Positions 1 through 64,000 of a DNA stretch of 64,000 bases are shown here, piece by piece. The position numbers were made by a program, and so were the translations under genes. A model generated the notes under the pieces. It saw only the letters and a program-made list of their open reading frames with translations. It was not told where the DNA came from and did not search any database. Positions within the stretch are counted from its first letter, which is position 1; each line of letters opens with the position of its first letter. Origin of the DNA: Gammaproteobacteria bacterium (GTDB lineage: Bacteria; Pseudomonadota; Gammaproteobacteria; Eutrophobiales; Eutrophobiaceae); contig SCUJ01000011.1 of NCBI GenBank assembly GCA_004297165.1, forward strand, positions 128,095 to 192,094, written 5' to 3'.

Positions 1-1722
1 CAGGCAGCAGACGCCGCGGACAATCAGATCGATCTTAACGCCCGCCTGGGAGGCCCGATACAGCGTCTGAATTATCTGCGGGTCCGCGATGGCGTTCATC
101 TTGGCGATGATGCGCGCCTCCTTGCCGGCCAGGGCGTTGTTTGTCTCCGTTTCGATGAGGCCCTGCAGACCCTTGGCGAGGGTGAAAGGGGCCTGCAAGA
201 GTTTTTTCAGTTTGGTCGCGCGGCCCAGACCCGTCAGTTGGTGAAACAGCTTGTTCACGTCCTCGCCCACCGATTTGTCGCAGGTCAGCAGACCGTAATC
301 GGTGTAAAGTCGCACCGTGCGGGAGTGGTAGTTGCCGGTGCCGAGATGGACATAGCGGCGCAGCTTGCGCCCCTCGCGCCGCACCACCAGGATCATCTTG
401 CAATGGGTCTTGTAGCCCACCACCCCGTAGACCACATGCGCGCCGGCCTCCTGCAGCTCGTTGGCGAGTTCGATGTTGGCCTCCTCGTCGAAACGGGCGC
501 GCAGCTCAATCACCACGGTGACCTCCTTGCCCTGGCGGGCGGCGTCCTTGAGCGAGGCCACCACGGCGGAGTCATCGCCGGTGCGATAGAGCGTCTGCTT
601 GATCGACAGGACATTGGGATCGGCGGCCGCCTGGCGCAGGAAATCCACCACCGGGGCAAAGGACTGGAACGGGTGATGCAGCAGGATATCGCCGTGGTGC
701 AAGGTCTCGAAGAGGTCGGCGTTCTTCTCCAACCGCGGCGGTATCTCCGGGGTGAATCCCTTGAATTTCAGATCGGGGCGATCCACCAGGTCGTGGATCG
801 CCGACAGCCGGCTGAGATTCACCGGGCCGTCGACCTTGTACATATCGTCCTCGTGCAGGACGAAGGTGTGCAACAGAAAATCGCTCAGTTCGTCCGGACA
901 GTTGGCCGCGACCTCGAGGCGCACGGCGTCGCTGAAGCGCCTTGAGGGTAATTCACCCTCCAGGGCCCGCAGCAGGTCATCCACTTCTTCGTCATCCACG
1001 AAGAGATCGCTGTCCCTGGTCACCTTGAACTGGTAGAAGCCCGTGACCTTCATCCCCGGGAATAGATCCTCGACATGCGCATGGATTATGGAGGAGAGCA
1101 GCACGAAATCGTGCGTGCCGGAGATATGGTCAGGCGGAATATGCACGACCCTGGGCAGGGATCGCGGCGCCTGCACAATCGCCTGGCGCGCCTCGCGCCC
1201 GAAGGCGTCCTTGCCCTCGAGCGAGATGATGAAATAGAGATTCTTGTTGAGAACGCGGGGGAAGGGGTGGGCCGGATCGAGACCGATGGGGCTCAGCACC
1301 GGACGCACCTCGTCGTTGAAATACCGCTTCACCCAGCGGGTCGTGCCGGGTTTCCAGTCGGCGCGCCGACGCAGGCGGATCCTCTCTGCGGCAAGCGCGG
1401 GGATGATCACCTCGTTCAGCACCCGGTACTGTTCCTTGACCAGTTCATGGGCGAGATCGCTGATGCGTTTCAGGACTTCCGCGGGGGAGAGATTGTCCGG
1501 ACCGGTTTGCACCGAGCGATACTTCACCTGCTGCTTGATGCCGGCGACGCGGATCTCGAAGAACTCATCCAGGTTGGTGCTGGCGATGCAGAGAAACTTC
1601 AGGCGCTCCAGTAACGGGGTGTTTTCATCCTTGGCCTGCTCGATGACGCGCCGGTTGAACTCGAGCGTGCTGAGTTCCCGGTTGATGTACAGCTCGGGAT
1701 TGCTGAGGTTTGCGGTATCCAT
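1..1722 (-). CDS. ppk: Polyphosphate kinase 1 (PPK1), C-terminus truncated by window start
   Basis: Minus-strand translation from the ATG at 1722..1720 gives MDTANLSNPELYINRELSTLEFNRRVIEQAKDENTPLLERLKFLCI..., the canonical PPK1 N-terminus; the frame stays open to position 1 (574 codons). Missing from the ORF track because no stop falls inside the window. Confidence 0.9.
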   Translation of the reverse strand, partial: MDTANLSNPELYINRELSTLEFNRRVIEQAKDENTPLLERLKFLCIASTNLDEFFEIRVAGIKQQVKYRSVQTGPDNLSPAEVLKRISDLAHELVKEQYRVLNEVIIPALAAERIRLRRRADWKPGTTRWVKRYFNDEVRPVLSPIGLDPAHPFPRVLNKNLYFIISLEGKDAFGREARQAIVQAPRSLPRVVHIPPDHISGTHDFVLLSSIIHAHVEDLFPGMKVTGFYQFKVTRDSDLFVDDEEVDDLLRALEGELPSRRFSDAVRLEVAANCPDELSDFLLHTFVLHEDDMYKVDGPVNLSRLSAIHDLVDRPDLKFKGFTPEIPPRLEKNADLFETLHHGDILLHHPFQSFAPVVDFLRQAAADPNVLSIKQTLYRTGDDSAVVASLKDAARQGKEVTVVIELRARFDEEANIELANELQEAGAHVVYGVVGYKTHCKMILVVRREGRKLRRYVHLGTGNYHSRTVRLYTDYGLLTCDKSVGEDVNKLFHQLTGLGRATKLKKLLQAPFTLAKGLQGLIETETNNALAGKEARIIAKMNAIADPQIIQTLYRASQAGVKIDLIVRGVCCL

Positions 1723-1748
1723 GGACGGCCCTCGAATTTCCAAGGGTA

Positions 1749-1772
1749 TTATCACCTGCCGGAAGGTGATAA
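1749..1772. repeat. Perfect 9-bp inverted repeat (TTATCACCT-gccgga-AGGTGATAA) in the phoU-ppk intergenic region
   Basis: Read directly from the sequence. Lies between the phoU stop and the ppk start with no T-tract after it; could be an operator or an RNA hairpin in the ppk 5' UTR. Confidence 0.5.
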
Positions 1773-1821
1773 GGAACCTCCGGATTAATCAAGGGGTTTT
1801 GATCCTGCTTTGCCCTATGCC

Positions 1822-2529
1822 CTAACCCCTGACCTCCTGTTCCATCTGCGCGATGCTGATGTGGCGCACGTCCTTGCCTTCGACCAGATAGATCACGTAT
1901 TCACAGATGTTACGGGAGTGATCGGCGATCCGTTCGAGGGAACGCGCGACCCAGACGGCGTCGATGACGCTGGAGATGCTGCGCGGGTCCTCCATCATGT
2001 AGGTGATCAGCTCCCGCAGGATGGCGCCGTACTGCTCGTCGGATTTCGGCTCCATGCCGGCGGTGGCGAGCGCGGCGCCGGAATCCATCCGGGCGAAGGC
2101 GTCCAGGGCGTCGTGCAGGATGGTCATGGCCAACTGGCCGAGATTGCTGATGCCGACGTAATAGGATCTGCTCCCCTGCTGCTCTATCAGATCGATGGCC
2201 ATGCGGGCGATCTTCTCGGCCTCGTCGCCCACCCGCTCGAGATCGGTGATGGTCTTGATCACGGCGGTGATGAGCCGCAGATCGCCGGCGGTCGGCTGCC
2301 GCCGCGCGAGGATCCGGGTGCATTCCTCGTCGATGGAAACCTCCATCGTGTTCACCTGCACCTCGGTTTCGATCACCGACTGCGCCAGCGCGGAATCCGA
2401 GTTGCTCAATGACTGCATCGCATTTTCGAGCTGCCGCTCCACCAGACCGCCCATGGCCAGCACGCGGCTGCGGACGTCCTCAAGCTCGTTGTCGAACTGT
2501 TTCGAGATGTGTTTGGGTATGCTGCTCAT
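1822..2529 (-). CDS. phoU: Phosphate signalling complex protein PhoU
   Basis: 235 aa; PhoU-family sequence (two PhoU repeats with E/D-rich helices) and the conserved position downstream of pstB. Confidence 0.9.
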   Translation of the reverse strand: MSSIPKHISKQFDNELEDVRSRVLAMGGLVERQLENAMQSLSNSDSALAQSVIETEVQVNTMEVSIDEECTRILARRQPTAGDLRLITAVIKTITDLERVGDEAEKIARMAIDLIEQQGSRSYYVGISNLGQLAMTILHDALDAFARMDSGAALATAGMEPKSDEQYGAILRELITYMMEDPRSISSVIDAVWVARSLERIADHSRNICEYVIYLVEGKDVRHISIAQMEQEVRG

Positions 2530-2553
2530 ATATTTTCCTCGGCGAATAGCCGG

Positions 2554-3438
2554 TTAACCGTAGCGACCGGTGATGTAATCCTCTGTCATCTTGTTTCTCG
2601 GCTTGGTAAACAACGTGCCGGTGTCCCGGTATTCGATCATCTCGCCCAGATACATATAGGCGGTGTAGTCGGAGACGCGCGCCGCCTGCTGCATGTTATG
2701 GGTCACGATGACGATCGTGTAATCCGTCTTCAATTCGTAGATCAGTTCCTCGATCTTCAAGGTGGAGATTGGATCCAGCGCCGAGGCCGGTTCGTCCAGC
2801 AACAAAACCTCAGGCTCGATGGCGATGGCGCGGGCGATGACGAGGCGCTGCTGCTGGCCGCCGGACAGGCCCATGGCGTTGTCGTTCAGGCGGTCTTTCA
2901 CCTCCGGCCACAGGGCGGCGCTCTTCAGGGACCGCTCGACCGCCTCGTCCAGCACCCGGCGGTTGCGGATCCCCTGGATGCGCAGGCCATAGGCCACATT
3001 GTCGTAGATCGTCTTGGGGAAGGGATTCGGCTTCTGGAACACCATCCCGATCCGCCGGCGCAAGTCCGCCACGTTCACATCCTTCCCGTATACGTCGAGG
3101 TCGTGCAGGGCGATGCGGCCGTCAATCCGCACGTTATCAATCAGATCATTCATCCGGTTGAAACACCGCAGCAGGGTTGATTTCCCGCAACCGCTCGGAC
3201 CGATAAAGGCGGTGACCCGCTTTTCAGGGATGGTCATGGAGACGTTGTTTAACGCCTGTTTACCGCCGTAATGCAGATTCAGTCCCTCGACCCGGAGGCA
3301 CACTTTTTCGTTTTCGAGATCCAGTCGGGGTTCATTGCCGATCAATCCCCCCAGATTCATCGCATGCGTCGGGGCTGCCGCGGGGGCATGGCGTTCGCCG
3401 GTGCGATTTTCCAATTCGGTGACATTATTCTGCGGCAC
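2554..3438 (-). CDS. pstB: Phosphate ABC transporter ATP-binding protein PstB
   Basis: Walker [10 protein letters not shown], signature LSGGQQQRL, Walker B LLLDEP; PstB-specific N-terminal extension. Confidence 0.95.
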
Positions 3439-5077
3439 GGTATTTTTCCCTGAGATTATTGCGGATCTTGATGGCGGCGAGATTCAAGGCGACGATGACG
3501 AGGACCAGCAACAGCGCCGTCGCGTAGACCAGCGGCCGGGCCGCCTCGACGTTCGGGCTCTGGAAGCCGACATCGTAGATGTGAAACCCTAGATGCATGA
3601 ACTTGCGGTCGAGATGCAGATAGGGGAACCCGCCATCCAGCGGCAGGGCCGGGGCGAGCTTCACCACGCCCACCAGCATGAGCGGCGCGACCTCGCCCGC
3701 GGCGCGCGCGATCGCCAAAATCATGCCGGTGAGAATGGCGGGCGCGGTCATCGGCAGCACCGTGCGAAAGAGGGTCTCCGCCTTGGTGGCGCCAAGCGCA
3801 AGGCTGCCTTCCCGGATCGCCAGCGGCACGCGCGAGAGTCCCTCTTCGGTGGCGACAATGACCACGGGCACGGTGAGCAGCGCCAGCGTCAGCGAGGCCC
3901 ACAGCAGCCCCGGCGTGCCGAAGGTCGGATTCGGCAGGGACTCGCGAAACAGCAGTTCGTCTATCGACCCGCCCAGAAAATACACAAAGAAGCCCAGCCC
4001 GAAAACGCCGTAGACCACGGAGGGCACGCCCGCGAGGTTGTTCACGGCAATGCGAATGAGACGGGTGAGGACGCCTTGCCTCGCGTATTCGTGCAGATAG
4101 ATGGCGGCCACGACCCCGAAGGGCGTCACCAGCAGCGCCATGCACATCACCATCAGGACAGTCCCGAAGATGGCCGGGTAGATCCCACCTTCCGTATTCG
4201 CCTCCCGCGGCTCCTCGCTCAGGAACTCCCAGAGTTTGCCCAGATAATGACCTGATTTTTGCGCCGGGCTCATGGCGTTCGGGTAATAGGCGCGGACGAT
4301 CCCGGCGAGCAGGATTTCAGTCTCTTCGCCGGAGGCCGTGACGGCGATCAGGGTCCTCTGGTTCAGGCTTTCATACAAGGACTCGAGATCCGCGACCAGC
4401 CGGTCATAGTCCTGTTGCAGGGCGGCGCTTTCCGCCGCAAGCGCGGCCTCCGGATCCATGCCGCCCTCCAATTGCAGGCGGCGTTCCCGCAGGCGCATGC
4501 GTTCCATGCGGTAATTGATGGCGCCGATCAGGTCCTTTTCGATATGACGGATCTCCGCGAAAATTCCTCCAGCCGCATCGATGCTTGACAGCAACACCTG
4601 CCCCAACGCGGCGCCACCGAGGTCCACCTCGCTGCCCCCCTCCATCAGGCGCCTGGGAAATCCGTAGAAATTCCCCCATTCCCGGCGCTCCAGCACCATG
4701 ATATCCGTGGGATATTCCGGCGTACTCATCTGCGGTTCATTGACCCAACGGAAATCGATGCCGGAGATCTCGCGATTACCGGTCTTGATGAGATAACGAT
4801 CGATCAGGCCATGTCCGGCGGCATCCGAATCCTGCGCCACCTTCGCAATGTCGAGGGTTTCATGCTCGACAATCTCGCCGATCACCCGTTCCCTGGCGCC
4901 GTCCACGTCCGTAAGCTCGAACACGGCGACGTCGGCCGGCCAGAAATGGCCGAGCCCCCGCAACATCAACAGGGCGAGCAGGCCGGCGACCAGGAGGAGC
5001 GAGAGCGAGATGGCGCCGGCATGCAGCCAGATCCAGGGGGCATCTCCGCCCAGCCACGATTTGACCGTCCGGCTCAT
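3425..5077 (-). CDS. pstA: Phosphate ABC transporter permease PstA (long form)
   Basis: 550 aa with a C-terminal ABC permease domain and long N-terminal extension, as in the Pseudomonas-type PstA; its position between pstC and pstB fits. Confidence 0.85.
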
Positions 5078-7350
5078 AAGCTGCCGTATTTTTTGCGCAG
5101 CCGCTGACGCACCACTTCCGCCAGGGTGTTGAACACGAAGGTTACCGCGAATAAAACGAGCGCCGCGAGGAATAGGATCCGGTAATGCGTGCCGGCGACC
5201 TCGGCCTCGGGCATCTCCACGGCGATGTTGGCCGACAGCGCGCGAAAACCCTGGAAGATGTTCATTTCCATGACGGCGGTATTGCCGGTCGCCATCACCA
5301 CGATCATGGTCTCGCCGACCGCCCGGCCGAGTCCGATCATGACCGCGGAGAAAATCCCCGGACTCGCGGTCAGCAGGATTACCCGCACCAGGGTCTGCCA
5401 GGGCGTCGCCCCGAGCGCAAGCGATCCCCCCGTCAGGGATCGGGGCACGCCATAGATCGCATCCTCGCTGATGGAAAAGATGATCGGGATGACCGCAAAA
5501 CCTATCGCCACGCCCACCACCAGGGAGTTGCGCTGATCGAAGGAGATGCCGAAGGTTTCATTCAGCCACTGGGGCATGCTGCCCTGAAAGAGTAAAAGCT
5601 CCAGCGGCTGACTCACGCCGATCGCGAGCCCGATCGCAATCAATATCACCGGGATCAACAGGGCCGCCTCCCAACCCGCGGGGATCCGGTTGCGCAGCCT
5701 GTCCGGGGCCTGGTCCCAGCACCAGGCCGCGCCAAGGATCGCGAGCGGCAGATAGATAAACAACAGGCAGATGCCGGGCAGATGGTTTTCCACGAAGGGC
5801 GCGAACCAGAGCCCGGCGATGAAGCCGAGGACCACCGTGGGCAGGGCCGCCATGACTTCGATCGCAGGCTTGACCATGCCGCGCATGCGCGGCGCCATGA
5901 AATAGCCGGTGTATATCGCCCCCATGATCGCGAGCGGCATGGCGAACAACATGGCGTAAAAAGCCGCCTTGAGCGTGCCGAAGGCCAGCGGCGTGAGGCT
6001 GAATTTGGGCTCGAACTCGCTGCTCGCCGAGGACGATTGCCAGACATACTCCGGTTTGGCCCGGCTTTCATACCAGACCTTGCCCCAGAGCGAGCGCCAG
6101 GAGATCTCCGGGTGCGGATTCTGCACCTGCCAGAATTCAAGTCCCATGTCGCCGCGCTCCACCAGCAGGGCATCGGCGCGCGGGGCGATCGCCCCATGCG
6201 CTAACCGCTCCTCGCCGATCCTCTCCACCCTCAGGGTGCGCTGCGAGGTGGCGTGGTACAGACCCAGCAAACCGTCGGCATCGAGCGCCAGAAATCCCTT
6301 GCGTTGATGCTCGGGAACAATCGCCAGGATCGGCGCCTGCTGGGACGCAAACTGCCGGATCCGGCTCAAGGTGTAGTTGTTGGCCTCGTCCCGGACCGGA
6401 AACCATTGGGTGATGCCACCCTCGGCATCGCCCACCAGGATCGAGATCCCCCCGTTTAGAAAGGCCAGACTGGTGATGGCGACCCCTGGGGGAACCGCCT
6501 GGATCCGCTGCACCAGGCGGGGGGCGCGTTTGTCACCGATGTCATAGAAACTGAGAAAGCCATCCCTGTCCGCGAGATACAGCTCCCGTTGATCCACATC
6601 CATGGCGAGATGCGTCACCGGTTGTTCCGGGACTATCTCGCTGTCGGTGCGGGTCAGCGTGATCTCTCCGGTCAGCATGGATTCCTTGCTGGCGAGACTG
6701 ACCAGGCGCAGACGCCCCAGGTCGTCCAACGCCGCGATCGTGGCCTTGCCGGCGTTACCCTGGGCGGCGAGTTTGCGTATGGCAACCCCGTCATCGGATA
6801 TCTGTACCGGTTCCGATCCGAAAGGCAGGGTTATAGCGGGCGTTATCAACCGGCGATCCCCCGGATAACTCACCTGATATTCATGGCGCGCCAACACGAC
6901 AGAGCCATCGGCATAGGCGAGCGCCAGCAGGGCCTGCGCGGGGTCGCCAGCGGTGAAGGCGACGGGATCCGACCCGGCATCTGGGAACACGGGGATCTGG
7001 TCGATGACCGCAGCCGTATCGGTCTTGAAAAAGATCGCCTCGCCCCGCGTGTTGATCCGCAACCCGATCTCGTGCTGCTCTTCCATGGCGTAATGCCAGG
7101 TTTCACCGGGGCCGGGAACGGGATAGGCCGAGAGCCGGCTGAGCTTCGCCGGCAGGAACATGGGCAGGACGACGTACACCAGATAGAACGCGATCAGGAC
7201 GATGGCGAGGATCACGCTGACGCCGCCGATGGCCATGAGGTGTCTGGTCAGCACATCGCGCAGCGCTCGCATCCGGCGGCGCCGGATCGCCGCGGGCGAC
7301 GTGAAGTCGGGCAGGATACCGGATGCCGCCTTTAAGTCCGTTGTGCTCAT
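5074..7350 (-). CDS. pstC: Phosphate ABC transporter permease PstC (long form)
   Basis: 758 aa; large N-terminal periplasmic region followed by the ABC transmembrane permease core; start overlaps the pstA stop region. Confidence 0.85.
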   Translation of the reverse strand: MSTTDLKAASGILPDFTSPAAIRRRRMRALRDVLTRHLMAIGGVSVILAIVLIAFYLVYVVLPMFLPAKLSRLSAYPVPGPGETWHYAMEEQHEIGLRINTRGEAIFFKTDTAAVIDQIPVFPDAGSDPVAFTAGDPAQALLALAYADGSVVLARHEYQVSYPGDRRLITPAITLPFGSEPVQISDDGVAIRKLAAQGNAGKATIAALDDLGRLRLVSLASKESMLTGEITLTRTDSEIVPEQPVTHLAMDVDQRELYLADRDGFLSFYDIGDKRAPRLVQRIQAVPPGVAITSLAFLNGGISILVGDAEGGITQWFPVRDEANNYTLSRIRQFASQQAPILAIVPEHQRKGFLALDADGLLGLYHATSQRTLRVERIGEERLAHGAIAPRADALLVERGDMGLEFWQVQNPHPEISWRSLWGKVWYESRAKPEYVWQSSSASSEFEPKFSLTPLAFGTLKAAFYAMLFAMPLAIMGAIYTGYFMAPRMRGMVKPAIEVMAALPTVVLGFIAGLWFAPFVENHLPGICLLFIYLPLAILGAAWCWDQAPDRLRNRIPAGWEAALLIPVILIAIGLAIGVSQPLELLLFQGSMPQWLNETFGISFDQRNSLVVGVAIGFAVIPIIFSISEDAIYGVPRSLTGGSLALGATPWQTLVRVILLTASPGIFSAVMIGLGRAVGETMIVVMATGNTAVMEMNIFQGFRALSANIAVEMPEAEVAGTHYRILFLAALVLFAVTFVFNTLAEVVRQRLRKKYGSL

Positions 7351-7417
7351 CGGGCCAGTCTAGCCACCTTATATGACAGTACTGTTAAAGTTATCCGGTA
7401 ATAGATGTTCTCGCCAA

Positions 7418-7490
7418 GGCGCGAAGCCCGCCAAGTAACAGCGAACTTGTAAACCTTGGCGGCTTGGCGAGAGGTCTCTGACAGAAATTG
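7418..7490 (-). other. Nested stem-loops in the pstS-pstC intergenic region
   Basis: Inverted repeats CTCGCCAAG...CTTGGCGAG enclosing CCGCCAAG...CTTGGCGG, read directly from the sequence. Confidence 0.4.
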
Positions 7491-7529
7491 GCAACATTAT
7501 TCATCCATCAGTCTTTCGGATCACGTTTT

Positions 7530-8510
7530 TCATTTGCGCGCCAGCCCGAGGGCATCAAGCTGGCTCGCGACAACCTGCGCCGGGAGCGGGACATAACCGT
7601 CCTTGACCACGACTGTCTGTCCGGTCTTCGAGAGGACCATGCGCAGGAATTCCCCCTCCAGCGGGGGCAACTCCTTGTTGGGTTGTCTATTGACGTAGAT
7701 GTAGAGGAACCGGGCGAGCGGGTAGTTGCCCGCCGTGGCATTTTCCGCGGTTGCCTCGATGAATTCGCCGCCAGACTCGGCGGCAAGGGCCACGGCCCTG
7801 ACCCCGGCGGTACGGTAACCGATGCCGGAATAACCGATGCCATTCCTGGATTTACTGATGGACTGCACGACCGCGGCCGACCCTGGTTGCTCATTCACCG
7901 TATCGCGGAAGTCCCCGTCGCAGAGGGCGTGTTCCTTGAAGTAGCCGTAGGTGCCGGAGGCTGAATTACGGCCGAAGAGCTGCAAGGGACGGTTTTTCCA
8001 GTCGCCCGTCAAGCCCAGATCGCCCCAGGTCCTGACCTCGCTCTCGTAACCGCACCGGCGGGTCTCCGAGAATATGGCATCCACCTGCGCAAGCGAGAGA
8101 CCCGCGATCGGATTGTCCTTGTTCACATACGCCGCGAGGGCGTCGATCGCCACGGGTACGGCCAGCGGTTTATAACCGTAACGATTCTCGAAGGCTGCAA
8201 TCTCGCCGTCCTTCATTTTCCGGCTCATCGGGCCGAAATTCGCTGTGCCTTCGGTAAGCGCGGGCGGGGCCGTGGAGGATCCGGCGGCCTGGACCTGCAC
8301 GCTGACGTTGGGATACAGGCGCTTGAACTCTTCGGTCCAGAAGGTCATGAGATTGGCGAGCGTGTCGGAACCGACGCTGATGACGCTGCCGGAAACGCCG
8401 CTGGCCTTTTGGTAATCCGGCAGCCCGGGGTCCACCTGCGCATCCGCCCTGAGCGGCGCCAGAGTTCCGATAAAGAGGGAAAGCGACAACGTTAGCGATT
8501 TGCCAACCAT
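7530..8510 (-). CDS. pstS: Phosphate ABC transporter substrate-binding protein PstS
   Basis: PBP-superfamily PstS sequence; start chosen at [13 protein letters not shown] (signal peptide) with an AGGAGT RBS upstream. The ORF track extends it 14 codons further. Confidence 0.85.
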
Positions 8511-8530
8511 GTTATTACTCCTAAAAATAT

Positions 8531-9856
8531 TCAAGAATTCGTTGCCACGCACTCATCAGGCGCCGTTTCGCGCAGCGTTCGCGACATCGGAAAACGGCAG
8601 CGGAAGGTGCTGCCCGCGCCCGGCTTGCTCTGAATTTCCAGCATCGCCCCGTGGCGGTCCAGGACATGCCGCACGATCGCGAGCCCGAGACCGGTGCCGC
8701 CCATGTTGCGCGAACGGCCTTTATCCACCCGGTAAAACCGCTCCGTCAGGCGGGGGATGTGTTGCGGCTCGATCCCGATGCCGGAGTCCGAGACCTCCAG
8801 AAGCGCCCCGGTCGCGTCCGCCTGCGAACGAAGCGTGATGGCGCCCCCGGCGGGCGTGTAGGCGACGGCATTCTGGGCGAGATTCAGGATGGCGCCGTAA
8901 AGCTCCTTCCGGCTCCCCCTGAGCCAGAGATCGGGTTCCGCGGCGACGGAGATCGCATGCCGCAGATCGCCGCTCAGCAAGCGGGCCTCGGCGGCAACCT
9001 GGGCGAGCACCTCCGGGATCGGCACCGGTTCGTCTTCCTCGGTCCGGGGAGAAGATTCCAGCGACGCGAGTTGTAACAGGTCCTCGGTGAGGCGCTGCAT
9101 CCGCGCCGCCTGCTCGCGCATCTGCCCGATCTGCCTGTGCAAGGTCGCGGGCTCGGGGAGCGCATCGTTATCGAGACCCTCGAGATAACCGGCAATCACG
9201 GTCAGGGGGGTGCGTAACTCGTGCGAGGCATTGGCAATGAAATCCTTGCGCATCTGATTCACCTGGTGGACGCGCGTGACATCCCGCGCCACCATCAACT
9301 GGCGGGTCTTGCCGTAGCGCGAGACCCGCAACTCCAGGATCAGCGCCGGATTGGCGGGCGCGGCGAGTTGCAAACCGCGATCCGCCTGGGTCTCCCGCAC
9401 GGCGGCGAGATAGCCGGCCAGTTCCGGAACGCGCACCAGATTGGTCAGGCGCAGGCCCGCATCCCGCGGCCACTCGATACCGAGATAGGCGCAGGCCTTC
9501 GCGTTGACCCACTGGATGGCGCCAGCATTATCCATGACCACGACGGCATCGGGCAGGGCTGCCATCGAGGCCTGAAAGCGCTTCAGGTTGCGGGTCAGCT
9601 TCTTCTTGCGCTGCTTGTGGCGCAACCGCAGCAGATCGAATTCCCTGGCGATTTCGTCGATCGTGCCTGACAGTTCCGGAGGCTCGACGGTAGCGCCATT
9701 CTCCATCCACCGGGTCAACAGCCGCAGTTCACGGTAATACCAGAAGACGAAGAGCAATACCCCGGCCAGGAGGCAAAGCAACACATGACCGGCGATCAAG
9801 CCGGTCAGCAGACTGAAGCCGAAGATCGCGAGGAAACGCCAGACATCCGCTTTCAT
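8531..9856 (-). CDS. phoR: Phosphate regulon sensor histidine kinase PhoR
   Basis: TM N-terminus, HisKA motif ASHELRTP and HATPase_c G-boxes; start chosen at [14 protein letters not shown] 25 bp downstream of the phoB stop, whereas the ORF-track start at 10009 would overlap phoB. The stop lies about 20 bp upstream of the pstS start. Confidence 0.85.
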
Positions 9857-9881
9857 TCGTTCTTCGCTTGGAGTCGGATGG

Positions 9882-10586
9882 TCACTTGTCCGAGAAACGA
9901 TAACCGACGCTGCGCACCGTCTGAATGAAACTATCGAAGCCATGGGGGGCCAGAGTCCGGCGCAGGCGGCGAATGTGCACATCGATCGTCCGCTCCTCGA
10001 TGAAGACATTCTGCCCCCAGACCTGATCCAGCAATTGGGACCGGCTGTAAACCCGCTCGGGATGGGTGATGAAAAAATGCAACAACCGGAATTCCGTGGG
10101 GCTGATATCCACCGCAGCGCCTCCGGCGGTGACCCGGTAGGTGATCGGGTCCAGTTTCAGCCCCCGGAATTCGATCATGCCCTGCGCATTCTCCTGGCCC
10201 CGGCGCCTTAGCACCGCGCGGATGCGGGCCAGCAACTCCTTCGAGGAGAAGGGTTTGGAGACGTAATCGTCGGCGCCGGTGTCCAGTGCCTGGATCTTCT
10301 CGCGCTCATCCGCCTTCGCGGTGAGCATGATGACGGGTATGTCGCGTGTGCCCGGATCCGCGGCCAGTCGCCGGGTGTAATCGAGGCCGCTCATGCCGGG
10401 CAGCATCCAGTCCATCAGGATCAAATCGGGTTTATGGTTCTCTATCAGCGGCCGGGCCGCCTCGACGCTCTCGGCCTCGGCAAATTGATAGCCTTCTTTC
10501 ATCAGGGTGTACCCGATCATCTCCCGGATCGCCGCCTCATCCTCGATGATCATTATTCTGTCATTCATCGTTTCGCCCTGGCTCAT
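9882..10586 (-). CDS. phoB: Phosphate regulon response regulator PhoB
   Basis: REC domain (IMIIEDEAAIREM, D in LILMDWMLPG) plus OmpR/PhoB winged-helix C-terminus; the true start may instead be the internal Met at 10568. Confidence 0.9.
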   Translation of the reverse strand: MSQGETMNDRIMIIEDEAAIREMIGYTLMKEGYQFAEAESVEAARPLIENHKPDLILMDWMLPGMSGLDYTRRLAADPGTRDIPVIMLTAKADEREKIQALDTGADDYVSKPFSSKELLARIRAVLRRRGQENAQGMIEFRGLKLDPITYRVTAGGAAVDISPTEFRLLHFFITHPERVYSRSQLLDQVWGQNVFIEERTIDVHIRRLRRTLAPHGFDSFIQTVRSVGYRFSDK

Positions 10587-10616
10587 CTATACGGCCGTGC
10601 ATTATCTTTCAATAAT

Positions 10617-10634
10617 ATTACAGATTGTTGACAG
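10617..10634 (-). promoter_or_regulatory. Pho box (PhoB binding site) upstream of phoB
   Basis: The minus strand reads CTGTCAA-CAAT-CTGTAAT, two 7-bp direct repeats with a 4-bp spacer matching the consensus CTGTCAT-A(A/T)A(T/A)-CTGTCA(C/T); sits 30-50 bp upstream of the phoB start in the 245-bp region shared divergently with the porin gene. Confidence 0.5.
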
Positions 10635-10831
10635 GCTAAACACAATCCGGGTGGCTATCCGTTCAAATGCGGGGGTTCCTCCACCGTTTCCTGGATGCAA
10701 TGACCGGTAGGCAAGCCGATTTTCATCGTCCGGACATAATTCATTCACAAAGTTGCAACACCACACACCTAAAGTGTCACGCCGAATAACCGCGCACTGC
10801 CGCACCACAATAAAACTGAAGGAGAACTTGC

Positions 10832-12247
10832 ATGACCAAAAAACAATCTTTCCTGAACGCTTGCGGCGCCCTGTTGATCGGGCTCGCGGCGATCCATTCG
10901 CCGCCAGCCCTCGCCGTCAATGACGCCATGCTGGATCTGCTCAGGATCCTGCGCGACAAGGGCAGTCTAACCCAGGATGAATACGAAATGTTGATCAACG
11001 CATCAAAGGCTGACGCCGAGCACGTGAATTTCGCCAAGGAAGAGGTCAAGCGCATCGACACGACCAACATCGTCACCAAGGACAAATTATCCTTCACGTC
11101 CAAGGATGGCGATTTCGAATGGCAGCCCATCGGCCGGATCATGGCGGATTATCACATCGTCGATTCCGATCTCTCGGCCATCGACACCGAAGGTGCGTTC
11201 CGGCGCGCCCGGCTCGGGATGCAGGGCAAGATGTGGGGCAAATGGATTTGGAAGCTCGAATATGACTTCTCAAGTGGCTCCGCCGACATGAAGGACGGCT
11301 ACGTAGGCTACGAACAGGCCTACGCCAACGGCAAATGGAACATCAAGGCGGGGCAGCATCACATTCCTTTCGGCATTGCCACCATGTCGAGCTCCAAATA
11401 CCTGACCCTGCTGGAGCGACCATTGCTGGCCGATGGCGAACTGCAACCCGCCCGCAACCTGGGCTTATCCGGTTTCATCCATGGCGGAGAGGTCTGGACG
11501 TTGAATGCCGGCGTCTACGGGGCCAGCGAAGGCACGCCGGCGGACCCGAATACTTTCGAAGAGGTGAACATCGCCGCGCGCGGCACCTGGAATCCGTACC
11601 TGAAGGACCCGGTGCATCTACTGTATGTTGGCGGTTCGATCTGGTACAGAAACCCGAACGATTCCAGTTTGCGGATCCGGCAGCGTCCGGGCGTGATCCG
11701 CGCAGCGGATGAACGCTTTATCGACGCCAATTTCGGAACCGGCCTCGCCGAGGACGTGCTCGCCTTCGACGCGGAAGGCGTGGCCATCTGGGGTCCGTTC
11801 CACCTGCAGGGCGAATATGTCCACTGGAATGTCACACCGACCACACCCACGGCCTGGAGCGCTGTCGAACCCGGGGATGTTGACTTGAACGGGTACTACA
11901 TCGAGGCGAGTTACTTCCTGACCGGTGAATCGATGAACTTGAAGACGGCCGAAGGCGTCTTCAGCGGGGTGAAACCATTCGCCATCGCCGGCAAGGGCGG
12001 AATCGGCGCCTGGCAGGTGGCGATCCGTTACGACGTTATGGATCTGAACGATTTTGTCACCGGGGCGGGCGCCGGAGTGCGCGGGGGTCTGGAACGCGAC
12101 CTGCGCATCGGTCTGAAGTGGTACCCCACGCAGAACCTGAACTTCATGGCTGACTACACCACGGTCCTCGAACTGGATCGACCCGGCAGCTCTCGCGACA
12201 GTGACGAACCCGGCGCCTTCAATCTGCGCGCATTGGTTTACTGGTAA
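10832..12247 (+). CDS. Phosphate-selective porin O/P family outer-membrane protein
   Basis: 471 aa; signal peptide (LIGLAAIHSPPALA), beta-rich sequence ending in the aromatic residues ...YW; the length and location next to phoBR-pst fit an OprO/OprP-type porin. Confidence 0.7.
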   Translation: MTKKQSFLNACGALLIGLAAIHSPPALAVNDAMLDLLRILRDKGSLTQDEYEMLINASKADAEHVNFAKEEVKRIDTTNIVTKDKLSFTSKDGDFEWQPIGRIMADYHIVDSDLSAIDTEGAFRRARLGMQGKMWGKWIWKLEYDFSSGSADMKDGYVGYEQAYANGKWNIKAGQHHIPFGIATMSSSKYLTLLERPLLADGELQPARNLGLSGFIHGGEVWTLNAGVYGASEGTPADPNTFEEVNIAARGTWNPYLKDPVHLLYVGGSIWYRNPNDSSLRIRQRPGVIRAADERFIDANFGTGLAEDVLAFDAEGVAIWGPFHLQGEYVHWNVTPTTPTAWSAVEPGDVDLNGYYIEASYFLTGESMNLKTAEGVFSGVKPFAIAGKGGIGAWQVAIRYDVMDLNDFVTGAGAGVRGGLERDLRIGLKWYPTQNLNFMADYTTVLELDRPGSSRDSDEPGAFNLRALVYW

Positions 12248-12275
12248 AACCAGGCCAGTAATTATCTCTTGTTTG

Positions 12276-12312
12276 AACCCCTCTTCCTGCCTGGGAGAGG
12301 GGTTTTCTTTTT
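12276..12312 (+). terminator. Rho-independent terminator of the porin gene
   Basis: Stem AACCCCTCT / AGAGGGGTT with an 11-nt loop, followed by TTTTCTTTTT. Confidence 0.6.
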
Positions 12313-12442
12313 CCTGACACACCCGTCCTGGAAATTAAAGTAAGCAAACTGGACACCCCGAATATCGACTGCCTATACTTGCCTCATCAACCATCCTGAT
12401 GCTCAACAAGGAGGTTTCCCGCATGTCCAGACGGAGTGCAAT

Positions 12443-12862
12443 ATGAAAATACTTTTCGTCGCCGGCTTCGCGCCAATTACGCCTGACCCGCCAGCAAGCA
12501 AGTCGCTGTACGTTGGCGCGCTGGGGCTCCCGCTACACGACAGAGACGGCTACCTTTCGACCGAAAGCATGGATGGCGTCAAGCACTTCGGCGTGTGGCC
12601 TCTGCGCGCCGCGGCGCAGTCATGCTTCGGGTCCGATGCGTGGCCAGCCCATACACCCACTCCCACGGCGACGCTCGAATTTGAGTTGGAAAGTTCGGAT
12701 GCTGTCGCGGATGCGGTGGAAGAACTCCAGCGGCAAGGCACGCGTTTCATCCACGCTGCCCGCACCGAGCCGTGGGGCCAAACGGTTGCACGCTTCATGA
12801 GCCCGGAAGGGGTTCTGATCGGTCTGAGTCACGCACCATGGCTGCATCGGAAGTCGGAGTAG
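12443..12862 (+). CDS. VOC/glyoxalase-family protein
   Basis: 139 aa; weak resemblance to the glyoxalase/bleomycin-resistance fold; assignment tentative. Confidence 0.45.
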   Translation: MKILFVAGFAPITPDPPASKSLYVGALGLPLHDRDGYLSTESMDGVKHFGVWPLRAAAQSCFGSDAWPAHTPTPTATLEFELESSDAVADAVEELQRQGTRFIHAARTEPWGQTVARFMSPEGVLIGLSHAPWLHRKSE

Positions 12863-13015
12863 CGCAAGTACCGGTTTACTTGCAGGACAGGAGCAGTTTC
12901 ACTCGCTCCCCAAGCGCCTCACACCTTGCAAAACGGGAGGGATTATTTCTCCCTGCATGCCCTTAGGTGTGGGCCGGTTGAGTTTCATTGTCGAGACTCT
13001 TAAGATTGAAATCAC

Positions 13016-13231
13016 ATGAGCAAGTATTTCACTACTGAAGATGCCGCCAAGTACCTTGGCGTAACCCCCTCAAGGATTCGCCAATTTATCGCCGAGGATA
13101 GACTGGAGTCTGAGAAATACGGTCGCGATCACCTCATCCCGGAAGGCGGGCTCAAAGAGTTTGCTAAGACAGGGAAAAAGAAGCGCGGGAGGCCAAGGAA
13201 AGACGACAATAATAACTTGCGCGTGCGTTAG
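13016..13231 (+). CDS. Small helix-turn-helix DNA-binding protein with a C-terminal basic AT-hook-like tail (KKRGRPRK)
   Basis: 71 aa; the motif TTEDAAKYLGVTPSRIRQFI is HTH-like; sits 22 bp upstream of the MTase on the same strand in a low-GC region; may act as an R-M controller or be excisionase-like. Confidence 0.55.
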   Translation: MSKYFTTEDAAKYLGVTPSRIRQFIAEDRLESEKYGRDHLIPEGGLKEFAKTGKKKRGRPRKDDNNNLRVR

Positions 13232-13252
13232 GAATATGAAAAACTCCATCTC

Positions 13253-14140
13253 ATGGCAACAGTCATGAAACCAGGGATACATGAAAGCCTGCGTCGGCCT
13301 ACAGATGAACGGCCTATAGTGGTGCTTCATGGAGATACGCGGGAATTGATACGACAACTCCCGGATGACACATTTCAGTGTGCGGTTACGTCGCCTCCTT
13401 ATTGGGGCGTCCGGGACTACGGCGTAAAACACCAGATCGGCGCTGAACCAGATCTCCATGCCTATGTGAAGGATCTAGTCGATATCTTCCGAGAGGTTCG
13501 CCGAGTCTTGAAGCCGGATGGTACATTCTGGCTGAACATCGGGAATACATATACCTCTGGCGGCAGAAAGTGGCGGGACGACGACGAGAAAAATAAGGGG
13601 CGGGGTATGTCCTACCGTCCCCCGACGCCTCCGGGATTGAAGAAAAAGGATCTCATCGGGATAGCCTGGCTCCTTGCCTTGGAGTGTCAGAAAGACGGCT
13701 GGTATCTAAGAAACGACATCATCTGGTACAAACCGAATTGCCAACCGGAAAGCGTCAGGGATCGCTTTACGGTATCTCACGAGTATCTATTTCTTTTTTC
13801 GAAATCCGAACATTATCTTTTTGACCAAGAAGCAATCAAAGAGCGAACCGCCGACGGTAATGGCGTAAAGAACCGCCGCACAGTATGGTCCATCAACACG
13901 GAACCGTGCCCGGAGGCCCACTTCGCGGTATTCCCCAGGGCGCTTGTCCGACCCTGCCTCTTGGCGGGCAGCCGATCCAATGATCTCGTTTTAGATCCTT
14001 TCTATGGAGCGGGGACGGTCGGGATCGTTGCCAAGGAACTGGGACGCCGCTGCGTCGGGATCGAGATCAAGGACGAGTTTATAGCGATTGCCGACAAACG
14101 AACATCATCGGTTCAGGCCTCGCTTATCCCGCTGGTATAG
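13253..14140 (+). CDS. DNA methyltransferase, beta-class with SPPY motif (probably N4-cytosine)
   Basis: Catalytic motif TSPPYW (motif IV) lies N-terminal of the AdoMet-binding motif FDPFYGAGT (beta-class order); 295 aa. Confidence 0.85.
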   Translation: MATVMKPGIHESLRRPTDERPIVVLHGDTRELIRQLPDDTFQCAVTSPPYWGVRDYGVKHQIGAEPDLHAYVKDLVDIFREVRRVLKPDGTFWLNIGNTYTSGGRKWRDDDEKNKGRGMSYRPPTPPGLKKKDLIGIAWLLALECQKDGWYLRNDIIWYKPNCQPESVRDRFTVSHEYLFLFSKSEHYLFDQEAIKERTADGNGVKNRRTVWSINTEPCPEAHFAVFPRALVRPCLLAGSRSNDLVLDPFYGAGTVGIVAKELGRRCVGIEIKDEFIAIADKRTSSVQASLIPLV

Positions 14141-14891
14141 CGAACTCCCAAACCGCGTGAATGCGGCAAAGGTCCTTACGAAGATTCTTGATCTGTAGTT
14201 TCCGTTCGCTCCCCGCATCGAAGTAAAGCTCAAACATCAAATCTCTGTTGGGCTTGTACACACGACAGTATCCAGGCTTTGGGAACTGCGCGCTGTCTAT
14301 CATCATTTTCAACTCACCGTTTACAGTCTGAGCCAATACCCGCTTTGGTATTTCGACCAACTCGTACTTCCAGCGCGGCGCTCTCGCCAAAGTCCGGAGA
14401 CTCAGGATTCTTTGGTAGTTCTTCAAGTGAGCCATGAATTGATCTCTTAGGGCCTCCAAATCCCTGGGATCATCTCCCCAGTGTCCCTTGCCCAGTTCCA
14501 TAAACTTGCTGATCCAAAGCTTGTCTTCTTTAATGCCTTTGTCAGCTTGCGTTTTAAGCGACACCTTGACGTTATCAATCGTCGCATCGTGACCGGGGTT
14601 TCCTTTGGGAGCAAGTATTGCCTTGTATCCGCTCATGTTCAGCACCTGAACGAGCACATACTCGAATTTGTCCTTAGTGAAAGGCTCGGCGGAAAAACTA
14701 TGATGCACGCGCATGGCATCGCCGAAGTTTTGGAGCGTCTCCTGGTCAAAAAGATCCGAATTGCTCAGGGTAAAGTTGTGTTCCGCGCCAAAGACGGCCA
14801 CAACACGCTGCAACCAATGCAATTGTCCCGCAGTCAGTTCCGGGATAGCGCCCACAAGCTGCTTTACGAGTTGAAGTTTATCGTTGGTCAT
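14124..14891 (-). CDS. Hypothetical protein, putative Type II restriction endonuclease partner of the adjacent MTase
   Basis: 255 aa, convergent with the MTase and overlapping its 3' end by 17 bp; low GC; no recognisable family from sequence alone, so the call rests on context. Confidence 0.4.
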   Translation of the reverse strand: MTNDKLQLVKQLVGAIPELTAGQLHWLQRVVAVFGAEHNFTLSNSDLFDQETLQNFGDAMRVHHSFSAEPFTKDKFEYVLVQVLNMSGYKAILAPKGNPGHDATIDNVKVSLKTQADKGIKEDKLWISKFMELGKGHWGDDPRDLEALRDQFMAHLKNYQRILSLRTLARAPRWKYELVEIPKRVLAQTVNGELKMMIDSAQFPKPGYCRVYKPNRDLMFELYFDAGSERKLQIKNLRKDLCRIHAVWEFAIPAG

Positions 14892-15142
14892 AACTATTCA
14901 GACATTTAATCAGTGGGCCAAACCACATGTTCAGATTTATCGTTGCAGATTGGGGGCAGACCAGTCTACTTTAATTAATCGTACATTATGTTCGGGTTGA
15001 GTTCAGCAGGGCTTTTCCATGCAATGATATAGTCGTTCCTGAGAATTTCCTTTTTAATCCCCCAATACAAATGACACCACCCCAAGGAACGGGCATCTGG
15101 TGGAAATCCTAATGCCTCACCGCAATCCGTGAGTCGGCGCCG

Positions 15143-16276
15143 CTAATGCCGGGTTCTTTGTTTGTGTTCGTACATGGCGGCGTCCGCATGCTTCAGCAGT
15201 TGCAAGGGTAGTTCCCCATCGTCCGGAAATACGGCGATGCCGATGCTGGCCCGGAGCGGAAAGGATCGATCGCGCAACTCGAAGGGCAGTTCAAGGGCGG
15301 CTTGCAGCTTTCCGGCCGCGCCGTGGACATCCTCCTTGTTCCGCAGATTGGTCATGAGCACGATGAACTCGTCGCCCCCAACCCGTGCGACAGTGTCCAT
15401 TTCGCGTGTCTGCTTCAGCAGCCGCACGGCCACTTCCTTGAGGACGGCATCGCCCGCGTCGTGACCCAGTTCGTCATTAACCGCCTTGAAGCCATCGAGA
15501 TCGAAATAGATGATCCCGAGGCGATGTCCGTAACGACGGGCGACGCTGATCGCCACGGAGATCCTGTCGTCCAGCAACAGGCGGTTGGCGAGGCCGGTGA
15601 GGCTATCGCTGTGAGCCAGGACGTGGAGCCGGAGTTCGCTCGCATGACTCCGCCGTTCCCGCCAGAATGCCAAAACAATCAAATAGGCGATGAATGCAAG
15701 GGAACTTACGAGCAGACCCCGGGCCGCCGCGAGACCGGCATCGATGTCCTGGTTTATGGGCTCCTCCCCGTCACCCAGCACGGCCATCACCGTCAGGAAC
15801 GCGGAGGAGTTTTTGTATACAAGCTCGTCCATTTCGTTGTGTTCCGCTCCCAGACCGGGGCCCGCGGCAAGCGCCGCCCGGATGCGCAGCAGCTCCAGTT
15901 CGAGCGTCGCCCACTCTTCATAACGCGCTTGCAGCAACAAGACCAACTGCCGGGCCTGTTCGTTGTAACTCGCGAGAGCCAGATATCCCGTGAGTTTCCG
16001 GCGGCCGTCGGATATCGCTCTATCGATGTCGGCAATGGCGGAAGCGTCCCCGGCGGACTGTGACTGGCGAAACTCCGCCTGTTTCAATGCCAGGAAAGGA
16101 CGCCGCATCTGATCGAGCATCCGCATGGCCGCCTGCCCGTCCTCGCCGCGCTGAAGCGCGGCGAAATAATCGTAATGGAAAACCGTCCCCCCATAGACCA
16201 GGACCCCGAGGACCCCCAAACCCAGCGTGATCCAGGTATCCCGTCTGTGCTGCCGGGGCGCTTGTTTAGTTATCAT
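15143..16276 (-). CDS. Membrane-anchored diguanylate cyclase (GGDEF domain) with a periplasmic sensor region
   Basis: Two TM segments flank a helical periplasmic region; the C-terminal GGDEF domain has an intact GGDEF motif (RVGGDEFIVL) and I-site-like RxxD. Confidence 0.85.
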   Translation of the reverse strand: MITKQAPRQHRRDTWITLGLGVLGVLVYGGTVFHYDYFAALQRGEDGQAAMRMLDQMRRPFLALKQAEFRQSQSAGDASAIADIDRAISDGRRKLTGYLALASYNEQARQLVLLLQARYEEWATLELELLRIRAALAAGPGLGAEHNEMDELVYKNSSAFLTVMAVLGDGEEPINQDIDAGLAAARGLLVSSLAFIAYLIVLAFWRERRSHASELRLHVLAHSDSLTGLANRLLLDDRISVAISVARRYGHRLGIIYFDLDGFKAVNDELGHDAGDAVLKEVAVRLLKQTREMDTVARVGGDEFIVLMTNLRNKEDVHGAAGKLQAALELPFELRDRSFPLRASIGIAVFPDDGELPLQLLKHADAAMYEHKQRTRH

Positions 16277-16589
16277 TGAAGCCCCCTGTTATCGTCCATT
16301 CCGGACCCGACTCATGCTGGCCAGCCTGAAAAAAGCGCCCAACACTACCAAAAACCACTACCGGCAAGCAACCGATGCAGTGCCCGAGTTCGGAGGAGAG
16401 GTTGCCATTCACCCAATGGCCGCCATCAGGGTCTGCTTCGGGTCGTCTTTCAGTCTGGAAAGAGGTGGCTTTTTTCTTAACCCGCTGATTTATAATTAAT
16501 GTCGCGTATCCTTCGGGTCAATGTCGTGGTCATGTCGTATTTATTCTCACTGGGCTCGGTAAGATTGATCGAACCTTTAAAATGATGGT

Positions 16590-17054
16590 GTGAGCATGAT
16601 TGTCAGAAAACTTCGATTACAGCGGGGATGGTCTCAAAGTCAGCTGGCGGAAATGGCTGGCGTTACTTCACGGACTATTCAACGGATTGAACAAGGTCAA
16701 AAATCGAGTTTGGAAACAAGCAAGGCTCTGGCATCGGTTTTCGAGGTTGATCTGTCCATATTCCAACCTGAGGAAGAAACCATGATTAAAGAAAGTAATT
16801 TAAAAGACGATGAGCTGGAAGCCATGCTTTATGCCAAGCGCATTAAGGAGTTTTATGAGTTTCTGATAGGTTACTTATCTTGTGCGGCGGTATTCCTCAT
16901 GGCGTTCCATGGTCATCCCCTGATTTACATCGTATTAGGATTCGTGGGCGTGGGTTTGATCATTCAGGGGCTGATAGCTTTTGAAGTTATAGGTTTTTTT
17001 GGCCCCAACTGGGAAAAGAAATTAATTGAAAAAAAGTTGGGCAGAAAACTTTAG
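16590..17054 (+). CDS. XRE-family HTH transcriptional regulator with two C-terminal TM helices
   Basis: N-terminus LRLQRGWSQSQLAEMAGVTSRTIQRIEQG is a Cro/C1-type HTH; the C-terminus is hydrophobic (LSCAAVFLMAF..., IVLGFVGVGLIIQGLIAF). Confidence 0.7.
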   Translation: MSMIVRKLRLQRGWSQSQLAEMAGVTSRTIQRIEQGQKSSLETSKALASVFEVDLSIFQPEEETMIKESNLKDDELEAMLYAKRIKEFYEFLIGYLSCAAVFLMAFHGHPLIYIVLGFVGVGLIIQGLIAFEVIGFFGPNWEKKLIEKKLGRKL

Positions 17055-17068
17055 CAACGTATAAAAAA

Positions 17069-17088
17069 CCCCCTCCCGTAAATACCGG
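17069..17088. repeat. Dispersed intergenic motif CCCCCTCCCGTAAAT(A)CCGG, copy 1; copy 2 is at 21439..21457
   Basis: Identical 15-mer plus conserved CCGG present at both sites; seen directly in the sequence. Confidence 0.6.
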
Positions 17089-17137
17089 CGATGTCCAGGG
17101 GGGAGAGTGCCGGTACGCGGGAGGAGGTCTGGCAGAC

Positions 17138-18115
17138 TTACTGAATCTTCGCCAGTTCCTTGGCGGCGACCGCGGCCGGCAGCGGGATGTAGCCATCCTT
17201 CACGACCACTCCCTGACCGATCCTGGACAGGACCATCCTGATGAACTCGCCTTCGAGCGGCGGCAACGGTTTGTTGGGCGCCTTGTTGACATAGATATAG
17301 AGAAAGCGGTTCAGGGGATATGTGCCGCTCACGGCGTTTTCCGCGTTCGGCTCGACGAACTCCTCGCCCGACACGGCAAGCGGGACGGCCCTGACCCCCG
17401 AGGTCCGGTAACCGATGCCGGAGTAGCCGACGCCATTGATGGACTTCGTGACCCCCTGCACCACCGAGGCCGAACCCGGTTGTTCGTTCACGGTATTCTT
17501 GAAGTCTCCGTTGCAGAGCGCGGTTTCCTTGAAGAAACCGTAAGTGCCGGAGACGGAATTGCGTCCGAACATCTGCATGGTCCGGGGGGCCCACTCACCG
17601 GTCAGGCCAAGCTGACCCCAGTTGGTCAGGTCCTCGGGATTACCGCACTTGCGGGTTGCCGAAAATATCGCGTCCACCTGTTGCAGGGTCAGGCCCTTAT
17701 CCGCGATGGGATTGTCCTTGTTTACATACACGGCCAGCGCGTCGATGGCCACGGAGATCGCGGTCGGCTTGTAACCGTAGCGGGATTCGAACGAGGCGAT
17801 CTCGCCGGGTTTCATCGCCCGGCTCATCGGGCCGAAGTTGGCCGTGCCTTCGATCAACGCGGGCGGGGCGGTGGAGGATCCGGCTGCCTGGATCTGGACG
17901 GTGACGTTCGGATAAAGGCCTTTGAACTCCTCCGCCCACAAGGTCATCAGGTTGGCCAGGGTGTCCGATCCGACGCTGACGACGCTGCCGGAAACGCCGC
18001 TGGCCTTGGCATAATCGGGGAGCCCGACATCGACGGTTTCGCTCGCGTGGCTTGAATACGGCAACAACATGGCGCAGGAAAGGCCAGCCAATGTAGTGAA
18101 TATATTCTTGATCAT
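17138..18115 (-). CDS. pstS: Second phosphate-binding protein PstS paralog (stand-alone)
   Basis: About 85% identical to the operonic PstS over most of its length ([21 protein letters not shown]...); start chosen at [12 protein letters not shown] (signal peptide) with a GGAG RBS. Confidence 0.85.
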
Positions 18116-18227
18116 GGTGACTCCAGATAAATTTGTGATGGTTGATTGCAGATATCCTGCATACCTCGGATGCCGCTTAGCGCCGGCTTCCTGGCCCGCA
18201 CTTTGGATCATTCCGATGTCATGGCGA

Positions 18228-18256
18228 TGTAAATTTCATGACCAATTGAAGACAGC
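18228..18256 (-). promoter_or_regulatory. Candidate tandem Pho-box-like repeats upstream of pstS2
   Basis: The minus strand reads CTGTCTT-CAAT-TGGTCAT-GAAA-TTTACAT, a 7-4-7-4-7 periodicity with 4-5/7 matches to CTGTCAT, about 110-140 bp upstream of the start. Confidence 0.3.
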
Positions 18257-18280
18257 CTGGAGCCGGGCCCTGAGATGGAC

Positions 18281-18616
18281 TCACTCGCCAAGCGCAGCGA
18301 CCGGTCGTTCAAGGTCGATGCCACAGGGCAGGCAGACCAGCTCATCCTGGTCTCCCAGGCACACCTCGAAGATGAGATTTTGTTCCTGTTCTTTTCTCAG
18401 ACGATCCTGCATCCGCTGCTGAATCCTTGAATCCAGTTCCGCCGCCCTGGCGGCGATCATCACGGAGATATCGTCCCGTTTCCTTGTTTCACTTCCCTCC
18501 GCCTGGACCCGGGGGATGCTGCTTCCAAACGCGATAATCATCGCGACGACGTAAACCCTATTTCCCGCCAATTCCCGTAACATGTTCACTCTCCTCTCGA
18601 TAGATACGGCGCGCAT
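18281..18616 (-). CDS. Hypothetical small protein (possible signal peptide)
   Basis: 111-aa ORF in an otherwise empty gap; hydrophobic N-region; no family recognised; may not be real. Confidence 0.25.
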   Translation of the reverse strand: MRAVSIERRVNMLRELAGNRVYVVAMIIAFGSSIPRVQAEGSETRKRDDISVMIAARAAELDSRIQQRMQDRLRKEQEQNLIFEVCLGDQDELVCLPCGIDLERPVAALGE

Positions 18617-18771
18617 TCTGAGGTCCGGTTGTTACAATCGGATAAAGAAACAGGGAAATACACATTAAGAATTGTTGCCCGCGAGGAATATTTGCGTTGC
18701 TTTGACAGACGATTTTTCCGACGATATGAAAATCCCGGGTCAAACAGCCGCCCAGGCTGGAGGTTAACCAG

Positions 18772-19446
18772 ATGCGCACCATCGCCAAGGTCTTCGGACA
18801 ATCGCCCTTCATCCCCATGCAGTTGCACATGGAGAAGGTGGCGGAGTCCGTCAACATGCTGCCGTCGATCTTCGCGGCCTATCGCCAGGGGGACAGCGTG
18901 CTGGTGCGGGATCTGTCGGAGAAGATCTCCCGCCGGGAGCACGAGGCGGATCAGATCAAGAACGACATCCGCAACAGCATGCCGCGCGGCCTGTTCATGC
19001 CCGTGGACCGGACCAATCTGGAGCGCATGATCTCCATCCAGGACAGCATCGCCAACTGCGCCGAGGATATCGGGGTGCTGCTCACCTTCAAGCAGGCCGG
19101 CGCTTTCGAGGGCTTCGCTGCAGGCTTCGACGGTTTCCTCAATCTCAGCCTGGAGGCATTCGGCCTGGCGCGAAATATCATCGAGGCGCTGGATGAATTG
19201 CTGGAGACCGGCTTCGGCGGCGTCGAGGCGCAGGCTGTCCGTAATCTCGTGGACCAGGTCGCAACGAAGGAGCACGAAACCGATGTCCGGCAACAGGAAC
19301 TGGTGCGGCTCATCCTCAAGCACGAGCAGGATATCAGCTATGGGGATTTCTACCTGTGGACGCGCATCATCCAGAAGGTGGCGGCGATCGCCGATCGCTC
19401 GGAAAATCTGGCCCTTGAGGTAAGAATCACGCTCGATTCCAAATAA
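18772..19446 (+). CDS. DUF47/TIGR00153-family (PhoU-like) protein paired with the Pit transporter
   Basis: 224 aa, helical, with the typical DUF47 N-terminus (MxxIAKVFGQSPF..); conserved upstream partner of PiT-family transporters. Confidence 0.8.
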   Translation: MRTIAKVFGQSPFIPMQLHMEKVAESVNMLPSIFAAYRQGDSVLVRDLSEKISRREHEADQIKNDIRNSMPRGLFMPVDRTNLERMISIQDSIANCAEDIGVLLTFKQAGAFEGFAAGFDGFLNLSLEAFGLARNIIEALDELLETGFGGVEAQAVRNLVDQVATKEHETDVRQQELVRLILKHEQDISYGDFYLWTRIIQKVAAIADRSENLALEVRITLDSK

Positions 19447-19486
19447 ACTCAAAACAACAAGAACAATACCTGCTCAAGTTTTTCCC

Positions 19487-20926
19487 ATGGAAACACATAT
19501 CCTCATTCTCATTGTCCTTGCGATCGTATTCGGCCTGTATATGGCCTGGGGGATCGGCGCCAACGACGTGGCCAATGCCATGGGCACCTCGGTCGGTTCC
19601 GGCGCGTTGACCCTGAAACGGGCGGTCATCATCGCCGCCGTGCTCGAGTTCAGCGGGGCCTTCCTCGCCGGCTCCCATGTTTCGGAAACGGTGCGCAGCG
19701 GGATCGTCGATCCTGAGGTCTTCGCGGGGGACAGCACCGTGTTCATGATCGGCATGCTGGCCGCCCTGCTCGGCGCCGGACTCTGGCTGCAACTCGCCTC
19801 CTGGAAGGGCTGGCCAGTCTCCACGACCCATTCCATCGTCGGTGCGATTGTCGGTTTCGGCGCCGTTTATGGAGGACTGGAGGCGGTCCGGTGGGGCGAG
19901 GTAGGCACCATCGCCGTGAGTTGGGTGATCTCCCCCCTGCTCAGCGGGGTCATTTCTTATTTCATCTTTCGCCTGGTCTTGCAGACGATCTTCTATAACA
20001 ATCGACCGCTGCAAGCGGCCAAGCGCCTGACCCCGCTGTTGGTGTTCTGCGTATTCTTCATCCTGACGCTCACCATGGTCTTCAAGGGCCTGAAAAACCT
20101 CAATCTCGATCTCAGTTTTCCGGAGGCCCTCGCCGTGGCGTCGGCGATCGGTCTCGCGGCCGCTCTCATCAGTCTCTGGCTGGTCTCCTTCGTGAAGGTC
20201 GAGCCGCGCCCTGCCGCCGAGGATGCCGCCCATATCGTCACCAATCCGAAACTCATCAAGGCCCTGGAAAAGGCAGCCAAACAACTGGAAAGGGTGAAAC
20301 TGGCCGTGCCGGACCGCCTCAAGGACGATGCCTCCGTGGCCCTGGAGGAGGTACGCCGGCTGCGGTTTGAGGCGCAACGGCATTACAGCTTCCACACCGA
20401 TTCCTCCGACCTGCAGAAGGTGGAACGGTTGTTCGTCTACCTCCAGATCCTGAGCGCCTGTTTCGTCGCCTTCGCCCATGGCTCGAACGATGTCGCCAAC
20501 GCCATCGGCCCCATGTCGGCGGTGATCTCGGTGGCCATGGAAGGGGGCAAGAGCGTCGCCGCCAAGGCCCCGGTGCCACTGTGGGTCCTGGCGCTCGGCG
20601 GCCTCGGCATCGTGGTGGGACTCGCGACCTGGGGCTGGCGCGTCATCGAGACGGTGGGCCGGAGGATCACGGAACTGACCCCCACCCGCGGGTTTTGCGC
20701 GGAATTCGGCACCGCGACCACCATCGTCCTTGCCACCAAACTGGGCCTGCCCATCTCCACCACGCATACCCTCGTGGGGGCGGTGCTCGGCGTGGGACTG
20801 GCCCGCGGCATCGGCGCCGTCAACCTCGTCACCGTGCGCGACATCATCCTCTCCTGGATTATCACCCTGCCTGCGGGCGCGGTGCTCGCGATACTGTGTT
20901 ACTACGTCCTGCGCATGTTGATCTGA
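19487..20926 (+). CDS. pit: Inorganic phosphate transporter, PiT (PHO4) family
   Basis: PiT signature GANDVANAMGTSVGS appears near the N-terminus and again as GSNDVANAIGP in the second half; multi-TM. Confidence 0.9.
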   Translation: METHILILIVLAIVFGLYMAWGIGANDVANAMGTSVGSGALTLKRAVIIAAVLEFSGAFLAGSHVSETVRSGIVDPEVFAGDSTVFMIGMLAALLGAGLWLQLASWKGWPVSTTHSIVGAIVGFGAVYGGLEAVRWGEVGTIAVSWVISPLLSGVISYFIFRLVLQTIFYNNRPLQAAKRLTPLLVFCVFFILTLTMVFKGLKNLNLDLSFPEALAVASAIGLAAALISLWLVSFVKVEPRPAAEDAAHIVTNPKLIKALEKAAKQLERVKLAVPDRLKDDASVALEEVRRLRFEAQRHYSFHTDSSDLQKVERLFVYLQILSACFVAFAHGSNDVANAIGPMSAVISVAMEGGKSVAAKAPVPLWVLALGGLGIVVGLATWGWRVIETVGRRITELTPTRGFCAEFGTATTIVLATKLGLPISTTHTLVGAVLGVGLARGIGAVNLVTVRDIILSWIITLPAGAVLAILCYYVLRMLI

Positions 20927-21060
20927 GACCTTTCGTTGTCCTACCTCAAACCGGGTATATTCACAGGAACCCAGCGACACGCTTAGACTAACGCCGTCCC
21001 AGGGGGCCACGACGGCCACGCTCGGGGACAAACCCACAAACCTTATATAAGGAGATAGAT

Positions 21061-21333
21061 ATGGAAATGTTCAAAAAACTTCTGCTGTCCCTGCTCCTCG
21101 GCTGTGCGCTCGCGATCAATGCGGCCGGGACGATTGACATCAACACCGCCGACAAGGAGACGCTCATGAGCATCAAGGGCATCGGCGAGAAGCGGGCCGA
21201 GGCCATCATCGCTTACCGCGAGGAACACGGTCCGTTTAAGTCCGTGGACGATCTCGCCGAGATCGAGGGCATAGGACCTGCCCTCATCGAGAGCAACCGC
21301 GAGATCCTCACGGTCGCAACCCCCGCAAACTGA
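21061..21333 (+). CDS. comEA: ComEA-family helix-hairpin-helix DNA-binding protein
   Basis: Signal peptide followed by IDINTADKETLMSIKGIGEKRAEAIIAYREEHGPFKSVDDLAEIEGIG (tandem HhH). Confidence 0.8.
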   Translation: MEMFKKLLLSLLLGCALAINAAGTIDINTADKETLMSIKGIGEKRAEAIIAYREEHGPFKSVDDLAEIEGIGPALIESNREILTVATPAN

Positions 21334-21344
21334 TACCGTACTTC

Positions 21345-21392
21345 GGGGAATGACGGCGGGGATTCTGCCCGATCGTCATTCCCCCGTTTTTA
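21345..21392 (+). terminator. Rho-independent terminator after comEA
   Basis: 11-bp perfect stem GGGGAATGACG...CGTCATTCCCC with a 19-nt loop, followed by CGTTTTTAT. Confidence 0.6.
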
Positions 21393-21438
21393 TCCCCCCG
21401 GATCGTCTTGTTCGGATTGTCCGCGCTGGGGTATCCTT

Positions 21439-21457
21439 CCCCCTCCCGTAAATCCGG
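21439..21457. repeat. Dispersed intergenic motif CCCCCTCCCGTAAATCCGG, copy 2 (see 17069..17088)
   Basis: Same 15-mer as at 17069; located between the comEA terminator and the leuS start. Confidence 0.6.
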
Positions 21458-21498
21458 CCCGGCCAAGACCGGACCGAACCCCCAGTGGAACCGTCTGC

Positions 21499-23943
<2,445 letters not shown>

Positions 23944-24009
23944 ACCTTGTCAGTTGCCGGCGATAACCGTATCCTGCCCCGACCGGGCGTCCAACACCGA
24001 GCCGAGACC

Positions 24010-24504
24010 ATGCGCGTACCTTATTCTCTTCTGATCCTCACCCTGCTGCTCTCCGCCTGCGGCTTTCAACTCCGCGGGGCCGGCGGCGTCACGGATGTGG
24101 ATCTTGGCGCGGTGCTCGTGCAATCGACGCGGGACAGCCAGATCGCCGACGCCGTCCGCGCGCAATTGCAACTCGCGGATGTTGCGCTCGTGGAGGATGC
24201 CGCCGAGGCCGAACTGATCCTGTCCCTGCACGGCGAACATTTCGACCGCACGGTGCAGAGCGTCGCCCCCGATACGGGCAAGGTCGAGGAATATCTGCTC
24301 ACCCTCGGGATCGACCTGTCCCTCACGGATCGGGATGCCCGCACCCTGATCGCGACGGAACACGTGAGTACGAGCCGCGACTATCCCTTCGACGAAAACG
24401 CCGCCCTCGGGATGTTCAGCCTGGAGGCGCGCATCCGCGAGGACCTCGCGCGGCAGCTCGCTGCCGGCATCATCCGGCGGGTCAACGCGGCCGCCCGGAA
24501 ATAG
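24010..24504 (+). CDS. lptE: LPS-assembly lipoprotein LptE
   Basis: Lipobox LLLSACGF right after the signal peptide; conserved leuS-lptE-holA order; start chosen at MRVPYSLL. Confidence 0.8.
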   Translation: MRVPYSLLILTLLLSACGFQLRGAGGVTDVDLGAVLVQSTRDSQIADAVRAQLQLADVALVEDAAEAELILSLHGEHFDRTVQSVAPDTGKVEEYLLTLGIDLSLTDRDARTLIATEHVSTSRDYPFDENAALGMFSLEARIREDLARQLAAGIIRRVNAAARK

Positions 24505-25539
24505 ATGCAACTGAAGCCCGAGCAACTGCCGCAACACCTGAAATCCAAGGGGCTCGCCCCGATCTATTGCCTCTCTGGCGATGAACCCCTGCAGATGCTG
24601 GAGGCCGCGGACCTCATCCGGGCCACGGCCAGGGCCGGGGGCATCGAGGAGCGAGTGGTCATGGACGTGGAGAAGGACTTCGACTGGAACCGCCTGCGCG
24701 AGGCCGGGGCCAATCTCTCCCTGTTCGCCCACCGTCGGTTGCTGGAGCTGCGCCTCGGCGACCAGAAACCCGGACGCGAGGGCGGCGCGGCGCTGGCGGA
24801 ATACGCCCAATCGCCGGACGAGGATGCCGTGCTGCTCATCGCCATGAGCAAGCTGGAAAAACAGGCGCAACAAACCGCCTGGTACGGCGCCATCGAGGCC
24901 GCCGGGGTCACGCTCCGGATCTGGCCGGTGGAGGCCGCCGGTCTGCCGCGCTGGATCGTGGATCGTGGCCGCCAGTATGGTCTCTCCATCAGCGAGGAGG
25001 CAGCCCGTTATCTCGCGGATCGCATCGAGGGCAATCTGCTGGCCGCGCGCCAGGAACTGGAAAAACTCCGTCTGCTCTCGGACAAAACGGAGATCGGGCT
25101 GGAAGACCTCGTCAACGCGGTGACGGACAGCGCCCGTTATGATGTCTTTGCCATGCTCAACGAGGCGTTGACGGGCCAGGCGGAACGTAGCCTGCGCATG
25201 TTGCGCGGACTGCGCCAGGAAGGCGCCGAACCGCTGGCCATACACGGCGCCTTGCTGTGGAAATTGCGCCAGGTCGTCCAGGTCGCCGCGGCCGAAACCG
25301 GCGGCATGAACCGCGGCCAGGCCCTCGGCAAATACAAGGTCTGGCAACAACACCAGAAATCCGTCGGCGCTACGATCGATCGCCTGGGCGCAGGCCGGGT
25401 TGCGCGGCTGTTGGCCGAGGCCCACCGGATCGAGCGGGTCATGAAAGGCGCGATCCGGGATGACCCCTGGAATCAACTGGAGAATTTTATCCTGCGGCTC
25501 GCCGGCCTGCGGATCAATCCGTTATTGCCGGCGAAATAA
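24505..25539 (+). CDS. holA: DNA polymerase III subunit delta
   Basis: 344 aa; N-terminus MQLKPEQLPQHLKSKGLAPIYCLSGDEPLQ parallels E. coli HolA; synteny. Confidence 0.8.
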   Translation: MQLKPEQLPQHLKSKGLAPIYCLSGDEPLQMLEAADLIRATARAGGIEERVVMDVEKDFDWNRLREAGANLSLFAHRRLLELRLGDQKPGREGGAALAEYAQSPDEDAVLLIAMSKLEKQAQQTAWYGAIEAAGVTLRIWPVEAAGLPRWIVDRGRQYGLSISEEAARYLADRIEGNLLAARQELEKLRLLSDKTEIGLEDLVNAVTDSARYDVFAMLNEALTGQAERSLRMLRGLRQEGAEPLAIHGALLWKLRQVVQVAAAETGGMNRGQALGKYKVWQQHQKSVGATIDRLGAGRVARLLAEAHRIERVMKGAIRDDPWNQLENFILRLAGLRINPLLPAK

Positions 25540-25697
25540 TGAACAATCTCCCTTCGCCCTCCGGGAGAAGGGTCGGGGATGAGGGAAACGAAAGATTCCC
25601 GCCGCGCCGGAAATGGCGGATAATCATGCGGGAAAACGCCACCTTATTACACTGAACCATGGGCCATAATCAGGCAATCATCTCCGTCCGGGACTAC

Positions 25698-26936
25698 ATG
25701 CAACAGACCGGCAGACAGGCGCGCGCCGCCTCCAGGCTGCTCGCTCGCGCCGCCACCCGGGCGAAGAACCAGGCGCTCGAAGTCACCGCGCAAACCATCC
25801 GCGAGCAGGCCGCCGCCCTGACCGCGGCCAATCGCCTCGATCTGGACGAGGCGCGCAGCGCCGGGCTCGACCCCGCCCTCATCGACCGGCTGGAACTGAC
25901 GCCGGTGAGGATAGAGGCCATGGCGGAGGGGCTCATGCAGATCGCCGCGCTTGCGGACCCGATAGGCGAGATCAGCGGCCTCAATTACCGCCCCACCGGC
26001 ATCCAGGTGGGCCGGATGCGCGTCCCGCTCGGGGTCGTGGGCATCATTTACGAATCCCGCCCCAACGTCACGGCGGATGCGGCGGGACTCTGCATCAAAT
26101 CCGGCAACGCCGCGATCCTGCGCGGCGGCTCGGAGGCGCTGCGTTCCAACCAGGCCATCGCCGCCTGCATCCGCGCGGGCCTCGCCGCAGCCGGTCTCCC
26201 CACGGACGCGGTACAGGTGGTCGAGACCGTCGATCGCGAGGCCGTCAGCGCCCTGCTCGGCATGCCGGAATACGTGGATGTGATCATCCCGAGGGGCGGC
26301 AAGGGACTCATCGAGCGCGTGAGCCGGGAGGCCCGCATGCCGGTCATCAAGCATCTGGACGGGATCTGCCACGTCTACATCGACGACAAGGCCGATCTCG
26401 AAAAGGCGGTGCGCGTGGTCTACAACGCCAAGACGCAGCGCTGCGGCACCTGCAACGCCATGGAGTGCCTGCTGGTCGCGGAAGGGATCGCCGAGACGGT
26501 GCTTCCCCGGCTCGGCCGGATGTACCAGGAGGCCGGCGTGGAGCTGCGCGGTTGCGAACGAACCCGCCGGATCCTGCCCGGCATCAAGGCCGCGACGGAC
26601 CAGGACTACGCCACCGAATATCTTGCGCTCATCCTCTCGGTCAAGGTCGTCCCGGGGCTCGAGGCCGCCATGGATCACATTGCCCGCTACGGCTCGCAAC
26701 ACACCGACGCGATCGTCACTGAAGATTTCACTCGCGCCCGGCGCTTCCTTACGGAGGTCGATTCCAGCTCGGTCATGGTGAACGCCTCGACCCGGTTTTC
26801 CGACGGCTTCGAATACGGACTCGGCGCCGAGGTCGGCATCAGCACCGACAAATTCCACGCCCGGGGACCCGTGGGTCTCGAGGGCCTGACCTCCCAGAAA
26901 TTCATCGTGCTCGGCGACGGACACATCCGCACCTGA
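25698..26936 (+). CDS. proA: Glutamate-5-semialdehyde dehydrogenase (gamma-glutamyl phosphate reductase)
   Basis: Aligns closely with E. coli ProA ([40 protein letters not shown]); start chosen at [12 protein letters not shown]; the ORF track begins 13 codons earlier at 25659. Confidence 0.9.
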
Positions 26937-26970
26937 TGCGAATCCCCAATCCCGACACCACGCGCCCCGG

Positions 26971-27639
26971 ATGAAGCCGCCCATCGGTCTCCTCGGCGGC
27001 ACCTTCGATCCCGTGCATCATGGCCATCTGCGGCTCGCGCTCGAGGCCAGGACCAACCTCGATCTGGCGGAGGTGCGCCTCGTCCCGGCCGCGGAACCGC
27101 CGCACCGGGAAACCCCGCAGGCCGCGCAGCATCACCGGCGCGCGATGCTGGAACTCGCCATCGCCGGCGTCCCCGGTTTGCGGCTGGATGCCCGCGAGAT
27201 CGAGCGGCCGGGCAAGTCCTACACCGTCGATACCGTCGCCAGTCTGCGCGCAGAGCTGCCCGATCAACCGCTGTGTCTGCTGGTCGGGAGGGACGCCTTC
27301 CTCGCCCTGCATACCTGGCGGCGCTGGCGGGAACTGCCCGAACTCGTACACATCGTTATCGTCGATCGACCCGGCGCCGCCGCCGTTATCGAGGATCGGG
27401 ACCTTGCTGAGATCTACGCGTCGCGTCGCGCCGACGACCCCGCCGCGCTGCATGAGACGCCCGCCGGCAGGATCTACCGCGCCGCGTGGCCTCTGCTGGA
27501 CATCTCCGCTTCCCGCGTCCGCGAACTGCTCGCCGCGGGCGGCGACATACGCTACCTGGTCCCGGACGCAGTCATTCAATACATACAGCAACAGCAACTT
27601 TACAAAGGAGCCCATGAACAGAAAACAAAACAAGATTAA
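26971..27639 (+). CDS. nadD: Nicotinate-nucleotide adenylyltransferase
   Basis: LLGGTFDPVHHGHL (HxGH nucleotidyltransferase motif); 222 aa; conserved nadD-rsfS-rlmH order. Confidence 0.9.
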   Translation: MKPPIGLLGGTFDPVHHGHLRLALEARTNLDLAEVRLVPAAEPPHRETPQAAQHHRRAMLELAIAGVPGLRLDAREIERPGKSYTVDTVASLRAELPDQPLCLLVGRDAFLALHTWRRWRELPELVHIVIVDRPGAAAVIEDRDLAEIYASRRADDPAALHETPAGRIYRAAWPLLDISASRVRELLAAGGDIRYLVPDAVIQYIQQQQLYKGAHEQKTKQD

Positions 27640-27970
27640 CAAGGCGCTGGTCAAGGCCCTGGATGACCTCAAGGCCATCGACATCCAGGTGCTCGATGTC
27701 AGCAAACTGACCACCATCACCGACACCATGATCATCGCCAGCGGCCGTTCCGACCGTCAGGTCAAGGCCCTGGCGGACAAGCTGCTGGAGACCGCCAAGG
27801 AACTCGGCCTCGCGCCACTCGGCATCGAAGGGGCGCAGAAAAGCGACTGGATCCTCGTCGATCTGGGCGACGTGGTCGCGCATCTCATGCACCCCACCGC
27901 CCGCGCCTATTATCAACTGGAAAAGCTCTGGACCGCGGCGGAACCCAATGCGGGCGTCGCCTCCACCTGA
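27614..27970 (+). CDS. rsfS: Ribosome silencing factor RsfS (Iojap)
   Basis: 119 aa read from the internal ATG of a longer track ORF, preceded by an AAAGGAG RBS; sequence ALDDLKAIDIQVLDVSKLTTITDTMIIASGRSDRQVKALADKL is RsfS-like. Confidence 0.85.
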   Translation: MNRKQNKINKALVKALDDLKAIDIQVLDVSKLTTITDTMIIASGRSDRQVKALADKLLETAKELGLAPLGIEGAQKSDWILVDLGDVVAHLMHPTARAYYQLEKLWTAAEPNAGVAST

Positions 27971-28440
27971 TGCAGATCAGTCTCGTCGCCGTCGGCCGCA
28001 AGGCCCCGGCCTGGATCAATGAAGGCTTCGAGTCCTATCGCAAACGCATCACGACGCCCTGTCGCCTGCGGCTGATCGAGGTCGAGGCGGTCCGGCGCAC
28101 CCCGGCGTTGAATACCCCCAAACTGCTCGCTCTCGAGGCGGATCGCATCCGCGCCGCGCTGCCCAAAGACATACACGTCATCGCGCTGGACGAACGCGGC
28201 CGGGAATTCGGCACCCGGGACCTCGCAGGAAGGATCGCCGAGTGGGCGCGTCTGGGGCAGGATGTGGCCTGTGTCATCGGCGGGGCGGATGGCCTCGATC
28301 GCGAATTTATCAAGGCCGCCGACGAGACCTGGTCGCTGTCCTGCCTCACCCTGCCGCATGCCCTGGTGAGGGTCCTGCTGGCCGAGCAGATCTACCGGGC
28401 CTGCGCGATCCTGCAGAATCATCCCTATCACCGGGAATGA
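27970..28440 (+). CDS. rlmH: 23S rRNA (pseudouridine1915-N3)-methyltransferase RlmH
   Basis: 156 aa; MQISLVAVGRKAPAWINEGFESYRKRI... is a SPOUT-class RlmH (YbeA) sequence. Confidence 0.9.
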   Translation: MQISLVAVGRKAPAWINEGFESYRKRITTPCRLRLIEVEAVRRTPALNTPKLLALEADRIRAALPKDIHVIALDERGREFGTRDLAGRIAEWARLGQDVACVIGGADGLDREFIKAADETWSLSCLTLPHALVRVLLAEQIYRACAILQNHPYHRE

Positions 28441-29012
28441 CCCGGACGATGCTTTATCTCGCCTCCAAATCGCCGCGCCGCCGGCAGTTGCTCGATCTCA
28501 TCACCCGCGAGTACAAGATACTCGCGGTGGACATACCGGAGGAGTGGGACGGCGTGGCCGATCCGGAGACTTATGTACAGAGGCTCGCGCTCGCCAAGGC
28601 AAGAGCCGGGGCCGCGCTCGTTACTGCCGATGATTCAGTCCTCGGTTCGGATACCGAGGTCGTGATCGATGGACGCATCCTGGGCAAGCCGCGCGATCGC
28701 AATGACGCCATCGCCATGCTCGGGATGTTGTCCGGAAGGACGCACGAAGTCTACACCGCGGTTGCCGTGGTTATTGGTTCGAACGAAGACACGCGGATAA
28801 ATCGCAACCGCATCACCTTCAGGACGATCGAACAACGGGAGTGCGAAAAGTACTGCGACACTGGAGAACCCTTCGGCAAGGCCGGGGCCTACGCCATCCA
28901 GGGTCTCGCCGCAGCCTTCATCACGCGGCTTGAAGGCAGTTATTCCGGTGTCATGGGCCTGCCGCTCGCGGAGACGCGGGAGTTGCTGGCGGGAATCATC
29001 CTCCGATCTTGA
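28437..29012 (+). CDS. maf: Maf-family nucleoside triphosphate pyrophosphatase
   Basis: MTRTMLYLASKSPRRRQLL... matches the Maf N-terminus (LASGSPRR); the ATG overlaps the rlmH stop (ATGA). Confidence 0.85.
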   Translation: MTRTMLYLASKSPRRRQLLDLITREYKILAVDIPEEWDGVADPETYVQRLALAKARAGAALVTADDSVLGSDTEVVIDGRILGKPRDRNDAIAMLGMLSGRTHEVYTAVAVVIGSNEDTRINRNRITFRTIEQRECEKYCDTGEPFGKAGAYAIQGLAAAFITRLEGSYSGVMGLPLAETRELLAGIILRS

Positions 29013-29022
29013 ATGCCTTCCC

Positions 29023-30108
29023 TCAGCGCTGCGTGGAGGTCTGCGCCGCTGACGGACAGCACTCCTCATATGGAACAACACCCTTGCGGCTTTCGTACCA
29101 GCCGCGCGTGCCATTGACCACCTTCACCGCCGCCAGCATCACGGGCACCTCGATCAGCACACCCACCACCGTCGCGAGAGCTGCGCCGGATTCGAATCCA
29201 AACAGGGCAATCGCGGTGGCGACCGCAAGTTCGAAGAAATTGCTCGCGCCGATCAACGCCGACGGTCCGGCCACGCAGTGCGGTGAACGCAACGCGCGGT
29301 TCAGCAGGTAGGCCATGCCAGCATTGAAAAAAACCTGCACCAGGATGGGCACGGCCAGCAACACGATAATGAGCGGCGCCGCGATGATCTGCCGTCCTTG
29401 AAAACCGAACAGCAGGATCAGCGTGGCAAGCAGCGCCCCGAGCGAGACAGGCCCAAGCCTGGCGATCACCCGTTGCAGTCGTTCAGCGCCGTCCGCGCTA
29501 CCGAGCAGGTTCCGCCGCCAGAAACCTGCCAGGGCCAGCGGGACCACGATATAAAGCAGCACGGACAGCAACAATGTATCCCACGGCACGACGATGGAAG
29601 AGAGACCGAGCAACAAAGCGACTATCGGCGCGAAGGCGAAGACCATGATCACGTCGTTCAGGGCCACCTGGGACAAGGTGAAATGCGGCTCGCCGCGCAT
29701 CAGATTGCTCCAGACAAAGACCATCGCCGTGCAGGGCGCCGCCGCGAGGATCACCAGGCCCGCGATATAGGAATCGATCTGCGCCGAGGGGAGCAGATCG
29801 CGAAATACCCCGCCGATGAACCACCAGCCGAACAGGGCCATAGTGAAGGGTTTGATGCACCAGTTCACGAACAGGGTGACCCCGACGCCGCGCCAGAAAC
29901 GGCCGACCCCACGAAGCTGCCGCAGATCGATCTTGATCAACATGGGGATGATCATCAACCAGACTAGCACTGCGACTGGCAGATTGATGTGGGCGATCTC
30001 GATGGCGGCAAGGAAATGAAATGCGCCGGGGAAGACTTGCCCGAGACCGATCCCCGCGAGGATGCAGGCGGCCACCCAGAGGGTGAGAAAGCGTTCGAAG
30101 ATGTTCAT
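29023..30108 (-). CDS. ACR3-family arsenite efflux transporter
   Basis: 361 aa, about 10 TM; N-terminus MNIFERFLTLWVAACILAGIGLG resembles ACR3 (LSFFERYLTVWV..); no adjacent arsR or arsC. Confidence 0.7.
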   Translation of the reverse strand: MNIFERFLTLWVAACILAGIGLGQVFPGAFHFLAAIEIAHINLPVAVLVWLMIIPMLIKIDLRQLRGVGRFWRGVGVTLFVNWCIKPFTMALFGWWFIGGVFRDLLPSAQIDSYIAGLVILAAAPCTAMVFVWSNLMRGEPHFTLSQVALNDVIMVFAFAPIVALLLGLSSIVVPWDTLLLSVLLYIVVPLALAGFWRRNLLGSADGAERLQRVIARLGPVSLGALLATLILLFGFQGRQIIAAPLIIVLLAVPILVQVFFNAGMAYLLNRALRSPHCVAGPSALIGASNFFELAVATAIALFGFESGAALATVVGVLIEVPVMLAAVKVVNGTRGWYESRKGVVPYEECCPSAAQTSTQR

Positions 30109-30214
30109 ATATCAGTATCCGCGGGATTGATGTTATTCAAGCCTATCATAAGGCATTTTAGCGGGTCTCAGCCCCCCGGTAATTCTGAACGGATACGGTA
30201 CGGGATAACGGCGG

Positions 30215-30243
30215 AAATAAAAAACGCGCCCGAAGGCGCGTTT
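30215..30243 (-). terminator. Rho-independent terminator downstream of hppA
   Basis: Minus-strand transcript reads AAACGCGCC-UUCG-GGCGCGUUU followed by UUUUUUAUUU. Confidence 0.65.
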
Positions 30244-30266
30244 AATATGTTACTTCAAGTAGGGAA

Positions 30267-32303
30267 TCAGGCGATCAAAGGAACGATCAACAGTGCCACG
30301 ATGTTGATGATCTTGATCAGCGGGTTCACTGCGGGACCGGCGGTGTCCTTGTAGGGGTCGCCGACCGTGTCGCCCGTCACCGCAGCCTTGTGGGCGTCCG
30401 AGCCCTTGCCGCCGAAGTTGCCGTCCTCGATGTATTTCTTGGCGTTGTCCCAGGCCCCGCCGCCGGTGGTCATGGAGATGGCCACAAACAACCCCGTGAC
30501 GATGGTCCCGACCAGCAACCCGCCCAGGGCCTGCGGCCCGAGGAAGAAGCCCACCAGTACTGGCACCAGGACCGGCAACAGCGAGGGAACCACCATCTCC
30601 TTGATGGCGGCCTTGGTCAGCATGTCCACGGCGCGGGAATAATCCGGCTTCGCCGTGCCTTCCATGATCCCCTTGATCTCGCGGAACTGGCGGCGCACCT
30701 CGACCACCACGGCCCCGGCCGCCCGGCCCACCGCCTCCATGCCCATGGCGGCAAAGAGGTAGGGCACGAGACCGCCGATGAAGAGGCCGATGATGACCTT
30801 GGGATCCGAGAGTAGGAACTCCACGCTGGTGCCCAGTTCCTCTTCCAGGGCGTGGGTGTAGTCCGCGAACAGGACCAGCGCGGCAAGACCCGCGGAGCCG
30901 ATCGCGTAACCCTTGGTCACGGCCTTGGTGGTATTGCCCACCGCATCCAGCGGATCGGTGATGCTGCGGATCTTTTCGTCCAGACCCGCCATCTCGGCGA
31001 TGCCGCCGGCGTTGTCGGTGATGGGACCGTAGGCATCCAGCGCCACGATGATCCCGGTCATCGAGAGCATGGAGGTCGCGGCGATGGCGATGCCGTACAA
31101 CCCGGCAAGTTCATGCGCGCCCCAGATGCTGGCGCAGACGCAGAGCACGGGACCCGCAGTGGACTTCATGGAGACGCCGATGCCGGCGATGATGTTGGTG
31201 GCATGCCCCGTCTCGGAGGCCTTGGCCACGTGCCGGACCGGAGAGAATTGGGTGCCGGTGTAATACTCGGTGATCCAGACGAGCGCCGCGGTCAGCGCGA
31301 GTCCGATCAGGGCGGTGTAGTAGATATGACGTGATAACACCTCGGTTCCGTCGATGGTGACGGATTCGCCCAGCAGGTGTGTGGTGGCTGGGTAGAAGGC
31401 GATCACGGCCAGCACGCCGGCCACGATGAGCCCCTTGTAGAGGGCGCCCATGATCCGTCCGCCTTCGCTGGTCTTCACGAAGAAAGAACCTATGATCGAG
31501 GCGATGATGGAGACGCCGCCGAGCAGCAGCGGATAGATGACGGCGTTGTCGCCTTCGCCGGTCACCACGAGGCTCCCGAGCAGCATGGTGGCGATCACAG
31601 TCACCGCGTAGGTCTCGAAGAGGTCCGCGGCCATGCCGGCGCAGTCGCCCACGTTGTCGCCGACGTTGTCGGCGATCACCGCCGGGTTGCGCGGGTCATC
31701 CTCGGGGATGCCGGCCTCGACCTTGCCCACGAGGTCCGCGCCCACATCCGCGCCCTTGGTAAAGATGCCGCCGCCGAGACGGGCGAAGATGGATATCAGC
31801 GAACCGCCGAAACCCAGTCCCACCAGGGCATGCAGCGTGTGCTTCATGTCAAAACCGGAATGCGTCAGGATCGTAAAATAGCCGGCGACGCCGATCAGGC
31901 CGAGTCCGACCACCAGCAGGCCGGTGATGGCCCCGCCGCGGAAGGCCACCTGCAGCGCGGCATTGATGCCCTTGTTGGCCGCTTCCGCGGTGCGCAGGTT
32001 CGAGCGTACGGAGATGTTCATGCCGATGTAACCCGCGGCGCCGGAGAGTACCGCCCCGATCAGGAAGCCGATGGCGGTGGCCCAGTCGAGTGCGTAGCCG
32101 AGGGCAAAGAACAGGACCGCGCCGACGATGCCGATGGTCTGGTACTGGCGGTTGAGGTAGGCCGAGGCCCCTTGCTGGATGGCCGCGGCGATCTCGCGCA
32201 TGCGCGCGTTGCCTTCCGGCTGCGCCAGGATCCAGCGCACGGACCAGACGCCATAGACAATGGCGAGGCCGCCGCAGAGCAGAGTGAATGTTAAAGCCGA
32301 CAT
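30267..32303 (-). CDS. hppA: Membrane-bound proton-translocating pyrophosphatase (H+-PPase)
   Basis: 678 aa, about 16 TM; signature motifs [18 protein letters not shown] and [21 protein letters not shown]. Confidence 0.95.
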
Positions 32304-32455
32304 ATTCTAATTCTCCTGAAAATAAAAACCCGGGGCGGAGTGGCCCCGGGGAAAAATGCGGCGCAAATTGTACTGGTCAAGCCACTGAAAAACCAGCGTT
32401 AATAAGCGTTAAAAAGGGGCGGATTTAACTCCGCCCCCTAAATCCATCCTCAAAT

Positions 32456-33727
32456 TTACTTGCCGACCTTGAATTCCGTGGCGAGTTTCTTCGTCACCGG
32501 CTGGTTCTTCAGGACCACATAATCCGGCAGCCCGTCGCGGTAGGGCGGGTAATCCTCGCCCTGGATTAACGGGGCGAGATAGCGCCGGCAGGCATCCGTA
32601 ATCCCGAAGCCATCCGCGGTGATGAACTCGCGCGGCATGAATTTCTCCACATTGGCCACATCGGCGAGCGCCGCCGTGCCGGTCTCCCATCGGTACGGGT
32701 CATCCGACTTGCGCACGATGGTGATCATCCGGGCATCCTGGCCCGCCAGCGCGCATTCCACCGCCGCGCGTCCGACCGCGACCGCCTGCTCCACATCGGT
32801 CTTCGAGGCGATGTGCCGGGCCGCGCGTTGCAGGTAATCCGCCACGGCCCAATGGAACTTGTAACCCAGGGCCTGCTTGACCAGGTTCGCGACGACCGGC
32901 GCCGCCCCGCCGAGTTGCGCGTGCCCGAAGGCGTCCGTGGTCCCCTGCTCGGACAGGAACTTGCCGTCCTGCCGCTTCGCGCCCTCGGAGACCACCACGG
33001 TGCAGAATTCATGTCTTTCGACCTTCTCCTTCACGGTCTGGAGGAAGCGTTGTTCATCCAGCTCCACCTCCGGGAAGAGGATGACGATGGGGATGTCATG
33101 GCTCGCACTCGCGGCGAGTCCGCCGGCCGCGGCGATCCAGCCGGCATGTCGGCCCATGACCTCCAGCACAAAGACCTTGGTTGAGGTCTTGGCCATGGAG
33201 CGCACATCGAAGGAGGCCTCACGCGTCGAGACGGCGATGTATTTCGCCACCGAGCCGAAACCTGGGCAGGTGTCGGTGATGGGCAGGTCGTTGTCCACTG
33301 TCTTCGGGATGTGGATCGCGGTGATGGGAAAGCCCATGGTCGCCGAGAGCTGCGAGATCTTGTGACAGGTGTCGGCGGAATCGCCGCCGCCGTTATAAAA
33401 GAAGTAGCCGATATCGTGGGCCTTGAACACCGCAATCAGCCGCTCGTATTCGGCGCGGCTCTTGTCCAGACCCTTGAGCTTGTAGCGGCAGGAGCCGAAG
33501 GCCCCGGCGGGGGTGTGGCGCAGGGCTGCGATGGCGGCGTCGGATTCCTGACCGGTGTCGATCAGGTCCTCGGTCAACGCGCCGATGATCCCGTTGCGAC
33601 CCGCATAGACGTTCGCGATCTTGTCCCGGCGCTCCCGCGCGGCCTGGATCAGTCCGCAGGCCGAGGCGTTGATTACCGAGGTTACCCCGCCCGATTGGGC
33701 GTAAAATGCGTTCTTGCCATGTGCCAT
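32456..33727 (-). CDS. pfp: Pyrophosphate-dependent 6-phosphofructokinase (PPi-PFK)
   Basis: 423 aa; PFK-family N-terminus GGVTSVINASACGL, with the G..D signature positions that typify PPi-type enzymes (GGDGS analogue); adjacent to hppA. Confidence 0.8.
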   Translation of the reverse strand: MAHGKNAFYAQSGGVTSVINASACGLIQAARERRDKIANVYAGRNGIIGALTEDLIDTGQESDAAIAALRHTPAGAFGSCRYKLKGLDKSRAEYERLIAVFKAHDIGYFFYNGGGDSADTCHKISQLSATMGFPITAIHIPKTVDNDLPITDTCPGFGSVAKYIAVSTREASFDVRSMAKTSTKVFVLEVMGRHAGWIAAAGGLAASASHDIPIVILFPEVELDEQRFLQTVKEKVERHEFCTVVVSEGAKRQDGKFLSEQGTTDAFGHAQLGGAAPVVANLVKQALGYKFHWAVADYLQRAARHIASKTDVEQAVAVGRAAVECALAGQDARMITIVRKSDDPYRWETGTAALADVANVEKFMPREFITADGFGITDACRRYLAPLIQGEDYPPYRDGLPDYVVLKNQPVTKKLATEFKVGK

Positions 33728-33918
33728 GTGGGCGTCCTCATCCTGTCAGCAGCGCCAGGGCGGGGACAGCCACGGCGCGTACTATGATTGTCGATTGAAT
33801 TTGGATACATTACTGCCGATGCAAATGTATCAAATCATGCTAGGGAATGCCCGCTTTTCACTTGCCTGCGGATCATGCCAAGCGGAACTCGCGCCAAAGA
33901 CGCCAATCTGAACTGCCT

Positions 33919-35382
33919 ATGAGATTCTTCACACGATTTCTGCTGCTCGCCGTACTGCTTGGCGGCAACGTCCAGGCCGGGGTCAGCAGCCTGGATCTGC
34001 CCGATATGGGCGATTCCACCGGCGTGATCCTCTCCCCGGAATACGAACGTCGGTTGGGCCAGGCCTTTCTCAGCCAGGTCCGCGAGCAGGCCAATATTGT
34101 CAACGACCCCGAGATCGATACCTATATCAAATCCGTCGGTTACCGGTTGGTGGCGCAGAGCGATCGCAACACCCAGGCCTTCACCTTCTTTATCATCAAT
34201 GACCCGATGATCAACGCCTTCGCCGCTCCCGGAGGGATCGTCGGGGTCAACAGCGGAATCATTCTCAATGCCGATTCGGAAAGCGAATTGGCGGGGGTCA
34301 TGGCCCACGAGGTGGTGCATGTCACGCAGCGGCATATGGCCCGCGGGGCGGAGATGCAGCAACGCATGAGCATCCCGATGATGGCGGCGATGCTCGGCGC
34401 CATCCTCATCGCCTCGCAGAATCCCGAGGCCGGCCAGGCCGCATTGATGGCGATCCAGGGCGGGATGGCGCAGGCCCAGATCAATTTCACGCGCGGGAAC
34501 GAGGAGGAGGCCGACCGGATCGGCATGCAACTGCTGAACCGGGCCGATTTCAACCCGCGCGGCATGTCTACTTTTTTCGAAAAGCTCCAGGCCAATTCCC
34601 GCTATATCAGCCAGGCCCCGGAATTTCTCCGCACCCATCCCGTCACCGTGAATCGCATCGCCGAGGCTCGGGCCCGGGCCGAAATGATCCCGCCCGGTCT
34701 GGCCTTTACGGAGAGCAAGAGCTTTCCGTATATAAAAGCGAAACTCACCGTGCTGTCCATGAAGAATCCACGCGAGGCGATCGTCTACTATCGGGCCCGG
34801 CTCGCGGATGAGAATCAGATTCGCGATCACCTCGCCAATCGCTATGGCTACGCGCTGGCCCTGATGGAGACGGGCGAATACGAAGAGGCCTCGCAGCACA
34901 TGCGCGCCTTGCTCGTGTCCGATCGCGAGAATGCCTCCTTCCTCCTGGCCGCCGCGGATCTCGAATACCGGCAAGGGAAATTGAGGGAATCCTTCGGTCT
35001 CTATGAGGAGGCCCTGCATATCTATCCGGACTACGCCCCGGTGGTGATGTCCTACGCCCAGACGTTGCTGAAGTCGAATCAACCGGAAATCGCCCGCGAC
35101 CTGCTCAAGGAATACGGTAAATACAATGAAACCGATCTGCGTTATTTCGAATTTCTGGCCCGGGCCGAGGCCGAGGCCGGAAACGCGGTCGAATCCGGCA
35201 TCGCCACCGCGGAGTATTATTACCTGCTCGGGCGGACCGATACCGCCGTCGCCCAGATGGAATCCCTCCTGCGTCAGACCAACCCAAAACCGGATTACTA
35301 CCAGACCGAACGCATGCACGATCGCCTCGCGTTTCTGCAGCGGGAACTACGGCTGGAGCAGGATCTGAAGATCCGGGAATAA
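33919..35382 (+). CDS. M48-family periplasmic metalloprotease with TPR domain (BepA/YfgC-like)
   Basis: Signal peptide (start chosen at MRFFTRFLLLAVLLGG), HEXXH motif HEVVHVTQRH, and a C-terminal TPR-like region. Confidence 0.75.
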   Translation: MRFFTRFLLLAVLLGGNVQAGVSSLDLPDMGDSTGVILSPEYERRLGQAFLSQVREQANIVNDPEIDTYIKSVGYRLVAQSDRNTQAFTFFIINDPMINAFAAPGGIVGVNSGIILNADSESELAGVMAHEVVHVTQRHMARGAEMQQRMSIPMMAAMLGAILIASQNPEAGQAALMAIQGGMAQAQINFTRGNEEEADRIGMQLLNRADFNPRGMSTFFEKLQANSRYISQAPEFLRTHPVTVNRIAEARARAEMIPPGLAFTESKSFPYIKAKLTVLSMKNPREAIVYYRARLADENQIRDHLANRYGYALALMETGEYEEASQHMRALLVSDRENASFLLAAADLEYRQGKLRESFGLYEEALHIYPDYAPVVMSYAQTLLKSNQPEIARDLLKEYGKYNETDLRYFEFLARAEAEAGNAVESGIATAEYYYLLGRTDTAVAQMESLLRQTNPKPDYYQTERMHDRLAFLQRELRLEQDLKIRE

Positions 35383-35406
35383 CACTCCATCCCGCGGATC
35401 GCCAGC

Positions 35407-36303
35407 GTGCCCCCGATTGCAAGCGCCTTGCGAACGTGCGCAGTGTTGCTGCTGTCGATCGCCAGCCTGCTGGTGTGCGCCTCCCTGCTGGCCTGGCCCG
35501 TGCAATTGCTGCTTGGCCTGTTCCGGGATCCGCCCTTCCCCAAGACCCTGCATTTCACCCTGGTGATATCCGCACTGGCAGCGGCGATCGCTTATCTGAA
35601 ATTCACCACGCGACTGGGGCCCTTGTCAGGCGCGCAGATCTGGAAACCTCGCGGAAGGCGGCAACTGTTGTGGGGTTTCCTGGCCGGCGCATTAATCCTG
35701 GTCATGGTGGAAGGGACGCTGCAACTGCTCGACATGCGGCAGATGGATCCGGACTTTGATGTCAGCGCCCTCGCGCTTGTTGCGATTAAGGCGCTGGCGA
35801 CTGGTCTGCTGGTGGGCGTGATCGAAGAATTGACCTACCGGGGCGCGATATTGGAAGGACTGTTGCGCCACAGCAGCGCCGGAATCGCAATGACGCTTGC
35901 TTCACTGCTCTACGCGGCGGTTCACTTCATCGAATTTCCCGCCTTCGATCCTCTGGCGGGCCTGCATTGGCACAGCGGCATCCTCATGCTTGCCCAGGGT
36001 TTCCATGCCTTCCAGGATCTGGCGATCTGGGATTCGTTCCTGACGCTCTTTCTCCTCGGGCTTTTATTGAGCCTGGTGAGATTACATACAGGGAATCTGA
36101 TTGCCTGCATCGGGCTGCACGCCGGGGTCGTCACCCTGAACAAGATCTTTAATTACGCGACGGATTACCGGGAAGGAAGCCCCTGGGGTTTCCTGCTCAA
36201 TCTTCCGGATCAGCCAAACGGTCTCCTCGCCTCGGGGTATCTTCTCGTCTGCCTGTTAATCTACTGGCGCCGGGGCGTGACCCTTCAATCAGGATTACGG
36301 TAA
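35407..36303 (+). CDS. CPBP-family intramembrane metalloprotease (CAAX protease/Abi family)
   Basis: Multi-TM protein with the conserved motif 1 EELTYRG and later the conserved His (YAAVHF). Confidence 0.75.
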   Translation: MPPIASALRTCAVLLLSIASLLVCASLLAWPVQLLLGLFRDPPFPKTLHFTLVISALAAAIAYLKFTTRLGPLSGAQIWKPRGRRQLLWGFLAGALILVMVEGTLQLLDMRQMDPDFDVSALALVAIKALATGLLVGVIEELTYRGAILEGLLRHSSAGIAMTLASLLYAAVHFIEFPAFDPLAGLHWHSGILMLAQGFHAFQDLAIWDSFLTLFLLGLLLSLVRLHTGNLIACIGLHAGVVTLNKIFNYATDYREGSPWGFLLNLPDQPNGLLASGYLLVCLLIYWRRGVTLQSGLR

Positions 36304-36591
36304 CCATCCATTCCGGGATATAGGGCAGAGATCCGGCCGGATTCTGAATAAAAAGCCGAATTATCGTTCGCTGAAATTGATTCGCGGAGGGGCGGGAGAG
36401 CGGATGCCCTATAAACTTCCGGTCTTGCCGTTCTGACGGTTCGGTCCTGGTTCTTTGTGCAGAGATTTGCGAATGCTCCGGTACTCGATGACACACGCCA
36501 GCACCAGCAATGGCAATAAAATCCAGATAAGCCAATCCAACTTTCCCCCTCACCCCAAAATCCGGGGCTGCCCAATCCGGGCTTGAAAAAT

Positions 36592-36611
36592 AACCCCGCA
36601 TGAGCGGGGTT
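36592..36611 (-). other. Orphan terminator-like hairpin in a 500-bp AT-rich non-coding gap
   Basis: AACCCCGC-ATGA-GCGGGGTT perfect 8-bp stem; on the minus strand it is followed by AUUUUUCAAG; there is no annotated gene on that strand upstream of it. Confidence 0.35.
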
Positions 36612-36812
36612 AAGGCAAAGAATGTCATTACTAGAATAATGAACGGGGCGAATCGTAGCGCAATCTCCCGGATGAGTATATACACCAAAAAGGGTAGTAA
36701 ATTTCAAAAAATCAGGGATTTTTCCTTGCGGAATCAAAGTATTCACTCGAACCTTTAAGCTATAACCTATAAAATTTCGGTCCGATGTAAAAAGCGGACA
36801 ATCGATCTCGTC

Positions 36813-37778
36813 ATGCATGCCATACTGCCCCTGATAGAAACTTCCGGTTTTCCTGCCATACGCCGCCTGCAACCGACCACCTTGCAGGTAAATCTGGGTT
36901 ATCGTTGCAACCAGTCCTGTCTCCATTGCCATGTGAATGCCGGACCCACTCGCACCGAGATGATGGCAAATGAGACCCTCGCGCTGATCCCGGAAGTGCT
37001 CGACAAGCGCGGCATCGCCACCCTCGACCTCACCGGCGGCGCGCCCGAGTTGCACGAGGGCTTCCGTTCCCTGGTGCGCGCGGCGCGCGGTCTGGGCGTC
37101 AAGGTGATCGACCGCTGCAATCTCACCATCCTCTTCGAACCGGGGCAGTCCGATCTGGCCGATTTTCTCGCGGCGCAACAGGTGGAGATCATCGCCTCGC
37201 TGCCCTGTTACACGCAGGATAACGTCGATCGGCAACGCGGCGCGGGGGTGTTCGAGAAAAGCATCAAGGCGCTGCGGATGTTTAACGACCTGGGTTACGG
37301 CTGTTCGGATTCCGGGCTTACTCTCAACCTGGTTTACAACCCCCAGGGTCCCGATCTGCCGCCCGATCAAAACGAACTGGAAGCGGACTATAAACGCGAG
37401 CTCGCTGCGCAATATGGCATCGTGTTCAATCGACTCTTCGTGCTGACCAACATGCCGATCCAACGCTTCGGCTCCATGCTGGTCTCCAGGGGACAATTCG
37501 ATGCTTATCTGCGCCTGCTCAAGGACAACTATCAGGCCGATAATCTCGCGCAGGTGATGTGCCGCGAACTCATCAGCGTGGATTGGCGGGGCCATCTCTA
37601 CGACTGCGATTTCAATCAGCAGTTGGGTCTCGCCATGGCATTGGGCAAAGATGACAAACCGCGACATCTCGCGGATTTGCTCTCCGGGGATTTCTCCGGC
37701 CAAACAATCCGCGTGGCCGATCATTGTTACGGCTGCACCGCGGGACAGGGCAGCAGTTGCGGGGGAGTGTTACAGTAG
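36813..37778 (+). CDS. Radical SAM protein with Cys-rich C-terminal domain (ArsS-like / TIGR04167-type)
   Basis: CX3CX2C motif CNQSCLHC near the N-terminus; C-terminal motif CYGCTAGQGSSCGG typical of the rSAM/Cys-rich (arsenosugar biosynthesis ArsS) family; 321 aa. Confidence 0.6.
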   Translation: MHAILPLIETSGFPAIRRLQPTTLQVNLGYRCNQSCLHCHVNAGPTRTEMMANETLALIPEVLDKRGIATLDLTGGAPELHEGFRSLVRAARGLGVKVIDRCNLTILFEPGQSDLADFLAAQQVEIIASLPCYTQDNVDRQRGAGVFEKSIKALRMFNDLGYGCSDSGLTLNLVYNPQGPDLPPDQNELEADYKRELAAQYGIVFNRLFVLTNMPIQRFGSMLVSRGQFDAYLRLLKDNYQADNLAQVMCRELISVDWRGHLYDCDFNQQLGLAMALGKDDKPRHLADLLSGDFSGQTIRVADHCYGCTAGQGSSCGGVLQ

Positions 37779-37786
37779 GTTGAAGA

Positions 37787-37863
37787 TGGTGGGCCGTGCA
37801 GGATTCGAACCTGCGACCAACGGATTAAAAATCCGCTGCTCTACCGACTGAGCTAACGGCCCG
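37787..37863 (-). tRNA. tRNA-Lys (anticodon UUU)
   Basis: Minus strand reads CGGGCCGTTAGCTCAGTCGGTAGAGCAGCGGATTTTTAATCCGTTGGTCGCAGGTTCGAATCCTGCACGGCCCACCA; cloverleaf with anticodon loop TTTTTAA; near-identical to E. coli tRNA-Lys. Confidence 0.9.
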
Positions 37864-38050
37864 TGTCTCCATGCCAGCCTGAAGTCGAGGCGCGCATGAT
37901 ACCGGAGATCCAGGCGGCGGCAAACCGACAAGGGCGCCCGCGGGTGTCCTCCCTCCACGCCTGAAATGCCATCTGCCTATTGATTTTACCGCCGGACGTC
38001 CCTATTTTGTGCCCCTGCCCGTCAAACTAGAGAAGTACCGAGGTAAAACC

Positions 38051-38407
38051 ATGCCGATCTACGAATATCAGTGCAGCCAGTGCGACAACCGCCTGGAGGT
38101 CATCCAGAAATTCAGCGATCCGCCCCTGACCGACTGTCCGGAATGCGGCACAGGCAATCTGCGCAAGCTCATCTCGGCCGCGGCCTTTCACCTGAAGGGC
38201 ACCGGCTGGTACGTGACCGATTTCCGCGACAAGAGCAAAAAGAACGCGCCGGCCGCAAGTAGCGATAAAAAAGATGTCGCGGCCACAGACAAGGATGCCG
38301 CCTCCGGAGCGCCGGACAAGGATGGCAAATCCGGCGCAACCGAGGGCACAAGTAACACGGAGAAGGCCGCCGCCAAGTCCGAGTCAGCCACGGCGGGAGA
38401 ATCCTGA
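38051..38407 (+). CDS. FmdB-family zinc-ribbon protein
   Basis: MPIYEYQCSQCDNRLEVIQKFSDPPLTDCPECG (CxxC...CxxC); conserved upstream of the DUF502 gene and aspS. Confidence 0.6.
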   Translation: MPIYEYQCSQCDNRLEVIQKFSDPPLTDCPECGTGNLRKLISAAAFHLKGTGWYVTDFRDKSKKNAPAASSDKKDVAATDKDAASGAPDKDGKSGATEGTSNTEKAAAKSESATAGES

Positions 38408-38421
38408 CCCGCCCCGCCCCG

Positions 38422-39078
38422 GTGATGGCCACACTGCGCAAGTACCTGATCGCCGGTCTGCTGGTGTGGCTGCCGCTGGCCGCCACCTACTTCGTGATCC
38501 GTCTGGCGGTGGATCTGCTGGATCGCATCATCCTGCTGCTGCCGCCTGAATATCGCCCGGAAAGCCTGTTCGGTTTCAGCATACCGGGACTGGGGCTAAT
38601 CCTGGCGCTCGCCGTCCTGTTCATCACCGGCCTGCTGGCCGCCAATCTGCTGGGCAGGAAGCTGGTTGCGACCTGGGAAGGTCTGCTGAACCGGATTCCG
38701 CTGGTGCGGACGATCTACAACAGCGTCAAGCAGATCACCAGCACCGTCCTGATGACCGACAACAAATCCTTCAGCAAGGTGGTGCTGGTGGAGTTTCCGC
38801 GTGTGGGCGCCTGGAGCGTAGGGTTCCTCACCAACGAGATGCTCGATGTCAATACAGACAGATCCGCGGGTGACCTGGTCATCGTTTTTGTGGCCACCAC
38901 ACCCAACCCAACCACTGGTTTTCTCATCGCGGTGAAACGGTCCGAGATTATCGAACTGGACGTAAGTATCGAGGAGGCCATCAAGTACGTCATGTCCATG
39001 GGGGTCATCACCCCCGAACGCGTAATACAGCCGTTGCAAGCCTCGAATCACCTTGCGGATTCCGCCCCCGCCCCGTAA
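38422..39078 (+). CDS. DUF502-domain membrane protein
   Basis: 218 aa with two N-terminal TM helices; a conserved neighbour of aspS in Proteobacteria. Confidence 0.7.
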   Translation: MMATLRKYLIAGLLVWLPLAATYFVIRLAVDLLDRIILLLPPEYRPESLFGFSIPGLGLILALAVLFITGLLAANLLGRKLVATWEGLLNRIPLVRTIYNSVKQITSTVLMTDNKSFSKVVLVEFPRVGAWSVGFLTNEMLDVNTDRSAGDLVIVFVATTPNPTTGFLIAVKRSEIIELDVSIEEAIKYVMSMGVITPERVIQPLQASNHLADSAPAP

Positions 39079-39120
39079 TATTCCGCCTCTTTTTTAACCT
39101 TGGAACACGGCGGGCCGGTC

Positions 39121-40899
39121 ATGCGCAGCCACTATTGCGGACATCTCAATAAATCGCACATCGGGCAGGAAGTGGAACTCTGCGGCTGGGTTAACCGGCG
39201 GCGGGATCACGGCGGGGTAATCTTCATAGACCTGCGAGATCGGGAAGGGATCGCCCAGATCGTCTATGACCCGGCCGCGCCCGAGTCCTTCAAGATCGCC
39301 GACCAGGTGCGCAACGAGTTTGTGCTGCGCATCGCCGGCAAGGTGCGGGCCCGTCCCGAAGGCGCCACAAACCCGGACCTCGCCTCAGGCGAGGTGGAGA
39401 TCCTCGGACGGGAGATCGTCATCCTGAATCCCGCGAAGACCCCGCCCTTCCTGCTCGATGAGGAGCACCTCAACGACGACATCCGCCTGCGCTATCGTTA
39501 TGTGGACCTGCGGCGTCCCGCGATGCAGCACAATCTGCGCCTGCGCAGCCGTGTCTGCCGGGTCCTGCGCGACTACCTGGATGCGCGCGGTTTCATCGAG
39601 ACAGAAACTCCAATACTGACCAAGGCCACGCCGGAAGGCGCGCGGGACTACCTCGTCCCGAGCCGCACCCATCCCGGCAGCTTCTTTGCCCTGCCACAGT
39701 CGCCACAACTCTTCAAACAGTTGCTGATGATGTCGGGGCTCGACCGCTATTACCAGATCGCCCGCTGTTTCCGCGACGAGGACCTGCGCGCCGATCGTCA
39801 ACCGGAATTCACGCAGCTCGATATCGAGACCTCCTTCATGAACGAGGCGGAACTCACCCACATGATGGAAGGCATGATCCGCGAGCTCTTCCGTGAAGCC
39901 ATGAACATCCATCTGCCCGATCCCTTCCCGCGCATGACCTATGACGAGGCGGTAAATCGTTTCGGCTCCGACCGGCCCGATCTGCGCAACCCGCTGGAAC
40001 TGGTGGAACTGCGCGACCTGATGCCGGAGGTCGATTTCAAGGTCTTCGCCGAGCCGGCCCGGATGCCGGACGGCCGGGTCGCGGCGCTGCGCCTCCCCAA
40101 TGGCGCGAAACTCACCCGCAAGGAGATCGACGACTACACCACCTTCGCGACCCGGCTCGGGGCGCAGGGGCTCGCCTACATCAAGGTCAACGACAGCAAC
40201 GCGGGCATGGCCGGTCTGCAATCGCCCATCCTCAAATTCCTGGGCGAGGGTGTAGTCGCCGAGATCCTGAAACGCACCGGCGCGGCGAGCGGCGACCTCA
40301 TCTTCTTCGGCGCCGGCAAGGCCCGCGCCGTCAACGATTTCCTGGGCCCTCTGCGCAACAAGCTGGCGGAAGACCTCGGCCTGCACACCACCCCGTGGGC
40401 CCCGCTCTGGGTGATCGACTTCCCCATGTTCGAATACAACGAGCCGGACAAACGCTGGGACCCGCTGCATCACCCCTTCACCGCCCCCCGTATCGACAGC
40501 ATCGAGGAGATGAATGCCAATCCCGGCGCCTGCCTGTCCCGCGCCTACGATATGGTGCTGAACGGCACCGAGCTCGGCGGCGGCTCCATGCGCATCCATC
40601 GCACCGAGATGCAGGAGGCCGTGTTCCGGTTGCTCGACATCGGTCCGGAGGAGGCGCAGGAGAAATTCGGATTCCTGCTCGAAGCGCTGCAATACGGTTG
40701 TCCGCCGCACGGCGGAATCGCCTTCGGTCTCGACCGGTTGGTCATGCTGATGGCCGGGGCCAAATCGATCCGCGACGTGATCGCCTTCCCCAAGACCCAG
40801 ACCGCGAGCTGCCTGCTGACCGAGGCCCCCTCTCATGCCCCGGAGACCCAATTGCGCGAACTGGGGATCCGCGTGGTGAAGTCCGCCGAAAAAAAGTAA
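39121..40899 (+). CDS. aspS: Aspartate--tRNA ligase
   Basis: [43 protein letters not shown] plus class II motifs ([26 protein letters not shown]); start chosen at MRSHYCG. Confidence 0.95.
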
Positions 40900-40915
40900 C
40901 CGCGCTTGCCTCGAG

Positions 40916-40936
40916 TTAGTGTGTAACTTACACTAA
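40916..40936. promoter_or_regulatory. 21-bp palindrome TTAGTGTGTAACTTACACTAA immediately upstream of nrtR (candidate NrtR operator)
   Basis: Arms TTAGTGT/ACACTAA are perfectly complementary and separated by 7 nt; lies 6 bp before the nrtR start codon. Confidence 0.4.
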
Positions 40937-40942
40937 TTCGCC

Positions 40943-41611
40943 ATGTACAGTTACCGGTACCCGCACCCGGCGGTCAGCACGGATATCGTGATCTTCACGA
41001 TCCTGGACGATCGGCTCCAGGTCCTCCTCATCCGGCGCGCCGCGGCGCCCTTCCGGGGCGCCTGGGCCCTGCCGGGCGGCTTTGTCGAGATCGACGAAGA
41101 CCTGGAGGCCGGCGCACTGAGGGAGCTGGAGGAGGAGACCGGGATCCGGGACATCTATCTCGAACAGCTCTACACCTTCGGCCAGCCGGGACGCGACCCG
41201 CGCGAGCGGGTGATCACCGTGGCCTACTACGCCCTCGTCCCGTTCGGTCAACTGGGCGAGATCAAGGCCGCAAGCGACGCCGCCGCGACCGCCTGGCATC
41301 CCCTCGCGCGCCTGCCGAAGACCGCCTTCGACCACGACCGGATCATCGAGACGGCCCGGCGCCGGCTCGTGGCGAAACTGGATTATTCCACCATCGCGTT
41401 GCAATTCCTGCCCCGCCGCTTCAGCCTCGGTGAACTCCAGCAGGTCCACGAGGTCATCACCGGCGAACCGCTGGACAAACGCAATTTCCGCAAGCGCATC
41501 CTTGGCGCCGGGTTTCTGGTGGATACCGGCAAGGTGCGGCGCGGAAACCGCTGCCGGCCGGCCCGCCTCTATCGCGCCCGGTCGCCGGGCAAGTTGTCCT
41601 ATCTACGATGA
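40943..41611 (+). CDS. nrtR: Nudix-related transcriptional regulator NrtR (Nudix N-domain plus C-terminal winged helix)
   Basis: Nudix box [24 protein letters not shown]; C-terminal region ([58 protein letters not shown]) matches the NrtR C-terminal domain; adjacent to nadA. Confidence 0.7.
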
Positions 41612-41624
41612 AACAGGTGTATCC

Positions 41625-42698
41625 ATGAATACGACCGTCACCACCGCCCCAATGCGTGATTACCGTCTCACCCCCGAGCAGATCCCGGAAACGGCAGTGG
41701 AGTCGCTCCCCCTTGCGGAACGCGAGCGTCTCAAGGATCGCATCCGCGAACTCCTGCGGGAACAGGACGCGCTCCTCGTGGCCCACTACTATACGGACGC
41801 CGACTTGCAGGTGCTCGCCGACGCAACCGGCGGCAAGGTCTCGGATTCCCTCGAAATGGCGCGGTTCGGCCACACATCCCCGGCCCGGACGCTACTCGTG
41901 TGCGGGGTGCGCTTCATGGGCGAGACCGCGAAGATCCTCAATCCCGAGAAACGCGTGCTGATGCCGGATCTGCATGCGGAATGCTCGCTCGATCTGGGTT
42001 GTCCGATCGAGGAATTCAGCGCCTTCTGCGACCAGCACCCGGATCGGACCGTGGTGGTCTACGCCAACACCAGCGCCGCCGTGAAGGCGCGGGCCGACTG
42101 GATGGTCACCTCGGGCAGCGCCATCGACGTCGTGCGCCATCTGCGGGATCGGGGCGAGAAGATCATCTGGGCGCCGGACAGATATCTCGGGGAATATGTC
42201 CAGGAGCAGACCGGCGCGGACATGCTGCTCTGGCAGGGGGCCTGCATCGTACACGAGGAGTTCAAGGGCGTGGAGCTCGAGCTGCTCCGGCGGCAATACC
42301 CCGACGCCAAAGTGCTGGTGCACCCCGAATCCCCGGCCTCCGTGATCCGGCAGGCGGACGTCGTGAGCTCCACCACCGGCATCATCAAGGCTGCGCTCGC
42401 GATGGACGCCAAACGTTTTATCATCGCGACCGACAAGGGGATCTTCCACAAGCTGCGCGAGGCGGCGCCGGGCAAGGAATTCATCGAGGCTCCGACCGCT
42501 GGCCGCAGCGCGACCTGCAAGTCCTGCGCGCATTGCCCCTGGATGGCGATGAACACGCTGCGCGCCACCGTACGCACGCTGGAAACTGGGATGAACGAGA
42601 TTCAGGTCGACCCCGCCATCATCGAGCGGGCGCAACAAACCATCCAACGTCTGCTGGATTTCAGCCGCCGCCAGCAGCAACTTGCGGGTGACGCGTGA
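41625..42698 (+). CDS. nadA: Quinolinate synthase A
   Basis: 357 aa from the internal ATG at 41625; conserved NadA blocks ([43 protein letters not shown], three Cys ligands). Confidence 0.9.
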
Positions 42699-43324
42699 CC
42701 GAGGCCGTCATCCTGGTCCACGGCCTGTGGATGAACGGCCTCGATATGACCCTGCTGCGCCGCCGGATCGCCGCGGCCGGTTACATAACGCATCAGTTCC
42801 GCTATCCGACCGTACGCCAGAGCCCCGCCGAGAATGCGCATGACCTCGCGACCTTCGCCAGTCGCCTGCCGCACCAGGTAGTGCACTTCATCGGCCACAG
42901 CCTGGGCGGCCTGGTATTGCGGCATCTCTTTCATGCCCATCCCGATCAACGGCCCGGCCGGGTCGTCACCCTGGGTACGCCGCATCAGCCAAGCAGCGCG
43001 GCTCGTGGCTTCCTGCGACTGTCGCCGGGACGCAGGCTGCTCGGACGGAGCCTGGAAGCGGGCCTGCTGGGCGAGGCCCCCGGCTGGAACGGCGGCCGTG
43101 ATCTCGGCAGCATCGCCGGGACCCTGGGGTTGGGACCTGTCTGGTTCATCCCGGACATCCCGCGTCCTTGCGACGGCACGGTCGCGGTCAACGAAACCCT
43201 GATCGAGGGCATGCGGGATCACGTCACCGTCCCGGCCACACACATGGGTCTCCTCATCTCGCGGCGCGCGGCGGAACAATGCCTGCATTTTCTCCAATAT
43301 GGCCGGTTTGTTTCGCAACGCTAG
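42695..43324 (+). CDS. Alpha/beta-fold hydrolase (esterase/lipase-like)
   Basis: HGLWMNG oxyanion region and GHSLGG nucleophile elbow; GTG start overlaps the nadA stop. Confidence 0.7.
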
Positions 43325-43548
43325 CGAGGCTTGTTTTTATAAGGTCAATATACCGTGGTTGATCTATTCAACCGTACCTAACACCGGTAAGATCCATGCC
43401 CACGGTGAGGGCATCAAAGGAACGCCATGAACCACGATAACTGCCTATACAAGCCTCTTCCATGCCTTTCACCTCGGAAGGCTCCATACTTTCAGGCGGC
43501 TCTTTCTTTGGACACGTTTTGGATTCTGACTGTCCACGAGCATGCTCA

Positions 43549-45537
43549 ATGCCTGACCACAACTACTTCTCTAATTTAATCTGGCAGATCGCCGATCTGC
43601 TGCGTGGCCCTTATCGGCCGCCGCAGTACGAGCGCGTCATGCTACCGATGACGGTGCTGCGCCGGTTCGACTGCGTGCTCTCGCCCACCAAGGCCAAGGT
43701 CCTGGCCGAGCACGAAAGGCGCAAGGGGGGTAAGCTCGAAGGCGACGCCCTCGATACCAAGCTCAACCAGGCATCCGGCCAGCGCTTCCACAATCACTCG
43801 CCCCTCGACTTCGAGAAACTGAAGGGGGATCCCGACAACATCGAGAAACACCTGGTCAGCTACATCAAGGGTTTCTCGAAGAACGTCCGCGACATCTTCG
43901 ACTTCTTCGAATTCGAGGCCGAGATCGAGCGGATGCGCGAGGCGAACATCCTCTACCTCGTCATCTCCAAGTTCCGCGACGTGGACCTGCACCCGAACGC
44001 GGTGCCTAATGAGCAGATGGGCCTCATCTTCGAGAACCTCATCCGGCGCTTCAACGAACTGGCCAACGAGACCGCGGGCGATCACTTCACGCCGCGCGAG
44101 GTCATCCGGCTGATGGTGAACATCCTGTTCATCCATGACGACAAGCTTCTCGCCACGCCCGGAACGGTGCGCAAGCTGCTCGACCCGGCCTGCGGCACCG
44201 GCGGCATGCTGGCCGAGGCCCAGAACTACCTGCGCGAGCATCACGGCGCGGCCAAGCTCTACGTTTACGGGCAGGACTACAACAAGCGCGCCTTCGCCAC
44301 CGCGGCGTCCGACATGCTGATGAAACAGGTGGACCACAACGGCGGCGGCAACAACGTCCGCTTCGGCGACAGCTTCACCGAGGATCAGTTCGCGGGCGAG
44401 ACCTATGACTACTTCCTGACCAACCCACCCTTCGGTGTGGACTGGAAGAAACAGCAGAAGGAGATCCAGCAGGAGCGCGACAAGCGCGGCTTCGACGGCC
44501 GTTTTGGCGCCGGGCTGCCGCGCGTGAATGACGGTTCGCTGCTTTTCCTGCAACACATGGTCGACAAGTTCGAGCCTGTGCGCCCGGCGGAGCACAAACA
44601 CGGATCGCGCCTCGCCATCGTCTTCAGCGGATCACCGCTCTTCACCGGCGGCGCGGGCTCGGGTGAGAGCGACATCCGCAAGTGGATCATCGAGAACGAC
44701 TGGCTCGAAGCCATCATCGCCCTGCCGGAGCAGATGTTCTACAACACGGGCATCGGCACCTACGTCTGGATCGTCACCAACCGCAAGGAGAAGCGGCGCA
44801 AGGGCAGGATTCAGCTCCTCGATGCGCGCGCCGTGTGGACCGCGGGTGGCAGCGAGGACAACAAGCGCAGCCTCGGCGACAAGCGCCGGCACATCACCAA
44901 CAGCCAGATCGCCGAGATCGTCAAGCTCTACGGCCGGCAGACCGACGGCGAGACCTCCAGGACCTTCGACAACGCCGACTTCGGCTACACCCGCGTGACC
45001 GTCGAGCGGCCCCTGCGCCTGCGCTACCAGATGACCCTGGAAGACAAGTCTCGTTTTCTTGACGCGTGCCCGCACCTGCTCGACGACGTGCAGGCCATCG
45101 ACAAGGTGTTAGGTCGAGAGCCGAGGTTGGATTGGGATGCAGTCGAGAGCGACATTCAAGATGTTCTCGCAGAGAAAGGGAGCCGATGGAAGGCTTCGGA
45201 ATGGAAGCTTTTCCGGAATGTGTTCACGAAAAAAAACTCCGACGGCAAGCCAATACGGGAAGGTTGGGTGCAGAGCCCTGGAGAGCCTGATCCCGACCTG
45301 CGCGATTTCGAGAACGTGCCGCTCAAGGACGACATCGACGCCTACTTCGAACGCGAGGTGCGCCCACACGTGCCCGACGCCTGGATGGATCGAGCCAAGG
45401 ACAAGGTCGGCTACGAGATTAACTTCAACCGCCACTTCTACAAGTACACGCCGCCGCGTCCCTTGGAGATAATCGACGCGGAGCTCAAGCAGGCGGAAGA
45501 GGCGATCATGCGGTTGCTCCGGGAGGTGACGGAGTGA
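43549..45537 (+). CDS. hsdM: Type I restriction-modification system methyltransferase subunit HsdM
   Basis: N-terminal HsdM_N-type sequence (IWQIADLLRGPYRPPQYERVMLPMTVLRRFDCVL), AdoMet motif LDPACGTGGML, catalytic motif LTNPPFG; start chosen at MPDHNYF. Confidence 0.9.
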   Translation: MPDHNYFSNLIWQIADLLRGPYRPPQYERVMLPMTVLRRFDCVLSPTKAKVLAEHERRKGGKLEGDALDTKLNQASGQRFHNHSPLDFEKLKGDPDNIEKHLVSYIKGFSKNVRDIFDFFEFEAEIERMREANILYLVISKFRDVDLHPNAVPNEQMGLIFENLIRRFNELANETAGDHFTPREVIRLMVNILFIHDDKLLATPGTVRKLLDPACGTGGMLAEAQNYLREHHGAAKLYVYGQDYNKRAFATAASDMLMKQVDHNGGGNNVRFGDSFTEDQFAGETYDYFLTNPPFGVDWKKQQKEIQQERDKRGFDGRFGAGLPRVNDGSLLFLQHMVDKFEPVRPAEHKHGSRLAIVFSGSPLFTGGAGSGESDIRKWIIENDWLEAIIALPEQMFYNTGIGTYVWIVTNRKEKRRKGRIQLLDARAVWTAGGSEDNKRSLGDKRRHITNSQIAEIVKLYGRQTDGETSRTFDNADFGYTRVTVERPLRLRYQMTLEDKSRFLDACPHLLDDVQAIDKVLGREPRLDWDAVESDIQDVLAEKGSRWKASEWKLFRNVFTKKNSDGKPIREGWVQSPGEPDPDLRDFENVPLKDDIDAYFEREVRPHVPDAWMDRAKDKVGYEINFNRHFYKYTPPRPLEIIDAELKQAEEAIMRLLREVTE

Positions 45538-46811
45538 CCGTCGTCGAACAACGTCTGAAGTACTGCGTCCGGCGCCCGATCATAAATGGGGTCGGAGCGG
45601 CCGCTGAGCACGATGACCCCTCGTGGCCGCGATATGTGCGAATCACTGATATTGCTGGCCCCAGGAAACTGCGAGACGACACATTCATGTCGCTTCCCCC
45701 CGAGCAGGCAGCTGAGGCACCATTCAACGTCGGGGACATTCTTGCAGCGGCGGTCGGCGCCACTTTCGGCAAGACCTATCTTCACGCCAGTGACATAGGG
45801 CCGGCTGCGTTCGCGGGCTATCTGGTGCGAATCTCACCCGGTGCAGATTTCGAACCTCGCTTTGTGGCGTATTGGTCAGAAAGCCACCACTACTGGGATC
45901 AAGTCAATACAAGTGTTGTGCAATCGACGATCCAGAACTTCTCTGCGGCCAAGTATGCCGAGCTTCGACTACCAGCCCCGCCGCTTGAGACGCAATGCAT
46001 AATCGCCAACTACCTTGACCGAGAGACTGCGCGGCTGGATGCACTGGTGGCGGCGAAGGAGCGGGTGCTCGGGCTGTTGGCCGAGAAGCGCCGGGCAGTC
46101 ATCACACGCGCCGTCACCCGCGGCCTCGACCCCCGCGCGCGCCTCCGCGACTCTGGCATTCCCTGGCTCGGGGAGATTCCGGCGCATTGGGAAGCATGGA
46201 AGCTTGGGCACGTTGCATTTGTAGGGAATGGATCAACCCCGAACAGAGACAATCCAGAGTATTGGACGGAAGGGGTGATCCCTTGGCTCAACAGTTCAGT
46301 GGTCAATCAGGATGAAGTGACTGCATCCGACCAGTTTGTCACTCCAACAGCGTTCCGCGAATGTCATCTACCTTTGGTCAAGCCGGGAAGCGTTCTTATC
46401 GGAATAACCGGACAAGGGAAGACCCGAGGGAGCGCGGTGGTTCTGTCGTTCGAGGCAACGATAAATCAGCACCTCGCCTTTATCACGCCGAATGCCAATC
46501 TGCTAAATGCATGGTTCCTACGTTGGGCTCTGTTCGCTGCTTACGAGTTTCTCAGAAGCATCAGTGACGATGCAGGCGGAACCAAGGGTGCTCTTACCTG
46601 TGAGGCCGTCGCAGCACTCTACGTGCCTCTACCGCCACTCAACGACCAGAGAGCAATCGTCGCTCATGTTTCCTCGGAGGCGAGCAAGCTTGATGCTTTG
46701 AGGGTGGCGACCGAGCGCACGATTGCCTTGATCAAAGAGCGCCGCGCCGCGCTCATCGCTGCGGCAGTGACAGGCAGACATGCTCCTGACTTTGCGAGGG
46801 GATCGGCATGA
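45534..46811 (+). CDS. hsdS: Type I restriction-modification system specificity subunit HsdS
   Basis: Two target-recognition domains separated by the conserved central helix (LDALVAAKERVLGLLAEKRRAVITRAVTRGLDP) and a C-terminal repeat (LDALRVATERTIALIKERRAALIAAAVTG); GTG start overlaps the hsdM stop. Confidence 0.85.
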   Translation: MTVVEQRLKYCVRRPIINGVGAAAEHDDPSWPRYVRITDIAGPRKLRDDTFMSLPPEQAAEAPFNVGDILAAAVGATFGKTYLHASDIGPAAFAGYLVRISPGADFEPRFVAYWSESHHYWDQVNTSVVQSTIQNFSAAKYAELRLPAPPLETQCIIANYLDRETARLDALVAAKERVLGLLAEKRRAVITRAVTRGLDPRARLRDSGIPWLGEIPAHWEAWKLGHVAFVGNGSTPNRDNPEYWTEGVIPWLNSSVVNQDEVTASDQFVTPTAFRECHLPLVKPGSVLIGITGQGKTRGSAVVLSFEATINQHLAFITPNANLLNAWFLRWALFAAYEFLRSISDDAGGTKGALTCEAVAALYVPLPPLNDQRAIVAHVSSEASKLDALRVATERTIALIKERRAALIAAAVTGRHAPDFARGSA

Positions 46812-47713
46812 GGCATACAAGCCCATTACGCTATCCTGGCGGTAAGGCTGAACTAACGGGGTTCCTTACTGACGTGATCGATCTGAACGATTTGCGCGGA
46901 TGCCCTTACTACGAACCTTACGCTGGTGGTGCCGGGGCGGCGATAGGTCTTCTTAAGCACGGCGTTGTATCAGAGATATTTCTCAATGATGCAGACAGGC
47001 GAGTCTACGCCTTTTGGCGCGCGATACTCCAAAATAGCGAGCGTTTTGTGGAGCGCATTCACACCGTTCCTTTAAGTATTAAAGAATGGTATCGTCAACA
47101 CAAGATCTGCGCCCGACCGAGGTCGCACGCCCAGTTTGATCTGGGATTTTCCGCCTTCTACATGAATCGTTGCAACCGCTCAGGGGTTTTGAGCGGTGCA
47201 GGTCCAATCGGCGGCTACGAACAATCGGGTAAATGGCGAATGGATGTGCGCTTCAACCGCGAAACGCTTGCGAGACGCATCCTGAATCTATCTCGAATGA
47301 AGACTCAGATTCATGTGACCTGCGAGGATGCGATTGTCTTCCTTAAGAAGCAATTGCCGCGGGGGCGGGGTCGCAACCGAGTCTTTGTCTACCTTGATCC
47401 GCCGTATGTCAACAATGGCCAGCGTCTTTACCTGAATGCTTATCAACAAGATGACCACGCCAAGTTGTCGCGGTATCTAGACGATCAGACTGTGCTACCG
47501 TGGATTATGTCTTACGATGACAGTAGCTTGGTGCGGGAATTATATGTCAAGCAACAGATTGCACTCATGCCGATTCGCTATACTCTTCAAGAGAAACGTT
47601 CAGCACACGAACTTATCATTTCTCCTTGCCACGTTGCCATACCTAATGCCTGTCGGATTTATGGTCGGGAAAATCTGCTTCAAGTCTCTCATCACCAGGG
47701 AGGAGCATCATGA
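46808..47713 (+). CDS. Dam-family (D12 class) N6-adenine DNA methyltransferase, orphan, embedded in the Type I R-M operon
   Basis: Motifs align with E. coli Dam: RYPGGK (WAGGK), EPYAGGAG (EPFVGAGS), FYMNRCNRSG (LYLNRYGYNG), VYLDPPY (VYCDPPY); ATGA overlap with the hsdS stop. Confidence 0.85.
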   Translation: MRHTSPLRYPGGKAELTGFLTDVIDLNDLRGCPYYEPYAGGAGAAIGLLKHGVVSEIFLNDADRRVYAFWRAILQNSERFVERIHTVPLSIKEWYRQHKICARPRSHAQFDLGFSAFYMNRCNRSGVLSGAGPIGGYEQSGKWRMDVRFNRETLARRILNLSRMKTQIHVTCEDAIVFLKKQLPRGRGRNRVFVYLDPPYVNNGQRLYLNAYQQDDHAKLSRYLDDQTVLPWIMSYDDSSLVRELYVKQQIALMPIRYTLQEKRSAHELIISPCHVAIPNACRIYGRENLLQVSHHQGGAS

Positions 47714-48813
47714 TTACGAAAACAAATACCGAATCCATTCCTGTGAAAGAACTTCACTTTGACCGATTGAATCCTAGGCTTGCCGAATACGGAGTACGGC
47801 CAGAGACGACGGATAAAGAGATCCAGGAGATCCTTTGGGATGCCATGGATGTGCGCGAGTTGGTCCAGTCGATCGCTGCTAGCGGATTTTTCCGACATGA
47901 ACCGATTATTGTAGCCAAAGAGAAAAACAAGAACATCGTCATCGAAGGTAACCGGCGTCTCGCAGCGGTAAAAGTACTTCTCGATACTCAAGTCGCCAAG
48001 AAGAACGGGTGGGAAATTCCGACACTATCCAAGGATGAACGCAATGGTCTGGAGACTCTGCCCGTCATTTTTTCTGACCGTAAGGAATCATGGCGTTACT
48101 TAGGTTTTAAACACGTCAACGGTCCCGCAAAGTGGAGTAGCTACGCTAAGGCGAAGTACATAGCCGATATTCATCGTGACCACAAAATTTCTTTATCCGA
48201 TATCGCAAATCAGATCGGCGATCAGCATCGGACGGTACAACGTCTATATCGTGGACTGATGGTGATCGAGCAGGCCGAACGCATGAAGGTTTATGATCGG
48301 GAGGACAGATTTCGGCAACGACTCGCCTTCTCTCACCTCTACACCGGTCTGGATTACGATGGCGTCAGTTCTTTTATCAGCTTAAAAGCTGAAGACGAGG
48401 AGACAAAGAATCCTGTTCCCAAGGAAAAGGTGAAGGAATTGGGCGAGCTCTGCGTGTGGCTTTACGGCAGCAAGAAGGACAATCGCCCACCAGTCGTCGA
48501 ATCACAAAACCCCGACCTCAGGCGTCTCAATGCCGTCCTGAACAACCGAGAGGCGATAGCCGCACTGCGGGCCGGGTCAGAGCTTGTCAAGGCGTTCGAG
48601 ATCAGCAGACCCCCTACAGCTGTCTTCGAGGAGGCACTTCTGGCCGCCAAACGCGAACTCACTACCGCAAGGGCACACCTGACGACAGGATATGACAAGT
48701 CGGAAGCGCTACTGCGCGTTGTCGGCACCATCGCCGAGATGGCTGACGACATCTACAAAGAGATGGAACGAAAGAGAAACCCCGAGAAAACAAAGCGACT
48801 TACGGAGAAGTAA
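47710..48813 (+). CDS. ParB/Srx-superfamily protein (DndB/DGQHR-like or DUF262-like N-domain)
   Basis: N-terminal region has IIVAKEKNKNIVIEGNRRLAAVKVL, a ParB-like GxxR arginine motif (compare DGQHR/DGQQR), and a second motif IGDQHRTVQRLYRG; ATGA overlap with the Dam-like gene; lower GC. Confidence 0.55.
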   Translation: MITKTNTESIPVKELHFDRLNPRLAEYGVRPETTDKEIQEILWDAMDVRELVQSIAASGFFRHEPIIVAKEKNKNIVIEGNRRLAAVKVLLDTQVAKKNGWEIPTLSKDERNGLETLPVIFSDRKESWRYLGFKHVNGPAKWSSYAKAKYIADIHRDHKISLSDIANQIGDQHRTVQRLYRGLMVIEQAERMKVYDREDRFRQRLAFSHLYTGLDYDGVSSFISLKAEDEETKNPVPKEKVKELGELCVWLYGSKKDNRPPVVESQNPDLRRLNAVLNNREAIAALRAGSELVKAFEISRPPTAVFEEALLAAKRELTTARAHLTTGYDKSEALLRVVGTIAEMADDIYKEMERKRNPEKTKRLTEK

Positions 48814-48814
48814 T

Positions 48815-49747
48815 GTGTTCAAGCTGCCCGACTTGCCGTCATCGCAGGCAGAGGTCCACGAACTCGCTGATTTTGTAGAGTTATTGTGCTGGGTCCGTGG
48901 ATCAACATCGAAGCGTGAAGTTGTGGCTTATCTTGGGCGAGTGGATGATAACGATAACAATATTGGTTGTGACGACAATGAAGACGGGAACTCCGATTTT
49001 CTGGATGAGGTAATGAACGAGATCGAACGGCGTGTGTTCGCGTGCGGTGTCGGTTATCCGTTCCAACTCGATCTCGAAGGAACCGTCCTTAGATACAACA
49101 TGAACGATGACGGTGAAAGATCAATAATCTACCTCTACCTCTTGTTAAGTACGCGACTTAATATGACGAAAAACCGAGTTCACGAAAGAATTGATGGCAC
49201 ATCGTTGTTTGAGGAAGTCTGTGCCCATGTGTTAAAAAACTATTTGGGTAAAACAAGGGCGAAAGCACTGGTATTCGGTACTGCGGTAACCGAGTCATTT
49301 CAGGATAAGATCAAGGCGCTGTGCGAACAGTTGTGTGAAGGATCAGGTTACAAAAACCCAGATGTGATGCCTTCGGTTGATCGCGATGGTAAGTTAGATG
49401 TAGTTGCATGGGTCCCTTTTACGGACCGTCGTGCAGGTCAACTGATTGTTTTTTCGCAGTGTAAAACAGGAACTAATTGGAAAGATCATGTGGCACAACT
49501 GAACCCCGGTGCTTTCGTTCAGAAATGGATCGATGGCACTATCGCCGTTACTCCCGTGCGTTCATTTTGCGTTACGGAAGCTTGTGATCAATCGCGTTGG
49601 AATAGCGCCTGCATTGATGCAGGCATTCTGCTTGACCGGTGCCGACTGGTTGACTTCTGCGATAACATCGACCCGACACTGCTAAGTAATGTGAATCGCT
49701 GGACAACCGCGGCCAAGAGCCATGTGGTGAGTAAAATGGCATGGTAG
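48815..49747 (+). CDS. Hypothetical protein with a possible PD-(D/E)xK-like nuclease motif
   Basis: GTG start 1 nt after the upstream TAA; C-terminal half has DRDGKLDVVAWVPF...GQLIVFSQCKTG (D...QxK pattern); no family recognised with certainty; lower GC. Confidence 0.4.
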   Translation: MFKLPDLPSSQAEVHELADFVELLCWVRGSTSKREVVAYLGRVDDNDNNIGCDDNEDGNSDFLDEVMNEIERRVFACGVGYPFQLDLEGTVLRYNMNDDGERSIIYLYLLLSTRLNMTKNRVHERIDGTSLFEEVCAHVLKNYLGKTRAKALVFGTAVTESFQDKIKALCEQLCEGSGYKNPDVMPSVDRDGKLDVVAWVPFTDRRAGQLIVFSQCKTGTNWKDHVAQLNPGAFVQKWIDGTIAVTPVRSFCVTEACDQSRWNSACIDAGILLDRCRLVDFCDNIDPTLLSNVNRWTTAAKSHVVSKMAW

Positions 49748-49963
49748 CGAGCATTCAAAAAGTGGATTTCAAAACGGTCATAAAAATTTGCCTGCTCACG
49801 AAAAATCATAGTTTCCGTGAATCGTGGATGTTTCACGACAACGAGTGGGGCCAAAGATGGAGGCACTGTGAGTAGCAGTGAGAGTAGACGCTCAATGGCC
49901 CGCACAAATGAAGCAACACTGAATGTTTAGTGGTGGCATGCTGGAGCAGATTGACATATTGGA

Positions 49964-50320
49964 GTGTGCGGTGTGACCCGCGTCGCTGTTCGCCCAGGGA
50001 TGCTGCGCTGGGCCTGCGAGCGCGCTCGTCAGCTCAGCGGAGGAGCGACTGCTGTGACACAATTGACTGACGATACACTCAGAGACGAGCTGATCCCCTA
50101 CCGCACCGCCGATGACGCCGTGCGCGTCGAGGCGCGCTACGAGTCCAAGACCTTCTGGCTCGACCAGCGATGCATAGCCGAGCTGTTCGGCGTCGACGTC
50201 CGCACCGTCAGCTACCACCTGAAGGAAGTCTACGCCTCGGAGGAGCTGACCCCGGAGACAACTCTCCAACAAATTTGGAGAGTTCAGCACGAGGCAGCCA
50301 TCATCCCGGAGGGCACATGA
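49964..50320 (+). CDS. RhuM-family N-terminal domain protein (truncated relative to full-length RhuM)
   Basis: ELIPYRTADDAVRVEARYESKTFWLDQRCIAELFGVDVRTVSYHLKEVYASEELTPETTLQQIWRVQHE matches the conserved RhuM N-terminus, but the protein ends after about 118 aa; its stop overlaps the next start (ATGA). Confidence 0.5.
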   Translation: MCGVTRVAVRPGMLRWACERARQLSGGATAVTQLTDDTLRDELIPYRTADDAVRVEARYESKTFWLDQRCIAELFGVDVRTVSYHLKEVYASEELTPETTLQQIWRVQHEAAIIPEGT

Positions 50321-51837
50321 CCACCCAGCCCCTCCTTGCCGACCTCCTCCGTTCCGGCGAGTGGACCGGCGCCGAATTCAAGGCCGCACGTCAGGGACTC
50401 CCGAAGTCGGCGTTTGAGACCGTCTCGGCTTTTGCCAACACCCGCGGCGGCTGTCTGGTCCTCGGCGTTACGCAGGACGGTGAGCAGTTCGAGGTGAGCG
50501 GCGTCGGCGAACCCGACAAGGTTCAGAACGACTTCCTCTCGGTGCTGCACGCCGACGGGAAGGTCAGCCACGATGTGGACATCACCGAACACCGCTACCA
50601 GCACGACGGCAAGGTCGCGCTCGCGTTCCGCATCGCCGAGAACCCGCGCACGCGCAAGCCCGTCTACCTCGACGGCGACATCCGCCGAACCTTTCTGCGC
50701 AAGGGCGGTGGCGACTACCGCGCTCAGCCGCACGAGATCGAGCGGATGTTGCGCGACCAGTCGGCGGATCGCTGGGACGGCCAGCCGTTCACGCGCGTCT
50801 CGCTCGACGAGGTGTTCCACTCGGCGAGCCTCACCTGGTACCGCGACCGCTTCCACGCCACGAACCCCGGCTTCGATGTCGAGCAGCCGCACCACGAGTT
50901 CCTCCACGACTGGGGCTACTTGGTGAAGGAAAGCGGCGCGTTCCTGCCGACGGGCGCGAGCGTTGCGCTGTTCGGCTCATTGCGCGGTGTTCGCAACCTG
51001 CTGCCGCGCCCGATCCTCGACGTGCAGTTCCTTGGCTACGGCAGTCACGACGAGATGCCCGAGACGCGCTGGATCGATCGCCTCGTGAGCGAAGTGAACA
51101 TCGTCGAAACCTGGCAGCAACTCCTCGCCAAGTACCTCTTCTTTATGCCCAAGCCGTTCCGCGACATCGACTCGGAAACGCTCGAGCGGCGCGACGCGCC
51201 CGCGGGTTTCCGTGTCTTCCGCGAGGCCGCGATGAACCTCCTGATTCACCAGGACTACGGCGACCACTCGCGCAAGGCGGTCATCCAGTTTTTCACCGAC
51301 GGCATTCGCTTCTGGAACCCCGGCGACAGCTTCGGCAACGAGACGCGGCTGCTCGAACCCGGAGAGAAGGAGGTGCGCAACCCCGCCATAGCGATGGGGA
51401 TGCGCCGAATCGGCATGTGCGAACAAGCCGGCACGGGCCTCCGGATGATGCGGCGCGAATGGCAGGCGATCGGCTACGCGGCACCGCTTTACGAGAATGA
51501 TCGTGTACATAAGGCATTCGAATCGTTTCTGCCGCAGTTGCGAGAAGTGGCTGTGGAGGTCACCCCCCAAGTCACCCCCCAAGTCACCCCCCAAGTCACC
51601 CCCCAAGTCACCCCCCAAGTCAGGCGGCTGCTGGATGCTATCGAAGGCGAGATGAGACTGGCTGACCTTATGGGCGGGTTGGGGCTGACCGACCGAAAGC
51701 ACTTCCGAACGCAGTACTGGCTGCCGGCATCCGAGCAAGGGCTGATCGAGATGACCCTGCCCGACAAGCCGAACAGCAGCAAGCAACGCTACAGGCTCAC
51801 GGAGTTGGGACATTTCACCAGACAGAGGAACCAATGA
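50317..51837 (+). CDS. AlbA_2/Schlafen-like divergent-AAA domain ATP-binding protein (putative regulator) with an internal VTPQ repeat
   Basis: N-terminus [42 protein letters not shown] is the AlbA_2 putative DNA-binding domain; C-terminal HATPase_c_4-like region ([15 protein letters not shown]); common resident of Type I R-M loci. Confidence 0.7.
51559..51618 (+). repeat. Five perfect tandem copies of the 12-bp unit GTCACCCCCCAA (encoding VTPQ), each containing a C6 tract
   Basis: Read directly from the sequence; in frame within the AlbA_2-like gene; followed by a partial sixth copy (GTCA). Confidence 0.9.
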
Positions 51838-54800
51838 CCGCGCCCCGCCACTCCGAAGCCGCCTTCGAAACCGTCATCGAAGCACACCTCCTCCAGCACG
51901 GCTACGTGACGATCGCGCCTGAGGGTTTCGATCGCGACCGCGCCGTCTTCCCGGAGACGGTGCTTGCCTTTATCCGCGAGACCCAACCCAATGAATGGAA
52001 AAAGCTGGACGCGCTTCATGGCGACAAAACTGGAGAGCAGATCATTGGCGATCTCTGCAAGTGGATGGACGCCAATGGATCACTTGCGACGTTGCGACAC
52101 GGCTTCAAGTGTTATGGGCGCACTCTACACGTCGCGTATTTCAAAGCAGCCCACGAGCTGAATCCGGAGCTTGAAGCGCGGTATGCCGCGAACCGGCTTG
52201 GCATCATCCGTCAGCTTCACTTTTCGCCCCGTTCCGAGAAGTCCCTCGATGTCACATTGAGCCTGAATGGGATTCCCGTCGCCACGCTGGAGCTAAAGAA
52301 TCCGCTTACGGGCCAACGGGTGGAGGATGCGCGCCGGCAGTACAGGCAGGACCGTGACCCGCGCGAACCCATCTTCGAGTTCAAGCGCCGCACGCTGGTG
52401 CATTTCGCGGTGGACACCGAGTCCGTGCTGATGACCACGCGCCTGGCGGGCACGGCGACGCACTTCCTTCCGTTCAACAAGGGCAACGACGGTGGCGCCG
52501 GCAACCCGCCCGACCCGGCGGGTCGCACCTATCGCACGGCGTACCTGTGGGAGGAAGTGTTGCAGCGGGATAGCCTGCTCGATCTGCTTGCGCGCTTCAT
52601 CCACCTGCAGATCGACGAGAAGCGCGATGACCAAGGCCGCAAGGTCAAGACCGAGGCTATGATCTTTCCCCGTTACCACCAGCTTCAGGCGGTGCGGATG
52701 TTGGTAGACGCGGCGCGCGCCGAGGGCGTTGGGCACAACTACCTCGTCGAGCATTCGGCCGGAAGCGGCAAGAGCAATACCATCGGTTGGCTGACGCATC
52801 GGCTCGCGTCCCTGCACGATGCCGCCAACCAGCGCGTATTCGATAGCGTGATCGTGGTGACCGACCGCGTCGTGCTCGACCAGCAGTTGCAGGACACGAT
52901 CTACCAGTTCGAGCACAAGCGTGGCGTCGTACAGCGGATCGACGAGAGCTCGCGGCAGCTTGCGGAAGCGTTGGAGAACGCGGTGCCGGTGATCATCACC
53001 ACGTTGCAGAAATTTCCCTTCGTCTCGCGACAGTTGCTTAAAATTGCAGAGGAGCGCGGCGAGACCGGCACGGGGACACTCGCTACCCGGCGTTGCGCCG
53101 TAATCCTTGATGAGGCCCACAGTTCGCAGGGTGGCGAGACGGCGACCGACCTCAAGGAAGTGCTGGGTGGTGAGGGACTGCGGGACGAAGCGAAGAATCG
53201 CGCGGTCGAGGAAGGCCGCGACGACATGGAGGAGCTGTTCCGCAGCATGGCCAAGCGCGGCAGGCAAGCGAACCTGAGCTTTTTCGCCTTCACTGCCACG
53301 CCCAAGCACAAAACGCTCGCCGTGTTTGGCCGCGATGGGCAGCCGGCACACCGCTACACGATGCGACAGGCGATCGAGGAGGAGTTCATCCTCGACGTTC
53401 TGAAACACTACACGAGCTACGCGACCTATTTCAAATTGCTGAAGGCGTGCGAGGACGATCCAAACGTCGAGCGGAAAAAAGCCGCGCAGGCTCTGGGGCG
53501 CTTCATGAAGTTGCACCCGCACAACATCGCGCAGAAGACCGAGGTGATGGTCGAGCACTTCCAGGCCGTCACTCGGCACAAGATCGGCGGTCGCGCCAAG
53601 GCGATGGTGGTCACTGGTTCACGTCTGGAAGCGGTGCGCTACAAGCAGGGCTTTGATCGCTACATCCAGGAGAAAGGCTACGCCATCAAGTCGCTGGTGG
53701 CGTTCTCTGGAACGGTGCTAGACGACAAGCTGGCCGGTGTCACCTACACCGAACCGGGCATGAACCACGGCATCTCCGAGAAAGAACTGCCCGAGAAATT
53801 CGCAACGCAGGAGTATCAGGTGCTGCTCGTCGCGGAAAAGTACCAAACTGGTTTCGATCAGCCGCTCCTGCACACGATGTTCGTGGACAAGCGCCTCGCG
53901 GGGATCCAGGCCGTGCAGACCTTGTCGAGGCTGAACCGCATTCACCCGCTCAAGGAAGACACGTTCGTCCTCGACTTCGTCAATGACCGCGAGGAGATCC
54001 GCGAAGCCTTCAAGGTCTACTACGAAGGCGCGGAGATGGGTGAGGAAGTCGACCCCGCCCGCATGTATGCGATAAAGGGTGAACTGGACGCCTCGGGGAT
54101 CTATCTCGACGAGGAGGTCGAGCGATTCAGCGCGGTCTATTTCAAGCCGAAGCAGCGGCAAAGCGCGCTGGATCACCAGGCGATGAATGCGGCGCTCGAC
54201 CCGGCGGTCTCGCGTTTCACGGTTCGCCAGAAGGACAACGAGGAAGAGGCGGAACTCTGGCGCGGCAAGATGCAGGCTTTTCTCAACCTCTACGCCTTCC
54301 TGAGCCAGGTGATCCCGTACCAGGACTCTGACCTCGAGCGGTTGTACGTGTTTCTCCGTCACCTTGCGGCGAAGCTGCCTCGTCGCAAGAGCGGCCCGGC
54401 GTACCAGTTCGATGACGAGGTACGGCTCGAATACTACCGCCTGCAGAAGATTAGCGAGGGGTCCATCTCGTTGAAGGACGGTGAAGCCCGGCGTCTCGAT
54501 GGCCCTACTGAGGTTGGCAGTGGCTTGGTTCGCTCGCAACCCGTGCCGCTGTCGCAGCTCATCGACGTAGTGAACGAGCGCTTCGGGACAGATTTCAACC
54601 AGGCTGACCAGTTATTTTTCGACCAGATCGTCGAGGCTGCCATGGCCGACAACAGCCTGCGGCAGGCAGCGGCAGTTAACCCCGGCGATAAATTCGAGCT
54701 GGTATTCAAGAATCTGCTTGAGAAGCTGTTCGTCGAGCGCATGGATCAGAACGAGGAGATCTTTGTCCGATTCATGAACGACGCGCCCTTCCAGAAGATC

Positions 54801-55373
54801 GTGACGGCATGGATGGCGTCGAAGGCGTATCGACGGTTACGAAGCGGTGCCGCTACCGAAGCGGAACAACATGCGATCGTACCTGCGCTGCCGCCACACT
54901 TGCGAATCGTCGAACCAAGACTTGAGGATCGCTTCGTCACCTGTGTGCCACTCGTTCCGCTAAAGGCCGCCGCCGGCGCCTTCGGCGATCCGCAGCACGT
55001 CGAGGAAAATGGCTTCGACTGGGTCGAGGTCAAGACGCGCCACCGGCTTCGTGCCGGAATGTTCGTTGCCCAGGTCGTCGGCAAGTCGATGGAGCCGATG
55101 ATCCCGGATGAGGCGTGGTGTTTGTTTCGAGCGCCGGTGGAGGGTTCACGGCAGGGCAAGACGGTTCTCGTACAACTGCGGGATGATATCGACCCGGAAA
55201 CTGGCGAGCGTTACACAGTCAAGCGGTATGAGAGCGAAAAGGTGAGTCATGACGACTCCTGGAGTCACAAGAGGATCACGCTGAAACCACTCAACCCTGA
55301 CTTCGAACCTATCGTCCTGGCAGACAATGGTTTGGACTCGCAGGTCGTGGCTGAGATGATTGAAGTGCTGTAA
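51834..55373 (+). CDS. hsdR: Type I restriction enzyme R subunit HsdR with a C-terminal LexA/UmuD-like S24 peptidase domain
   Basis: N-terminal PD-(D/E)xK nuclease ([16 protein letters not shown]); helicase motifs ([48 protein letters not shown]); HsdR C-terminal helical domain; then aa about 1037-1179 align with the LexA C-terminal domain ([13 protein letters not shown] / LPLVGRVAAGEPL; VGKSMEPMI / SGMSMKDIG; YTVKRYE / VTVKRLK; [11 protein letters not shown] / PENSEFKPIVV). ATGA overlap with the upstream gene. Confidence 0.9.
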
Positions 55374-55476
55374 GACGATGCTGCTCTCGATCCGTAAAAC
55401 ACGCGGCAGGACAAGGGATTATGCCTGTCTATTTTATGATAAAATGCCCCCATTCGTTTCACTCTGAAGAGAACTC

Positions 55477-56223
55477 ATGGCAGGTCACAGCAAGTGGGCT
55501 AATATCCAGCACCGCAAGGGGAAACAGGACGCCAAGCGCGGCAAGCTGTTCACCAAACTGATCCGGGAAATCACCATCGCCGCACGGCTTGGCGGCGGCG
55601 ACCCGAATTCCAATCCGCGCCTTCGGGCCGCGCTCGAAACCGCGCGCGCCAACAGCATGGCCAAAGACACCATCGACCGCGCGATCAAGCGCGGGGCGGG
55701 CGGCGATGATTCCGCAAATCTGGAAGAAGTCACTTACGAAGGCTATGGCCCCGGCGGCGTCGCGGTGATGGTGGCCTGCACCACCGACAATCGCAACCGC
55801 ACGGTGGCGGATGTCCGGCACGCCTTTACCAAGTGCGGCGGCAATCTGGGGACCGACGGCTCGGTGGCCTATCTATTCAGCAAGGTCGGTCTGCTCAATT
55901 ATCCCACGGGCACGAATGAGGACCGGCTGATGGAACTCGCACTCGAGGCCGGGGCCGAGGATATCGTCACCCATGAGGACGGTTCCATCGAGGTCCTCAC
56001 GACGCCGGAAACCTTCGCCGCCGTGCGGGATCGCCTGGTCGCCGGCAAATTCACCCCGGAGACCGCCGAGATCACCATGCGCGCCTCAACCTCCACCACT
56101 CTTGAGCAGGATTCCGCCGAAAGCATGATCCGCCTGCTCGAGATGCTGGAAGACCTCGATGATGTGCAGAAGGTCTATTCCAACGCCGAGATCCCCGACG
56201 ATGTCCTCGCGGCGCTCGCCTGA
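55477..56223 (+). CDS. yebC: YebC/PmpR-family DNA-binding transcriptional regulator
   Basis: [32 protein letters not shown] is the hallmark N-terminus; conserved upstream of ruvC. Confidence 0.9.
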
Positions 56224-56244
56224 ACCGGGGCCGGACCGCTCCTG

Positions 56245-56811
56245 ATGACGGCCCCCCGTCCCGCGGGCAATCTTCCGGAACCGACCCGCCGCCGGGTCCG
56301 CATCCTCGGGATCGATCCCGGCTCCAGATTCACCGGCTTCGGGGTCATCGACATGCAGGCGAACCATTCCACGCACATCAGTCACGGCGTCATCCGGGTG
56401 GAGGGCGAATCCCTGGGCGAGCGGCTGGGTTGCATCTACGCCCGGCTGGAGGAACTCATCGGCGAACACCGCCCGGACGAGGGCGCGATCGAGCAGATCT
56501 TCATGCACAAGAACGCGGATTCCGCGCTGAAGCTCGGCCAGGCCCGCGGCACGGCGGTCGTCGCGATGGCGCGGCAGGGGCTCCCGATCTTTGAGTACAC
56601 CGCAAATCAGGTCAAGCAGGCGACCGTGGGCCGGGGCCACGCCGCCAAACAACAGGTGCAGCACATGGTGCGCGTGCTTCTCAATCTGCCCGAGATCCCG
56701 GAGAGCGACGCGGGGGACGCGCTCGCCGTCGCCTTGTGTCACGGGCATTCCCGCGAGGGCCTGCTGCGCATGTCCGGGGTCAGCGGGATCCGGGGAGGCC
56801 GCCTGCAATGA
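56245..56811 (+). CDS. ruvC: Crossover junction endodeoxyribonuclease RuvC
   Basis: RILGIDPGSRFTGFGVI, EQIFMHKNADSALKLGQARG and QVQHMVRVLLNLP align with E. coli RuvC; the N-terminus may be extended by 18 aa relative to the true start. Confidence 0.9.
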   Translation: MTAPRPAGNLPEPTRRRVRILGIDPGSRFTGFGVIDMQANHSTHISHGVIRVEGESLGERLGCIYARLEELIGEHRPDEGAIEQIFMHKNADSALKLGQARGTAVVAMARQGLPIFEYTANQVKQATVGRGHAAKQQVQHMVRVLLNLPEIPESDAGDALAVALCHGHSREGLLRMSGVSGIRGGRLQ

Positions 56812-57416
56812 TCGGACGCCTGCGCGGGATCCTGCTGGAGAAGAAACCGCCTCAGCTCCTGCTCGATGTCCAGGGGGTCTGTTACGAGATCGAGGCCCCG
56901 ATGAGCACCTTTTATGTCCTGCCGGAGGCGGGCGTGGACCTTGTGATACACACCCATCTCATCGTCCGCGAGGACGCCCACCTGTTGTACGGCTTTGCGA
57001 GTCTGGACGAACGGCGGCTGTTTCGCGCCCTGATCAAGGTCAACGGCGTGGGGGCGAAGCTGGCGCTCACCATCCTCTCCGGGATCGAATCCGCGGAGTT
57101 CGCGCAATGCATCCAGCTTGGCGACATGGATCGCCTGGTGCGCCTCCCCGGGATCGGCAAGAAGACCGCCGAACGGTTGATCGTGGAGATGCGCGATCGG
57201 CTGAAGGACTGGGAGACCGGGTCGACGCCGCTCGCCGCGCCGGGACACGCCAACATTTCCCGCAGCGCGGAGGCGGACGCCATCAGCGCCCTCATCAATC
57301 TGGGCTACAAACCCCAGGAGGCGAGCCGCATGGTGCTCGCCGTCGCCGCCGAGGCCATGAGCAGCGAGGCGATCATCCGTGAAGCCCTCCGGACTACCCT
57401 TAGGAACCCGGCCTGA
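56808..57416 (+). CDS. ruvA: Holliday junction branch migration protein RuvA
   Basis: MIGRLRGILLEKKPPQLLLDVQGVCYEIEAPMSTFYVLPE; HhH motif LPGIGKKTAERLIVEM; ATGA overlap with ruvC. Confidence 0.9.
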   Translation: MIGRLRGILLEKKPPQLLLDVQGVCYEIEAPMSTFYVLPEAGVDLVIHTHLIVREDAHLLYGFASLDERRLFRALIKVNGVGAKLALTILSGIESAEFAQCIQLGDMDRLVRLPGIGKKTAERLIVEMRDRLKDWETGSTPLAAPGHANISRSAEADAISALINLGYKPQEASRMVLAVAAEAMSSEAIIREALRTTLRNPA

Positions 57417-57540
57417 TGGCAAAGACTCCTGTCTCCAAATGTAGCCTGGATGAAGTGAAACGGAATCCAGGGACAAATCACGACGCACAAATCCCGGATT
57501 ACGCTACGCTGCATCCGGGCTACTCATTGAAACGACCGCG

Positions 57541-58596
57541 ATGAGCGACATCAATCCGCATATCGCCCCCGGCGAAAACAACGAAGACCTCATCGCCGAC
57601 AACACCCTGCGGCCCCGACGGCTGAAGGATTATGTCGGCCAACCCGCGGTGCACGAGCAGATGGAGATCTTCATCGGCGCGGCCCGCAACCGCCGCGAGG
57701 CCCTCGATCATGTGCTCATCTTCGGTCCGCCTGGTCTCGGCAAGACGACGCTCGCCCACATCATCGCCCACGAATTGGGCGTGGGCCTGCGCCAGACCTC
57801 CGGACCCGTGCTGGAAAAACCCGGCGACCTCGCCGCCATCCTCACCAACCTCGAATCCCGCGATGTCCTCTTCATCGACGAGATCCACCGGCTGAGCCCC
57901 ATCGTCGAGGAAATCCTCTATCCCGCGATGGAGGATTTTCAGATCGACATCATGATCGGCGAGGGCCCGGCGGCGCGGGCGATCAAACTGGATGTGCCGC
58001 ATTTCACGCTGGTCGGCGCCACCACCCGCGCGGGACTCCTGACCTCGCCGCTGCGGGACCGCTTCGGGATCGTCCAACGGCTGGAGTTTTACTCCAGCGC
58101 GGAGATCAACGGGATCGTGCGCCGCTCGGCCGGCATCCTCGAGGTCGCGATTGACGATAACGGGGCGCAGGAGATCGCCGCCCGTTCGCGCGGCACGCCG
58201 CGGATCGCCAACCGCCTCCTGCGCCGGGTGCGGGACTACGCCGAGGTCCGCGCGGATGGGCGGATCACCAACGACACCGCGCGGCGGGCGCTAGACATGC
58301 TGAACGTGGATGAGCACGGCTTCGACATGATGGATCGCAAACTGCTCCTGACCATCATCCAGAAATTCGACGGCGGTCCGGTGGGCGCCGACAGCCTCGC
58401 GGCGGCCATCGGCGAGGAACGCGACACCATCGAGGACGTGATCGAGCCTTATCTTATCCAGCAAGGCTTCCTCATGCGTACATCGCGCGGGAGGATGGCC
58501 ACCCGCAACGCCTGGCTGCACTTCGGCCTCGAGCCGCCGCGCAACCGCCCGACCGAACCGGATCTCTTCAATGACGAAAAAGACGCCAAAGACTGA
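57541..58596 (+). CDS. ruvB: Holliday junction branch migration ATPase RuvB
   Basis: Walker [20 protein letters not shown], sensor and arginine-finger regions; 351 aa. Confidence 0.95.
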
Positions 58597-59020
58597 CCCC
58601 GCGGCCGGCGCCGGGATCGGCTTTTCCTGGCCGGTGCGCGTTTATTACGAGGACACGGACGCCGGGGGCGTGGTCTATCATACCGGCTACCTGCGGTACA
58701 TGGAGCGGGCGCGCACGGAATGGCTGCGCCATCTCGGTCATTCCCAGCACGATCTGCGCGCGCGGGAAGGATTGCTCTTTGCCGTCAACCGAATCACAAT
58801 CCATTACCGCAAACCGGCGCGCATCGATGAACTCCTGGAGGTCCGCAGCACTCTTATCAGCCGGGGGGGCGCCAGCCTGGCGTTCGGACAGACAATCCTG
58901 AATGAGCGCGGGGAGGTCCTGTGCGAGGCCGAGGTCGGGGTCGCCTGCCTCGACGCGGCGGACATGAAACCACGGCGGCTGCCGAACTCAATAAGAATGG
59001 AACTGCATGATGTCAACTGA
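58571..59020 (+). CDS. ybgC: Tol-Pal system-associated acyl-CoA thioesterase YbgC
   Basis: [33 protein letters not shown] is the 4HBT hotdog-fold YbgC signature; the true start may be downstream of the ORF-track start. Confidence 0.8.
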
Positions 59021-59684
59021 TCTATCCTTCATCCATCTCATCCTGAACGCCAGTCTGCTGGTGAAACTGGTGATGCTCCTCCTGCTCTGGGCCTCGGTGG
59101 TCTCCTGGACCATGATCTTCAGCAAATCCAGGATCCTCAAGCTCGCGAAAGATTCCGCCAACCAATTCGAGGAGCGGTTCTGGTCGGCGGAGGACCTCGC
59201 CCCGTTGTATAACAAGGTGACGCACCGGAAACACGACGCCACCGGCATGGAGAAGATCTTCGAGTCTGGCTTCAAGGAATTCGCAAAACTGAAGGCCCAG
59301 CCGAAGATCGAACCGGAGGCCCAGCTCGAAGGCGCGCAGCGGGCAATGCGCGTGGCGCTCAACCGGGAGATGGAGGTCCTCGAAAGACACCTGGCCTTTC
59401 TCGCGACGGTGGGATCGACCAGCCCGTATGTCGGCCTGTTCGGCACCGTGTGGGGGATCATGAACAGCTTCCGCTCGCTCGGCAATGTCCAACAGGCGAC
59501 CATCTCCATGGTCGCGCCGGGGATCGCCGAGGCCCTGATCGCGACCGCCATGGGTCTCTTCGCCGCTATCCCGGCTGTGATCGCCTACAACCGCTACTCC
59601 GACGACGTGGAGCGCCTGCTGAACCGCTACGACATCTTCATGGAGGAGTTTTCCTCGATCCTCCATCGCTATGCACACAGCTAA
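59007..59684 (+). CDS. tolQ: Tol-Pal system protein TolQ
   Basis: MotA/TolQ/ExbB family; N-terminus LILNASLLVKLVMLLLLWASVVSW closely parallels E. coli TolQ. Confidence 0.9.
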   Translation: MMSTDLSFIHLILNASLLVKLVMLLLLWASVVSWTMIFSKSRILKLAKDSANQFEERFWSAEDLAPLYNKVTHRKHDATGMEKIFESGFKEFAKLKAQPKIEPEAQLEGAQRAMRVALNREMEVLERHLAFLATVGSTSPYVGLFGTVWGIMNSFRSLGNVQQATISMVAPGIAEALIATAMGLFAAIPAVIAYNRYSDDVERLLNRYDIFMEEFSSILHRYAHS

Positions 59685-59755
59685 GGCAAGTCTGATAAAG
59701 TCCGTTCGCATTGAGAACGGCTGACAAATGACCAGTGACCAATGACTAATCTCCG

Positions 59756-60178
59756 ATGAAACCGAGAGTACGCAAAAAACCGATGTCGGCGATCAACGTC
59801 GTCCCCTACATCGATGTCATGCTGGTGCTCCTGATCATCTTCATGATCACGGCCCCGCTGCTCAGCCAGGGCGTGAAGGTGGAGTTGCCCCAGGCGGCGG
59901 CCGAGCCCATGCCCGCCGAGGACAAGGAGCCGGTGATGATCAGCGTCGACAGCGCGGGAAATTTCTACATCAACTACGGCGAGAAGCAGGATGACCCCGT
60001 CGACCCGCAAACCCTCGCCAACCGCGTCAGCGCGCTGCTCAAGTATCAGCCGGGGATCCCCGTCTATCTGAAGGGCGACAAGAACGTGCCCTACGGCCGG
60101 GTCGTCGAGGCCATGGCCATGCTGCAGCGGGCTGGCGTCAATGGCGTGGGCCTGATCACGGATCCGCCCGAGCAATAG
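59756..60178 (+). CDS. tolR: Tol-Pal system protein TolR
   Basis: INVVPYIDVMLVLLIIFMITAPL (ExbD/TolR TM helix with the conserved D). Confidence 0.85.
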   Translation: MKPRVRKKPMSAINVVPYIDVMLVLLIIFMITAPLLSQGVKVELPQAAAEPMPAEDKEPVMISVDSAGNFYINYGEKQDDPVDPQTLANRVSALLKYQPGIPVYLKGDKNVPYGRVVEAMAMLQRAGVNGVGLITDPPEQ

Positions 60179-60187
60179 GCAAGCGAC

Positions 60188-61006
60188 TTGTTCTCCCGAC
60201 TCACATTCAAATCCTCGCTGCTGTCGATCCTGCTGCATGTCGCCGCGGTCCTGCTGCTCGTGCTGAGCTTCGATTTCACGTCCCGGCAGGTCAAACCGGC
60301 CCCACAGGTGAATGCCGTGGAGGCGGTCACCGTGGACAGCGCCCAGGTGGAAAAGGAACTGCAACGCCTGAAGGAACTTGAGGATGCAAAGGAGCAGGAA
60401 AAGCTCGAAAAACAACGTCTGCTGGAGCGCCAGGCACGCGAGGCGGAGACCAAGCGCAAGACGGAGGAACAACGCCTCGCCGATCTGAAAAAGAAAAAAG
60501 AGCAGGAGCAAAAGGCGCTGGAAGCGGAACAGAAGAAAGTGGCGGAGAAGAAAAAGGAGCAGGAGGAACTGGAGCGCAAACGCAAGGCCGAGGCCGAAAA
60601 ACAGCGCCAGGATGAAGAGGCGAAGAAAAAGGCGGAGGCGGAACAAAAAAAGCGCAAGGAAGAAGAGGCCGCGCGCCAGAAACAGGTCGCCGAGCAACAG
60701 GCGGCCCAGGCCCGCGCCGATCAGTCCCTGATGCAGGGGGTCATTGCCAACATCTACCAGGACGTGCGCAACAACTTCAATATCAGCGGTCTGCCGCCGG
60801 GACTCGAATGCGTCCTGCTGGTCCGGACCGTGCCGGGGGGCGAGGTGGTGGGCGTCCAGATCAGCAAGTCGAGCGGCAACGAAATCTTTGACCGGCGCGC
60901 TCATGATGCGGTACAAAAGGCGTCGCCACTGCCCTTGCCGGCGGATTCGGCGACCTTCGAACGGCTTGGCCTGCGCCAGTTCAATCTGCGCTTCAAGCCC
61001 CAGTAA
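60188..61006 (+). CDS. tolA: Tol-Pal system protein TolA
   Basis: N-terminal TM helix, long K/E/A-rich helical domain ([24 protein letters not shown]...) and a C-terminal TolA_C-like domain; TTG start, which is uncertain. Confidence 0.75.
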
Positions 61007-61022
61007 CAACAGGAACAAGCGG

Positions 61023-62333
61023 ATGATCTCAAGAATACTTTTATTTTTCGTTCTGGCATTGCAGGCAACGGCATCTCCCGCGGAGGACGCGCTCGAGATC
61101 GTCATCGACCGCGGCATCGAAAACACCCTGCCAATCGCCGTCGTCCCCTTCGGCTGGTCCGGCGCGGCGCAGGACCCGCCGATGGACTTCGCCCTGACCA
61201 TCTCGAATAACCTCGATCGCAGCGGACGCTTCGCGGTGATGGACACGGAGGACCTGCCGCAACGCCCGCTGCAATTTCAGGAGGTCAACTTCCGCGACTG
61301 GCGGCTGCTCAACATGGAAAACATCGTACTGGGCACGCTGAAGGCCCTGCCGGACGGCAATTTTGAGGTGGAATTCCGCCTCATCGACGTCTATCGCGGG
61401 GCGCAGATCGCGGGCTTTCGCATCCCCGCGAGCCCCAAGCAGCTCCGCCGCACGGCGCACCGCATCAGCGACATCATCTTCGAACGGCTGACCGGGATCC
61501 GCGGCGCCTTCGACACCCGGATCGCCTATGTCACCGTGCGCGAGGACCAGGGCAAGGGCCGGCGTTACTACCTCCAGATCGCCGACGCCGACGGCTTCAA
61601 TTCCCAGGTGCTGATGGAATCGGGGGAACCGCTCATGTCGCCCGCCTGGTCGCCCGACGCCCGGCAACTGGCCTATGTCTCCTTCGAGGGACGCAACTCG
61701 GCGATCTTCATCCAGGACATCATCACCGGCCAACGCACCCGCATCGCGGCCTTCTCCGGGATCAACAGCGCCCCCGCCTGGTCGCCGGACGGGTCCCGGC
61801 TCGCGATGACGCTCTCCCGCGAGGGCGACCCTGAGATCTATGTCATGGACCTGGCCTCGCGCTCCCTCCAGCGCCTGACCAACGACCGCGGGATCGACAC
61901 CGAACCGGCCTTCTCGCCCGATGGGCGGAGGATCGCCTTCACCTCGGATCGCGGCGGCAATCCGCAGATCTACGAGATGAACCTCAACGGCGGCGAGATC
62001 AAGCGCCTGACCTTCGTCGGCGAATACAACGCCAGGCCCCGCTACTCGCCCGACGGGAAGAGCATGTCCCTGCTGCACGCCCAGGGCGGGGCCTACCGGA
62101 TCGGCATCCTGGATCTGGAGAGCACCGACATCCTCCTGCTGACCAGCGCCAGTCTGGACGAATCGCCCAGCTTCGCGCCAAACGGCAGCATGATCATCTA
62201 CGCCACCTCGGGCCGGAGGGGTTCGGAACTCGCGGCCGTGTCTTCAGACGGCAGCGTCCACCAGCGCCTCGCGCTGCAAGTCGGCGCGGTTCAGGAACCC
62301 GCCTGGGGTCCGTTTCCCCCGGAAAAACCCTGA
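61023..62333 (+). CDS. tolB: Tol-Pal system beta-propeller protein TolB
   Basis: Signal peptide [19 protein letters not shown], TolB N-domain, then repeated AWSPDG/AFSPDG blades; start chosen at the internal ATG at 61023. Confidence 0.9.
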
Positions 62334-62431
62334 TCCCGAGATGGTTTGTAGATTTCAACAATAGCGCAGGAGTGTTATCCTTGCGCGGTCTGTGGCAGAC
62401 CAGCCACTACATATTTATTTAGGAGACAAGA

Positions 62432-62959
62432 ATGCTTATGAATACCCGTATCTTCCTGGTTGTCATGCTCGCGGTCATGCTGGGGGCCTGCTCCTCGACC
62501 GGCGGCAGCAAGAAAACCACCGCGGCCGTCAGTGAGGGCAGCGGTTCGGGCGGCAACAGCGAGGTCAGCACCTACGGCGCGGGCGAAGGCGCCGGTTCGG
62601 GCATGAGCGAACTGGACGACCCCAACAGCCCGCTGTCCACGCGCATCGTCTATTTCGAATACGACAGCAGCGAGATCCAGGAGCGCTACCGGGAAGTGGT
62701 GGCGGCGCATGCCGATTACCTCGTCAAGAATCCGAACGTGGTGGTATCTCTCGAAGGCCATGCGGACGAACGCGGTTCGCGGGAATACAACCTGGCGCTG
62801 GGCGAACGGCGGGCGCTCGCGGTCAAGCGGCAGATGACCCTGCTCGGCGCGCAGGCCTCCCAGATCCGGACCGTGAGCTACGGCGAGGAGCGTCCGATCG
62901 AGTCGGGACATGATGACAATTCCTGGAGTCAGAACCGGCGCGTCGAACTGGTTTATTAG
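62432..62959 (+). CDS. pal: Peptidoglycan-associated lipoprotein Pal
   Basis: Lipobox LGACSS; OmpA-like C-terminus (IVYFEYDSSEI...LEGHADERGSREYNLALGERRA...NRRVELVY). Confidence 0.9.
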   Translation: MLMNTRIFLVVMLAVMLGACSSTGGSKKTTAAVSEGSGSGGNSEVSTYGAGEGAGSGMSELDDPNSPLSTRIVYFEYDSSEIQERYREVVAAHADYLVKNPNVVVSLEGHADERGSREYNLALGERRALAVKRQMTLLGAQASQIRTVSYGEERPIESGHDDNSWSQNRRVELVY

Positions 62960-62997
62960 CGGCAATTAAGCAGGGGCGGCAAGCCCTGGGAGCGTCT

Positions 62998-64000
62998 GTG
63001 AAAGCAAATCGAGCCATCATTCCCACCCTGGTCATGGGTCTGTCATTGACCTGGCTGCCGGCTGTTCTGGCCCAGGCCCCGGTCGCCCAACCGCGCTCGG
63101 AAACCGTGGCGCAGCGCCTGGATCGGATTGAACAACTCCTGAAAAGCCAGGGTTTGATTGAACTGCTCCAACAGACCGAACGCCTGCAACAGGAGGTGGC
63201 CAGGCTGCGCGGGGACATCGAGTTGCAGAATCACAATATGGCTCAGGTGCAGAGCCGCCTGCAGGCCCTCTACTCCGACATCGATCAACGCCTCCAGCGT
63301 CTCGAAGGCGGCGCCGGTATCGCGTCCACGGGCGCCCCCGGCGAGATCCCCGCCATGCAAGGTGAGGTCAACCCGCCCCTGCAAACCCTGACCCCGGTCA
63401 CCGGCCCGGATCAGTCCATGATGCTGAACACGCAAACGAATGCGCTGGATGGCGGCAATCTCGAGATCGAGACCATCCCTTCGGCCGCGGTCGGCGCTAC
63501 GGCAACGGGCGTCACCGGGGCGACGGGATCCGCGCCAGTCATGACCCCTCCTGTCACAGAAGGGAATGCCAATCTCGTCACCGGCGCTATCGTCAATGAA
63601 ACGCCAGGGATCACCCCTGCCGCACCGGTGGATAGCGCACCCGTGATTGAAGGCGAAGCAGTGATCGAGGCGGATCCCGCGCTGGTGCAGGCCGATTACG
63701 ACGCGGCCTTCGCCCTCCTCAAGGAAGGACAATACGAGCAATCCATAGCGGCCTTCCGCACCTTCCTCGGCAAGTATCCCACGGCGCAATTCTCGGACAA
63801 CGCGCAATACTGGCTCGGCGAATCCTTCTATGTCATGCGGCAGTTCGAGAATGCCATCGCCGAGTACGAGCGGCTCACCAACAATTACCCGCAAAGCCAG
63901 AAATACACCCACGCCCTGTTGAAGATCGGTTACAGCTATCAGGAGCTCGGGCTCATCAACGAGGCCCGGCAATACCTGGAGATGCTGGTCAAACAATACC
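62998..64000 (+). CDS. cpoB: Tol-Pal cell-division coordinator CpoB (YbgF), partial (continues past window end)
   Basis: Plus-strand frame from GTG 62998 is open to the window end: signal peptide, coiled-coil (QRLDRIEQLLKSQGLIELLQQTERLQQEVARLRGDIE), then TPR region (YDAAFALLKEGQYEQSIAAFRTFLGKYPTAQFSDNAQYWLGESFY). Not in the ORF track because no stop falls in the window. Confidence 0.75.
   Translation, partial: MKANRAIIPTLVMGLSLTWLPAVLAQAPVAQPRSETVAQRLDRIEQLLKSQGLIELLQQTERLQQEVARLRGDIELQNHNMAQVQSRLQALYSDIDQRLQRLEGGAGIASTGAPGEIPAMQGEVNPPLQTLTPVTGPDQSMMLNTQTNALDGGNLEIETIPSAAVGATATGVTGATGSAPVMTPPVTEGNANLVTGAIVNETPGITPAAPVDSAPVIEGEAVIEADPALVQADYDAAFALLKEGQYEQSIAAFRTFLGKYPTAQFSDNAQYWLGESFYVMRQFENAIAEYERLTNNYPQSQKYTHALLKIGYSYQELGLINEARQYLEMLVKQY

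Follow-up and report, generated by a model that had tools for sequence, protein, structure and literature searches.

Organization of the locus

The 64,000-nucleotide window, which is the whole stretch of DNA analysed here, contains a Type I system in which hsdS and hsdR are separated by cargo, beginning with the three genes that we call the trio. The features, in order along the window, are as follows.

43462 to 46811, forward strand: hsdM (43462-45537) and hsdS (45534-46811), host Type I genes (Pfam N6_Mtase, HsdM_N, Methylase_S)
46808 to 47713, forward strand: D12-class (Dam-family) N6-adenine DNA methyltransferase, 301 aa (Pfam, PADLOC)
47710 to 48813, forward strand: ParB-like protein, 367 aa, with a ParB/Srx-fold N-domain
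48815 to 49747, forward strand: third gene (G3), 310 aa, GTG start, predicted winged helix plus restriction-endonuclease-like domain
49748 to 51837, forward strand: remaining cargo of the hsdS-hsdR gap, comprising a spacer of about 300 nt, a rhuM-like ORF and an AlbA_2 gene
49964 to 50320, forward strand: truncated rhuM-like ORF, 118 aa (PADLOC PDC-S05 matches)
50317 (ATG) to 51837, forward strand: AlbA_2/HATPase_c_4/Fic-like_C gene (Pfam matches to a 555-aa ORF)
51834 to 55373, forward strand: hsdR of the host Type I system, 1179 aa (Pfam SWI2_SNF2, HSDR_N, T1R_D3-like, ResIII)

The first five genes form a chain joined by GTGA, ATGA and ATGA overlaps and a 1-nt gap, and every junction lies where the original prediction had placed it. 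The hsdM gene runs to 45537, with the GTG start of hsdS at 45534; hsdS runs to 46811, with the methylase ATG at 46808; the methylase gene runs to 47713, with the ParB-like ATG at 47710; the ParB-like stop codon (48811-48813) is followed after one nucleotide by the GTG of G3 at 48815. Shine-Dalgarno-like GGAG/GGGAGG runs lie 5-9 nt 5' of every start. A further ATGA overlap joins the AlbA_2 gene stop to the hsdR start. The computed ORF of the third gene extends 5' to an ATG at 48692. Since 31 G3 homologues begin at the position of GTG 48815, sharing the start MFKLP, we assign the gene to 48815-49747 (310 aa).

In base composition, the trio looks foreign next to the hsd genes. GC content is 0.504, 0.508 and 0.478 for the methylase, ParB-like and G3 genes, and GC3 is 0.51, 0.57 and 0.49, compared to GC of 0.60-0.64 and GC3 of 0.77-0.84 in hsdM, the AlbA_2 gene and hsdR, in agreement with the lower GC originally claimed for the three genes. 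Among relatives, the cassette GC is below that of the flanks in 50 of 54 loci.

Properties of the three proteins

The first protein had been described as a Dam-family methyltransferase, and this assignment holds. It matches Pfam MethyltransfD12 above threshold (aa 9-251, E = 1.1e-15) and, over its full length, PADLOC PD-Lambda-5_B (PDLC04018; aa 2-282 against profile positions 2-279 of 291, E = 7.2e-101). The SAM motif EPYAGGAG (aa 36-43; YAGGAG at nt 46919-36) and the catalytic (D/N)PPY motif, here DPPY (aa 197-200, nt 47396-47407), are both intact. By these motifs the enzyme is probably active.

The ParB-like protein contains a ParB/Srx-fold N-domain (approximately aa 8-145) with the motifs NPR (21-23), EGNRRLAA (79-86) and H135, followed by an HTH-like segment (aa 165-182) and a C-terminal part that is helical. 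NPR, EGNRR and H135 are invariant, including the GNRR core (aa 80-83, nt 47947-47958) across homologues and E79-G-N-R-R-L84 even in the phage homologues. EGNRRL aligns to the GERRL of Helicobacter pylori ParB, corresponding to a GxxR (GERR-type) nucleotide-pocket motif, with a weak sequence match over this region (E = 0.011). The protein remains below the cut-offs of Pfam ParB_N (15.9 against 26.3 bits) and NCBIfam TIGR00180 (26.4 against 58.45 bits), and no conserved R-x4-6-H motif of HEPN type was found in the helical domain. In a by-eye comparison with Bacillus subtilis Spo0J, the ParB CTP-hydrolysis positions E111/N112 appear to read H135-V-N137. Given this apparent substitution and the sub-threshold ParB_N score, nucleotide binding and hydrolysis by the ParB-like protein are only predicted. 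PADLOC PDC-M38A matches aa 47-301 (profile positions 60-313 of 715, E = 1e-22) and so extends past the N-domain.

A DGQHR/DUF262/DndB-type identity, as suggested in the original prediction, is not supported. The motif is of the canonical ParB type EGNRR rather than DGQ(H/Q)R, the Pfam GmrSD_N score is below threshold (E = 0.072, 13.6 against 33.2 bits), and the DndB models of NCBIfam give no match at E <= 1.

Of the three proteins, the ParB-like one shows the highest conservation, 70-88% across phyla. Such high conservation is unusual for a specificity subunit, and we count it against the explanation favoured below.

G3 is predicted to consist of an N-terminal winged helix and a C-terminal restriction-endonuclease-like (PD-(D/E)xK-type) domain, and its closest structural neighbours are catalytic restriction-nuclease domains. 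E133, D195, Q215-C-K217 and DRCR (274-277) are invariant in the close family. The D...QCK pattern proposed from the sequence corresponds to D195 (nt 49397-49399) and Q215-C-K217 (nt 49457-49465); the nuclease similarity of G3 is at the level of the fold. Residues 44-59 form a conserved acidic, Asn-rich loop of low confidence. G3 is matched by none of the PADLOC models. In homologues from P2-like phages Q-C-G replaces Q-C-K, so the lysine is not conserved in the wider family, another point against the explanation favoured below.

Distribution and probable independence from the Type I system

We compared 80 related loci, chosen by G3 homology and therefore all containing G3. Sufficient DNA upstream is available for 69 of them, and in 58 of these the methylase-ParB-G3 order is colinear, with tight junctions. 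The trio occurs in Pseudomonadota, Nitrospirota, Planctomycetota, Verrucomicrobiota, Bacteroidota, Chloroflexota, Cyanobacteria and others, mostly on chromosomes and with variable flanks. Across 55 loci the identity levels of the three genes rise and fall together (r = 0.91-0.94), and the 80 loci share no additional conserved gene. In keeping with a restriction-modification logic, loci without an upstream D12 gene usually still have a methylase beside the ParB/G3 pair: the D12 gene is adjacent on the opposite strand in L027, L037, L038, L045 and L051, an N6_N4-type enzyme adjoins in L080, and C5-cytosine enzymes adjoin in the P2-like phage cassettes L081, L082 and L083. No methylase was found beside the pair in L039, L044 and L056, which counts against the explanation favoured below. 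The recurrence of the same trio in other genomes, in many phyla and in a fixed order, bears out the earlier proposal of a conserved methylation-linked module of the defence type, and we think it fairly probable that the trio is an autonomous unit, self-contained and horizontally mobile.

The original prediction went further in joining the five genes into one operon with a probable common function. Co-transcription is plausible from the overlaps, and transcription from the Type I promoter probably continues through the trio. No consensus promoter was detected ahead of the three genes. This and the unbroken coupling from hsdM to G3 could also suit a single machine, in which the trio would be a Type I accessory, for example adding another layer of methylation or a reserve nuclease, and would need HsdM, HsdS and HsdR. 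In three loci (L002, L003 and L034) the trio does stand beside an hsdR that is 71-84% identical to the one here. However, the other 77 of the 80 loci lack such Type I genes, and besides the trio no gene cluster recurs in more than four. The foreign composition of the trio argues against common function as well, as does the hsdS-hsdR gap itself, where unrelated genes are present in this locus as well as in L003 and L034. In this locus they are the rhuM-like remnant and the AlbA_2 gene, and the gap thus behaves as an insertion hotspot; independent systems embedded in Type I loci are a known pattern (10.1101/2024.01.29.577857). We consider a five-gene machine highly improbable, and interpret the nesting of an autonomous trio, with Type I genes in only 3 of 80 loci, as use of a cargo hotspot rather than as co-function.

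Remote homologues of the ParB/G3 pair lie between the portal and gpA genes of P2-like phages, in Wphi (gp98-gp96-mth), vB_EcoM-12474III (gp04-gp06) and Pseudomonas phage D14A. Their proteins are annotated as hypothetical, and our literature search found no experimental study of them. The suggestion that the module might be phage-derived has a little to it, since the pair does have remote relatives in these phages, yet at a site that is a known defence hotspot holding tin, old and other defences. These phage relatives would also suit a mobile-element maintenance or epigenetic module without a defence role, with the methylase protecting the element from host restriction or regulating genes, and with the ParB-like protein and G3 acting in partition, replication or post-segregational killing. 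Phages and plasmids commonly pair ParB with a methylase, weak matches are seen to ParB-like partition families and to PHROG 498, and restriction-modification-type cassettes can serve as addiction modules. Against this, a ParA partner is absent and the methylase and G3 are the sole conserved neighbours among the 80 loci. The loci are mostly chromosomal, with the close family on only six IMG/VR contigs, and the phage copies sit in a defence hotspot and not in a partition locus. PD-lambda-5, with the same methylase family and ParB N-domain, is moreover a validated anti-phage system. A maintenance role is accordingly quite unlikely.

Proposed mechanism

Taken together, we favour, at somewhat better than even confidence, a restriction-modification-like anti-phage cassette, a three-gene sibling of PD-lambda-5 inserted in the hsdS-hsdR cargo hotspot of an unrelated Type I system. 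Its most likely design is a nucleotide-gated ParB sensor with a nuclease effector. The D12 methylase, judged by its family and motifs, would mark host-DNA adenines in a short motif. The ParB-like protein would bind DNA via its HTH segment, its N-domain acting as a nucleotide-gated switch as in ParB, Noc and KorB, and may be loaded at unmethylated sites on incoming DNA or send a signal from them; its fold and motifs are observed, while the nucleotide, the gating and the methylation sensitivity are predictions. It would then recruit or license G3, whose fold-level similarity and invariant D/QxK residues suggest that it could cut the unmarked DNA.

ParB/Srx proteins can be nucleases, NTPases or kinases themselves, so the division of labour between the ParB-like protein and G3 could be the reverse. 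The ParB-like protein would in that case be the effector, a nuclease or a nucleotide-depleting NTPase working in the manner of abortive infection, a role already suggested for other conflict proteins of the ParB/Srx fold, with the G3 winged helix as sensor or regulator of DNA state and the methylase marking self. In favour of this, conservation as strong as that of the ParB-like protein is what one would expect for an enzyme, the phage homologues of G3 lack the Q-x-K lysine, and PD-lambda-5 has been described as 'RM+Abi' (PMC9519451). We nevertheless regard the reversed roles as unlikely, given that the structural neighbours of G3 are catalytic domains, that its acidic and lysine residues are invariant in the close family, and that an HTH segment of ParB type, suited to DNA loading, is retained in the ParB-like protein.

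Comparison with known systems

PD-lambda-5 is a validated two-gene anti-phage system (Vassallo 2022, PMC9519451) that protected against most phages tested and whose cloning needed an mrr-deleted host. The paper is silent on the reason; the host requirement suggests to us that the PD-lambda-5 methylase is active in vivo. The D12 methylase is of the same family in both systems (full-length PD-Lambda-5_B match, E = 7e-101), the ParB N-domain is of the same sub-type with IEGNRRLAA common to both, and the contexts are alike (P2-phage hotspot and defence loci). hhalign aligns ParB-like aa 9-144 with a full-length PD-lambda-5_A-like protein at a probability of 97%. The PADLOC PD-Lambda-5_A match is only N-terminal, however (aa 9-169 against profile positions 13-175 of 473), and the C-terminal two thirds of the 367-aa protein have no detectable homology to PD-lambda-5_A. 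The true PD-lambda-5_A proteins of L058 and L070 match the profile over its full length; in these two loci and in L066, all three from Bacteroidota, the trio and a true PD-lambda-5_A surround a single D12 methylase. PD-lambda-5 has two genes, with A a single ParB/'HEPN' protein (profiles of 428-613 positions), whereas here there are three, including a separate, obligatory 310-aa restriction-nuclease-like protein unrelated to PD-lambda-5_A, which appears to take the role of the fused C-terminal ('HEPN') part. Thus, the locus has the D12 methylase of PD-lambda-5 and neither its full-length A protein nor its two-gene architecture. The original statement that this is not a named system stands for the three-gene architecture with a separate predicted nuclease, but not for the methylase and ParB N-domain, which belong to PD-lambda-5. 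On balance the trio is probably a three-gene relative of PD-lambda-5 that does not work together with the Type I enzyme.

PDC-M38 is a two-gene 'phage defence candidate' from a guilt-by-embedding screen, embedded in other defence systems (10.1101/2024.01.29.577857). PDC-M38A resembles the ParB-like protein beyond the N-domain, but only positions 60-313 of its 715-position profile are matched, and G3 matches no PADLOC model.

The P2-like phage cassettes contain the same two protein families. The ParB-like protein matches PHROG 3694 over its full length, G3 matches PHROG 3984 and 14650 (hhalign probability 95% over 264 columns), and the two genes overlap or abut with a DNA methylase adjacent. 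They differ in their low identity (only 24-32%), in having a C5-cytosine methylase encoded on the opposite strand, and in the replacement of the nuclease-motif lysine (Q-C-G).

In Type II restriction-modification systems of the PD-(D/E)xK class, including the two-subunit BspD6I and BbvCI, a methylase of exchangeable class adjoins a restriction-fold nuclease in a tight, low-GC and highly mobile operon; in the trio the counterpart of the nuclease is the predicted restriction fold of G3. The classical enzymes, however, have no counterpart of the obligatory, highly conserved ParB/Srx partner with its NTP-pocket motif. GmrSD, SspE, DndB and DpdB share a ParB/Srx NTP-binding domain in a DNA-modification-linked conflict system, but theirs is of the DGQ(H/Q)R type and not EGNRR, the trio has no HNH/DUF1524 partner domain, and its mark would be base methylation rather than phosphorothioate or deazaguanine. 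Finally, the CTP-gated DNA clamps ParB, Noc and KorB of chromosomes and plasmids have the same layout of N-domain and HTH. The trio differs from them in having neither ParA nor a parS context, in a ParB-like protein that scores below the Pfam and NCBIfam thresholds and whose hydrolysis residues, compared by eye with Spo0J, appear substituted, and in a partner that is a predicted nuclease.

The cassette in the hsdS-hsdR gap

Between hsdS and hsdR of the window lie genes for a D12-class methylase, a ParB-like protein and a third protein (G3), which we propose to form a self-contained, restriction-modification-like cassette related to the validated two-gene anti-phage system PD-lambda-5.

Features of the hsdM-to-hsdR region
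43462-45537, + strand: hsdM, 691 aa
45534-46811, + strand: hsdS, 425 aa
46808-47713, + strand: D12-class methylase, 301 aa
47710-48813, + strand: ParB-like gene, 367 aa
48815-49747, + strand: third gene (G3), 310 aa
49748-~50050: spacer, ~300 nt
49964-50320, + strand: ORF, presumably truncated rhuM-like, 118 aa
50317-51837, + strand: AlbA_2/HATPase_c_4/Fic-like_C gene, ~506 aa
51834-55373, + strand: hsdR, 1179 aa

As the original prediction stated, hsdM through G3 are joined by overlaps (GTGA at 45534, ATGA at 46808 and 47710) and by a 1-nt gap before the GTG at 48815. A GGAG-type ribosome-binding run stands ahead of every start in this chain. The GTG at 48815 is the G3 start, and 31 homologues open with MFKLP at the same position. 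The lower GC predicted for the trio relative to hsdM and hsdR was confirmed, with GC3 values of 0.51, 0.57 and 0.49 for the methylase, ParB-like gene and G3, against 0.84 for hsdM and 0.77 for hsdR; the AlbA_2 gene resembles hsdM (0.84). The trio is compositionally foreign to the host Type I genes. No convincing direct or inverted repeats bound the insertion. A consensus scan of the surroundings of the trio for a promoter or terminator belonging to it scored below shuffle expectation and was uninformative. The trio may plausibly be transcribed together with the hsd genes, from their promoter.

The three genes form a conserved unit

Scanning one genome per species with a G3 profile yielded 80 loci from many phyla. 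Gene order was counted where the upstream DNA reached 2.15 kb or more; of these 69 loci, 58 have the methylase, ParB-like gene and G3 in this order, on the same strand and with tight junctions, which upholds the grouping made from the single locus. Identity to the window proteins co-varies among the three over 55 loci (r = 0.91-0.94), indicating that they travel together. In 50 of 54 loci the GC of the cassette falls below that of the flanking DNA. Some of the 80 loci depart from the usual arrangement and have the D12 methylase on the opposite strand or an N6_N4 methylase instead, and three have no methylase near the ParB/G3 pair. Clustering of all flanking ORFs for a fourth conserved gene returned only antisense shadows of the trio genes. 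The trio is real, widespread and unannotated, and is of an expected type.

An exchangeable methylase with a constant ParB/nuclease pair, in a mobile, AT-rich cassette located in defence hotspots, is the pattern of restriction-modification. A non-defence maintenance role for the trio is a less likely reading.

The tight coupling to hsdMS had been taken to imply co-function with the Type I enzyme. Such dependence is unsupported: the trio adjoins an hsdR similar to that of the window in only three of the 80 loci (L002, L003 and L034), and the gap holds other cargo. Besides the trio, this comprises the rhuM-like remnant and the AlbA_2 gene in the window, DUF6575, HTH-M78 and PIN genes in L003, and an AAA_15 ATPase gene ahead of the trio in L034. 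Joint function of the trio with the Type I enzyme is therefore less likely than an autonomous cassette. Independent defence genes embedded in Type I loci are a described pattern (10.1101/2024.01.29.577857), and the window locus shows cleanly how cargo can stack up between hsdS and hsdR.

The HsdR of the window ends in a Peptidase_S24 (LexA/UmuD-like) domain at residues 1044-1164 (54963-55325; E = 1.5e-6; 28.3 bits, cut-off 23.3). Its homologues in L002, L003 and L034 may lack this tail, since they align to only ~85% of the window protein. Within the AlbA_2/HATPase_c_4 gene, a 12-nt unit (GTCACCCCCCAA) is repeated perfectly 5.3 times in tandem (51559-51622) and encodes TPQV repeats in frame, so that copy number could vary with the reading frame intact. 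The 118-aa ORF, whose stop overlaps the AlbA_2 start (ATGA, 50317-50320), matches only the N-terminal part of the PDC-S05 models (PADLOC phage defence candidates, with profiles of up to 468 positions). It resembles what we take to be a truncated rhuM-like gene, and looks like a leftover of earlier cargo in the gap.

The methylase and the ParB-like protein

The methylase scores above the Pfam MethyltransfD12 threshold, carries EPYAGGAG and DPPY, and matches the PADLOC PD-Lambda-5_B model end to end (E = 7e-101). By this match it is a member of the PD-lambda-5 B family.

Typing of the ParB-like protein as DGQHR, DndB or DUF262 did not hold, as its motif is of the canonical ParB type, GmrSD_N was insignificant and no NCBIfam DndB model matched at E <= 1. 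The EGNRRLAA segment aligns with GERRL of H. pylori ParB; ParB_N and parB_part matches were sub-threshold only, and a search for solved structures of a relative returned only a marginal ParB match. Residues 165-182 form a helix-turn-helix-like segment (IANQIGDQHRTVQRLYRG), followed by a helical C-terminal part. PDC-M38A, from the two-gene PADLOC phage defence candidate PDC-M38, overlaps part of the protein. A HEPN domain was considered and rejected because the R-x4-H at 204-209 varies in distant homologues.

The ParB-like protein is 70-88% identical to homologues in Latescibacterota, Acidobacteriota, Armatimonadota, Nitrospirota, Planctomycetota and Pseudomonas, which for a defence protein is an unusually high identity across phyla. 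It is more conserved than G3 in 55/55 loci and than the methylase in 46/55.

G3 is a putative nuclease

A scan covering all 32 aligned G3 members found no Pfam, NCBIfam or PADLOC family. The structure model (pLDDT 81.6, pTM 0.84) pairs a winged helix at the N terminus with an alpha/beta domain. In the model, D195 lies immediately ahead of a strand, the following strand ends with Q215-C-K217, and E133 is on a helix. These residues are invariant within the close family. From the model and this residue placement, we assign G3 with moderate confidence as a putative restriction-type nuclease. The chief alternative reverses these parts: the ParB-like protein would be the effector and G3, which has the winged helix, the sensor. 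Foldseek of the model against the PDB gave no significant match, and no solved structure of a G3 relative was found.

Residues 44-59 of G3 (48944-48991) form a conserved acidic, Asn-rich loop (DDNDNNIGCDDNEDGN) with N46, N49, G51 and D54 invariant, and are the sole stretch of the model with pLDDT < 50. Possible roles are metal binding, DNA mimicry or partner binding.

The G3 family comprises ~2,278 clusters (50% identity, E <= 1e-3), 370 of them at E <= 1e-30, in many phyla. Since none of Pfam, NCBIfam and PADLOC has a model for this widely spread family, current defence finders may miss or mislabel a common cassette. We also looked for ParB-G3 fusions (Rosetta stone); the best 150 of the 2,278 profile matches are all stand-alone proteins of ~140-410 aa. 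A plasmid collection searched with G3 gave two weak partial matches only.

Relatives in P2-like phages

Matches by tblastn and to PHROG phage protein families 3694 and 3984 revealed a remote ParB/G3 pair in vB_EcoM-12474III, Wphi (gp98/gp96/mth), HQ103, L-413C and a Pseudomonas phage; G3 aligns with Wphi gp96 at an hhalign probability of 95%. The phage G3 homologues have Q-C-G at the Q-C-K position. The phage cassette sits between portal and gpA, the hotspot of tin and old. In contrast to the window trio, it is accompanied by a C5-cytosine methylase encoded on the opposite strand. In the Yersinia phage HQ103 the ParB/G3-like pair is present (L084, 2327-3352) and no adjacent methylase is annotated; ~1 kb without annotation lies where relatives have the methylase.

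Proposed mechanism

We characterized the trio by its families, folds, motifs, gene linkage and contexts. As to its activities, nucleotide, methylation sensitivity and protein-protein contact, we infer the following scheme. The methylase would mark self DNA, the ParB-like protein would bind DNA with its nucleotide pocket as a switch, and G3 would cut unmarked DNA. A stronger version, which we consider unlikely, makes the ParB-like protein a true nucleotide-gated (CTP or other NTP) DNA clamp that would load onto unmethylated sites, slide along the DNA and bring in or license the nuclease. Were this clamp real, the trio would represent a restriction-modification class in which a ParB-type switch provides long-range communication, the part that helicase-like ATPases play in Types I, III and ISP. 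A ParB-like clamp reading methylation state would extend the CTP-switch paradigm from chromosome segregation to immunity.

Relation to PD-lambda-5

PD-lambda-5 is listed as 'ParB/HEPN, methyltransferase' (Vassallo et al. 2022, PMC9519451). It consists of two genes of P2-like prophage origin, gives broad protection, and was cloned using an mrr-deleted host (PMC9519451). The N-domain of the window ParB-like protein is specifically PD-lambda-5_A-like (hhalign probability 97%; 129 aligned columns at 30% identity; common IEGNRRLAA), whereas its other two thirds and all of G3 show no detectable homology to PD-lambda-5_A. The idea that G3 is the split-off C-terminal half of PD-lambda-5_A was rejected (hhalign probability 0.15%).

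Three Bacteroidota loci combine full-length PD-lambda-5_A, the ParB/G3 pair and one PD-lambda-5_B-type D12 methylase.

Combined trio/PD-lambda-5_A loci (locus coordinates)
L058: 8885-13221
L066: 6650-10927
L070: 7972-12570

This arrangement suggests two different effector modules keyed to a single methylation mark.

The original prediction held that the trio is not a named system. This stands for the three-gene architecture, which no paper in the literature searched names, but not for the methylase and ParB N-domain, which belong with PD-lambda-5. On the trio name or the PD-lambda-5 mechanism, the literature search turned up only the first description of the system and census papers. We regard the trio as a natural 'split' relative of PD-lambda-5, whose sensor and effector reside in two proteins, so that experiments can address what the ParB N-domain does on its own. 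If the ParB-like protein were indeed a nucleotide-gated clamp, PD-lambda-5 would be a fused, effector-swapped sibling of the trio.

Follow-up and report, generated by a model that had tools for sequence, protein, structure and literature searches.

The window, by which we mean the whole 64,000-nucleotide stretch of DNA analyzed here, encodes a type I restriction subunit (HsdR) whose C terminus had been read from the sequence as a LexA/UmuD-like S24 autopeptidase domain. The locus raises the question of whether such a fusion is genuine, whether the fused domain could cleave its own chain, and what a self-cleaving tail would do on a restriction enzyme. The original prediction professed no familiarity with an S24 module fused to a restriction endonuclease, and this stands: no description of an S24-tailed restriction or defense architecture was found in the literature that could be searched, in which the term "S24 domain" was met only for transcription factors or UmuD-type proteins.

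A type I restriction subunit with an additional C-terminal domain

The hsdR-S24 gene (Table 1) is translated without a single internal stop, and its 1179-aa product is identical to a database protein, TAJ91537.1, from a Gammaproteobacteria MAG. Within this one chain, Pfam models were assigned in the order HSDR_N, SWI2_SNF2, ResIII, T1R_D3-like and Peptidase_S24, with HSDR_N (residues 118-206), SWI2_SNF2 (282-523) and T1R_D3-like (650-708) all located before the S24 tail. The NCBIfam model TIGR00348 (hsdR) matches the protein with 190 bits, which is under its subfamily cut-off of 284.55, and the PADLOC model REase_I matches it at 8e-34. Both the domain order and the presence of hsdM and hsdS in the operon fit a type I system, and we assign the protein as its HsdR subunit on this basis. 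The gene directly upstream of hsdR occupies a slot with variable content, since in related operons this position is taken by an AAA/SMC gene together with one for a 216-aa protein, by M78 and DUF4411 genes, or by Abi_C.

Table 1. Coordinates of the hsd operon and of the segments and predicted catalytic residues of the S24-tailed HsdR (positions counted from the first nucleotide of the window)
Feature	Position	Strand	Basis and remarks
hsdM, type I operon with hsdR	43462..45537	+	Pfam HsdM_N and N6_Mtase
hsdS, type I operon with hsdR	45534..46811	+	Pfam Methylase_S, two stretches
Accessory gene, AlbA_2/Schlafen, HATPase_c_4 and Fic-like_C	50170..51837	+	Pfam; directly upstream of hsdR, 4-base overlap
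hsdR-S24 gene	51834..55373	+	ORF list and translation; single ORF, 1179 codons and stop
HsdR body, residues 1-1004	51834..54845	+	Pfam, TIGR00348, PADLOC; nuclease, SF2 motor, C-terminal helical region
Variable linker, residues 1005-1022	54846..54899	+	Approximate boundaries; length and sequence vary among relatives with bodies at least 90% identical
S24 (LexA/UmuD-like) module including conserved lead-in, residues 1023-1179	54900..55370	+	Pfam, hhalign, AF2, Foldseek
Ala1047-Gly1048, predicted scissile bond	54972..54977 (A1047 54972-54974, gcc; G1048 54975-54977, ggc)	+	Sequence
Ser1085, predicted nucleophile (GKSMEP)	55086..55088 (tcg)	+	Aligned to LexA Ser119; GDSM of M. tuberculosis LexA
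Lys1130, predicted general base (YTVKRY)	55221..55223 (aag)	+	Aligned to LexA Lys156

Identity and fold of the tail

Profile, model and fold comparisons all bear out the LexA/UmuD-like S24 domain that had been predicted at the C terminus. For PF00717 (Peptidase_S24), the match covers residues 1044-1164 and scores 28.3 bits when the full protein is searched and 34.2 bits when the tail is searched alone, so that the Pfam search that had been proposed as a check passes the gathering score of 23.3. A profile of 49 module sequences, reaching down to 45% identity to the tail of the window, was aligned by hhalign to E. coli LexA with a probability of 93.8% (E = 1.7e-7); the quality of the alignment supports the LexA sequence used. 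The same profile reaches the C-domain of M. tuberculosis LexA at E = 0.003. The AF2 model of the module (pLDDT 91.5, pTM 0.86) has an all-beta core, with a confidence of 96-97 for module residues 1-20 and a lower one for residues 21-40, and it places LKAAAG (module residues 21-26) in a short helix. When this model was compared with the PDB by Foldseek, ranks 1 to 34 were exclusively LexA C-domains, lambda repressor (CI) or UmuD/UmuD' (probability 1.00, E-values from 1e-4 to 0.025), followed by signal peptidases (S26) with much weaker scores. Neither NCBIfam nor PADLOC has a model covering the tail. From the profile matches and the predicted structure, we regard residues 1023-1179 as confirmed to be a Peptidase_S24 domain with a complete and confident fold.

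The original prediction also described a block-for-block match to LexA, and this holds in part. The dyad, the distal strand and the cleavage region do align, with hhalign pairing VVGKSM with VSGMSM (LexA Ser119), YTVKRY with VTVKRL (LexA Lys156), and the distal strand of the tail with LexA LLPENSEFKPIVV. The closeness was overstated, however: within the ungapped hhalign block the AAAG of the tail is shifted by one residue against the VAAG of LexA (A84-G85), and a single-sequence phmmer search of the tail against the PDB did not find LexA and gave only chance matches to superoxide dismutase, so the kinship is visible solely at the level of profile and fold. Compared with LexA, the tail has two insertions, DIDPETGE before the Lys strand and a hairpin of ~10 residues with an almost invariant W..H, as well as a clade-specific conserved lead-in and C-terminal end (VVAEMIEVL in the window, VIAEFxEVL in the consensus).

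The Ala-Gly bond, the Ser and the Lys lie where they were originally placed and at LexA-equivalent positions. Among 296 unique modules, the Ser/Lys dyad is kept in 294 (Ser in 295 and Lys in 295), and both residues (S63 and K108 in module numbering) are invariant in the 49-sequence alignment. The A-G pair is kept in 279 of the 296, the variants being A-S (7), A-T (4), S-G (2), C-G (2, the cleavage site that UmuD also uses), G-G (1) and T-G (1), and the three alanines before the scissile Gly are kept in 248, 293 and 290 modules, respectively. A cut at this bond is predicted to leave L-K-A-A-A as the new C terminus (...PLKAAA-COOH). It is possible that the domain has a non-proteolytic role, either as an S24 fold for dimerization or interaction that is never cleaved or as a decaying passenger. 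The C-domains of LexA and CI dimerize, and the tail of HsdR evolves faster than the body and is optional in very close relatives (see below). Yet a domain used solely for interaction, or what is left of a pseudogene, would not retain the dyad and the A-G to this degree, and the module is modeled as a confident, complete fold, which makes the non-proteolytic alternative improbable in our view. The tail is instead predicted to be a catalytically competent S24 autoprotease of the LexA/UmuD type, attached to a complete restriction subunit through a short variable linker.

Native fusion versus assembly artifact

An hsdR gene and a separate lexA/umuD-like gene might have been merged through a sequencing or assembly error. 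Many database entries of 160-300 aa named "S24 family peptidase" do bear the tail sequence, and at some loci HsdR and S24 appear as adjacent gene calls, as a merger would lead one to expect. In every case inspected, however, these short matches were rejected as standalone S24 proteins, being accounted for by internal calls, frameshifts or an IS insertion. Among the related loci (numbered with an L), the short entries at L001 and L003 are internal start calls within intact fused ORFs of 1171-1195 aa (1179-1195 aa for the window, L001 and L003). The one at L004/L005 results from the loss of one base in an 11x long-read assembly, the L002 entry is separated by a change of frame from a 1055-aa ORF that overlaps it, and the L013 entry lies after an IS insertion; the short S24 copy in Halomonas is likewise in a shifted frame. 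A promoter scan ahead of the S24 segment revealed no promoter-like site. Moreover, the fused frame recurs widely. The 90%-identity cluster of the window's HsdR has 48 members, with full-length ones of 1179-1184 aa, some of which bear the name Ca. Accumulibacter similis (on a 5.04-Mb record) or Longimicrobiales, and the frame is shared by 68 further related clusters from NCBI, JGI, ENA and Logan assemblies. That the tail follows a complete HsdR in a single uninterrupted frame, as first read from the 1179-aa ORF, is consequently reproduced across many independent assemblies. We give the merger next to no credence and, judging from these sequences, consider the fusion to be the native state of the gene and not an assembly artifact. 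As a side observation, many fragments of such tails are labeled "SOS-response transcriptional repressor LexA" by JGI.

Distribution of the module across defense enzymes

The idea of a one-off fusion is not supported. At 50% identity the module was found in 1789 clusters, in C-terminal position in most of those examined, and among the 120 clusters of closest HsdRs (at least 90% identical to that of the window) ~68 carry the tail and ~52 lack it. Given that the module is widespread, the uniqueness of the locus is gone and its significance is widened. The carriers comprise two HsdR families, type IIG/ISP enzymes, DruE of Druantia, a DrmMI-like enzyme of the DISARM type, McrC, LlaJI-like proteins, Schlafen-type (Schlafen-g3) helicases, and PLD or HNH proteins; these unrelated partners are joined to the module through linkers of variable sequence. 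Some carriers are of the methyltransferase/specificity type and not nucleases, namely the MTase-TRD subunit at L013 and the DrmMI-like enzyme. We take the tail to be one copy of a portable C-terminal module present on many DNA-targeting defense enzymes, and the HsdR-S24 fusion to be common in environmental genomes, as far as can be judged from sequence comparison. A single-protein scan of reference genomes, using patterns specific to the window, returned 4 loci. A phage or prophage module as the origin was considered and is unsupported, since the viral scans identified the module in 0 GenBank phage records and in 1 IMG/VR contig.

HsdRs at least 90% identical to that of the window but tailless end at approximately residue 1017, i.e., ~10-15 residues past the body (residue 1004), and in the one such context inspected no S24 gene was nearby. 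The tail diverges much faster than the HsdR body (72% versus 92% identity). The same accessory genes are found at L001, with the tail, and at L010, without it, and thus an S24-specific partner gene was not seen.

Comparison with characterized S24 proteins and restriction alleviation

The resemblance to LexA extends to the layout of the protein, as in both the scissile bond borders the catalytic core on its N-terminal side and the cut parts the cargo from the core. In LexA, the N-terminal fragment, a ClpXP substrate, ends in Ala-Ala (PMC6590174), as would the predicted HsdR product. The cargo differs, being a winged-helix DNA-binding domain in LexA and an ATP-dependent restriction subunit of ~1000 residues here. 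UmuD/UmuD', also among the fold matches, is an S24 protein without a DNA-binding domain; its RecA*-stimulated cleavage alters a DNA-processing complex and ClpXP governs its stability (PMC6590174), in likeness to the role proposed for the tail. UmuD loses a 24-residue N-terminal arm and its S24 core is the functional product, whereas in HsdR the core would be the piece released. In lambda CI, S. aureus CI and IrvR, the S24 core serves as a self-destruct switch for the attached cargo domain that damage or stress sets off, and, to our knowledge, all characterized CI-type and LexA-like regulators are transcription factors. For S. aureus CI, ClpX is needed to clear the fragments (PMC10584840). Self-cleavage triggered by DNA damage as a switch of DNA-targeting defense enzymes appears to be undescribed in the literature that could be searched.

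On the restriction side, the proposed outcome is that of the ClpXP-mediated alleviation of EcoKI and EcoAI, in which HsdR is removed post-translationally when the chromosome is at risk. In EcoKI, ClpXP recognizes the translocating complexes directly, free of any autoprotease, whereas in the tailed HsdR the sensing would fall to one of its own domains; plasmid-induced alleviation of EcoKI needs no SOS induction (PMC11109961).

A candidate self-cleaving switch

Autoproteolysis triggered by RecA*/SOS had been suggested to lead to restriction alleviation or, alternatively, to activation of the enzyme. By analogy with the systems above, we infer both the trigger and the direction of the switch, and favor, with a probability of about 0.45, a portable self-cleaving switch that would be triggered by RecA* and whose cut would expose a degron, turning restriction off during damage or self-attack. 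Like LexA, lambda CI and UmuD, the domain would cleave the chain that carries it, here at A1047-G1048, with the RecA-ssDNA filament as the presumed trigger. The cleaved HsdR body would then end in ...PLKAAA-COOH, an Ala-Ala terminus like those of ssrA and LexA, and would be sent to ClpXP, which is the least certain step. Restriction would be off upon DNA breaks, be it in damage repair, in recombination or when the enzyme, newly transferred to another host, turns on the chromosome there, and the net effect would be a built-in circuit breaker providing restriction alleviation.

Several considerations bear on this proposal. The RecA-ssDNA filament is the universal co-protease for the S24 family and most bacteria have RecA, so that a RecA* trigger would suit a module moving between phyla. 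Given the unrelated partners, the variable linkers and the lack of an S24-specific partner gene, the trigger is probably not partner-specific. If the tailless HsdRs are active, losing the S24 core alone would not inactivate the enzyme, and the effect would thus have to come via an exposed degron, a lost S24-mediated association, or relief of inhibition. Alleviation of type I restriction follows DNA damage and entry into a new host (PMC3874165, PMC11109961), and ClpXP degrades HsdR in families IA and IB, the route in IC being given as not established (PMC3874165). Cleavage of LexA at A84-G85 uncovers residues by which it is targeted to ClpXP and Lon (PMC6590174, citing Neher 2003). In C-terminal degrons of ClpXP, the terminal Ala-Ala is critical and an upstream Leu helps, and Ala-Ala by itself is insufficient for recognition (PMC10862746). 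Since the A-A before the G is needed for S24 cleavage itself, its conservation provides no independent support for a degron. The short helix in which the AF2 model places LKAAAG, at lower confidence, likewise counts against the proposal. When the whole window was screened for SOS boxes (one mismatch), 9 sites were found versus 12.7 expected, none of them near the hsd operon. A missing SOS box is neutral for a post-translational switch, yet it gives zero independent link to SOS. This lack of enrichment in the window and the HsdR domains that make up the N-terminal 1000 residues also argue that the protein is not LexA proper.

The switch could also work in the opposite direction, with the S24 tail holding the enzyme inactive or mis-assembled (e.g., through S24-S24 dimerization) until damage or infection activates it. 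RecA* formed on phage or damaged DNA would then cause cleavage and yield an active nuclease, paralleling the conversion of UmuD to UmuD'. UmuD is an S24 protein that is activated by cleavage (PMC6590174), the cleaved HsdR body would resemble the natural tailless forms plus ~30 residues and hence could well work, and a licensing signal fits the fact that effectors outside R-M, such as DruE and Schlafen-type helicases, carry the module. However, type I systems separate self from non-self by methylation, which makes licensing unneeded, and nucleases active in the presence of breaks and unmodified repair sites are what known restriction alleviation avoids (PMC3874165). In addition, a specific inhibitory docking surface for each partner is not what one would expect from variable linkers on partners that are unrelated, and we judge activation to be unlikely.

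A further alternative keeps the self-cleavage and replaces RecA by another trigger, for instance stalled translocation, pH or other stress, or a phage protein, with either alleviation or activation as the result. The LexA-like IrvR autocleaves without RecA (PMC7101444), a case that speaks against the RecA* trigger that we favor. In EcoKI, control by ClpXP responds to long-lived states of translocation and not to SOS (PMC4231737), and restriction alleviation induced by plasmids is still seen in a lexA1 background (PMC11109961). The fast divergence of the tail could also result from an arms race involving a variable ligand. Against this, a tail that reads the state of the enzyme would need a specific interface with each of at least 10 unrelated partners, via variable linkers, the module is nearly absent from phages, and the cleavage loop and dyad appear canonical. 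A RecA-independent trigger has, in our estimate, rather a slim chance.

Whether the favored RecA*-triggered switch can be generalized from HsdR to all carriers is more doubtful. In such a general circuit breaker, a RecA*-sensing S24 autoprotease at the C terminus of at least 10 kinds of DNA-targeting defense proteins would cut itself off on DNA damage or self-attack and expose an Ala-Ala degron, and the effector would be destroyed; we put this forward tentatively. It is less obvious how the loss of carriers of the methyltransferase/specificity type would protect a damaged cell. Enzymes of the McrC type act on modified DNA, and therefore the unmodified sites generated by repair pose them no problem. 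Both points count against the favored switch as well.

Implications for defense systems and their annotation

At the practical level, many database proteins that go by "S24 family peptidase" or "LexA" are really tails of restriction and defense enzymes. If the circuit breaker proves true, it would constitute a general post-translational guard against autoimmunity, easing the transfer of defense systems into naive hosts, and it might account for restriction alleviation that, in some lineages, is independent of ClpXP or has so far lacked an explanation. How nuclease-based defense avoids self-killing is only partly understood, and the risk peaks after damage, recombination, and arrival in a new genome. 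An autoprotease borne by the effector itself would be a simple, host-independent answer, and the fact that many unrelated effectors carry the module points to a general design principle and not a curiosity.

The hsdR-S24 fusion and its relatives

The S24 domain (the tail, residues 1023-1179) and the HsdR body before it are encoded by one uninterrupted reading frame, as the original prediction had it, and nearly the same length recurs in related proteins. The exact window protein is TAJ91537.1, from a Gammaproteobacteria MAG (342-kb contig), and its 90%-identity cluster contains 48 members, including proteins named for Ca. Accumulibacter similis (5.04-Mb record) and Longimicrobiales, with full-length members of 1179-1184 aa. 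Using only the body as query (residues 1-1020), the tail was present in about 68 of the best 120 clusters (1172-1194 aa), all at least 90% identical, and absent from about 52 (1006-1051 aa). Most tail-less forms stop a few residues past ...AYRRLRSDD, a few end within the linker, and at the one short form inspected (locus L010) no S24 gene was found downstream.

The free-standing S24 proteins of 160-300 aa recovered with the tail were, in all examined cases, artefacts or broken genes. At loci L004 and L005 a one-base deletion was found (gac-tca versus GAC TTC AAC in the window; 11x long-read assembly), at L002 a 245-aa S24 call overlaps a 1055-aa ORF in a different frame, at L013 the carrier gene is interrupted by an IS element, and on the Halomonas megaplasmid described below the module stands out of frame with the ORF before it. 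In the window, no promoter-like site was detected ahead of the S24 segment. For practical purposes, mis-assembly and a missed stop are excluded as sources of the fusion, and an artefact is very improbable.

These fragments touch on a wider annotation issue. The public 165-168-aa "S24 family peptidase" entries of L001 (10001-10507) and L003 (10001-10498) each cover an inner stretch of an intact fused ORF (1195 and 1171 aa, respectively) and are preceded by 3 kb without any gene call, and JGI labels many tail fragments "SOS-response transcriptional repressor LexA" or "phage repressor protein C". The mis-annotation of S24 tails in databases seems to be systematic.

Assignment of the tail to peptidase family S24

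A Pfam search placed PF00717 on the tail above its gathering score of 23.3 (28.3 bits for the whole protein, 34.2 bits for the tail alone). A single-sequence search of the PDB does not reach LexA, from which the tail has diverged too far, so an alignment of 49 module sequences was built, the most distant being 45% identical to the tail in the window. The resulting profile matches the M. tuberculosis LexA C-domain (E = 0.003), with GkSM over GDSM, and hhalign against E. coli LexA gave a probability of 93.8% (E = 1.7e-7), pairing Ser1085 with LexA Ser119, Lys1130 with Lys156 and the distal strand with LexA LLPENSEFKPIVV. The cleavage motifs, AAAG in the module and VAAG in LexA, are shifted by one residue within an ungapped block. 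A confident AlphaFold2 model of residues 1023-1179 (pLDDT 91.5, pTM 0.86) had as its best 34 Foldseek matches in the PDB LexA C-domains, lambda repressor or UmuD/UmuD', all with probability 1.00, and S26 signal peptidases ranked far below. The block-by-block likeness to LexA that had been proposed is borne out by these comparisons, and the codons of A1047-G1048, Ser1085 and Lys1130, read from the DNA, lie exactly where predicted. By all sequence and predicted-fold criteria that could be tested, the tail is a member of family S24; a complete HsdR carries at its end a complete S24 core with Ser/Lys dyad and canonical scissile dipeptide.

Among 296 unique complete modules, the dyad is kept in 294 and A-G in 279, the other dipeptides being A-S, A-T, S-G, C-G, G-G and T-G; W1063, G1083, G1104, R1106, T1128, H1145 and L1150 are almost invariant as well. 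Strong purifying selection on the core, the dyad and the scissile dipeptide is evident in the aligned sequences. That the module is a non-proteolytic interaction domain is improbable, as the conservation of the dyad speaks against it.

The lead-in of the module is conserved and modelled at pLDDT 96-97, and thus belongs to the module fold; the stretch preceding it is linker-like and variable in length and sequence. In fused relatives, the mean identity to the window is 91.9% for the body and 71.5% for the tail, which diverges about three times faster. HsdR tails are no more similar to one another (73.0%) than to those of type IIG/ISP enzymes (73.5%), the nearest neighbour of 16 of 60 HsdR tails sits on a type IIG/ISP enzyme, and tails show no clean separation by carrier family. 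In this sample, biased to relatives of the window's tail, the divergence and the presence/absence pattern at 90% identity or more can be accounted for either by cassettes being swapped at the conserved lead-in or by a much higher evolutionary rate of the tail.

Carriers of the module

All 1.84 billion cluster representatives were searched exhaustively with HMMER, which returned 1789 clusters at E <= 1e-3, 1059 at <= 1e-10 and 158 at <= 1e-30. In most of the 150 clusters listed of these 1789 the match reaches to a few residues from the C-terminus, and 235 of 301 complete modules end at most four residues from the protein end. The carriers are diverse, all acting on nucleic acids or being part of defence systems: the window's HsdR family, a second HsdR family with a PF11867 C-terminal domain, type IIG/ISP enzymes (Eco57I methylase with Type_ISP_C), MmeI-like enzymes (one at 1.5e-218 on the DISARM DrmMI model), DEAD/MZB helicases of about 1900 aa (1e-137 and 2e-108 on Druantia DruE models), Schlafen-group-3 helicases, McrC, an LlaJI-like endonuclease, and proteins with PLD, HNH, RE_endonuc or AlbA_2 domains. 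The fusion is therefore no one-off, with the tail on about 68 of the 120 closest HsdR clusters and on many other enzymes, and the architecture is far broader than the original prediction envisaged. The module was found in no GenBank phage, on one IMG/VR contig and once among 72,556 plasmid records; it mainly belongs to cellular defence islands of environmental lineages.

The sole plasmid match lies on a megaplasmid of a named isolate, Halomonas sp. PA16-9 (NZ_CP040452.1, nearly unannotated; L011, 6977-9447), where a 686-aa ORF with P-loop helicase-like sequence is followed by an S24 module of the GESMNRRIPNG subclass that overlaps the 3' end of the ORF in a shifted frame. This strain could serve as an experimental entry point if the frameshift is a sequencing error. 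In addition, a recurring multi-gene system was seen at L013 (1588-18256) and L002 (6759-14138), in which an Eco57I-type methylase with Type_ISP_C and S24 tail precedes an SF1 helicase of about 1271 aa (AAA_30/UvrD_C_2). At L013 a 1049-aa PLD and SNF2 helicase lies upstream, and IS elements and a gene for a reverse transcriptase split the system; at L002 an M78 and DUF4411 pair adjoins it.

The type I operon and its island

Features of the hsdR-S24 gene and its neighbourhood in the window
Feature	Position	Strand	Remark
R-M island	43000-55500		
tRNA-Lys	37787-37862		sole tRNA found; ~5.6 kb upstream of hsdM
hsdM	43462-45537		same type I operon
hsdS	45534-46811		same type I operon
D12 methyltransferase	46808-47713		PD-Lambda-5_B, 7e-101 (PADLOC)
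ParB-like protein	47710-48813		PD-Lambda-5_A, 2e-23
351-aa ORF	48692-49747		overlaps ParB-like gene end by ~120 nt
555-aa protein	50170-51837		AlbA_2/Schlafen + HATPase_c_4 + Fic-like_C
hsdR-S24 ORF	51834..55373	+	1179 codons, no internal stop
HSDR_N	residues 118-206 of HsdR-S24		Pfam
SWI2_SNF2/ResIII	residues ~280-523 of HsdR-S24		Pfam
T1R_D3-like	residues 650-708 of HsdR-S24		Pfam
Peptidase_S24 (PF00717)	residues 1044-1164 of HsdR-S24		Pfam
A1047 codon	54972-54974		read from DNA
G1048 codon	54975-54977		read from DNA
Ser1085 codon (GKSMEP)	55086-55088		read from DNA
Lys1130 codon (YTVKRY)	55221-55223		read from DNA

The operon runs hsdM, hsdS, accessory genes and, last, hsdR. The island is flanked on one side by aspS, a Nudix/NrtR gene, nadA and a hydrolase and on the other by yebC-ruvC-ruvA-ruvB-tolQ...tolB, and as a whole is an insertion in a conserved core-gene neighbourhood. 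The 555-aa protein gene directly precedes hsdR with a 4-base overlap; in related operons this slot holds AAA/SMC with a 216-aa protein, Peptidase_M78 with DUF4411, or Abi_C, and it looks like a variable accessory-gene position in such type I operons.

Between hsdS and the accessory gene, a PD-Lambda-5-like defence pair is nested in the operon (46808-48813, possibly to 49747). The match of its ParB-like member is limited to the N-terminal third of the PD-Lambda-5_A model, and the 351-aa ORF, with no match in Pfam, NCBIfam or PADLOC, is a candidate for the absent C-terminal portion of a split PD-Lambda-5_A, unless it is a gene of its own. The GC content drops to 0.46-0.55 across the pair, versus about 0.62 in the remaining island, which suggests that the pair was inserted later.

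A possible circuit breaker

The tail is not a LexA, since it lacks a DNA-binding domain and no SOS box was found near the type I operon. From what is known of the family, the S24 domain would cut its own chain at A1047-G1048, and activated RecA (RecA*) would be the most parsimonious trigger. We favour RecA* because RecA occurs in most bacteria, would suit unrelated partners and variable linkers, and no module-specific partner gene was seen on comparing L001 (with tail) and L010 (without). A RecA-independent trigger seems unlikely. RecA* is a co-protease for LexA, CI and UmuD (PMC6590174).

Cleavage would leave an HsdR body ending in ...PLKAAA. In ClpXP C-degrons a terminal Ala-Ala is the critical element and an upstream Leu is favourable (PMC10862746), and the residues exposed by LexA cleavage route LexA to ClpXP and Lon (PMC6590174). 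When DNA is damaged, or when a type I system enters a new host, its restriction has to be alleviated; in families IA and IB this proceeds by ClpXP degradation of HsdR, the IC route being described as not established (PMC3874165, PMC11109961). In our best reading, the tail may act as a built-in circuit breaker, in which DNA breaks would give rise to RecA*, autocleavage, exposure of the degron and loss of HsdR; we give the whole chain a probability of about 45%.

Least secure in this chain are the trigger and, most of all, the direction in which cleavage would act. Since tail-less HsdRs occur naturally, removal of the S24 core alone would not inactivate the enzyme, if such forms are active. Cleavage could also activate the enzyme in a UmuD-like manner, which we regard as rather unlikely, if less so than a trigger other than RecA*. 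Several points count against the circuit breaker: some carriers are methyltransferase/specificity subunits, unmodified sites generated by repair pose no problem for McrC-type enzymes, S24 cleavage itself requires Ala-Ala, and AlphaFold2 puts the LKAAAG segment in a short helix, at lower confidence. Moreover, Ala-Ala is insufficient for ClpXP recognition (PMC10862746).

In the literature searched, an incomplete set that included the main review on type I enzymes and a Druantia structure preprint of 2026, all characterised S24 switches act on transcription factors or UmuD, and no account was found of restriction or defence enzymes bearing an S24 domain. Databases of domain architectures very probably contain the combination, uncommented. 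The unfamiliarity of such a fusion agrees with the original prediction, of which the in-frame S24 domain stands and the functional interpretation is supported in part. The architecture is not unique, and as far as the search reached it is undescribed and uncharacterised. Judged by its sequence, the tail brings a known kind of self-cleaving switch to cargo of a new class, with a function that we infer. HsdR-S24 would surprise specialists in restriction-modification and phage defence, and the idea, the functional half of which is what we infer, is directly testable.
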